Source of the DNA: a virus
Taxonomy: Duplodnaviria > Heunggongvirae > Uroviricota > Caudoviricetes
Length of the DNA stretch: 7,344 bases
IMG/VR virus record: IMGVR_UViG_2703718843_000005
Strand: one strand, 5' to 3'
Numbering within the stretch: position 1 is the first letter of the stretch; each line of letters starts with the position of its first letter. The notes beneath the pieces were generated by a model. That model did not search any database and was not told the origin of the DNA. It worked only from the letters and a program-made list of their open reading frames with translations. Both the position numbers and the translations under genes were made by a program. Shown here one piece after another: positions 1 through 7,344 of this stretch.

Positions 1-184
1 GATTCCCGGGGCGGTTCAGTTCTTTATTAGTGGAAGAATCCGGACCGTACTTCTTTATCCAGGCATAAAGGCTGTGGGTGGTGATATCGAGACGTGTTGC
101 AACGCTGGCAACAGAATAACCGCGATCAACAACCTGTTTGACTGCTTCAGTTTTAAACTCTTCGGGATAACGCTTACCGCTCAT
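1..184 (-). CDS. IS3-family transposase OrfA, N-terminal fragment (helix-turn-helix region); partial and possibly interrupted after codon 55
   Basis: Minus-strand ATG at 184-182 translates to MSGKRYPEEFKTEAVKQVVDRGYSVASVATRLDITTHSLYAWIKKYGPDSSTNKE..., which I recognise as an IS3-family OrfA N-terminus. No stop inside the window, so it is absent from the ORF track. Confidence 0.6.
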   Translation of the reverse strand, partial: MSGKRYPEEFKTEAVKQVVDRGYSVASVATRLDITTHSLYAWIKKYGPDSSTNKELNRPGN

Positions 185-247
185 GGGCACCTCTCTTTAA
201 GCCATCTTAAATGACTCTGAGGTGTCTGTTAAACCCGTGGCGATTCA
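1..247 (-). mobile_element. IS3-family insertion sequence terminal portion (partial, runs off the left edge); element end at nt 247, with a second IS3-type terminus-like sequence at nt 1-18
   Basis: Read on the - strand from 247: TGAATCGCCACGGGTTTAAC..., a TG-initiated IS3-type terminal repeat, followed 64 nt later by an orfA-like start. Reverse complement of nt 1-18 is TGAACCGCCCCGGGAATC, resembling the canonical IS3-family terminus as I recall it. Confidence 0.6.
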
Positions 248-577
248 GTTTAAATCTGCATTCAGTCTGTCATTGGTATTTGCTTTCGCCGCTACGTTGC
301 AGAAAAGCTGACTGGGGTAGATGAAGTAGCCTTTAGTTTTGATGGCATCGTCTTTAATGTCATCAGTAATTACGCTGTCATCCAGTTTCGCATAACAGAT
401 ACTGTCATCACCGGCTTCAATATAGCTGGAAAAATTTTCGCTGATAAAACGGTAGAAAAGTGCGCCCAGAACGTATTGCTTAAAATCCCATCCATCGACC
501 GAACCCCTGACATCGTTAGCAATTTGCCAGATTTGACGATGAAGCTCTGCACGTTGTTGAATACTTGTCATTTTCAT
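245..577 (-). pseudogene. hsdM: Type I restriction-modification methyltransferase HsdM (EcoR124-like, type IC), N-terminal 110 codons only, truncated by the IS insertion
   Basis: Translation MKMTSIQQRAELHRQIWQIANDVRGSVDGWDFKQYVLGALFYRFISENF... matches my recollection of the EcoR124-family HsdM N-terminus. Full HsdM is over 500 aa; here the stop (TGA, nt 247-245 on the - strand) is supplied by the first three bases of the IS terminus. The SAM-binding and catalytic motifs are absent. Confidence 0.75.
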
Positions 578-716
578 CCACTTATTTCAGGCTTATGTAA
601 TTGGATGTGATTCTACAGCAACTTGGATGCTTTAGCAGTTCGGACATTAGGCTACGAATGACCTGCCTAGAGGTTTGTTAAGCCGCAAAGTGCTGGTGCT
701 TTATGCCTGTGAAGTT

Positions 717-747
717 TATAATTGTGTACACATAACGAGTACACGAG
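717..747 (+). promoter_or_regulatory. phd-doc promoter -10 element and Phd/Doc autoregulatory operator (two palindromic sites)
   Basis: TATAAT at 717-722, immediately followed by the perfect palindrome GTGTACAC (724-731) and a second GTAC-centred imperfect palindrome CGAGTACACG (736-745), directly upstream of the phd RBS (GAGG) and ATG at 754. Two adjacent palindromes is the known architecture of the P1 phd operator. Confidence 0.6.
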
Positions 748-753
748 GTGTTT

Positions 754-975
754 ATGCAATCCATTAACTTCCGTACCGCGCGCGGCAACCTTTCTGAAGT
801 GCTCAACAATGTTGAAGCCGGGGAAGAGGTTGAAATCACCCGCAGAGGCCGTGAGCCAGCAGTAATTGTCAGCAAGGCTACTTTCGAAGCCTACAAAAAA
901 GCGGCGCTGGATGCTGAATTTGCATCCCTGTTTGACACCCTGGACTCCACCAACAAGGAACTGGTTAACCGATAA
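754..975 (+). CDS. phd: Phd antitoxin (prevent-host-death), 73 aa
   Basis: [73 protein letters not shown] matches P1 Phd as I recall it. ATG at 754 is preferred over the ORF-track GTG at 748 because GAGG sits at correct spacing. Stop overlaps the doc start (TAATG). Confidence 0.93.
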
Positions 976-1355
976 TGAGGCATATATCACCGGAAGAACT
1001 TATTGCGCTTCATGATGCGAATATAAGCCGCTACGGCGGCCTGCCGGGAATGTCAGATCCGGGCAGGGCAGAGGCCATTATCGGGAGAGTCCAGGCCAGA
1101 GTTGTGTACGAAGAGATCACCGACCTTTTCGAAGTCTCCGCCACCTACCTGGTGGCTACTGCGAGAGGGCATATATTCAATGATGCCAATAAGCGTACCG
1201 CGCTAAACAGTGCGCTGTTATTTCTACGCCGTAACGGGGTGCAGGTATTTGATTCACCTGAACTGGCAGACCTTACTGTAGGCGCTGCGACCGGAGAGAT
1301 ATCTGTATCTTCTGTCGCCGACACGTTACGTAGATTGTATGGTTCCGCGGAGTAG
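975..1355 (+). CDS. doc: Doc toxin (death-on-curing; Fic-fold kinase that phosphorylates EF-Tu), 126 aa
   Basis: 126-aa product with the Fic-type motif HIFNDANKR (encoded about nt 1170-1200), located immediately downstream of phd with a 1-nt start/stop overlap; matches P1 Doc from memory. Confidence 0.93.
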
Positions 1356-1359
1356 ATTA

Positions 1360-1539
1360 ATGGCACGTAAATACAACAAATTGTCCCGTGAAGCGTTAAA
1401 GATGCTTCTTGATGGCGTGAGTCGCCGCGAGGTAAAGCAATACCTGGTTGGTAAGCAAATTGGAGCCAGGACTGCTATTGCTGTGTTATGCCGTCAGGAA
1501 ATGGTTGTGCTTAAACAGAGAATGCCGGGCAGCAGATAA
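1360..1539 (+). CDS. pdcA: PdcA (post-doc protein A), small basic protein of unknown function, about 59 aa
   Basis: Position directly after doc as in P1. The ORF track starts at 1339, overlapping the doc 3-prime end; ATG at 1360 is preferred because GGAG at 1347-1350 gives proper RBS spacing. The start is uncertain. Confidence 0.6.
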   Translation: MARKYNKLSREALKMLLDGVSRREVKQYLVGKQIGARTAIAVLCRQEMVVLKQRMPGSR

Positions 1540-1566
1540 AGCCCAATCAGTGATGAAAGGTGTGAT

Positions 1567-2610
1567 GTGAAAGCCGTAATTACTCCCTTTGTACAAAAAG
1601 AGCTTGGCGTCGCCACATTCAAAGTGGATCAGGAAGTCAGAAAACTGGTGGAGGCTGGCCGTAAATTTATTATGGAGCCGGTGCCGCGTGAGTTAATCGA
1701 GCACATGGACGACGGCCTCGTTGTTTCCGAGCAAACTATGGCAACAAATGAGGCGTTGCAGCCGTTTTTTAACAGCGATGAACTGTTTCGCCGTATTGGT
1801 GGAATTGACGCGCTGGTGGCGTGGTTGCGCAGGAAAGAGGGGCAATGCCAGGCCGCAGATCGTAGCTGGTGTGACAACCATATTGTCCACGCAGAACGAG
1901 ACAATAGCGCGGTGTTGTTGTGCTGGCATCACGATAACCATTACCGGATGCGTGGTTTTAATGAGCTGAAAGAAACGCTGCATAATAATCGCGTTAACTG
2001 GATACTGGATGTCGCCCGTCAGGAAATGGGGCTTTCAGATGGCCATGATTTAAGTATTCAGGAACTGTGCTGGTGGGCTTTCATGCGCGACATGATGCAC
2101 CTGATGCCGGAAGAAGTCTGCCGTATATCAATAAATAAGATTAAGGCTGCAACGCAGGATAGCGGACCTATGAAAGAGGCGGATATTCGCCCGTATGACG
2201 ATCGCGCTACAGCATATGTTCAGATGATGGAAGAACGCGCCGCGCCGATGCGTGCAAAAGTATGCCCTGTGGATGTTGACTCCGACCCTGGCATGGCGCA
2301 TTTCAAAATACCAAAACTGCAATCGCTAAAATTACCCGAGTACATGGACTTTGTTGCTTCCCGTCCGTGCTGTGGATGTGGAGCTGCGGGAGCTGGCGCT
2401 CGCATTACGCCTTATATCGTTCGTCATAGTCGATTATGCGCGCATGACATTTACGCAATTCCTCTGTGCCAGTCATGCCAGCGTGATATTGAGCGTGACC
2501 GCGATAATTGGGAGAAGACGCACGGCAGGCTGGCGATGCATCAACGATTGTTCTTTGATTACGCGCTTGGAGTCGGCGTTATCACAAGTCACTCGTCGAG
2601 CGTTAGATAA
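1567..2610 (+). CDS. pdcB: PdcB (post-doc protein B), 347 aa, function unknown; contains two Cys/His-rich clusters
   Basis: GTG start at 1567 with AAAGG RBS upstream. Long uninterrupted ORF in the P1 pdcB position. Cys/His clusters are encoded at about nt 1846-1941 and 2368-2478. Confidence 0.7.
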
Positions 2611-2611
2611 A

Positions 2612-2628
2612 GTTGCTCTAATGTATTG
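2612..2628 (+). promoter_or_regulatory. C1 repressor operator-like site upstream of lpa
   Basis: GTTGCTCTAATGTATTG matches the asymmetric P1 C1 operator consensus ATTGCTCTAATAAATTT at 13 of 17 positions, with a perfect 10-bp core TTGCTCTAAT. Lpa expression is known to be C1-repressed in P1. Confidence 0.6.
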
Positions 2629-2656
2629 CTATTTCTTTAATCGATGGTATTATATT
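2627..2656 (+). promoter_or_regulatory. Candidate sigma70 promoter for lpa overlapping the C1 operator
   Basis: TTGCTA (2627-2632) and a TATTAT/TATATT-rich -10 region (2648-2656), about 45 bp upstream of the lpa start; the spacer length is approximate. Confidence 0.4.
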
Positions 2657-2698
2657 CGTCGTTGATTAGTTGACATGGGCTAATCAGTAGGTGACAGG

Positions 2699-3151
2699 AT
2701 GTTACTTAACTGGCAGGGACGCCACTTCATGGAAATAAATCACTCACGAATTACATCGTATGAGATTGCGGATTACATGATCCGCACTAAATCTCTTCTA
2801 TCAGCGAAAGAACTCGCAGCAATCCTTGAAAAGGAATACCCGCATCTGGATGTCGATAAGCGCGATGTTTATCTGCGCTTAAAGGCTATCGCTGTGTCTA
2901 AGTATTCGTCTGTTTTGATTGATGACAGTACACGCCCACGTAGATTTCAGATCCACTCTCTGAATCCTGAATTCTTTCGCCGTAGCCGCGCTCCGCGCCG
3001 GTTTGATGAAAAACTCCAGAACGAACTCTATATGACGCAGGACGAAAAGGAACGCCGGGAGCACCAGCCTTGGGTAATGGCGCGTCAACTTTTCAATAAG
3101 GTGGCCCGTCAGCACCGTCATTACGGTAATGCCACATCCGCACGTATCTGA
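2699..3151 (+). CDS. lpa: Lpa, late promoter activator (P1 gene 10 product), 150 aa
   Basis: 150-aa ORF in the canonical position between pdcB and pacA; AGGTGA RBS 7 nt upstream of ATG 2699; preceded by a C1 operator-like site. Confidence 0.85.
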   Translation: MLLNWQGRHFMEINHSRITSYEIADYMIRTKSLLSAKELAAILEKEYPHLDVDKRDVYLRLKAIAVSKYSSVLIDDSTRPRRFQIHSLNPEFFRRSRAPRRFDEKLQNELYMTQDEKERREHQPWVMARQLFNKVARQHRHYGNATSARI

Positions 3152-3161
3152 TTGATTGCTT

Positions 3162-3179
3162 GCCCGTTCCGGGCCTTTT
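3162..3179 (+). terminator. Possible weak intrinsic terminator after lpa
   Basis: GCCCG-TTC-CGGGC hairpin (5-bp GC stem, 3-nt loop) followed by CTTTT, 11 nt after the lpa stop. Confidence 0.35.
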
Positions 3180-3185
3180 GACATG

Positions 3186-3220
3186 TGACTTTCGTTACCC
3201 TCGCGTCAAAAAGAGTTTTT
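3186..3220 (+). promoter_or_regulatory. Candidate Lpa-dependent late promoter for pacA-pacB
   Basis: TTGACATGTGAC (contains the palindrome ACATGT) followed by a TANNNT-type element TACCCT (3205-3210) and the inverted pair TTTTGAC...GTCAAAA (3187-3193 / 3214-3220), 17-50 bp upstream of the pacA start. P1 late promoters are known to pair a -10 element with an upstream inverted repeat in place of a -35; I cannot recall the exact consensus. Confidence 0.35.
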
Positions 3221-3236
3221 ACGAAAGGAAGCATAA

Positions 3237-4430
3237 GTGACCTGGGACGATCACAAGAAGAATTTTGCTCGCCTGGCGCGAGATGGTGGTTACACCATCG
3301 CACAGTATGCCGCCGAGTTTAATCTTAACCCTAATACCGCACGTCGTTATCTCCGTGCCTTCAAAGAAGACACCAGGACAGCGGACAGCCGCAAGCCAAA
3401 TAAGCCTGTCAGGAAACCACTAAAAAGCATGATCATTGATCACGCTAATGATCAACGTGCAGGTGATCACATTGCGGCTGAAATAGCGGAAAAACAAAGA
3501 GTTAATGCCGTTGTCAGTGCCGCAGTCGAGAATGCGAAGCGCCAAAATAAGCGCATAAATGATCGTTCAGATGATCATGACGTGATCACCCGCGCCCACC
3601 TGACCTTACGTGATCGCCTGGAACGCGACACCCTGGATGATGATGGTGAACGCTTTGAATTCGAAGCTGGCGATTACCTGATAGATAACGTTGAAGCGCG
3701 GAAGGCCGCGCGCGCTATGTTGCGTCGGTCCGGGGCCGATGTTCTGGAAACCACTCTTCTGGAAAAGTCTCTTTCTCATCTCCTTATGCTGGAGAACGCC
3801 AGGGATACGTGTATTCGCTTGGTGCAGGAAATGCGCGATCAGCAAAAAGACGATGATGAAGGTACTCCGCCTGAATACCGTATCGCGAGCATGCTAAACA
3901 GCTGTTCCGCGCAGATAAGCAGCCTGATCAACACCATTTACAGCATCCGGAATAACTATCGAAAAGAAAGCCGGGAGGCGGAAAAGCACGCTTTATCTAT
4001 GGGGCAAGCTGGCATTGTTAAGCTGGCATACGAACGAAAGCGTGAAAATAACTGGTCAGTGCTGGAAGCGGCTGAATTCATCGAGGCGCATGGAGGAAAA
4101 GTGCCGCCCCTGATGCTGGAGCAAATCAAAGCCGATCTGCGTGCTCCTAAGACCAATACCGATGATGAGGAAAACCAAACAGCATCTGGCGCTCCATCAC
4201 TTGAAGATCTGGATAAAATCGCGCGAGAACGGGCCGCCAGCCGCCGCGCTGATGCGGCATTGTGGATTGAGCATCGTAGAGAAGAAATTGCCGATATCGT
4301 CGATACAGGTGGTTATGGTGATGTCGATGCGGAAGGCATATCAAACGAAGCATGGCTTGAACAGGATCTGGACGAAGACGAGGAGGAAGACGAAGAAGTT
4401 ACCCGCAAACTGTACGGGGATGATGATTAA
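3237..4430 (+). CDS. pacA: PacA, terminase small (pac-recognition) subunit, 397 aa
   Basis: GTG start with AAAGGA RBS; 397 aa; contains the hexamer-repeat pac site internally; strongly acidic C-terminal tail ([11 protein letters not shown]); stop overlaps the pacB start (TAATG). Confidence 0.9.
3430..3588 (+). other. pac site: phage P1-type packaging cleavage site with Dam-methylatable hexamer repeats
   Basis: Four TGATCA hexamers at 3430-3435, 3437-3442, 3449-3454 and 3464-3469, then three TGATC(G/A) hexamers at 3560-3565, 3572-3577 and 3583-3588 (a further TGATCG at 3611-3616). Each contains GATC. This is the known 4 + 3 arrangement of P1 pac inside pacA. Confidence 0.85.
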
Positions 4431-5914
4431 TGGCCAGAAGTTGCGTAACGGACCCACGTTGGCGCGAGCTGGTGGCGCTATATCGTTATGACTGGATTGC
4501 GGCCGCTGATGTGTTGTTTGGGAAGACACCAACCTGGCAGCAGGATGAGATCATTGAGTCCACGCAGCAGGACGGCAGTTGGACAAGTGTGACCTCCGGC
4601 CATGGTACTGGTAAATCGGATATGACGAGTATCATTGCAATACTCTTCATCATGTTTTTCCCCGGCGCTCGCGTCATTCTGGTCGCTAACAAAAGACAGC
4701 AAGTCCTTGATGGTATTTTCAAATACATAAAGAGCAATTGGGCTACTGCTGTTAGCAGATTCCCGTGGTTGTCGAAGTATTTCATTCTTACAGAAACGTC
4801 TTTTTTTGAGGTGACTGGCAAGGGTGTTTGGACAATATTGATAAAGTCCTGTCGCCCCGGAAATGAGGAGGCGTTGGCTGGTGAACACGCCGATCATCTC
4901 TTGTATATCATCGACGAAGCGTCGGGTGTGAGTGATAAAGCATTCAGTGTGATAACAGGTGCGCTGACCGGTAAGGATAACCGTATTCTGCTTCTTTCCC
5001 AGCCTACGCGACCTTCAGGCTATTTCTACGATTCACACCACAGACTAGCTATTCGCCCGGGAAATCCTGATGGATTGTTTACTGCGATAATACTGAATAG
5101 TGAAGAATCTCCGCTTGTAGATGCAAAATTTATACGAGCAAAACTTGCGGAGTATGGCGGTCGTGATAACCCCATGTACATGATCAAAGTACGTGGTGAA
5201 TTTCCCAAATCTCAAGATGGCTTTCTTCTTGGTCGTGATGAGGTTGAGCGGGCGACGCGGCGAAAGGTCAAGATTGCCAAAGGATGGGGCTGGGTTGCAT
5301 GTGTTGACGTTGCTGGTGGCACAGGACGAGATAAGTCCGTTATTAATATCATGATGGTGTCCGGCCAGCGAAATAAACGCCGTGTAATCAACTATCGTAT
5401 GCTGGAATACACAGACGTTACAGAAACGCAGTTAGCCGCCAAGATTTTCGCAGAATGTAACCCAGAACGGTTCCCGAACATAACCATAGCTATTGATGGC
5501 GATGGCTTGGGGAAATCGACGGCTGATCTAATGTACGAACGCTATGGCATTACCGTCCAGCGTATCCGCTGGGGTAAAAAGATGCACAGCCGTGAAGATA
5601 AAAGCCTTTATTTCGATATGCGCGCTTTCGCGAATATTCAGGCGGCAGAAGCTGTAAAATCAGGGCGTATGAGGCTTGATAAGGGGGCTGCGACTATAGA
5701 GGAAGCATCAAAGATACCGGTAGGGATAAATTCCGCAGGTCAATGGAAGGTGATGTCAAAGGAAGATATGAAGAAAAAACTCAACCTGCACTCACCGGAC
5801 CATTGGGATACATATTGTTTCGCTATGTTGGCGAACTATGTTCCCCAAGATGAAGTGCTTAGCGTCGAAGACGAAGCGCAGGTTGATGAAGCTCTGGCAT
5901 GGCTTAATGAATAA
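4430..5914 (+). CDS. pacB: PacB, terminase large subunit (ATPase/nuclease), 494 aa
   Basis: 494-aa ORF with Walker A-like SGHGTGKS (about nt 4592-4615) and Walker B-like [10 protein letters not shown]; translationally coupled to pacA. Confidence 0.9.
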
Positions 5915-5938
5915 CTCATTAACCATGCCGGATGGAAA

Positions 5939-6790
5939 CTATTGCGCGCTTTCGGGGTTGTCGTTTACTGGCTGCCCCTTCTTAGTTTTGCGCCTGCGCG
6001 TAACTGATGCGGCTGATTTGACCTTTTTCTCTTCGCGAGTGATGGCAATTTGTTTTTTTACATTTTCAATATCTGCCAGGCGATATATTTTTGCCTGCGG
6101 CCAGCGGTCGCAGATGATCGGTTCTATAGAGTCATAAAGGCTAAATTTTGCTTTCTCAAATTCACCGTTGATGATGATTCCATCTCGGAGAGTTTCATCG
6201 CAGATAAACACGCCACATAGCGGCACATGGTAACTAACTGATTTGCCATCATTGTAGTTAGGGCTACTGGAAATGTAATGGACGCGCAGCATTGTTTCGC
6301 TAAAGCCGTGTACGCGCATACGGAATTTTTCATCCTCCGGGTACTGCTTCATTAGCTCTTTTGTTGCTTCCAGGTTCTCTATGTATTTCGCACTGTGCTC
6401 ATTGATCCCCGCGCTTTTTTGGATGCGAATGTCCTTATCAATCAGATGAATAATGCGGCCAGCGGTCATGTTGACGCTGTTCACAGCTTCTGTCTGATAA
6501 GTTGTAACCTTGCGCACACCGCGAAGGATGTTAGGCACTGGATATAAAATAGTCTTTGGGATATTGAGGTCTGGGTACTGTTCCAGTTCCCGCGCCATTA
6601 AAGTCCATTTATCAATTTCAGCCTGAATGCTGTCAGTTTCTTTGAACGGTAGAACGACAACCGGGCGTACAGGACGACCGTCGCTGGCTGTATCAACGTG
6701 TTGGGCGCGTGCAACAGCTTTTTTTAGAAAGAGATCCCTGAAGCTGACGAACTCCTGGTACAGTTGTTCGCCGTAGACATAATTTATCAT
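5939..6790 (-). CDS. c1: C1 repressor of lysogeny (P1 immC), 283 aa
   Basis: 283-aa product beginning MINYVYGEQLYQEFVSFRDLF..., matching P1 C1 from memory; strong RBS GGAGGAGG upstream on the - strand; convergent with pacB across a 24-bp gap. Confidence 0.9.
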   Translation of the reverse strand: MINYVYGEQLYQEFVSFRDLFLKKAVARAQHVDTASDGRPVRPVVVLPFKETDSIQAEIDKWTLMARELEQYPDLNIPKTILYPVPNILRGVRKVTTYQTEAVNSVNMTAGRIIHLIDKDIRIQKSAGINEHSAKYIENLEATKELMKQYPEDEKFRMRVHGFSETMLRVHYISSSPNYNDGKSVSYHVPLCGVFICDETLRDGIIINGEFEKAKFSLYDSIEPIICDRWPQAKIYRLADIENVKKQIAITREEKKVKSAASVTRRRKTKKGQPVNDNPESAQ

Positions 6791-6884
6791 TGATCCTCCT
6801 CCAGAATTGACATGGTCAATAACGCCCGGCTGAGAAAACCGGTCATTACTGACCTATATTATAGAGGGATCAAACAAAAATAAT

Positions 6885-6901
6885 AGATTTATTAGTGCAT
6901 T
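6885..6901 (-). promoter_or_regulatory. C1 operator-like site between coi and c1 (autoregulatory Op99-type region)
   Basis: Minus-strand AATGCACTAATAAATCT matches ATTGCTCTAATAAATTT at 14 of 17 positions. P1 c1 is known to be preceded by a cluster of C1 operators. Confidence 0.5.
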
Positions 6902-7110
6902 TATTGTGAGTCTAACTGGTTAGTTGCCATGAGATATTCGATTGTGTCAGTGAGGTCATCCAGGTCGTCTTGGGTGATGCGGTACTCCTGATTGGATATC
7001 TTTGAGTAGTGTTCAGCAATGGCGCGGGCTGCGTCGGTTTCGGCAGGGTCTACAGATAAAGCGTTAGAGCAATGTCTAACGTCGTCGATGGTTGGTTGAA
7101 TGAAAGCCAT
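6901..7110 (-). CDS. coi: Coi, C1 inactivator protein, 69 aa
   Basis: 69-aa ORF MAFIQPTIDDVRHCSNALSVDPAETDAARAIAEHYSKISNQEYRITQDDLDDLTDTIEYLMATNQLDSQ immediately upstream of c1 on the same strand, with GAGG RBS; matches P1 Coi from memory. Confidence 0.85.
   Translation of the reverse strand: MAFIQPTIDDVRHCSNALSVDPAETDAARAIAEHYSKISNQEYRITQDDLDDLTDTIEYLMATNQLDSQ
7057..7073 (-). promoter_or_regulatory. C1 operator-like sequence inside the 5-prime part of coi (candidate only)
   Basis: Minus-strand ATTGCTCTAACGCTTTA: perfect 10-bp core ATTGCTCTAA, 12 of 17 matches to consensus overall; lies within coi codons 13-18. Confidence 0.3.
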
Positions 7111-7229
7111 AATTATGCCTCACTGTATTGACAACACAGAGCCTGAAGCTCTGACCTACTGTTTCACCCATGATCCATGCTGGGGTAATCTAACAACATT
7201 GCGCTGTGTGTAAGATGAGCAATGCATAG

Positions 7230-7344
7230 GGAAGGTGCGAATAAGTTCCTGATATGAGATCATCATATTCATCCGGAGCGCATCCCAGAGGGACATCATG
7301 AGCCATCAACTCACCTTCGCCGATATAGTGAATTCAGCACTAAG
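7230..7344 (+). mobile_element. IS5-family insertion sequence, left end (partial, runs off the right edge)
   Basis: GGAAGGTGCGAATAAG at 7230-7245 matches the 16-bp IS5 terminal inverted repeat as I recall it; an InsH-like transposase start follows 68 nt later. Confidence 0.75.
7298..7344 (+). CDS. IS5-family transposase (InsH-like), N-terminal 15 codons, partial
   Basis: ATG at 7298 translates to MSHQLTFAD..., matching the IS5 InsH N-terminus (MSHQLTFADSEF...) for the first nine residues before diverging. Confidence 0.65.
   Translation, partial: MSHQLTFADIVNSAL

Follow-up and report, generated by a model that had tools for sequence, protein, structure and literature searches.

The hsdM remnant and the P1 block

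The window, i.e., the whole stretch of 7,344 nucleotides analyzed here, matches exactly positions 34739-42082 of NZ_CP081712.1, a 74.8-kb plasmid of E. coli strain AH21, and differs by two bases from a sibling plasmid, CP099133. Its left end (1-247) is occupied by parts of two IS elements, followed by the beginning of an hsdM gene read on the minus strand, a short stretch of non-P1 DNA and a long block of phage P1 DNA that starts upstream of phd-doc and ends in an interrupted imcA gene.

The open reading frame at 245-577 (minus strand) is a real reading frame of 110 amino acids, with a peptide that starts MKMTSIQQ and ends NADLN (577 down to 248). Its residues are identical, 110 of 110, to the first 110 residues of the EcoR124II M protein, which is 520 aa long and has a solved structure (PDB 7bst_D, E=1e-70), placing the stub in the HsdM sequence group of EcoR124, EcoDXXI and EcoprrI and bearing out the type IC identity proposed for it in the earlier note. 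The stub DNA is 99.6% identical to the intact hsdM of the IncY plasmid NZ_LT883139, with which the window is collinear from 248 rightward and unrelated leftward. At the junction 247/248 the minus strand reads GAT TTA AAC / TGA ATC GCC, where the intact gene reads AAC AGC ATC TTC; alignment to intact hsdM identifies the TGA stop (245-247, minus strand) as the first three bases of the IS terminal repeat. The proposal that an IS3-family end interrupts hsdM behind codon 110 and contributes the stop codon is thus exact to the base.

The Pfam search detected a partial HsdM_N domain in the stub (profile positions 1-91 of 135) and no N6_Mtase. An intact relative of 518 aa carries HsdM_N at residues 10-157 and the catalytic N6_Mtase at residues 171-479. 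The stub has lost N6_Mtase and a third of HsdM_N, the break falling inside HsdM_N and not at a domain border; with the catalytic domain gone, the methyltransferase is inactivated, as the earlier note had it. RefSeq labels the stub a pseudogene, 'type I restriction-modification system subunit M N-terminal domain-containing protein, incomplete, missing C-terminus', and about 636 relatives run to full length. We estimate the probability at roughly nine in ten that window positions 248-577 (minus strand) are a non-functional hsdM remnant, 110 of about 520 codons, of a type IC cassette of the EcoR124/EcoDXXI family.

Upstream of the stub, 100 bp of non-P1 DNA (578-677) belong to the hsd cassette, being collinear with the plasmids carrying intact hsd genes and with phage phi456, and are presumed to be the hsdM promoter region. 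hsdM and phd are divergent, with a spacer of 176 bp (578-753). The break of P1 homology predicted for 578-716 was located by alignment at 677/678: window positions 678-7229 align to P1 87970-94521 at 98.1% identity without gaps (blastn). The break coincides with the humD stop codon, which is included in a shared TTAAGC.

The first part of the P1 block (678-753, plus strand, P1 87970 onward) contains the phd promoter region, with TATAAT at 717-722; Pphd is annotated in P1 at 87986-88014. The phd (754-975) and doc (975-1355) genes form an intact toxin-antitoxin pair on the plus strand (Pfam PhdYeFM_antitox and Fic/DOC) and have 0 and 1 amino-acid differences from P1, respectively. Within 1339-7229, pdcA, pdcB, lpa, pacA (with the pac site), pacB, c1, coi and imcB are intact by ORF lengths equal to those of P1, and imcA is truncated; the ORFs of the block have 0-14 amino-acid differences from P1. 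The pac hexamers lie inside pacA at 3430-3469 and 3560-3616, as TGATCA/G clusters of four on each side, and 225 of the 230 bases across the region are those of P1. Compared with the humD-phd-doc region of P1, gene order and sequence are the same from 678 rightward, the phd promoter region being within the shared part.

P1 homology ends at 7229, and the right edge of the block is the left end of ISKpn26 (IS5 family; 7230-7344, plus strand), which interrupts imcA; the annotation directly downstream is 'IS5-like element ISKpn26 family transposase'. Because ISKpn26 occupies the same imcA site in NZ_LT883139 and in phi456, its insertion predates the hsdM truncation. On the host plasmid, two ISKpn26 copies bracket the dms (DMSO reductase) operon between coi and cra-cre, in a composite-transposon-like arrangement.

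IS elements and the host plasmid

Positions 19-247 (minus strand) are the left 229 bp of an IS3-family element and comprise its terminal repeat and codons 1-55 of orfA (184 down to 20). The terminal repeat begins TGAATCGCCACGGG, and the two repeats of this outer element are of the TG...CA type, the left one being TGAATCGCCACGGGTTTAACAGACAC (247 down to 222) and the right one TGAATCGCCACGGATAATTTAGACAC. orfA starts at 184 and encodes an HTH_Tnp_1 domain (Pfam, E=3e-15); RefSeq labels the fragment 'IS3 family transposase, incomplete, missing C-terminus'. Over these 229 bp, identity is 98% to the end of a full-length element of 1,230 bp from a Klebsiella phage record (extract L011, 2501-2729) and 90.7% to the ISEhe3 annotated in Shigella phage SfIV. 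Since a full copy was obtained only from that Klebsiella phage record, which is unannotated, and the match to the annotated ISEhe3 is 90.7%, we kept the name ISEhe3-like. E. coli IS matches with 100% identity were rejected for naming, being fragments themselves (e.g., next to cobU with an IS30 insertion), as was the copy of phage ev099, also a fragment.

In the full 1,230-bp relative, orfA is followed by orfB in another frame. Here the middle 729 bp are missing and the C-terminal part of orfB lies to the left of the window; both ends of the element survive (CP099133, extract L001 6081 and 7889), and it is defective because of the missing interior. The 729 bp are replaced by an IS629 nested in the ISEhe3-like element without a duplication of its own. 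This copy spans 1,310 bp (L001 6351-7660), most of it outside the window to the left, and over that length it has 99.1% identity to the 'IS3 family IS629' annotated in Stx phages. By comparison with CP099133, the last 18 bases of its terminal inverted repeat are window positions 1-18 (minus strand), window base 1 being L001 7643.

The same 229-bp ISEhe3-like left end, 100% identical, was seen in NZ_AP019189.1 (extract L009, 2501-2729) upstream of cobU-cobS-cobT, cut by IS30, and this cobU-side IS fossil is present in many E. coli chromosomes. The best 15 matches of the IS fragment in complete E. coli genomes all carry no label beyond 'transposase'; one of them was looked at more closely and proved to be a truncated pseudogene.

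Like its siblings, NZ_CP081712.1 is an IS-rich mosaic with a RepB-family initiator and SopAB; CP099133, typed IncFIA/IncFIB, has RepE in addition. These plasmids carry metabolic cargo, among it dms, dgo and ABC transporter genes, and also fragments of an A/C-type transfer region. Its P1 pieces are the block in the window, cra-cre and c8 beyond the ISKpn26-bracketed dms segment, and truncated ref and darB. Head, tail and lysis genes are not annotated on the host plasmid, and it has neither the full P1 set of replication, lysis and morphogenesis genes nor the IncY or p0111 replicon by which a Punavirus is recognized. Because only P1 fragments lie in a RepB/SopAB mosaic, the plasmid is not a P1-like prophage. 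The slot does hold cargo different from that of P1, as in the earlier note, but the host is a mosaic plasmid with an IS-bounded P1 fragment; NZ_LT883139 and phi456, in contrast, are replicons of the P1-like type and have morphogenesis genes next to the cassette.

With the genes of the 6.55-kb P1 block intact from phd to imcB, the plasmid is predicted to have P1 addiction and possibly P1 immunity. The conserved pac site would in principle allow a helper P1 to start packaging from the plasmid.

Origin of the IS/hsdM junction

The outer IS element is flanked by DNA ending ATCGA on one side and beginning GTTTAA on the other, with no target-site duplication. A simple insertion of an IS3-family element leaves a short (3-4 bp) target-site duplication on its flanks. 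Beyond the other IS end (CP099133, L001 5827-6102) we detected a C2H2 zinc-finger gene truncated from 108 to 91 codons, the last six of which are IS-encoded; it is annotated as a normal protein in CP099133.1. The backbone of this flank shows 99.9-100% identity to F-type plasmids of Klebsiella, which carry the gene whole and without the IS; most of the matching records, 2,008 of 3,051, are such plasmids. With no target-site duplication and with flanks derived from different replicons, the boundary is a rearrangement junction and not a simple insertion. What stands of the 'IS insertion' into hsdM of the earlier note is that the IS end abuts codon 110; a simple insertion does not agree with the lack of a duplication and with the zinc-finger gene at the far flank.

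The rest of hsdM, hsdS and hsdR were absent from the complete NZ_CP081712.1 and CP099133 sequences, both by blastn with the whole locus and by tblastn with HsdR, HsdS and HsdM. The hsd-locus blastn returned a single 520-bp remnant on each of the two plasmids. The look to the left of the window proposed in the earlier note recovered the rest of the IS and no hsdS or hsdR remnants on either plasmid, and the proposed search for an intact hsdM found none elsewhere on the NZ_CP081712.1 plasmid (blastn, tblastn). Because the searches gave the 520-bp remnant only, the 3' four-fifths of hsdM together with hsdS and hsdR are gone and not displaced.

Few records have the IS/hsdM junction (5 in PLSDB, and one of the 5,426 RefSeq E. 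coli genomes). The reciprocal junction, between the hsdM codon 111 side and the other IS end (TGAATCGCCACGGATAATTT), was found in 0 of 72,556 plasmid records and 0 of 5,426 E. coli genomes. Neither parental junction was detected in the 72,556 plasmid records or the 5,426 complete E. coli genomes, and for this reason we infer the route of the rearrangement.

The P1 block of the window derives from an hsd-carrying P1-like lineage. The IS junction marks the rearrangement by which a fragment of a P1-like plasmid was connected to another replicon, with loss of the hsdM 3' four-fifths, hsdS, hsdR and everything beyond. In a later step, IS629 probably entered the ISEhe3-like element, with the loss of 729 bp of its interior, killing the element. 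One sibling plasmid, CP057278, which belongs with CP099133 to the UK isolate series RHB31, has since lost more DNA next to this IS629 end. There the IS629 end (extract L013, 7660/7661) is joined directly to window position ~4781, inside pacB, and a later deletion of about 4.8 kb has taken out the ISEhe3-like end, the stub, phd-doc, pdcA, pdcB, lpa and pacA along with the 5' part of pacB. Decay of this plasmid lineage is ongoing.

For the junction itself we suggest, at slightly better than even odds, recombination between two IS copies, one in hsdM and one in the other plasmid. It is possible, though rather unlikely, that the IS inserted into the hsdM of a P1-like plasmid or cointegrate and that an IS-mediated adjacent deletion or intramolecular transposition then reached up to the zinc-finger gene. 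Such a sequence of events is consistent with the IS629 end being a deletion boundary twice, inside the ISEhe3-like element and in CP057278, and with the lack of an IS at the zinc-finger site in every Klebsiella-type plasmid examined. However, IS3-family elements transpose by copy-out/paste-in, which does not itself delete adjacent DNA, and an IS that keeps both ends but has mismatched flanks is typically the mark of two copies having recombined; with neither parental junction among the sampled records, the data fit both routes.

The 110-aa frame could also be regarded as a retained small gene for an HsdM N-terminal-domain protein, for instance a decoy against the type IC enzymes of competing plasmids, which we consider very improbable. 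The frame has its native start, upstream region and 110 undamaged codons, at 99.6% identity to the intact gene, and the N-terminal region of HsdM takes part in subunit contacts and in the control of methylation (PMC12707154). Against retention, the stub is seen solely with the IS junction, in five near-identical PLSDB records and one of the 5,426 RefSeq genomes, while the ~636 relatives continue to full length; its stop codon comes from the IS, the cut lies inside HsdM_N instead of at a domain border, and the stub is already deleted in the sibling CP057278. The more specific idea, that the 110-residue fragment is expressed and acts as a dominant-negative decoy against the type IC enzymes of competing hsd-carrying P1-like plasmids, is more doubtful still, its one support being the intact 5' end, and the same narrow distribution, cut inside a domain and loss in a sibling speak against it; if it were true, the 'pseudogene' would serve against restriction or in incompatibility and would have been kept for that.

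A chimeric join made by the assembly at a repeated IS deserves mention, as IS-rich plasmids are prone to misassembly and many IS copies are present here, but it is hardly credible given the identical junction shared by five complete plasmid records that were deposited separately and stem from UK isolates and a Canadian strain, the unique sequence on both sides of the short 229-bp IS fragment, and the coherent derived state of CP057278. The in-place insertion assumed in the earlier note, with hsdM split and the rest of hsdM-hsdS-hsdR just left of the IS, is what one would first expect of an IS next to a gene and agrees with the presence of both IS ends, but is refuted by the Klebsiella-type backbone with its zinc-finger gene beyond the IS, the missing target-site duplication and the lone 520-bp hsd remnant of both complete plasmids.

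The left end belongs with the ordinary cases of IS-mediated pseudogenization and replicon fusion in enterobacterial plasmids, with which it shares TG...CA ends, an orfA with an HTH domain, nested ISs, mismatched flanks and adjacent deletions. Nothing in it is unusual compared with such decay, the sole curiosity being the IS terminus that gives an in-frame TGA right after codon 110.

The pap-phd slot and the fate of the hsd locus

In P1, humD precedes phd (NC_005856), as the earlier note stated, and the genes left of phd are pmgT-pmgU-pmgV-upfMNO-hot-lxr-humD, all read in the same direction as phd except lxr; in their place the lineage of the window had a divergent hsd cassette. Comparison with P1 bore out that the cargo of this slot differs, the hsd cassette being in place of the pmgT...humD segment. 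The complete cassette, hsdM-hsdS-hsdR, is 6,185 bp long and replaces P1 84483-87969; many P1-like phage-plasmids have it between pap and phd, transcribed away from phd, and window positions 248-677 (430 bp) are what remains of it here.

Intact hsdM-hsdS-hsdR genes next to phd were detected in the IncY plasmid NZ_LT883139 and in phage phi456. The window from 248 to its right end is 99.9-100% identical to NZ_LT883139 and about 98% identical to phi456 over the parts retained; both have the same ISKpn26 in imcA, and phi456 has ISKpn26 in its hsdS as well. The hsdS of phi456 (OR339795.1, extract L004, 9357-10560) is split by this element, the transposase of which is mis-annotated as 'putative baseplate hub protein'; the split is a second, independent IS strike on an hsd cassette in a P1-like element. 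In the chromosome of E. coli NCTC11129 (NZ_LR134222.1), positions 4605400-4605872 are 100% identical to window positions 248-720, a hint that a copy of the hsd/P1-like region is integrated there or was assembled into the chromosome.

The hsd state of the slot is common. In PLSDB, the hsdM-phd-doc junction is present in 641 records and humD-phd in 476, and 532 of the hsd carriers keep at least 80% of the hsdR-to-phd stretch. According to notes in NC_005856, P1 87969..88647 matches the 'sequence upstream of EcoDXXI hsd locus' and the DNA that follows the EcoDXXI and R124/3 hsd loci on their downstream side corresponds to P1 84263..84482. Tyndall et al. 1997 (Mol Microbiol 23:729) is the paper cited for type IC hsd loci with P1 DNA on their flanks (reference 364 in PMC12707154), and in a survey of P1-like phage-plasmids the pmgT...humD segment counts among eight regions of high variability (PMC9603915). 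The condition that the earlier note named as refuting it, namely that P1-like phages normally carry such sequence upstream of phd, is half confirmed: hsd is a common alternative allele there (641 vs 476). The hsd allele being common and long known in P1-like plasmids, the cargo difference is not peculiar to this element. The cassette at the pap-phd slot is already known from Tyndall et al. 1997 and the boundaries in NC_005856, and the stub pseudogene is already in RefSeq.

The comparison with the EcoR124I/II and EcoDXXI loci is close at both ends of what survives: the 110 HsdM residues match EcoR124, and the P1 boundary at 87969/87970 is the one annotated for EcoDXXI. Relatives of this type have the full hsdM-hsdS-hsdR order with a left boundary at P1 84482. 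The present locus, in contrast, has 430 of 6,185 bp and no catalytic domain, hsdS or hsdR, making it a fossil and not a working member. Neither the hsdS and hsdR genes of a type IC system, absent from the window and from the whole plasmid, nor a complete HsdM with N6_Mtase was found.

Type I enzymes act as methyltransferases in the form M2S1 and as nucleases in the form R2M2S1. Having no AdoMet-binding or catalytic motifs, no HsdS and no HsdR, the locus is predicted neither to methylate nor to restrict, nor to complement EcoR124I subunits, and from its gene content and the biochemistry of type I enzymes the stub is likely inert. The earlier note spoke of a 'methylase-less type I system' in decay; the decay of a defence locus stands, but no 'system' is left, hsdS, hsdR and the 3' part of hsdM being absent.

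The stub may still be transcribed and translated because its native upstream DNA is kept. A sigma-70 promoter scan of positions 150-800 returned nothing in the hsdM-phd spacer and also missed the known Pphd, so that it is uninformative on stub expression. No P1 C1 operator was detected upstream of hsdM (578-753) at up to 3 mismatches; two matches lie elsewhere in the window. The phd-doc pair, which keeps its own promoter, is predicted to be unaffected by the stub.

The locus has little significance beyond its correct annotation; it adds a further case in which ISs wear down a defence locus on a plasmid and join replicons together. Among P1-like elements, the pap-phd slot has two common states, the hsd cassette or pmgT...humD, and a P1-looking stretch whose cargo seems odd may turn out to be a P1 fossil bounded by ISs on a plasmid unrelated to P1.

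Follow-up and report, generated by a model that had tools for sequence, protein, structure and literature searches.

The first 247 nt of the window (the entire 7344-bp stretch of DNA that was analysed) very probably are the right-hand portion of two IS3-family (IS51-group) insertion sequences, one nested in the other; the nest sits on a seam between IncFIB and P1-like DNA and was rearranged after the insertions had taken place. The window is 100% identical to positions 34739-42082 of NZ_CP081712.1, a 74.8 kb IncFIB plasmid of E. coli AH21 from Canada. Its first 700 nt are also identical in four UK cattle-farm plasmids with the same nest, CP099133, CP057248, CP057263 and CP057260. Read along the minus strand, the order is a truncated hsdM (hsdM'), nt 1-229 of an ISEhe3-like element, IS629, nt 960-1229 of the ISEhe3-like element and a truncated zinc-finger gene; 730 bp of the ISEhe3-like element have been lost. 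Both insertion sequences are known members of the IS3 family, and the structure is already contained in the public annotation, where RefSeq records two partial transposase genes, an intact one between them and an hsdM pseudogene. What lies at the left edge of the window is the usual debris of mobile elements where a plasmid mosaic is joined: nesting of one IS in another, deletions next to an IS and plasmid mosaics bounded by IS elements are all textbook phenomena and imply no new element or mechanism. The coordinates of all features are collected in Table 1.

Table 1. Features of the nested elements, their surroundings and related junctions (positions refer to the window unless stated otherwise; L001 is NZ_CP081712.1 26739-43438, so that window nt x is L001 x+8000 and the window is L001 8001-15344)
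Feature	Position	Strand	Remarks
IS629 left inverted repeat (IRL), first 18 nt	1..18	-	element runs past the left window edge (NZ_CP081712.1 34756->33447)
Truncated orfA' (HTH_Tnp_1), fused out of context to IS629 IRL	2..184	-	ORF translation, Pfam
ISEhe3-like nt 1-229: IRL, leader, orfA codons 1-55	19..247	-	226/229 identical to L005:301-1529
Sigma-70-like hexamers TTAACA-17-TAAGAT in ISEhe3-like left end, 5' of orfA	204..232	-	consensus scan only
ISEhe3-like IRL tip, TGAATCGCCACGGGTTTA	230..247	-	shares 13 identical nt with the element's right-end tip
hsdM', N-terminal 110 codons of type I R-M M subunit	245..577	-	ORF list, Pfam HsdM_N
pacB point joined to IS629 IRL tip in CP057278.1	4785		sibling without window 1-4784
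IS5-family (ISKpn26-type) left end, GGAAGGTGCGAATAAG...	7231..7344	+	closes P1-like block on the right
hsdM'	L001 up to 8247/8248 junction (window 247/248)	-	N-terminal part of hsdM
ISEhe3-like left part	L001 8247->8019 (window 247->19)	-	element nt 1-229
IS629	L001 8018->6709 (window 18->1 is its start)	-	complete, 1310 bp
ISEhe3-like right part	L001 6708->6439	-	nt 960-1229, including right inverted repeat
Truncated C2H2 zinc-finger gene	L001 from 6438 down	-	FIB backbone side
IS629/IS1203-type end in ISEhe3-like element	element nt 216, L006 (2566/2567)
IS629/IS1203-type end in ISEhe3-like element	element nt 416, L015 (3082/3083)
IS629/IS1203-type nest in ISEhe3-like element	element nt 441, L011		complete, clean AGC duplication
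IS629/IS1203-type end in ISEhe3-like element	element nt 870, L014 (3082/3083)

Two termini and an interrupted orfA frame

On the minus strand, nt 18 to 1 read TGAACCGCCCCGGGAATC and nt 247 to 230 carry the second tip; the two lie 229 bp apart and are identical at 13 of 18 positions. Searching the 7344-bp window for the core TGAAYCGCCMCGGG with at most one mismatch gave only two matches, 18 to 5 and 247 to 234, both on the minus strand (0.01 matches expected from the shuffled controls; two matches in 0 of 200 shuffles). The orfA' frame that begins with the ATG at 184 encodes MSGKRYPEEFK...GPDSSTNKE, including an HTH domain (Pfam PF01527, E = 2.6e-15), and then continues as LNRPGN, whereas the intact copy of the element reads ...SSANKEQSDAQAE (NKEQSDAQ) at the same point. 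The break falls precisely at 18/19, one base into codon 56, and the frame ends at a TAA three codons past the window edge, as read from the source sequence; RefSeq labels it 'IS3 family transposase, incomplete, missing C-terminus'.

An earlier note on this DNA had read both 18-mers as IS3-type termini and had regarded the departure of the frame at 18/19 as consistent with the insertion of one IS3-family element into the orfA of another. The two 18-mers do read as quoted there and are the tips of real elements, and IS629 does break the orfA of the ISEhe3-like element at this position. The leftward extension proposed there, carried out in NZ_CP081712.1, leads into a complete IS629 with its own orfA and orfB. 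The roles given to the two elements have to be exchanged: the 229-bp piece, regarded as the inner element, is the outer recipient, and IS629 is the insert. Nor is this piece all that is left of its element, since a further 270 bp follow beyond IS629, namely nt 960-1229, which include the right inverted repeat. The target-site duplications that the note suggested looking for are present at neither IS (flanks AAC/TCA and AAC/TCG).

The alternative in which nt 1-18 simply belong to the coding region of a single intact IS, with a coincidental likeness to an inverted repeat, is excluded: the leftward sequence proves to be a full 1310-bp IS629 complete with termini and genes, and where the interrupted element is intact it reads ...NKEQSDAQ at this point. 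IS elements are a common cause of mis-assembly, and the nest might accordingly be thought to stem from collapsed or mis-joined IS repeats; however, five complete plasmid assemblies, from Canada and the UK, have the same junctions, a sixth has the right one, and each nest junction is unique within its record, which leaves an assembly artefact with next to no probability.

The nested elements and the plasmid seam

The outer element can be described from an intact copy (L005:301-1529), which is 1229 bp long, matches at 29 of 40 terminal positions, encodes an OrfA of 92 aa and an OrfB containing rve, and has an A7G slippery run (AAAAAAAG) at nt 303. The target is duplicated as GGT (3 bp) at this copy and as GTTT at another (L016). 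The intact copy thus has the characters of an IS3-family element, of which the window fragment itself contains only the IRL and 55 orfA codons. Under ISfinder practice, the same name is given to elements with at least ~95% nucleotide identity to the reference. With the element annotated as ISEhe3 orfA/orfB in Shigella phage SfIV, the intact copy shares 89.5% identity; our label 'ISEhe3-like' is taken from this ~90% identical phage copy, and the element may carry an ISfinder name of its own. RefSeq names the outer element only 'IS3 family transposase', and the SfIV element was called ISEhe3 by its authors (PMC3851460). The missing nt 230-959 (730 bp) include the frameshift site as well as the greater part of orfB, the DDE transposase gene; with their loss the element is dead. 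The remnant has no target-site duplication, with AAC on the hsdM side and TCG on the zinc-finger side.

Fragments of the same 5' part are widespread: more than 1,400 complete E. coli genomes contain one that covers at least 80% of window 247 to 19, and 621 of these records match with at least 99% identity (the top hits among those listed with 100%). The copy that we inspected, near cobU in the chromosome of E. coli M217 (L003 2501-2812), is a 5' ISEhe3-like fragment cut by IS30, which suggests that the fragment near the cob genes is an old, widely inherited remnant.

The inner element has TG...CA ends with TGAACCGCCCCGGG at both (30 of 40 terminal positions complementary), a length within the 1.2-1.55 kb of the IS3 family, and orfA and orfB in the 0 and -1 frames: orfA is open (108 aa, HTH_Tnp_1), and orfB, in the -1 frame, contains HTH_21 and rve. 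Over its nt 1-1310 it is 99.1% identical to copies in Stx phages annotated as 'insertion sequence:IS3 family IS629'. In RefSeq it is an intact transposase with a CDS joined by 'programmed frameshift' and a pseudoknot feature. Judged by its sequence, IS629 is full-length, appears intact and has the same orientation as its ISEhe3-like host element. The names 'IS629' and 'ISEhe3-like' are based on depositors' annotations and percent identity. IS629 belongs to the IS51 group, like ISEhe3, and the likeness of the two tips would follow from this shared group; it is close to IS1203 and IS3411 and known from E. coli O157 and Shigella. The flanks of the present copy, AAC and TCA, form no target-site duplication. 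Other copies of IS629 do have one (AGC in L011, TTC in L012), and its absence here thus reflects later rearrangement rather than non-membership in the IS3 family.

Since hsdM', orfA' and IS629 all point in the same direction, read-through into IS629 would be possible. The hexamers found 5' of orfA might be a native IS promoter aimed into IS629, although the number of sites in the promoter consensus scan was not above that in the shuffles and nothing beyond chance was seen.

The ISEhe3-like element cut a P1-type hsdM after codon 110. The gene is interrupted at 247/248 and receives its stop TGA from the IS tip; aligned with an intact hsdM, that of a P1-like IncY plasmid, the sequence agrees completely from nt 248 on but shows no relationship before that point. 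An apparent 6-bp continuation of the hsdM match into the IS tip (window 242-247) was discarded as a BLAST extension through mismatches, the true junction being 247/248. RefSeq treats hsdM' as a pseudogene. The junction with the zinc-finger gene is common to Klebsiella FIB-type plasmids, whose match runs as far as the IS tip. As the hsdM side is P1-like and the zinc-finger side belongs to the FIB backbone, the nest sits exactly on the seam between the two backbones. The P1-like block comprises ~7 kb (hsdM'-phd-doc-pdcA-pdcB-lpa-pacA-pacB-c1-coi); in the IS5-family end that follows it, a CDS annotated as 'IS5-like element ISKpn26 family' transposase starts at window 7298. An intact phd-doc, the P1 addiction module, is kept on the IncFIB plasmid at window 748-1355, adjoining the truncated hsdM.

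The type I restriction-modification system was thus inactivated, the truncated hsdM explaining its absence, and the P1 phd-doc/pac/c1 fragment was left as IS-bounded cargo. The junctions 18/19 and 247/248 can serve as specific markers for tracking the plasmid lineage. Beyond this, the structure documents a P1-like phage-plasmid fragment that became fixed in an IncFIB plasmid of cattle-associated E. coli, which is of limited importance.

Origin of the nest and later rearrangements

As neither element is flanked by a target-site duplication, the nest is not a simple insertion, and at least one deletion or recombination must have followed. Indeed, it departs from a simple IS-in-IS insertion in two respects: the recipient is short by 730 bp and has no duplicated target. 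We prefer a pathway with an adjacent deletion on the left side of IS629. According to this pathway, IS629 would have entered the ISEhe3-like element at about nt 960-962 by copy-out/paste-in, and a transposase-associated adjacent deletion, starting exactly at the left tip of IS629, would then have taken ~730 bp. In a sibling plasmid, CP057278.1, another such deletion, later and larger, would have extended from the same tip into pacB. Separately, the ISEhe3-like element would have become a hybrid that joins hsdM to the C2H2 zinc-finger gene, either by recombination between two copies or by deletion. Deletions next to IS629 have been described that range from a few nt to >40 kb (PMC9943667), and adjacent deletions that depend on the IS3 transposase sometimes preserve the IS (PMC8860574).

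The sibling CP057278.1 retains IS629 and the right ISEhe3-like part, and the left tip of IS629 lies directly on pacB (L009 4540-4545), with 4 bp (TGAA) common to IS tip and target. Of the plasmids with the full nest, AH21 and three of the four from the UK show only a single IS629 copy, the junction queries matching one place; searches with the nest sequence over these plasmids showed no second ISEhe3-like end. The pacB deletion, taken together with the single IS629 copy, indicates that the left end of IS629 makes adjacent deletions without a resident second copy. Junction 18/19 has no microhomology, whereas the pacB junction shares 4 bp (TGAA), so the two events need not share a mechanism.

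Searches for an ancestor were negative. No plasmid with a simple IS629 insertion and a duplication at nt 229 or nt 960 was found, and when 5,426 complete E. coli genomes and PLSDB were queried with the junctions, exact matches came from AH21 and the RHB31 farm plasmids only. Insertion at nt 960 with a left deletion corresponds to the ancestral junction ...CCTGAAATCA/TGAACCGCCCC, insertion at nt 229 with a right deletion to ...GGGGCGGTTCA/AACAGTCAGATG; exact scans of metagenome and genome contigs for the predicted ancestral junctions TTCCTGAAATCA/TGAACCGCCCC and GGGGCGGTTCA/AACAGTCAGATG gave no match. As no ancestor was found, the order of events, like the type of the rearrangements, is one that we infer. 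BLAST matches running 10-22 bp past the IS629 tip at first seemed to indicate a shared target; they are the best picks among up to 40 IS629 copies per genome, and the flanks concerned (L007, L008) are unrelated and loosely similar, so they were rejected.

Two other histories were weighed against the left-side deletion. IS629 could itself be a hybrid, formed when separate insertions into two ISEhe3-like copies, one in the P1-like hsdM (at nt 229/230) and one in the FIB zinc-finger gene (at nt 959/960), were followed by recombination between the IS629 copies that fused the replicons or deleted the stretch between them. This would lose both sets of duplications in one step, in line with two elements without duplications and with a nest whose sides belong to different backbones; two such hits are also not far-fetched, as IS629-type elements occur in ISEhe3-like copies at several other positions. 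It requires, however, two independent insertions in the same orientation into copies of one small element, neither a parental junction nor the reciprocal product was found in the complete genomes, PLSDB or the contigs, and the pacB deletion arose in a plasmid family in which a single IS629 copy is seen. We consider this history possible, though not likely. A simple insertion at nt 229/230 with the duplication AAC, followed by a deletion of ISEhe3-like nt 227/230-959 from the right end, would account for the clean junction at 18/19 and for the AAC right before the IS629 tip, where the left copy of the duplication is expected, and adjacent deletions have been reported from either end of IS3-family elements (PMC8860574). 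But the only later rearrangement directly observed in the plasmid family starts at the left end, and an ancestor with the right-hand junction GGTTCA/AACAGTCAG was not found in the contig scans, which makes this order of events unlikely. The left-side adjacent deletion remains our preferred pathway.

In CP057248.1, a group II intron (5' GTGTG..., ltrA) has divided IS629 at nt 786/787. The two halves of IS629 (L017 852-1375 and L018 about 3375-4169) are inverted and lie ~13 kb apart across the record origin; each adjoins an intron copy, and the two intron copies are inverted as well, which implies an inversion between them. Homing of intron E.c.I4 into IS629 transposase genes has been reported (PMC3522654), and the intron of CP057248.1 fits this. 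With the pacB deletion in one sibling and the intron and inversion in another, IS629 at the seam is still reshaping the plasmid family.

Clustering of insertions and comparison with known systems

The earlier note had further suggested that the P1-like block has an insertion hotspot or an IS graveyard at its edge. The graveyard is borne out, with the nest on the left and the ISKpn26-type IS5 end at 7231 on the right; for a hotspot the support is only suggestive. IS629/IS1203-type ends were found at four more positions of ISEhe3-like elements (Table 1). These positions are scattered rather than confined to one site and lie in unrelated chromosomes and plasmids. The nest at nt 441 (L011), with its duplication AGC, is a true simple one. 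A second recurrence concerns hsdM: in the STEC309 chromosome, an hsdM that is 97.6% identical over the matched stretch contains an intact ISEhe3-like copy (L016 1783-3011) at exactly the base of window 247/248, oppositely oriented and with a GTTT duplication. This is an independent hit on the same hsdM site.

Two-piece matches such as that in L012 initially looked like further IS629-in-ISEhe3-like nests and were not counted, since IS629 sits in an IS30 remnant there. The locus (L012 2354-4966, p13C1065T-3) is a three-level nest in which an ISEhe3-like element contains an IS30 remnant that in turn contains IS629 with a TTC duplication.

Taken together, IS629-type junctions occur at ISEhe3-like nt 216, 229, 416, 441, 870 and 960 on unrelated replicons. 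It seems doubtful, and on the whole improbable, that this clustering reflects a real target preference (of IS629-type elements for an IS51-group relative, and of the ISEhe3-like element for one site in hsdM) and that the nest is a unit mobilisable in trans. The truncated ISEhe3-like element with its IS629 measures 1809 bp and has kept both ISEhe3-like ends, so an intact copy could mobilise this unit in trans; if so, it would be a non-autonomous element carrying an active IS629.

Compared with known systems, the IS629 copy agrees with IS629 of E. coli O157 and Shigella in its 1310 bp, its TGAACCGCCCCGGG tips, its orfA + orfB frameshift and the 99.1% identity. It differs from the copies in EHEC chromosomes and prophages in that it lies inside another IS, on an IncFIB plasmid, and lacks a 3-bp duplication. 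ISEhe3, the closest named counterpart of the outer element, is assigned to the IS3 family and IS51 group with 3-4 bp direct repeats (reference accession AF327445), and its type copy in Pantoea agglomerans pPATH is split by the IS3-family element ISEhe4 (PMC10425158). The outer element resembles it in family, group, 3-4 bp direct repeats and interruption by an IS, and differs in its ~90% identity (measured to the SfIV copy) and in that only nt 1-229 and 960-1229 survive here. As in other mosaics of P1-like phage-plasmids and F-type plasmids, the P1 segment ends in an IS on both sides; in the intact IncY P1-like relative hsdRSM lies next to phd, whereas here only ~7 kb of P1 has been kept.

Follow-up and report, generated by a model that had tools for sequence, protein, structure and literature searches.

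The ORF at positions 1339-1539, directly downstream of the doc toxin gene, corresponds to pdcA of phage P1, a gene already annotated, and the evidence from distant homologs gives us high confidence that pdcA is a real, selected gene. Our preferred reading, which we judge reasonably probable, is that PdcA acts as an autonomous small accessory protein, binding nucleic acid, and that in P1-type elements its translation is coupled to the upstream ORF.

The window analyzed here is the whole stretch of 7,344 nucleotides of the IMG/VR record IMGVR_UViG_2703718843_000005. Between positions 700 and 2700 its sequence shares 97-98% identity with phages P1 and P7 and related phage-plasmids, by which we identify it as a P1-like phage-plasmid. 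The plus strand carries, in this order, phd, doc, pdcA, pdcB, lpa, pacA and pacB, while c1 and coi lie on the minus strand. The Pphd promoter was placed by means of a gap-free alignment, in which window positions 678-4200 match positions 1479-5001 of the related record L001. The features of the region are as follows:

694-722, plus strand: Pphd promoter, by homology to the P1 annotation, with a -10 element TATAAT at 717-722.
754-975, plus strand: phd antitoxin gene (Pfam PhdYeFM_antitox, E = 3e-13; P1 annotation).
975-1355, plus strand: doc toxin gene (Pfam Fic/DOC; P1 annotation), the 3' end of which contains the Shine-Dalgarno (SD) sequence of pdcA.
1339-1359, plus strand: upstream extension MVPRSRL, in frame with pdcA and part of the 66-aa P1 and P7 annotations.
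1349-1362, plus strand: junction GGAG-TAG-ATTA-ATG, a putative translational-coupling site made up of the SD, the doc stop codon (1353-1355), a 4-nt spacer and the pdcA start codon.
1360-1539, plus strand: pdcA coding sequence in its supported form of 59 aa (SD, PGAP, PHROG 3345, Yersinia N-termini).
1567-2610, plus strand: pdcB (DUF968; PHROG 96, labeled 'HNH endonuclease').

The first gene of the transcription unit is phd, and its SD favors ATG 754 over GTG 748. The pdcA ORF fills the space between doc and pdcB, the latter starting 27 nt past the pdcA stop codon. In DNA, the pdcA region is 97% identical to P1, the record of which has carried pdcA since 2004 as a 66-aa product of "unknown protein function"; in P7 the same gene is named fdc. 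The finding thus concerns a known, uncharacterised gene. Its product matches PHROG 3345 over residues 1-59 of 59 (E = 5.8e-44) and is 93-97% identical to PGAP entries named 'PdcA protein', the identity to database PdcA proteins overall being 93-100%. The preliminary description had named the ORF as PdcA of a P1-type element, and the P1 and P7 annotations and the DNA identity agree with this.

The longest reading frame extends from ATG 1339 to TAA 1537-1539 and encodes 66 aa, overlapping doc (975-1355) by 17 nt; its position and the overlap are as the preliminary description had claimed. ORF length by itself is weak evidence, as 76 ORFs in the window reach 30 aa or more and many of these overlie real genes in a wrong frame. 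An in-frame ATG at 1360 gives a 59-aa product, MARKYNKLSREALKMLLDGVSRREVKQYLVGKQIGARTAIAVLCRQEMVVLKQRMPGSR. Upstream of this codon, a GGAG at 1349-1352 lies 7 nt 5' of the ATG, within the last codons of doc, and the predicted duplex with the anti-SD has an energy of -6.1 kcal/mol, a value reached at 8.6% of the window positions. For ATG 1339 the energy is +0.3 kcal/mol, and an SD is absent. Both PGAP and PHROG 3345 have the 59-aa form. In addition, four of four Yersinia homologs (60-62 aa) align from the methionine at 1360, each with an SD of its own, and the MVPRSRL extension is without counterpart in them. In the P1-like contig L092, homology to the window begins ~20 nt before ATG 1360 and the ATG at 1339 is absent; that ATG is conserved elsewhere because it falls within doc. 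Together, the SD energies, the PGAP and PHROG forms, the Yersinia N-termini and L092 support the 59-aa form, and with high confidence we place the start of PdcA at ATG 1360 and not at 1339, in line with the earlier suggestion that 1360 is the better start. The MVPRSRL segment probably does not belong to the translated PdcA protein.

When 5.8 billion proteins were searched with a word index, the only matches were nearly identical PdcA proteins of Escherichia and Salmonella. HMMER, run exhaustively on 1.84 billion representatives, returned the same PdcA set together with one true distant relative, P0103 from Yersinia mollaretii, at 43% identity. Two long HMMER matches, P0100 and P0102, were discarded as spurious, both being repetitive proteins. 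Follow-up searches added four homologs: P0104 from a sequencing-run assembly, P0105 from Y. enterocolitica, a copy from Y. aleksiciae, and the 66-aa protein L103 from a metagenome. The homologs are 34-49% identical to PdcA, yet their length stays within 59-66 aa. They have in common G19, R22, K26, R37 and the motif L-C-(K/R)-Q-E-M-V, and the invariant polar residues of the family are mostly basic.

Within the Yersinia clade, dN/dS is 0.09-0.19 at a dS of 0.5-1.8, which provides firm evidence for a translated, constrained gene. In the P1 clade, the pairwise pN/pS of pdcA is 0.19 (phd 0.08, doc 0.07, pdcB 0.12). Of the remaining frames at pdcA, four give values of 0.84-1.63; the fifth, at 0.23, is an antisense frame that shares the pdcA wobble positions and is without an ORF. 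None of the 163 full-length P1-clade copies (58 haplotypes) carries a stop or frameshift, and databases hold rare pdcA variants with a frameshift or truncation. Counting distinct mutations in the P1 clade (16 synonymous, 26 nonsynonymous) did not separate the frames (Fisher p = 0.22 versus the off-frames; codon-position chi-square p = 0.61), so that the selection signal in the P1 clade is one weighted by frequency, which lineage structure could have inflated, and the coding conclusion rests on the Yersinia-clade dN/dS. No part of the window matched an Rfam RNA family.

Among plasmid records, 1251 contain a P1-type doc, and the doc-pdcA junction with a full pdcA is present in 1129, ~90% of about 1236 records. 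In complete E. coli genomes, pdcA is present in 1098 of 5426 (~20%), almost always plasmid-borne. The arrangement doc-pdcA-pdcB is seen in 145 of 164 P1-clade loci. Other arrangements are:

D6 and a D6-like Salmonella plasmid: phd-doc-pdcA without pdcB.
D6-like plasmid L100: phd-doc without pdcA.
L006: pdcA cut off after codon 25.
P1-like contig L092: pdcA-pdcB without phd-doc.
An IncFIA/IncR plasmid: phd-doc-pdcA next to a type I restriction-modification (R-M) locus.

The distribution of pdcA is thus patchy, the gene occurring without pdcB, occurring without phd-doc, or missing beside phd-doc, and its co-occurrence with phd-doc is not obligatory, as seen in L100, L006, L092, eight loci with an insertion, and the homologs.

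The neighbors of the distant homologs are varied. The Y. enterocolitica homolog lies in a prophage, between the lysis cassette and the terminase; its 239-aa neighbor is unrelated to PdcB, and a conserved pdcA-pdcB pair was rejected. The Y. mollaretii homolog is upstream of umuDC, one distant homolog is directly upstream of prlF-yhaV, the Y. aleksiciae homolog is near a YopH-like effector, and L103 lies between a LytS/LytTR pair (a two-component system) and glk, an ordinary chromosomal neighborhood. The Yersinia copies have a conserved upstream region, in L015 also with a terminator-like hairpin, and promoter scans upstream of these copies detected no consensus promoter on the plus strand. Two of the copies carry an upstream palindrome, TTATTGTC-N3-GACAATAA, which is not conserved in the other two. 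Since pdcA is found in elements that lack pdcB or phd-doc, and stands alone in Yersinia, a role dedicated to Doc or PdcB is unlikely, and with high confidence we regard PdcA as autonomous of Phd-Doc and PdcB. The preliminary description had proposed that PdcA could regulate pdcB or couple its expression to phd-doc; a role dedicated to pdcB or phd-doc is contradicted by the D6-type elements, L092, L100 and the unrelated neighbors of the homologs.

We examined the junction between pdcA and the ORF that precedes it. Throughout the P1 clade, a 4-nt spacer separates the stop codon of the preceding ORF from the pdcA ATG, and the junction is the same whether that ORF is doc, a 91-aa ORF or a 74-aa ORF. 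At eight loci the 91-aa ORF (PHROG 31462) is inserted between doc and pdcA, and its end duplicates the last doc codons (…LRRLYGSAE*), recreating GGAG-TAG-ATTA-ATG. In L092, the preceding ORF is 74 aa long and weakly similar to ribbon-helix-helix proteins; it ends in …GCGGAGTAA-ATTA-ATG, with the same frame and stop position. The chance of finding both in-frame junctions with other upstream ORFs is roughly 1 in 9. The conserved stop-SD-ATG junction makes translational coupling to whichever ORF precedes pdcA plausible and suggests that pdcA translation is coupled to the upstream ORF. Of the proposed coupling to phd-doc, translational coupling to any upstream ORF therefore stands as plausible, and a link specific to doc does not. 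As to transcription, Pphd is the only annotated promoter upstream of pdcA, the plus strand between Pphd and Plpa contains no other annotated or predicted promoter, and no terminator-like site was found from doc to pdcB. The lack of a terminator and of a promoter of its own, together with the 27-nt pdcA-pdcB spacer, fit a reading in which pdcA would be a distal cistron of the Pphd transcript.

PdcA, a protein of 6.8 kDa, contains 14 K+R versus 4 D+E and has a pI of 11.0, confirming the basic character noted before. Six family members have a pI of 11.0-11.5 and a net charge of +9 to +10 (+10 in five of the six). The AlphaFold2 model of PdcA (pLDDT 78.7, pTM 0.60) consists of three helices joined by connectors of 3-4 residues and including the invariant Gly19. 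A model of a Yersinia homolog, built from a more diverse alignment, has an equal layout (pLDDT 92.6, pTM 0.72). The predicted helices are:

1363-1410, plus strand: helix 1, residues 2-17 (AlphaFold2), with an equivalent in the Yersinia homolog model.
1423-1452, plus strand: helix 2, residues 22-31, following the invariant G19 and holding the invariant R22 and K26.
1462-1521, plus strand: helix 3, residues 35-54, holding the invariant R37 and L-C-(R/K)-Q-E-M-V.

This predicted layout is compatible with a helix-turn-helix (HTH) protein but also with many other three-helix bundles. That PdcA is a small HTH transcription factor, acting on a local operator to regulate pdcB or phd-doc, is in our view unlikely. 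The three short helices, the tight turns and the high positive charge would suit such a protein, and the stretch LLDGVSRREVKQYL, probably what the preliminary description saw as an HTH, has HTH-like spacing of Gly and Val. The segment L-L-D-G-V-S-R-R-E-V-K-Q-Y-L has the Gly/Val spacing of an HTH turn, G19 and R22 being invariant and V25 nearly so. Helices 2 and 3, however, offer a second possible HTH register, so such patterns prove little. The upstream palindrome of two Yersinia copies could be an autoregulatory operator, although it is missing from the other two. Weak Foldseek matches to HTH domains exist (SETMAR, TrpR-like, AlgU; TM 0.46-0.48). The HTH-containing matches (7s03, 3frw, 8z6g) have TM 0.45-0.48 and a probability of at most 0.12, and in searches of the PDB with two AlphaFold models the best E values were 2.9 and 3.9, none significant; E was never below 2.9 even though the PDB is rich in HTH proteins and one of the models has a pLDDT of 92.6. 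Pfam searches of five divergent members, at E up to 10, identified no HTH or other family, NCBIfam gave nothing above threshold for PdcA, and a sequence-profile search of the PDB returned nothing meaningful. An HTH fold, as claimed earlier, is thus unsupported in the Pfam, NCBIfam, PDB profile and Foldseek searches. Moreover, the occurrence of pdcA without pdcB or phd-doc and the unrelated neighbors of the homologs leave no conserved target for such a factor, and Phd and Doc themselves autoregulate Pphd. Other weak matches, inconsistent between members, were set aside: Abhydrolase_11, DraIII, and a transposase N-terminal domain, the one sub-threshold NCBIfam match of PdcA (E = 0.041, 13.9 bits versus a cut-off of 47). 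The best match in a BFVD fold search had E = 0.36 and was to uncharacterised proteins.

An alternative that does without nucleic-acid binding, namely that PdcA is a moron-type effector working by protein-protein contact, for example as a modulator of a host factor or of anti-defence, appears distinctly unlikely. The gene is small, dispensable and patchy, phage-plasmids, prophages and islands carry it in their accessory regions, where its neighbors include R-M, toxin-antitoxin (TA), SOS-mutagenesis and effector genes; its fold is without a known match, and it is found in about a fifth of complete E. coli genomes. Yet the net charge of +9 to +10 is kept across clades and is more typical of nucleic-acid binders, one homolog sits in an ordinary chromosomal neighborhood, and no PADLOC model matches PdcA, the PADLOC library consisting of defence and not anti-defence proteins.

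We regard as very doubtful that the addiction module has PdcA as its third component, made in step with Doc and modulating Doc, Phd or the target of Doc (EF-Tu/ribosome). Such a role would agree with the ~90% of P1-type-doc plasmids that carry pdcA directly downstream, with a start 4 nt past the doc stop and an SD inside doc, with the joint movement of the phd-doc-pdcA trio into D6-type elements and IncF plasmids, and with the distant homolog adjoining prlF-yhaV. The best PDB folds, which are non-significant, were of a small basic ribosomal protein, eL36 of eukaryotes, at TM 0.60-0.65; with an E of ~3 we treat this match as non-evidence. On the other hand, L100 has phd-doc but no pdcA, L006 has phd-doc together with a truncated pdcA, pdcA is found without phd-doc in L092 and in all Yersinia and metagenome homologs, and at the eight insertion loci another gene separates doc from pdcA. 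In addition, the P1 record notes a copy of the cassette on a conjugative plasmid that extends exactly as far as the final base of doc. Lehnherr and colleagues reportedly found in 1993 that cloned phd-doc alone is sufficient for addiction. A bolder version, in which PdcA founds a new, very basic family of ~60 residues and three helices with a fold unlike any solved structure, is made in P1-type plasmids in stoichiometry with Doc by termination-reinitiation, and acts on the translation apparatus or on Doc, is a long shot; were it true, phd-doc-pdcA would be a three-part addiction/defence module present in about one-fifth of E. coli strains.

Reports on pdcA are few. An in-frame pdcA deletion of P1 has been constructed and is viable, according to the supplement of PMC9024508, and pdcA is listed as nonessential, citing the deletion survey, in a study in which CRISPRi had no PAM at pdcA (PMC10695390). 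By these accounts pdcA is dispensable in P1. In the literature searched, pdcA appeared only in the latter study, on gene essentiality in lambda and P1 by CRISPRi, and in its preprint, and the searches found no functional study, no expression data and no addiction experiment with versus without pdcA; the match in a phage T1 paper was to 'pdCas9' and was discarded. It is barely credible that the ORF is non-functional, either a fortuitous frame between doc and pdcB or a region acting only as RNA: the viable deletion, the P1-clade mutation counts without significant synonymous bias and the rare frameshifted or truncated variants would allow it, but divergent homologs keep length, start and motifs under low dN/dS, the 163 P1-clade copies are intact, the AlphaFold model (pLDDT 92.6) is confident and Rfam gave no match.

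We return to PdcA as an autonomous accessory protein. In this scheme, pdcA is a genuine, dispensable accessory gene of P1-type phage-plasmids, and prophages and islands of Yersinia have it as a gene standing alone. Within P1-type elements it would be read as the distal cistron of a transcript from Pphd, and ATG 1360 would be used, probably by ribosomes arriving directly from termination on the preceding ORF, as the SD lies in the last codons of that ORF and the stop codon 4 nt before the ATG. The 59-residue protein of pI 11 is predicted to fold into three helices, would most likely bind DNA or RNA through a conserved basic surface formed by R22, K26 and R37, and may dimerize through its long third helix. 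We infer co-transcription from Pphd, translational coupling and nucleic-acid binding; the last is held with moderate to low confidence, on the basis of charge, size and the predicted helical fold, and no profile or structural match ties PdcA to any DNA- or RNA-binding family. The value of these results is mainly a tidier annotation and a defined small target for biochemistry, with no new mechanism: the start is fixed, the gene appears real and selected, distant standalone homologs were found, and a function specific to Doc or PdcB is made unlikely. The plasmids that carry pdcA in ~20% of complete E. coli genomes include IncF resistance plasmids.

Compared with known systems, PdcA resembles tri-helical HTH proteins (Cro/Xis-like, sigma-70 region 4-like) in size, in its three predicted helices with short turns, in a basic surface and in a Gly at the helix-helix turn; it differs from them in that profiles gave no match and structural comparisons none of significance, the TM to any HTH domain staying below 0.5. 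Like the distal cistrons of type II TA operons and of three-component TA systems, pdcA directly follows the toxin gene, which its SD overlaps, and it is co-inherited with phd-doc in most plasmids. Unlike in those systems, the co-occurrence is not obligatory in either direction, and homologs exist without a TA partner. P1 PdcA (AAQ14076), P7 Fdc and D6 orf112 are the same gene in the same place, directly 3' of doc. The P1 and P7 GenBank records give the 66-aa form from the ATG within doc, whereas the 59-aa form is favored here. In this window a truncated hsdM precedes phd, in contrast to humD in P1, and the D6-type copies have another C-terminal tail (65 aa) and are without pdcB. The homologs P0103, P0104, P0105, L099 and L103 (Y. 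mollaretii, Y. enterocolitica, Y. aleksiciae and two metagenome/SRA contigs) are uncharacterised proteins of 60-66 aa that resemble PdcA in length, pI (~11), three-helix prediction and motifs, but unlike P1 pdcA their genes are standalone, with an SD and upstream region of their own in place of coupling to an upstream ORF.

Recombination breakpoints concentrate at the two ends of pdcA, at window positions 1355/1356 and about 1541. The copy of phd-doc on a conjugative plasmid ends with the last base of doc, as noted in the P1 record, and in D6-type elements, related phage-plasmids, homology stops 2 nt past the pdcA stop codon. Breaks were also found inside pdcA, after codon 25 in the P1-clade locus L006 and after about codon 35 in the chromosomal E. 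coli copy P0091.

Analysis of the doc-pdcA boundary in the P1 clade revealed an inserted reading frame in some loci and replacement of phd-doc in another. The insert, represented by the L087 copy, is the following:

L087:2721-2996, a 91-amino-acid ORF (PHROG 31462) inserted between doc and pdcA

The same ORF occupies this position in L108, L116, L124, L147, L150, L160 and L170. Its last ~15 codons duplicate the 3' end of doc, and in the loci carrying the insert the C-terminus of doc itself is altered (…KLRELYGSKT). In L092, a 91-kb P1-like contig, phd-doc is absent at the site before pdcA-pdcB (1100-3200); in its place are an OmpH-like gene, a LuxR/GerE regulator and a 74-amino-acid ORF with weak RHH/NikA similarity, which is joined, with the frame kept, to the same SD-stop-ATG junction preceding pdcA-pdcB.

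With respect to the neighboring genes in the window, a mechanical ORF call places the phd start at GTG 748, whereas the annotated start is ATG 754. The Shine-Dalgarno pairing is strong for ATG 754 (-7.2 kcal/mol) and only -2.5 kcal/mol for GTG 748. The pdcB gene (1567-2610; DUF968) gives a full-length match (E = 1e-127) to PHROG 96, a group labeled HNH endonuclease; lpa and the packaging genes pacA/pacB lie just downstream. By CRISPRi, pdcB was nonessential (PMC10695390).

Among the distant homologs of pdcA, the conserved region upstream of the Yersinia copies holds a palindrome (L009:5950-5990; L099:2930-2970), whose sequence in Y. mollaretii is TTATTGTC-N3-GACAATAA, whereas Y. aleksiciae has TTATTGT-GG-ACAATAA and the remaining two Yersinia copies carry a degenerate form. 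This palindrome is a candidate operator. We also noticed that SOS-mutagenesis and toxin-antitoxin genes recur as neighbors of the family (L008, L013, L014, the window and P1). In Y. mollaretii (L008, L013) umuD/umuC is located directly 3' of the pdcA homolog, in L014 prlF-yhaV takes this position, and in P1 and D6 humD lies two genes upstream of pdcA. The sample is too small to distinguish such adjacency from the usual mix of accessory islands. A divergent 66-amino-acid member on a metagenome contig (L103:3983-4183) has glucokinase on one side and a paired LytS-type histidine kinase and LytTR regulator on the other; the site, which contains neither phage nor plasmid genes, is apparently an ordinary chromosomal location.

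Upstream of phd, the window carries a gene remnant:

Within 1-677, minus strand, 5' part of the type I restriction-modification gene hsdM, with its ATG at 577 and the frame closed at 245

The homology shared with P1-like plasmids that carry an intact hsd locus ends at position 242, window 1-241 has matches in >3000 plasmids, and in CP099133 the counterpart of 1-241 adjoins an IS3-family transposase; hence, hsdM appears to have been cut off by an insertion sequence. In this the window differs from P1, where humD is located upstream of phd instead.

Follow-up and report, generated by a model that had tools for sequence, protein, structure and literature searches.

P1-like phage-plasmids spread resistance genes in Enterobacteriaceae, and pdcB is among the genes conserved across them (PMC9603915). 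What is its product, and why is it kept? In the literature on pdcB, DUF968 and ydfU, we found no functional study and no biochemical report on PdcB, YdfU or DUF968. A sequence-only reading of one such locus described PdcB as an uncharacterised protein carrying two Cys/His-rich clusters that resemble zinc-ribbon or HNH-like modules, and raised a nuclease-like activity and a link to the neighboring toxin–antitoxin pair.

The pdcB gene and its surroundings

The analyzed window, a stretch of 7,344 nt, comes from a P1-like phage-plasmid and is collinear with P1 positions 87970–94521 at 98% DNA identity; its PdcB is 96% identical to the P1 protein. The open reading frame, its translation and the P1 match agreed in placing pdcB, with 347 aa, between the addiction module and lpa, as it had been read from the letters alone:

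748–975, + strand: phd, addiction module upstream of pdcB (open reading frames, P1 annotation)
975–1355, + strand: doc, addiction module upstream of pdcB (open reading frames, P1 annotation)
1339–1539, + strand: pdcA, a 66-aa open reading frame that belongs with the phd-doc module, not with pdcB
1567–2610, + strand: pdcB coding sequence, GTG start, 347 aa and stop, YdfU/DUF968 family (open reading frame list, translation, P1 annotation)
2612–2653, + strand: C1 operator Olpa and sigma-70 promoter Plpa, immediately behind the stop codon of pdcB (P1 annotation, offset +177)
2699–3151, + strand: lpa (late promoter activator), the invariant downstream neighbor of pdcB in P1-clade elements

The GTG start of pdcB is sound, since an AAAGG Shine-Dalgarno motif lies 6–7 nt 5' of it and the N-terminus is common to all homologues in the alignment. 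The pdcA product probably starts at Met8 (nt 1360, 59 aa), as PHROG 3345 (59 aa) matched residues 8–66. A promoter scan located TTGCTA-16-TATTAT at 2626–2653, and Olpa/Plpa mark where the pdcB transcription unit ends and the lpa unit, controlled by C1, begins.

PdcB belongs to the YdfU/DUF968 family

Over its full length, PdcB belongs to the prophage YdfU/DUF968 family. Residues 161–337 matched Pfam PF06147 (DUF968) across the whole 171-position model (E 5.8e-49; 166.8 bits versus a gathering cut-off of 27.8), and PHROG 96, "HNH endonuclease", matched the full length (residues 1–340, E 1.3e-127). DUF968 was included in the His-Me finger superfamily in 2017 and makes up its group 7 together with DUF1364 (PMC5714182). 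"Uncharacterised" remains true of the experimental P1 literature, which lists the function as unknown, but not of the databases, where PdcB is already filed under DUF968 and PHROG 96 and is named HNH endonuclease in RefSeq. PdcB had no meaningful match among NCBIfam models and none among PADLOC defence models, and neither its sequence nor the full-length family profile retrieved anything from the PDB chains. Pfam HNHc_6 was also matched by canonical relatives, whereas PdcB and homologue P0020 fell below detection.

Full-length collinear relatives were found at 20–38% identity. Conservation was counted over 82 full-length homologues, down to approximately 20% identity (68 distant relatives and 14 proteins of the P1 clade). 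The family alignments (A1, A2 and a 95-sequence alignment) all displayed one architecture: an N-terminal CQ…LCWHHDN module, an ELCWW helix, a linker and a C-terminal zinc finger. YdfU of the E. coli Qin prophage and related proteins (~330–355 aa) are collinear with PdcB over the full length at 20–33% identity, and share with it the N-terminal CQ…C/H…LCWH[HC]DN, the ELCWW helix, a variable linker and the C-terminal CxxC…HD…PLCxxC. The C-terminal motif itself differs, being DPHH…GxGxGGMxTKAHD…C-x2-[CH]-H-x3-H in the canonical YdfU type and TPY[ILM]V…LCAHD…C-x2-C-Q-x3-[AES] in the P1 clade, where a 5-residue loop is deleted. So does the genomic place, which is upstream of lpa in the phage-plasmids and upstream of Q in the lambdoid nin region for the YdfU relatives.

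Two predicted, conserved four-ligand sites in His-Me-like modules

PdcB contains 12 Cys and 15 His among its 347 residues, and the clustered Cys/His residues quoted in the sequence-only reading were all found in the translation at the places given. The parts of the protein map as follows:

1567–1734, + strand: residues 1–56, conserved N-terminal segment; two short strands in a low-confidence model (pLDDT 38–66)
1735–2151, + strand: residues 57–195, N-terminal structural domain; predicted His-Me-finger-like beta-beta-alpha zinc module packed against helices
1846–1941, + strand: residues 94–125, first Cys/His cluster; predicted zinc ligands C94, C102, C119 and H122, with conserved W120, D123 and N124 after C119
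2152–2328, + strand: residues 196–254, linker; low confidence (pLDDT 40–49), one predicted helix (212–229)
2329–2586, + strand: residues 255–340, C-terminal His-Me finger domain of YbcO/Ref-like type, its catalytic site degenerate in the P1 clade
2368–2481, + strand: residues 268–305, second Cys/His cluster; predicted zinc ligands C268, C271, C301 and C304 kept, together with H293-D294
2491–2493, + strand: E309, in place of a His, just beyond the span of the second cluster

The first segment carries the family-wide motif M-[KR]-A-[VIL]-[IL]-T-P…G. The invariant ELCWW helix (residues 166–170) lies within the N-terminal structural domain, though Pfam puts it in DUF968, and the linker varies in length among relatives, with insertions of up to ~25 residues.

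The first cluster comprises C94, C102, D103-N104-H105, I106-V107-H108 and L117-L118-C119-W-H121-H122-D-N-H125 (Cys and His at 8/32 residues), the second C268-C269-G-C271-G, Y283-I-V-R-H287-S-R-L-C291-A-H293-D294 and P299-L-C301-Q-S-C304-Q305 (8/37 residues). A subset of these residues is conserved across the 82 homologues, so the clusters go beyond chance. At the first site, C94 was found in 81/82, C or H at position 102 in 81/82, C119 in 82/82 and H or C at position 122 in 82/82; the pairs at positions 102/122 among relatives were C/H in 29, H/H in 24 and H/C in 14. At the second site, C268 was present in 82/82, C271 in 70/82, C301 in 74/82 and C or H at position 304 in 64/82 (D/E in 11). As judged from these columns, the conserved residues appear to form two four-ligand sites, C94/102/C119/122 and C268/C271/C301/304. 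Several other residues highlighted earlier did not share this conservation. H105 (K/N/E elsewhere), H108 (H/Y/R in the P1 clade, Y/R/T elsewhere and also T/L/I in relatives) and H287 (N in 10/14 P1-clade proteins, G in relatives) are not conserved and hence incidental, and C269 is conserved only in part.

For both clusters, the prediction was a beta-hairpin that leads into an alpha-helix, a fold similar to that of solved His-Me members, and the fold of PdcB matched most closely P1 Ref and other HNH proteins. Each predicted site had the same layout, two ligands before strand 1 and two at the junction of strand 2 and the helix. The full-length model had a pTM of 0.47, too low to fix the relative placement of the two domains. 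Fold matches to zinc-containing HNH domains suggest that the ligands converge in space and bind zinc. The proposed resemblance to HNH or zinc modules was thus borne out at the level of prediction, the C-terminal cluster lying in DUF968; the models further suggest another HNH-like zinc module in the family, N-terminal (residues 57–195) and hitherto unannotated, which would be non-catalytic family-wide. A comparison of the N-cluster and C-cluster profiles by hhalign gave a probability of 0.8% and no sequence evidence of homology, so the similar spacing of the two clusters is due to the same fold topology without detectable sequence homology. The N-cluster profile had no meaningful match in the PDB.

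The best PDB match of the canonical C-domain profile was YbcO (DLP12 prophage, DUF1364, PDB 3g27). It was weak (E 0.05) and came from the profile of the relatives, not from PdcB, with the register CxxC / H / K-x-x-D / C-x2-C-H-D-E aligned; the published classification puts YbcO in the same His-Me group as DUF968 (PMC5714182). YbcO is a single domain of 96 residues in which the strand-1 His and the metal ligand of C-x2-C-H are retained; PdcB has neither, and is larger by an N-terminal domain and a linker. The canonical YdfU C-domain profile also matched residues 93–145 (CxxC…LHHI…PLCRWHH) of Ref with E 5e-5. Ref, a RecA-dependent HNH nuclease (PDB 3plw, Pfam RecA_dep_nuc) under C1 control at Oref, is encoded by the same phage as PdcB, but its catalytic His-His and helix His, lost from PdcB, are intact; its finger loop contains a long insertion and its basic N-terminus is disordered (PMC5714182).

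Loss of the canonical active site under purifying selection

The His-Me finger site consists of a strand-1 His and an Asn/His at the N-terminus of the helix, and groups without the His are held to be nuclease-dead DNA binders, e.g., Smad MH1 (PMC5714182). The family motif of PdcB relatives, [PA]-H-H … K-x-H-D … C-x2-[CHDE]-H-x3-H, is not matched by PdcB, which retains no more of it than H293, D294 and the Cys residues. The canonical H283, H284, K291, H305 and H309 were present in 66, 66, 65, 64 and 64 of the 68 distant relatives, respectively, and in 0/14 proteins of the P1 clade. In P1 PdcB, His-His has given way to Y283 and I284, Lys to C291, and two further His residues to Q305 and E309; across the clade, position 283 is Tyr/Phe, 284 aliphatic (L/M/I), 291 Cys (invariant in this clade only), 305 Gln (14/14) and 309 Ala/Glu/Ser. 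No conserved His was found anywhere in residues 272–292 of the P1 clade. The P1 lineage therefore lacks every canonical catalytic residue of the family.

In the N-terminal module, no lineage among the 82 homologues has a conserved strand-1 His. D123 and N124 (N in 57 and H in 11 of 82) sit in the first helical turn, the place of the His-Me finger metal ligand, and could fit that helix position in a site left incomplete by the missing His. The nuclease-like activity suggested by the sequence-only reading was weakened by these counts, the catalytic and metal-ligand His residues being found in 0/14 P1-clade proteins versus 64–66/68 distant relatives.

Selection on pdcB is strong and purifying despite the lost active site: dN/dS was 0.09–0.15 across the gene and 0.075–0.09 for the C-domain, with dS values up to saturation, and 0.15–0.28 in the segment of residues 1–56.

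With all the canonical catalytic residues gone from the P1 lineage, PdcB is probably a DNA-binding relic and not an active nuclease. We lean, with some reserve, towards a catalytically inactivated nuclease retained as a DNA-binding protein. Both halves of this contrast, the presumed activity of the relatives and the presumed inactivity in P1, are read from sequence. There is a published precedent in Smad MH1, a His-Me fold without the catalytic His that was kept under selection and exapted to DNA binding (PMC5714182), although Smad MH1 is eukaryotic, unrelated in sequence and of another architecture, and DNA binding by PdcB is itself a deduction.

It is unlikely, though deserving attention, that PdcB is still an active HNH endonuclease with a non-canonical site, made of H293/D294 with Q305 or of the N-terminal CWHHDNH residues acting across the domain interface. 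The names given by RefSeq and PHROGs, the fold closest to active nucleases (P1 Ref and other HNH proteins) and the strong purifying selection would all suit such an enzyme. All P1-clade proteins share H293 and D294, the latter being present in 82/82 homologues, and H121, H122, D123, N124 and H125 are likewise invariant within the clade; N124 (N or H in 68/82) occupies the metal-ligand place of His-Me fingers. Together, H293-D294, the clade-invariant C291, Q305 and H125, and CWHHDNH in full could make up a catalytic site of non-canonical type or a second metal site. However, 14/14 P1-clade proteins have other residues at all five near-invariant canonical positions, strand 1 of either module is devoid of a conserved His, and PdcB does not reach the HNHc_6 model that its canonical relatives reach. 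The superfamily survey equates loss of the strand-1 His with loss of nuclease function unless Tyr substitutes for it (PMC5714182), and position 283 is Phe in homologues P0007 and P0056, one of the Phe carriers being a member of the P1 clade. For the same reason, Tyr283 was rejected as a PacI-like nucleophile. The RefSeq name "HNH endonuclease" for P1 PdcB is probably an over-annotation, because the catalytic residues of the family are all replaced in the P1 lineage, though selection is strong.

PdcB is dispensable in laboratory hosts

CRISPRi directed at pdcB gave efficiencies of plating of 0.68 and 0.26 and the gene was scored as non-essential, whereas lpa, pacA and pacB were essential (PMC10695390). 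The pdcB::kan phage was recoverable and yielded stable lysogens (PMC10067587, PMC10999674). PdcB is thus dispensable for both lytic growth and lysogeny in laboratory hosts, which contradicts an essential role in packaging or lytic growth.

HK97 gp74 exemplifies a terminase-associated type of HNH endonuclease that is needed for DNA packaging. An HNH-like fold encoded two genes upstream of pacA/pacB might recall this type, but we regard such a role for PdcB as extremely unlikely. The gene is non-essential whereas pacA and pacB are essential, lpa with its own C1-controlled Plpa separates pdcB from pacA and the pac functions, the catalytic residues are lost, and the relatives reside in nin regions, far from terminase genes. 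Moreover, pac is cut in P1 by PacA/PacB, according to the P1 annotation.

pdcB travels with lpa-pacAB and not with phd-doc

The order pdcB-lpa-pacA-pacB-c1 was found in every P1-clade locus examined and in L004, a contig with a homologue of 37% identity. A BPP1_LPA gene adjoined pdcB downstream in P1, L004, L007, L008, L009 and L010, and in JK004 as judged by gene size. On the other side, phd-doc(-pdcA) preceded pdcB in the window, P1 and L009, but was absent from L007, L008, L010 and apparently JK004, i.e., from three or four of the seven P1-clade loci, in which pdcB-lpa-pacA-pacB was kept. Meanwhile, pdcA tracked phd-doc, both being present in the window, P1, L009 and IncF plasmids and both missing elsewhere. 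Behind phd-doc-pdcA, about 400 IncF plasmids have just the initial 114 codons of pdcB, a truncated and unannotated relic, so the toxin–antitoxin module works without pdcB. Evolutionarily, pdcB belongs with lpa-pacAB and not with the phd-doc cassette behind its name.

The toxin–antitoxin link drawn in the sequence-only reading is accordingly circumstantial. That PdcB forms part of the phd-doc module, or serves, when expressed together with it, as an effector of anti-defence or host takeover, is very unlikely and largely refuted by the synteny. The genes share one orientation, pdcA overlaps or abuts doc, no convincing terminator separates doc from pdcB and IncF plasmids retain the start of pdcB behind phd-doc-pdcA. 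The terminator scan from doc to pdcB found none beyond chance expectation, a result that speaks neither for nor against co-transcription. Against these points, pdcB-lpa-pacAB persists where phd-doc-pdcA is missing, the IncF copies of pdcB are relics only, PADLOC models gave no match and pdcB::kan lysogens are stable.

The constant company of lpa raises another option, in which PdcB would serve the late switch or packaging as a regulator or co-factor, being a zinc finger that binds DNA or a partner at lpa/pac (e.g., Lpa, C1 at Olpa, or pac recognition). This would be a specific version of the nuclease-dead reading, and in this precise form we find it improbable. The conserved gene order, including L004, the abutment of the pdcB stop on the C1 operator and Plpa, and the Smad MH1 precedent of a dead His-Me finger serving as a transcription factor all point towards it. 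So does the position of the canonical relatives, mostly in the nin region of lambdoid prophages between RusA/KilA-N and the Q antiterminator, directly upstream of this late regulator; yet a place upstream of Q is simply usual for nin-region recombination genes. Furthermore, knock-down or insertion in pdcB had no clear effect on plating or lysogeny, in contrast to the essential lpa, pacA and pacB, and in phage D6 the PdcB homologue does not adjoin lpa.

A nuclease fold probably retained without cutting

The nin-region niche of the canonical relatives, between replication genes and Q and beside RusA, is that of lambda Rap/NinG and other recombination nucleases; P1 PdcB differs from such proteins in lying outside a nin region and lacking the active site. 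YdfU-type proteins were proposed in the His-Me survey to act in recombination like NinG and Ref (PMC5714182). For PdcB as an inactivated nuclease, we propose the following course. The protein would consist of two zinc-stabilised beta-beta-alpha modules, a non-catalytic one (57–195) and a YbcO/Ref-like one (255–340), joined by a flexible linker. Distant relatives with a complete C-terminal HNH site would presumably act as nucleases on recombination or replication intermediates. On the way to the P1-type phage-plasmids, the active site was dismantled while the zinc ligands were kept, and the whole protein stayed under strong purifying selection. P1 PdcB would then not cut DNA by the canonical one-metal HNH mechanism and would be retained as a zinc-dependent DNA-binding accessory protein, probably recognizing DNA structure, expressed from an operon that ends at the lpa promoter.

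In a bolder form, to which we assign a low probability, PdcB derives from a nin-region recombination nuclease and has become a double "dead HNH" zinc finger, in which the clade-invariant C291, Q305, H125 and CWHHDNH make up a new metal or ligand site through which the protein would attach to branched or damaged DNA and leave it uncut. Such a protein might have a role in shielding recombination or replication intermediates of the plasmid-prophage from host nucleases or Ref, or in tuning the neighboring C1/Lpa late switch.

The DUF968 family had already been catalogued and pdcB was known to be dispensable; new here are the two predicted four-ligand sites, the catalytic loss in the P1 clade, the purifying selection and the association of pdcB with lpa-pacAB. 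They make PdcB a possible case, from a bacterial virus, of a nuclease fold that was co-opted for a non-catalytic role. The reach of this case is modest and it opens no major question, the gene being dispensable in the laboratory and the fold family well known.

Some database proteins join the N-terminal domain of the family to tail-fibre, tail-tip or portal domains. We rejected these fusions as probable chimeras of prophage decay or mis-assembly, because the joined domains come from structural proteins with no relation to the family, and the DUF968 part breaks off at varying points.

Gene Layout and Family Assignment of PdcB

The window (7344 bp) is part of a P1-like phage-plasmid. From about position 672 onward, it shares 98% identity with phage P1 (AF234172, 87970-94521) and with P7. 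The genes are listed below.

Genes of the window (coordinates, strand, gene)
245-577, minus, HsdM N-terminal fragment of a type I restriction-modification system (ORF list; Pfam HsdM_N, E 6e-11)
748-975, plus, phd
975-1355, plus, doc
1339-1539, plus, pdcA
1567-2610, plus, pdcB (GTG start, 347 residues)
2699-3151, plus, lpa
3237-4430, plus, pacA
4430-5914, plus, pacB
5939-6790, minus, c1
6901-7110, minus, coi

The pdcB reading frame and every residue quoted for its product in the sequence-only reading were confirmed. The GTG start is preceded by an AAAGG ribosome-binding site, and Olpa (the C1 operator) and Plpa start directly after the pdcB stop codon. A terminator scan of the doc-pdcB interval gave no convincing terminator, and co-transcription of pdcB from Pphd is plausible in the window element. 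Positions 1-672 had no match to P1, in which humD precedes phd. The hsdM fragment at the left end lies on the strand opposite to phd, an arrangement common to IncF plasmids and phages vB_EcoM-673R5 and phi456; as called, it encodes only 110 amino acids and may be truncated or continue in an uncaptured form.

PdcB is a YdfU/DUF968 protein. Residues 161-337 matched Pfam DUF968 (E 5.8e-49; 166.8 bits versus a cut-off of 27.8), and PHROG 96 ('HNH endonuclease') matched the whole length (E 1.3e-127). RefSeq uses 'HNH endonuclease' for the gene in P1, P7, SJ46, RCS47, and D6, and the original GenBank record gave 'unknown protein function'. The earlier description of PdcB as uncharacterized was only partly right: our literature searches found no study of what YdfU or DUF968 does, and pdcB is still given as function unknown in P1 papers (PMC10695390), yet the protein is already classified in public resources. 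A His-Me finger superfamily survey proposed a NinG/Ref-like recombination or repair role for the DUF968 group (PMC5714182), and a zinc-finger HNH motif at the DUF968 C-terminus had also been pointed out (PMC4118853).

Silencing of pdcB by CRISPRi gave plating values of 0.68 and 0.26, scored as non-essential, with <1e-7 for lpa, pacA, and pacB (PMC10695390); pdcB::kan phage was recoverable and its lysogens were stable (PMC10067587, PMC10999674). Hence, pdcB is dispensable in the laboratory, and the data contradict an essential packaging role.

Two Predicted Zinc Sites

Homologues were collected by indexed searches and an exhaustive profile search. At E ≤ 1e-3 the yield was 806 cluster representatives, and at E ≤ 1e-30 it was 55. 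Proteins of the P1 clade were 63-100% identical to PdcB, the intermediate types 37% (P0020/D6-like) and 36% (P0056), and many full-length YdfU-like proteins 20-33%. Conservation was counted in an alignment of 82 intact full-length proteins, comprising 14 of the P1 clade and 68 others.

PdcB contains 12 Cys and 15 His in 347 residues. In the first cluster (C94-x7-C102-DNH105-IVH108…LLC119-WH121H122DNH125), C94 was found in 81/82 and C119 in 82/82 proteins; Q95, W120, and D123 were also kept, and position 124 was N or H in 68/82. Position 102 is Cys in the P1 clade and His (38) or Cys (29) among the others, and position 122 is His in 67 and Cys in 15 of the 82. Since Cys and His are interchanged at exactly these two positions beside two invariant cysteines, the pattern is the signature of a predicted four-ligand zinc site. 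In the second cluster (C268C269GC271G…Y283IVRH287SRLC291AH293D294…PLC301QSC304Q305), a matching set is predicted from C268, C271, C301, and a C or H at position 304, and H293-D294 and P299 are conserved as well. The expected Cys/His conservation held for the four-ligand sets. H105 and H108, both highlighted in the sequence-only reading, were not conserved, nor were H287 and C269, and the three histidines are incidental. The conserved Cys/His of PdcB are predicted to bind zinc rather than to form a catalytic set.

The E-L-C-W-W motif (residues 166-170; window 2062-2076) ranks with the best-conserved stretches in the family as a whole (W170 in 76/82, L167 in 73/82, W169 in 70/82, E166 in 69/82, and C168 in 62/82). 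Its C168 is dispensable to the predicted four-ligand site.

A Second His-Me-like Domain

The full-length AlphaFold2 model, built from a 40-sequence alignment (mean pLDDT 69.8, pTM 0.47), had two confident regions, 60-190 (pLDDT about 85-94) and 255-340 (72-92), joined by a low-confidence linker. Each cluster was modelled as a beta-hairpin with a helix after it. The first has strands 106-111 and 114-119 and helix 120-129; the second has strands 280-284 and 297-301 and helix 302-310. In both, two predicted ligands precede strand 1 and the other two sit where strand 2 meets the helix, which in the model corresponds to the zinc-knuckle arrangement flanking many HNH cores. Fold matches of the full-length model included Ref (the P1 RecA-dependent HNH nuclease) and YbcO (the DLP12 DUF1364 protein) with high scores, followed by EcoKMcrA, IscB, Cap5, TagI, ScoMcrA, GVE2 HNH, and Cas9 HNH. 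The suggested resemblance of the clusters to HNH or treble-clef zinc sites was borne out by these models and matches.

To locate the source of the matches, residues 57-195 were modelled alone (pLDDT 91.5, pTM 0.85) and the fold search was repeated. The nine best matches were all HNH proteins: IscB (5.4), ScoMcrA (4.9), EcoKMcrA and engineered IscB (4.4 each), Cap5, Ref, Hpy99I, and GVE2 HNH (4.0 each), and type I-E HNH Cascade (3.9); YbcO scored 3.2. The high Ref and YbcO scores therefore come from the C-terminal domain. The model indicates that the N-terminal domain forms another His-Me-like module, the more divergent of the two, so that the family would hold a hitherto unannotated domain. 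No Pfam model covers it, sequence similarity between the two modules was not detectable, and its strand 1 carries no conserved His in any lineage of the 82-protein alignment. The ELCWW helix, at which DUF968 starts in Pfam, packs against this zinc module in the 57-195 model.

Loss of the Canonical Active Site in the P1 Clade

At the C-terminus, the distant relatives share a highly regular motif, C-x2-C-G-x2-ADDPHH-IIGHGQGGMxTKAHDLFTIPLCR-x-[CHDE]-H-x-E-L-H, which matches solved nucleases. Against the PDB, their profile gave YbcO as the top match (E 0.05), in register at the His, K-x-x-D, and C-x2-C-H elements, and it aligned with P1 Ref 93-145 (CxxC…LHHI…PLCRWHH) at E 5e-5. Pfam HNHc_6 was reached by these canonical relatives and had no match to PdcB.

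Motif positions in the 68 relatives and the 14 P1-clade proteins
283: His in 66/68; Tyr in 13 and Phe in 1
284: His in 66/68; Leu/Met/Ile
291: Lys in 65/68; Cys in 14/14
305: His in 64/68; Gln in 14/14
309: His in 64/68; Ala/Glu/Ser/Val

The P1 clade has also lost five residues from the GHGQG loop, and degeneration of the active site extends to D6/P0020 and P0056. Judging from the alignment, every canonical catalytic residue of the C-terminal finger has been exchanged in the P1 lineage. This loss is independent of how exactly the residues are aligned, because no alternative His is conserved at 272-292 or 302-318. The His-Me site consists of the strand-1 His and an Asn/His at the helix start, and groups that lack that His and have no Tyr in its stead, such as Smad MH1, are regarded as nuclease-dead DNA binders (PMC5714182).

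The genes are not decaying. All seven P1-clade pdcB genes compared were intact and of equal length, and pairwise Nei-Gojobori estimates gave a dN/dS of 0.09-0.15 for the whole gene (dS 0.13 to saturation) and 0.075-0.09 for the C-terminal domain alone. pdcB is under purifying selection, and the remodelled C-terminal domain must therefore be functional in some way.

In line with the published proposal (PMC5714182), the distant relatives would be nucleases active in recombination or repair. We lean towards the view that P1 PdcB has given up DNA cleavage by the standard mechanism and is kept as an accessory protein that depends on zinc and binds DNA or DNA structures. The main rival, that cutting persists through the conserved H293/D294 with Q305 or through the clade-invariant CWHHDNH motif, seems to us improbable given the replaced residues. 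P1 PdcB is a catalytically degenerate variant, for which 'HNH endonuclease' is probably a misnomer. For specialists this holds no surprise; it offers a useful correction and a small testable question.

Genomic Context of pdcB

Canonical relatives sit in the nin region of lambdoid prophages and phages. Yersinia has MT-A70 methylase, RusA, KilA-N, DUF968, and Q antiterminator in this order, and RusA and Q are annotated neighbours in many phage records. In phage D6 (NC_050154.1; 3210-4996 of the locus), the pdcB homologue lies far from phd-doc and directly follows a ppp-like metallophosphoesterase, the counterpart of lambda NinI. This pairing recalls the gene order of a lambdoid nin region and speaks for such an origin of pdcB. 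Five database proteins (P0086, P0132, P0135, P0069, and P0095) join the first 160-300 residues of a YdfU-like protein to a tail-tip (GpJ), tail-fibre, collar, or portal domain; these were rejected as real architectures, being most likely deletion chimeras of decaying prophages or assembly artefacts.

Among the P1-clade loci read, pdcB-lpa-pacA-pacB-c1 was constant (the window, P1, JK004, L007, L008, L009, and L010), and an Lpa homologue lay downstream of the 37% relative on L004 too. pdcB is syntenic with lpa-pacAB. One specific version of the DNA-binding reading, which we hold to be improbable, would have PdcB regulate the late switch next to it. phd-doc-pdcA preceded pdcB only in the window, P1, and L009, and unrelated small genes took its place in L007, L008, and L010. 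The data contradict pdcB as an addiction-module member, and its link to the toxin-antitoxin pair is an accident of cassette insertion. The upstream cargo in relatives without phd-doc included DUF6884 proteins (L007, 2984-3745; L008, 2518-2961) and a Macro-domain protein (L008, 17-664) with a possible ADP-ribose-related part in anti-defence or defence.

pdcA had no Pfam match, was present wherever phd-doc was, and was absent from P1-clade loci without it. It matched the 59-residue PHROG 3345 from Met8 onward; since its homologues on L009 (3794-3973) and on IncF plasmids (L012, NZ_CP054237.1, 2294-2473) also have 59 residues, pdcA probably starts at Met8 (nt 1360) and does not encode 66 residues overlapping doc. 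In about 400 IncF-type conjugative plasmids, hsdM-phd-doc-pdcA precedes an unannotated stub that holds just codons 1-114 of pdcB. From the distribution across the P1-clade, D6, and IncF loci, pdcA belongs to a mobile phd-doc cassette and pdcB to the backbone by the late activator. The cassette looks like a copy taken from a P1-like element together with a pdcB stub, and the stub looks like a fossil of P1 addiction-cassette capture by F-type plasmids, or of the reverse. On L012, the remnant of codons 1-114 (2501-2842; 81.6% identity) ends beside an hsdR fragment and IS5.

Follow-up and report, generated by a model that had tools for sequence, protein, structure and literature searches.

Operator-like sequences for the C1 repressor in the interval between coi and c1, and within coi itself, raise the question of which of them are genuine C1 sites and what a repressor bound there could do to the two genes. 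The stretch of DNA analysed here, referred to throughout as the window, comprises 7,344 nucleotides, and an initial annotation of it had pointed to three candidates: one that ends at the coi stop codon, one inside coi, and a weaker one beside the junction of an insertion sequence (IS). The results described below indicate, with a probability of roughly 0.9, that the operator-like sequences lie in the immC control region of a P1-like element and are C1 sites already mapped in P1. Oc1a and Oc1c are already known, their bases being given in the annotated genomes of P1 and P7, and little of the outcome is new. What the analysis yields is a correct map of the C1 sites for this variant, in which the real sites are placed and the IS-adjacent sequence is excluded; the same map shows an IS5-family insertion that cuts coi off from its natural promoter-operator unit.

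The Window and Its Closest Relatives

Identity of the window to P1 is 96.5%, and to the P1-like phages RCS47 and phi456 it is 98.1-98.4% over 5900-7344. Full-length matches with 100% identity are provided by several E. coli plasmids, e.g., NZ_CP081712 and CP057260 (pRHB31-C15_2). The latter plasmid is typed IncFIA/IncFIB, and its P1 genes, as far as its incomplete gene table goes, extend from phd to c8 and include an lxc-like “modulator protein,” the remainder being metabolic cargo; its immC region probably lies in a decayed P1 remnant. The window begins with the end of an IS3-family element in hsdM, followed by the genes phd-doc, pdcA, pdcB, lpa, pacA, and pacB, then by c1 and coi on the minus strand, and finally by the left end of an IS5-family element (Table 1). 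The gene for the cognate C1 repressor is thus carried by the same element as the operators. At the far end of the window (1-577), the end of the IS3-family element (orfA, minus strand, ending near 240) truncates the type I restriction-modification gene hsdM, of which only the first 110 codons remain (245-577, minus strand); a related plasmid without this IS carries hsdM intact.

Table 1. Features of the immC region in the window and the basis of their assignment.
Feature	Position	Strand	Sequence or elements	Basis
c1, repressor, 283 aa	5939-6790	-		ORF; 99% identical to P1 C1; annotated as C1 in matching records
Pc1 (former P99a), c1 promoter	6858-6887	-	-35 at 6882-6887, TCTATT; -10 at 6858-6863, TATAAT	homology to AF234172 94150-94179
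Oc1b, weak inverted half-site	6874-6890	+	ACAAAAATAATAGATTT	positional homology to AF234172 94166-94182
Oc1a (former Op99a)	6885-6901	-	AATGCACTAATAAATCT	sequence and position identical to protein_bind feature AF234172 94177-94193
coi, C1 inactivator, 69 aa	6901-7110	-		ORF; 97-100% identical to annotated Coi proteins
Oc1c (former Op99c)	7057-7073	-	ATTGCTCTAACGCTTTA	identical to AF234172 94349-94365 and to P7 Op(c1b)
imcB, small ORF overlapping the coi start	7076-7171	-		positional homology to AF234172 94368-94463; sequence identical to P1
imcA 3′ remnant, cut by the IS	7190-7229	-		P1 imcA, AF234172 94482-94595, corresponds to window 7190-7303; homology ends at 7229
Chance partial match	7207-7223	-	ATTGCTCATCTTACACA	9/17 to consensus; no operator annotation
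Left end of IS5-family element (ISKpn26)	7230-7344	+		annotated ISKpn26-family transposase in identical plasmids

Discrimination of C1 Sites From Chance Matches

Op99-type operators upstream of c1 were first mapped in the late 1980s. The C1 operator is a 17-bp asymmetric site, and the consensus used here, ATTGCTCTAATAAATTT, is the one quoted for C1 operators in a recent paper (PMC8546580). The operator set was taken from the 20 C1 operator features in the annotated P1 genome AF234172; T8-A9-A10 is common to all 19 full-length annotated operators, and the near-invariant core can be written G4 C5. C7 T8 A9 A10. A position weight matrix was built from 17 annotated P1 operators, with Oc1a, Oc1b, and Oc1c excluded, and was used to scan the window, the P1 genome, and 2000 random sequences. 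In a search of the window for the consensus with up to three mismatches, two sites were found against an expectation of 0.02.

The site at 6885-6901 scores 22.6 bits and ranks first among 14,656 positions scored in the window, with 0.0005 such sites expected per random window, and it has every core position of the consensus. The site at 7057-7073 scores 11.0 bits and ranks fourth, a level that is marginal when taken alone (0.45 expected per random window), but for its exact 10-mer core, ATTGCTCTAA, the chance expectation is just 0.014 per window. The sequence at 7207-7223 scores 0.07 bits and ranks 34th, with about 40 equal or better matches expected per 7.3 kb; ATTGCTC, the 7-mer with which the consensus starts, is expected 0.9 times per window and occurs also at 4732. 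On the basis of these matrix scores and of the chance expectations for the 10-mer and the 7-mer, the first two sites stand above chance, whereas the third is at chance level.

The mapped operators of P1 give the same division. Because the P1 alignment contains no indels here, the window coordinate equals the P1-locus coordinate plus 5599. The P1 record AF234172 annotates Oc1ab (former Op99a/Op99ab), Oc1c, Oc1d (former Op99d) at P1coi upstream of imcA, and Oc1e (former Op99e) near lox; Op99a and Op99c fall exactly on 6885-6901 and 7057-7073, and no operator feature falls on 7207-7223. In P7, full operators are annotated at both the Oc1a and the Oc1c positions. The initial annotation had described the first site as a 14/17 match ending at the coi stop codon and the second as a perfect core within coi codons 13-18, and both descriptions are borne out: the match of the first is indeed 14/17, its last base is the first base (T) of the stop codon, and the second is P1 Op99c.

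Natural Variation and a Distant Relative

Sequence conservation was surveyed in 84 P1-like loci, 4 from genome contigs and 80 from a viral collection, all at 99% or above. Oc1a is invariant in 83 of them. Across these loci, all three sites and their flanks are near-invariant, and conservation cannot separate operators from neutral sequence, because even the rejected sequence at 7207-7223 hardly varies.

The sole informative distant relative is Cronobacter phage JK004, in which C1 is 77% and Coi 56% identical. Its equivalent of Op99a, at the coi stop codon, scores 24.2 bits, and its Op99d- and Op99e-like sites score 25.0 and 25.5 bits, respectively, with the arrangement and orientations as expected. 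Codons 13-18 of its coi read ATTATTCTAACGATTTG, which scores 7.2 bits and has lost G4 and C5. The roughly 560 bp of JK004 that separate coi from its Op99d-like operator bear no resemblance to imcA or imcB and include a stretch that looks like a tRNA, GTAGCTCAATTTGTAGAGC...GGTTCGAGTCC, at about 1615-1740 of the JK004 locus.

Oc1ab and the Promoter of c1

The operator inventory of the initial annotation was right about Op99a but missed the Oc1b half-site that overlaps it. In P1, Oc1b reads ACGAAAATAATAGATTT, one base apart from the window (ACAAAAA... in the window, ACGAAAA... in P1). It matches the consensus at 10/17 positions and scores -1.0 bits; since this match is poor, its status as an operator is taken solely from the P1 annotation. 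Oc1a and the inverted Oc1b form a bivalent geometry in which the two sites overlap by 6 bp (6885-6890) and cover the -35 element of Pc1. The TATAAT element of Pc1 is conserved, and the -35 element and the spacer lie beneath Oc1ab. A strict promoter consensus scan did not call Pc1, because its -35 element is poor. From the P1 annotation and this geometry, putative binding of C1 to the bivalent Oc1ab would shut off its own promoter, namely by autoregulation, since Oc1ab covers both the -35 element and the spacer. According to a published summary, P1coi is the only source of Coi, whereas C1 arises from both P1coi and Pc1, and both promoters are repressed by C1 (PMC8546580).

A strong hairpin is found in the c1 leader at 6814-6854 (minus strand), between the Pc1 -10 element and the c1 ribosome-binding site. 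It occurs as two alleles, the window/RCS47 type in 45 of the 84 loci and the P1/P7 type in 39, which differ at about 20 of 41 bases between identical flanks. The folding energies of the two alleles are -27.7 kcal/mol (z -3.9) and -34.6 kcal/mol (z -6.0); six base pairs are changed in both partners, and the share of cells that pair is 92.6%, as against 25-51% once the partners are slid. The corresponding place in JK004 is also occupied by a hairpin, whose sequence is unrelated. An Rfam search of the whole window returned no match, and P1 carries no annotation at this hairpin. Because it would form at the 5′ end of the RNA made from Pc1, the hairpin could influence mRNA stability or serve as a processing site.

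The Sequence Beside the IS and the Displaced coi Promoter Unit

The inverted repeat of the IS, GGAAGGTGCGAATAAG, starts at 7230, the transposase ATG is at 7288, and the target ATAG occupies 7226-7229. The imcA remnant left by the insertion is annotated in RCS47 as “imcA, part 2.” In LT883139, two tandem ISKpn26 copies are located at the same base, with the ATAG duplication flanking the pair, and beyond them Op99d and Op99e are again intact. In CP057260, where the entire window occupies 7643-14986, an ISKpn26-dmsABC-ISKpn26 block (14872-22641) is inserted in imcA, and directly past this block come the rest of imcA, Op99d, Op99e, loxP, cra, and cre. Op99d is intact there as ATTGCTCTAATAAATTA (22765-22781, 25.5 bits), and Op99e is at 22848-22864. 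In P1 coordinates, the start of Op99d (Oc1d) with P1coi (former P99d) lies 120 bp past the point of IS insertion, and in CP057260 this unit is 7.8 kb further from coi. Op99d is embedded in P1coi in the form TTGACA-ATTGCTCTAATAAATTA-TAG, and the annotation of P1 places P2coi, together with a LexA box, at positions 41-68. The ISKpn26-flanked block also carries dmsD and a gene for a 4Fe-4S protein, and the arrangement in RCS47 is related.

This arrangement bears directly on the sequence at 7207-7223, which had been put forward as a weaker operator-like site and as a possible remnant of the native upstream operator. Its place was given correctly, in that it ends 6 bp before the IS, but it is very improbable that it is a genuine weak C1 site or such a remnant. 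It does contain the first seven bases of the consensus, and it is conserved in 81 of the 84 loci, as is all the adjoining sequence. On the other hand, its score is at chance level and its positions 8-10 are ATC rather than the TAA of the operators; the same sequence stands unchanged inside the intact imcA of P1 and P7, where no operator is annotated; and the IS junction is a clean 4-bp target at which no operator sequence has been lost. Since Op99d is intact beyond the IS block in a plasmid identical to the window, the native operator has been displaced and not degraded, which refutes the reading of 7207-7223 as a remnant.

The upstream control unit, consisting of P1coi with Op99d, Op99e, and the LexA-controlled P2coi, has been separated from coi by the ISKpn26 insertion in imcA. 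The IS junction is present in about 78 plasmid records, compared with 707 Coi-encoding records, and in 3 of the 84 loci from the genome and viral collections. One may speculate, with considerable doubt, that this lineage has been rewired, such that coi is deprived of P1coi and P2coi, the anti-repressor Coi is either not expressed or depends on stray transcription from the IS, c1 is expressed only from the self-repressed Pc1, and Oc1c is the sole intervening C1 site, the whole forming a “locked” immunity cassette. If this were true, a “locked” repressor module on IncF plasmids that lack the rest of the phage could bar incoming P1-like phages. The junction is also relevant to whether such P1-like elements remain inducible.

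Possible Roles of Oc1c Inside coi

Oc1c covers coi codons 13-18, cAT TGC TCT AAC GCT TTA, which encode H-C-S-N-A-L of Coi. It matches the consensus at 12/17 positions, the first 10 bases being perfect and the 3′ half divergent, and it is the lowest-scoring monovalent operator of P1 (leave-one-out score, 10.5 bits). A consensus scan found no promoter-like site anywhere in 6700-7344, a range that takes in Oc1c, the interval from coi to the IS, and the initial 115 bp of the IS. The P1 annotation likewise has no promoter at Oc1c, and the P1 record says of the operator only that it “controls expression of c1.”

Most likely, Oc1c would play an auxiliary part by looping to the bivalent Oc1ab, which would strengthen autoregulation; this is the preferred mechanism. 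C1-mediated looping between the bivalent Op99ab and upstream monovalent operators was reportedly described by Heinzel et al. in 1994. A full-text literature search found nothing on Op99-type operators or C1-mediated looping, and the statements made here on the function of Op99c draw on GenBank notes. In addition, Oc1c may hinder read-through from the upstream coi promoters. The state of the site in JK004 suggests a role that is auxiliary rather than essential, and the contribution of Oc1c may be small or dispensable, because its score is low and its equivalent in JK004 is degraded.

Other roles have to be weighed against looping. In line with the block to elongation suggested in the initial annotation, C1 bound inside coi may act mainly as a roadblock that stops RNA polymerase arriving from the upstream promoters and so limits both full-length coi and read-through c1 transcripts. 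Repressor sites that stop elongation are known from the repressor of mycobacteriophage L5, and Oc1c, which has no associated promoter, lies 37 bp into coi, where the DNA is transcribed. Moreover, the coi-c1 operon is transcribed from P1coi through Oc1c (PMC8546580). A roadblock is therefore a possible explanation, albeit a tentative one: P1coi is already directly repressed at Op99d, so that a second block at Oc1c would add little in the lysogen; the P1 record ties Oc1c to the control of c1, not of coi; and the site is the weakest operator by score, with a degraded equivalent in JK004. A further view is that Oc1c has little or no function and that a weak match is simply kept by the coding sequence for H-C-S-N-A-L. 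The number of sites of this score expected in random sequence of 7.3 kb agrees with such a view, as do the JK004 codons, which encode N-Y-S-N-D-L and change the core to ATTATTCTAA, in a phage whose other three operators are near-perfect. However, an absence of function is unlikely, given how seldom the exact core is expected by chance, the origin of the operator name (Op99c) in the original mapping, and the independent annotation of the site in P1 and P7.

The initial annotation had also raised the idea that C1 at this intragenic operator blocks the translation of coi. Except that the site falls among the first 18 codons, nothing speaks for this idea, and it can hardly be entertained, because C1 is a DNA-binding repressor that acts on double-stranded operator DNA (PMC8546580; established knowledge). 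At the level of the mRNA, the only candidate for a hairpin or terminator-like element overlapping Oc1c, a 7-bp hairpin at 7062-7081, is not significant (-7.2 kcal/mol, z -1.5).

Operator-Like Sites Elsewhere in the Window and in P1

The scans also returned sites outside the coi-c1 interval. Inside pacB, at 5126-5142 (minus strand), the sequence TTTGCTCGTATAAATTT matches the consensus at 14/17 positions and scores 14.3 bits (P about 0.10 per random window). P1 has an identical sequence at 92418-92434 without operator annotation, and the site is probably non-functional because it lacks the T8-A9 of all 19 full-length operators. Upstream of lpa, Olpa (former Op94; 2612-2628, plus strand) reads GTTGCTCTAATGTATTG in the window, with G at position 1 where P1 has A; this change, which occurs in no annotated P1 operator, lowers the score from 19.3 to 14.5 bits.

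In the P1 genome AF234172, two unannotated sequences score like real operators: ATTGCTATAATTATTTG at 1485-1501 (plus strand, 17.3 bits), just upstream of c8, and ATTGCCCTAATGTATTT at 17166-17182 (plus strand, 16.7 bits), near the darB/prt divergent region. The number of C1 operators is given as 22 in a recent paper (PMC8546580), compared with the 20 annotated in the P1 record. Omat, at 2628-2645 of the same genome, is annotated on the minus strand with 18 bases, whereas the consensus-like CATGCACTAATAAATAT reads on the plus strand at 2628-2644.

Comparison With Known C1-Controlled Regions

The closest parallel to the bivalent site of the window is Oc1ab at Pc1 of P1 itself, with which it shares the sequence and position of Oc1a, the 6-bp overlap with Oc1b, and the TATAAT -10 element; the window differs by the one base in Oc1b and by the other leader allele downstream of Pc1. 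A similar design is seen in P1 Obanab (former Op72ab) at the ban promoters, where inverted 17-bp sites also overlap by 6 bp over a promoter. Both halves of Op72 are strong, however (17/17 and 15/17), whereas Oc1ab has only one strong half (14/17 and 10/17). Oc1c has the same 17 bases in the same coi codons as P1 Oc1c and P7 Op(c1b), without any difference in the site itself. By contrast, its context differs from that in P1, in that the IS has moved away the upstream promoters that would feed transcription through the site. The Oc1d/P1coi unit of P1 is intact in the plasmid that contains the window, although it lies outside the window, and it is unrelated to the sequence at 7207-7223. Finally, the immC regions of Escherichia phages RCS47 and phi456 share two traits with the window, namely an IS5-family element inserted in imcA at the identical base and the c1 leader allele. 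Nevertheless, the window is not identical to these phages, and its exact matches are IncF-type plasmids that have only part of the P1 genome.

Follow-up and report, generated by a model that had tools for sequence, protein, structure and literature searches.

An ISKpn26 insertion in imcA of a P1-like phage-plasmid and its predicted effect on the C1 inactivator gene coi

We analysed a 7,344-bp stretch of DNA (hereafter the window) that represents a segment of a P1-like phage-plasmid and ends inside an ISKpn26 element inserted in imcA, in the immC control region upstream of coi. The best explanation of this structure, which we consider probable, is that imcA::ISKpn26 was inherited and that the insertion has orphaned coi, leaving it silent or weakly expressed and biasing the phage-plasmid towards lysogeny. 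The features of the window are the following.

Plus strand: phd/doc, pdcA/B and lpa
3237-4430, plus strand: pacA
4430-5914, plus strand: pacB
5939-6790, minus strand: c1, primary repressor of lytic functions (NCBIfam NF041318 phage_rep_C1, 609 bits, full length)
6858-6887, minus strand: promoter Pc1, kept (P1 annotation transferred via gap-free alignment)
6874-6901, minus strand: bivalent operator Oc1ab, kept (P1 annotation transferred in the same way)
6901-7110, minus strand: coi, C1 inactivator, 69 aa, intact (open reading frame; annotated as coi in P1 and RCS47)
7057-7073, minus strand: operator Oc1c, inside coi, kept (P1 94349-94365 mapped by alignment; sequence ATTGCTCTAACGCTTTA)
7076-7171, minus strand: imcB, 31 aa, intact (same translation as P1 ImcB; annotation present in RCS47 and P1)
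7190-7229, minus strand: 3' remnant of imcA, last 12 codons and stop (P1 alignment; 'ImcA, part 2' of RCS47)
7226-7229, no strand: ATAG target site, left copy of a 4-bp duplication and the sole copy inside the window
7230-7344, plus strand: left end of ISKpn26 (IS5 family), 115 bp with no difference from the start of the 1,198-bp copy in CP099133.1
7230-7245, plus strand: left terminal inverted repeat (IRL), 16 bp, GGAAGGTGCGAATAAG
7235-7263, plus strand: counterpart, by homology, of the weak inward IS5 transposase promoter (-35 GTGCGA, 17-nt spacer, -10 GATCAT)
7298-7344, plus strand: beginning of the transposase gene (ATG at IS position 69), in divergent orientation to coi
7323-7326, plus strand: 2-nt TA/AT insertion, GATAGT to GATATAGT (alignment with an intact ISKpn26 copy and IS5)

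The initial annotation had placed an IS5-type terminal repeat at 7230, 119 bp upstream of the coi start, and an IS5-family element inside immC. Both statements proved exact: positions 6790-7229 align gap-free to P1 (NC_005856), and the alignment ends at P1 94521, within imcA. The name IS5 was right for the family and wrong for the element. All full-junction matches are annotated in RefSeq/GenBank as carrying an ISKpn26 family transposase, more than 4,000 plasmids contain ISKpn26 copies that match the 115 IS bases (E = 3e-53 for exact matches), and ISKpn26 is 91.2% identical over its full length to the IS5 copy of the P1 reference genome. On these comparisons the element is ISKpn26, a distinct member of the IS5 family and not IS5 itself. 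Compared with an intact ISKpn26 copy nearby, the window-type IS has 4 substitutions and a 2-nt insertion. The intact copy from CP099133.1 encodes a single DDE transposase of the IS5 family, 326 aa long (NF033581, 367 bits with a cut-off of 140 bits, together with PF01609 and PF05598), of which the window holds just 15 codons, frameshifted after codon 9.

The ends of the element also agree with ISKpn26. The 16-bp inverted repeat of this element, GGAAGGTGCGAA(C/T)AAG, is present at the left end, and the right end, CTTATTCGCACCTTCC, was seen in complete relatives only (the window stops inside the IS). IS position 13 (window 7242) is T here and C in canonical ISKpn26 copies; with T, the left repeat matches the right repeat perfectly (16/16). 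ATAG flanks the insertion on both outer sides in CP099133.1, LT883139.1, phi456, CP145673.1 and CP029181.1, and empty sites have a single ATAG. The insertion point corresponds to P1 94521|94522, within imcA, at this ATAG. The reported target type of IS5 is YTAR, which is not strictly required; ATAG retains the TAG core, but its first position is A and not a pyrimidine, and other copies in the same plasmids are found at TTAG or TTAA. The -35 and -10 hexamers at the left end equal those mapped for the IS5 ins5A promoter (PMC11894529). An Rfam scan of the window returned no known RNA.

On the other side of the junction, c1, Pc1/Oc1ab, coi, Oc1c and imcB follow the P1 order with no indels relative to P1. 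The c1 gene is collinear with P1 c1 and its product has 3 amino-acid differences from that of P1 c1.100; an operator-like match at 6885-6901 lies within Oc1ab. Coi is identical to its RCS47 counterpart and shares 67 of its 69 residues with P1 Coi. The 119 bp between coi and the IS (7111-7229) are native P1 immC, made up of imcB and the last 12 imcA codons. The initial annotation had suggested that sequence was lost upstream of coi, where P1 has imcB and imcA; this is correct for imcA, which is cut at 7229|7230, and incorrect for imcB, which is fully retained. Thus, the window does not have the intact imcA and P1coi/Oc1d upstream of coi that P1 has, and the 5' 74 nt of imcA (94482-94595 in P1) have moved beyond the IS.

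A separate difference from P1 was observed in the leader of c1, the stretch from Pc1 to its start codon. Approximately half of the positions in 6818-6870 differ from P1, with nearly identical flanks. The leader contains a perfect palindrome, GGTCATTACTGACC, at 6841-6854, where P1, as judged by eye, has another long sequence able to form a hairpin. Phage JL22, which has no IS, shows 99.8% identity to the window over the same region; it presumably shares the leader variant, which would therefore not be linked to the IS.

To see what follows the right edge, we turned to complete relatives. All 7,344 bp of the window match plasmid NZ_CP081712.1 (100% identity), the identity to CP099133.1 is 99.97%, and both records have the layout ATAG[ISKpn26, 1,198 bp]TTAG-dms operon-TTAG[ISKpn26, 1,196 bp]ATAG, with the second ISKpn26 copy in direct orientation and the outer 4-bp repeat present. 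The ISKpn26-dms-ISKpn26 block is 7,770 bp long, and the window's copy matches its left arm in NZ_CP081712.1. The cargo is a five-gene operon of the DMSO/selenate-reductase type (A, B and anchor subunits, a DmsD chaperone and a 4Fe-4S protein), found at 3071-8446 of the segment retrieved from CP099133.1 and at 12277-18700 of that from NZ_CP029181.1. When the block and one ATAG were excised in silico, P1 immC was rebuilt base for base, and the rebuilt sequence contained the remainder of imcA, then P1coi/Oc1d, Oc1e and loxP, and continued into cra, followed by cre; the LexA box also lies beyond the block in the matching plasmid. The second IS terminus and then imcA, loxP and cre, which the initial annotation had suggested looking for past the right edge, are thus all present in these relatives, as is the ATAG duplication, and the functional sequence that P1 has beyond the breakpoint comprises the 5' two-thirds of imcA, P1coi/Oc1d, Oc1e, loxP and P2coi/LexA. 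The identical records make it most probable that the IS copy in the window forms the left arm of a cargo block bounded by IS elements.

The same insertion is widespread. The coi-side junction was found in 78 PLSDB plasmids (~12% of P1-like plasmids) and in 64 of 5,426 complete E. coli genomes; among PLSDB plasmids, the cre-side junction was found in at least 114 and the uninterrupted site in 564. A synthetic junction of the opposite orientation, used as a query, matched no record, i.e., the count for this orientation is 0. ISKpn26 occupies the exact imcA site in about 12-17% of P1-like plasmids. The backbones that carry it vary near the junction, both in the presence or absence of an icd/ant module by c1 and in c1 identity (98% vs 100%). 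One site and one orientation across such nearby-diverging backbones argue for one old insertion, and an insertion hotspot is disfavoured. The comparison points to an inherited imcA::ISKpn26, spread by descent and recombination, and not to a fresh hop. The module itself, an extra icd-like/antirepressor segment between pacB and c1, was observed in RCS47, phi456, CP056627.1, NZ_CP145673.1 and NZ_CP029181.1; it is absent from P1 and from the window, where pacB ends at 5914 and c1 at 5939.

What lies behind the IS differs among carriers, i.e., a single IS, a tandem pair, the dms composite or foreign plasmid DNA. The higher count of the cre-side junction than of the coi-side junction suggests that in some plasmids the coi side was replaced by IS-mediated rearrangement. 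CP056627.1 represents the converse case, with the coi side kept and foreign DNA behind the IS. The inner boundaries of the dms cargo are TTAG/TTAG in CP099133.1 vs TTAA/TTAA in CP029181.1, and these two boundaries suggest separate captures or later trimming. The TTAG/TTAG arrangement would fit entry of an IS-plus-dms circle via homologous recombination with the resident IS, and composite transposition with ATAG duplication would explain the block equally well. When junction carriers were compared with a spread sample of empty-site plasmids, the median sizes were 118 kb and 97 kb, respectively (Mann-Whitney p = 5e-4, for plasmids that are related and not independent). The IS would thus also serve as a recombination dock where cargo gathers.

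The copy in the window differs from most others in its transposase gene. The initial annotation had noticed a 2-nt difference from IS5 near codon 10 and proposed either a divergent family member or a frameshift, and the element turned out to be both: an extra TA/AT is present in 7323-7326 relative to canonical ISKpn26 and IS5, in an element that is itself divergent from IS5. The insertion shifts the frame after codon 9 (MSHQLTFAD) and leads to a stop at codon 38, so the uninterrupted frame of an active, autonomous IS copy is missing. In the restored frame, no ATG, GTG or TTG start was found upstream of Met28, which is itself not preceded by a Shine-Dalgarno sequence. Because of the frameshift and the lack of a usable start in the restored frame, this copy is most likely unable to make its own transposase.

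This exact allele was detected in 11 of 4,185 PLSDB plasmids with an ISKpn26 left end; all 11 are imcA-site copies, and in them the T at IS position 13 accompanies the TA insertion. Carriers of the TA allele other than the two full-length matches include NZ_CP145673.1, NZ_CP081699.1 and NZ_CP099352.1, each with a single 1,198-bp IS, NZ_LT883139.1 with two copies 9 bp apart, and CP056627.1 with the junction to foreign plasmid DNA. We considered whether the TA insertion is unique to the imcA site and rejected this, as an ISKpn26-like copy at an unrelated locus of NZ_CP042894.1 (1501-1615 of the retrieved locus) shares it but has three other differences and lacks the T at position 13. Judged from this copy, the TA insertion either arose more than once or was passed on by conversion between copies.

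In the PGAP annotation, the frameshifted gene is a CDS in two pieces, labelled 'programmed frameshift', with a normal protein accession (e.g., 9149-10131 of retrieved segment L008). We know of no experimental basis for this label. A programmed frameshift was rejected: the native protein would require a +2 hop at codon 9-10, and for this reason we treated the label as an annotation convention. An alternative to a recurrent or converted mutation is that this PGAP annotation rule hides dead IS copies.

The position of the insertion is what gives it a predicted regulatory effect. In the P1 annotation, P1coi and Oc1d occupy 94634-94663, P2coi and its LexA box are at 41-68, just beyond loxP, and no promoter is given between imcA and coi. 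The distance from P1coi/Oc1d to the coi start codon is 239 bp in P1 and ~8 kb in the matching complete plasmid. In CP099133.1, Oc1d, Oc1e and the LexA box all lie ~8 kb from this codon, behind the second IS and an operon of opposite transcription direction. These comparisons show that the insertion separates coi from both promoters annotated in P1, the C1-controlled P1coi and the LexA-controlled P2coi. Between 7111 and 7344, neither a C1-operator-like match nor a LexA-box match was found. Previous studies showed that a LexA site overlaps the coi promoter, tying Coi to the SOS response (PMC4713147), and that induced coi expression alone leads to P1 lysis (PMC13172314).

We infer that coi, deprived of both C1-repressed and SOS-derepressed transcription, would be silent or weakly expressed, while c1 would continue to be transcribed from the autoregulated Pc1/Oc1ab. 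The race between C1 and Coi after infection would then tilt to lysogeny and plasmid maintenance, and the LexA-Coi route of induction would be lost. Since Coi is dispensable and immI of P1 encodes another anti-repressor system, Ant1/2, lytic growth would not be blocked and may proceed through other routes. The initial annotation had gone further and suggested locked-in immunity, which found no support, as coi is non-essential for P1 (PMC10695390), and is contradicted by phi456, a phage with the same junction that was shown experimentally to be spontaneously produced and plaque-forming (PMC10967188). Carriers of the junction are 98-100% identical, and hence decay of coi has no statistical power as a test of silencing.

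Three other explanations were weighed against an inherited insertion with an orphaned coi. One is that the insertion is a neutral passenger, with P1coi and P2coi transcripts reading through the IS, antisense to the transposase gene, and still reaching coi. The coi and imcB genes and the operators are undamaged, carriers are still viable phages, and simple 1.2-kb insertions do exist (phi456, NZ_CP145673.1, NZ_CP032890.1 and others), so that in such single-IS variants read-through from P1coi is conceivable. However, in both full-length near-identical matches (NZ_CP081712.1, 100%, and CP099133.1, 99.97%) transcripts would have to cross ~8 kb that include a second IS and a five-gene operon of opposing direction, and the minus strand of the IS contains three terminator-like hairpins. 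An antisense transcript that is long and untranslated would also be expected to terminate through Rho-dependent polarity. Read-through across the 7.8-kb composite is therefore unlikely, and we consider the neutral-passenger explanation as a whole very unlikely. An assembly artefact, i.e., a contig end wrongly joined to a repeat, would be in keeping with the fact that both ends of the window are at IS elements, as in a repeat-bounded short-read contig. Nevertheless, the identical junction occurs in the 78 complete plasmids and 64 complete genomes, which come from many laboratories, and a matching 4-bp duplication is present at the far IS end. A junction found in so many complete records is neither a chance product nor an assembly chimera, and the probability of an artefact is negligible.

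The remaining explanation is that the IS end or the IS-imcA junction provides a new, C1-unrepressed promoter or an enhancer-like activation, making coi weakly constitutive and raising spontaneous induction. Such an effect is known in principle, as IS5 activates neighbouring genes by several routes (PMC2753651, PMC11894529), and phi456, which has a single IS at the same junction, is described as highly spontaneously induced, with about 10^7 PFU/mL (PMC10967188). This high induction is not predicted by a simple loss of Coi; however, it has many other possible causes, e.g., the extra ant gene by c1. A lenient promoter scan of 7111-7344 gave three weak matches towards coi, each 8/12 with a spacer of 15-16 nt, one in the IS (7288 to 7262) and two in native sequence (7214 to 7187 and 7196 to 7170), but the latter two are P1 sequence with no promoter annotation in P1. 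A strict sigma-70 scan of 6700-7344 and of the full IS of CP099133.1 detected no promoter on the coi strand. It should be noted that the consensus scan is of low power. P1coi, Pc1 and P2coi, all known promoters, score only ~8-9 of 12, and since annotated P1 promoters score no better than the matches, the scan cannot decide on an outward promoter.

The mapped IS5 promoter at the left end faces the interior of the IS and not coi, and shows almost no activity by itself; in the fucAO study, which tested the IRR side, the remaining >90% of IS5 gave no stimulation of the downstream operon (PMC11894529). The silent E. coli operons activated by IS5 (the fucAO fusion promoter; glpFK, bgl) involve the same type of IS, with the left-end transposase promoter conserved. 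In fucAO, however, the activated genes are downstream in the direction of the transposase gene and need a flanking Crp site (PMC11894529), whereas coi lies on the other side, beyond the left end, and is divergent; a mechanism of the fucAO type therefore cannot drive coi. Thus, the IS-derived outward promoter that had been proposed initially for coi found no support beyond the hint from the phi456 phenotype, given the weak, poorly spaced matches and the inward direction of the characterised promoter, and we regard activation of coi by the insertion as unlikely. An orphaned, silent or weakly expressed coi remains the preferred reading.

The imcA::ISKpn26 junction is already known: it is annotated in the RCS47 record and present in many P1-like plasmids. 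RCS47 (FO818745.1/NC_042128.1) has the insertion at the same site, in the same orientation and with ATAG, with coi and imcB intact and the dms operon behind the IS, and its record annotates imcA 'part 2' by the 'IS5D' transposase InsH. Unlike the window, RCS47 does not have the TA insertion, has C at IRL position 13, an IS copy interrupted by IS1 and an extra ant gene between pacB and c1, and is 98.1% identical in the c1-coi region. In phi456 (OR339795.1), a simple 1,196-bp ISKpn26 with ATAG on either side forms the same junction and precedes the remainder of imcA, cra and cre; the TA insertion and the dms cargo of the window's relatives are both absent. The P1 reference genome itself carries an IS5-family element with 16-bp inverted repeats and a 4-bp duplication (mod749::IS5 in NC_005856), but this is IS5 proper, it is located in mod at a TTAG target and has no bearing on immunity. 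The wild-type P1 order is c1-coi-imcB-imcA-P1coi/Oc1d-Oc1e-loxP-P2coi/LexA, in which the window differs by its split imcA. We found no paper on the regulatory meaning of this insertion or its effect on coi.

As it stands, the structure is an ordinary IS insertion, present in annotated records, with a predicted regulatory effect on coi; the P1 annotation and the literature provide a good basis for predicting an orphaned coi. If coi is truly orphaned, the lysis-lysogeny circuit would depart from that of textbook P1 in a considerable minority of natural P1-like phage-plasmids. P1-like phage-plasmids are known vehicles of resistance genes; their inducibility by DNA-damaging antibiotics and the balance between spread by infection and vertical inheritance would then be altered, and the ISKpn26 site would be a recurrent entry point for cargo. 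A more far-reaching reading is that imcA::ISKpn26 is not a passive scar and represents a selected rewiring in approximately 1 in 8 natural P1-like phage-plasmids, in which Coi is freed from C1 and LexA, the plasmid lifestyle is favoured independently of SOS and the site acts as a dock for metabolic cargo (the DMSO/selenate-reductase operon) and resistance plasmids; we think this improbable.

Two further observations concern the junction and the left end of the window. A chimeric 38-aa open reading frame at 7190-7306 on the minus strand has its ATG inside the IS and continues in frame into the last 12 imcA codons, reading MAHDVPLGCAPDEYDDLISGTYSHLPYA-LLILHTAQCC. Its ATG comes from the opposite strand of the sequence surrounding the transposase start; the frame is nearly equal in length to native ImcA (37 aa), and its expression is putative. 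The first base of the window is 37 bp past the 5' end of an IS3-family transposase CDS, which belongs to an element that is complete in NZ_CP081712.1. Both window ends thus coincide with IS elements, which suggests a repeat-bounded contig. Close to this left end, a fragment of an IS3-family transposase gene is located at 35-184 and a truncated gene for the M subunit of a type I restriction-modification system at 248-571, both on the minus strand.
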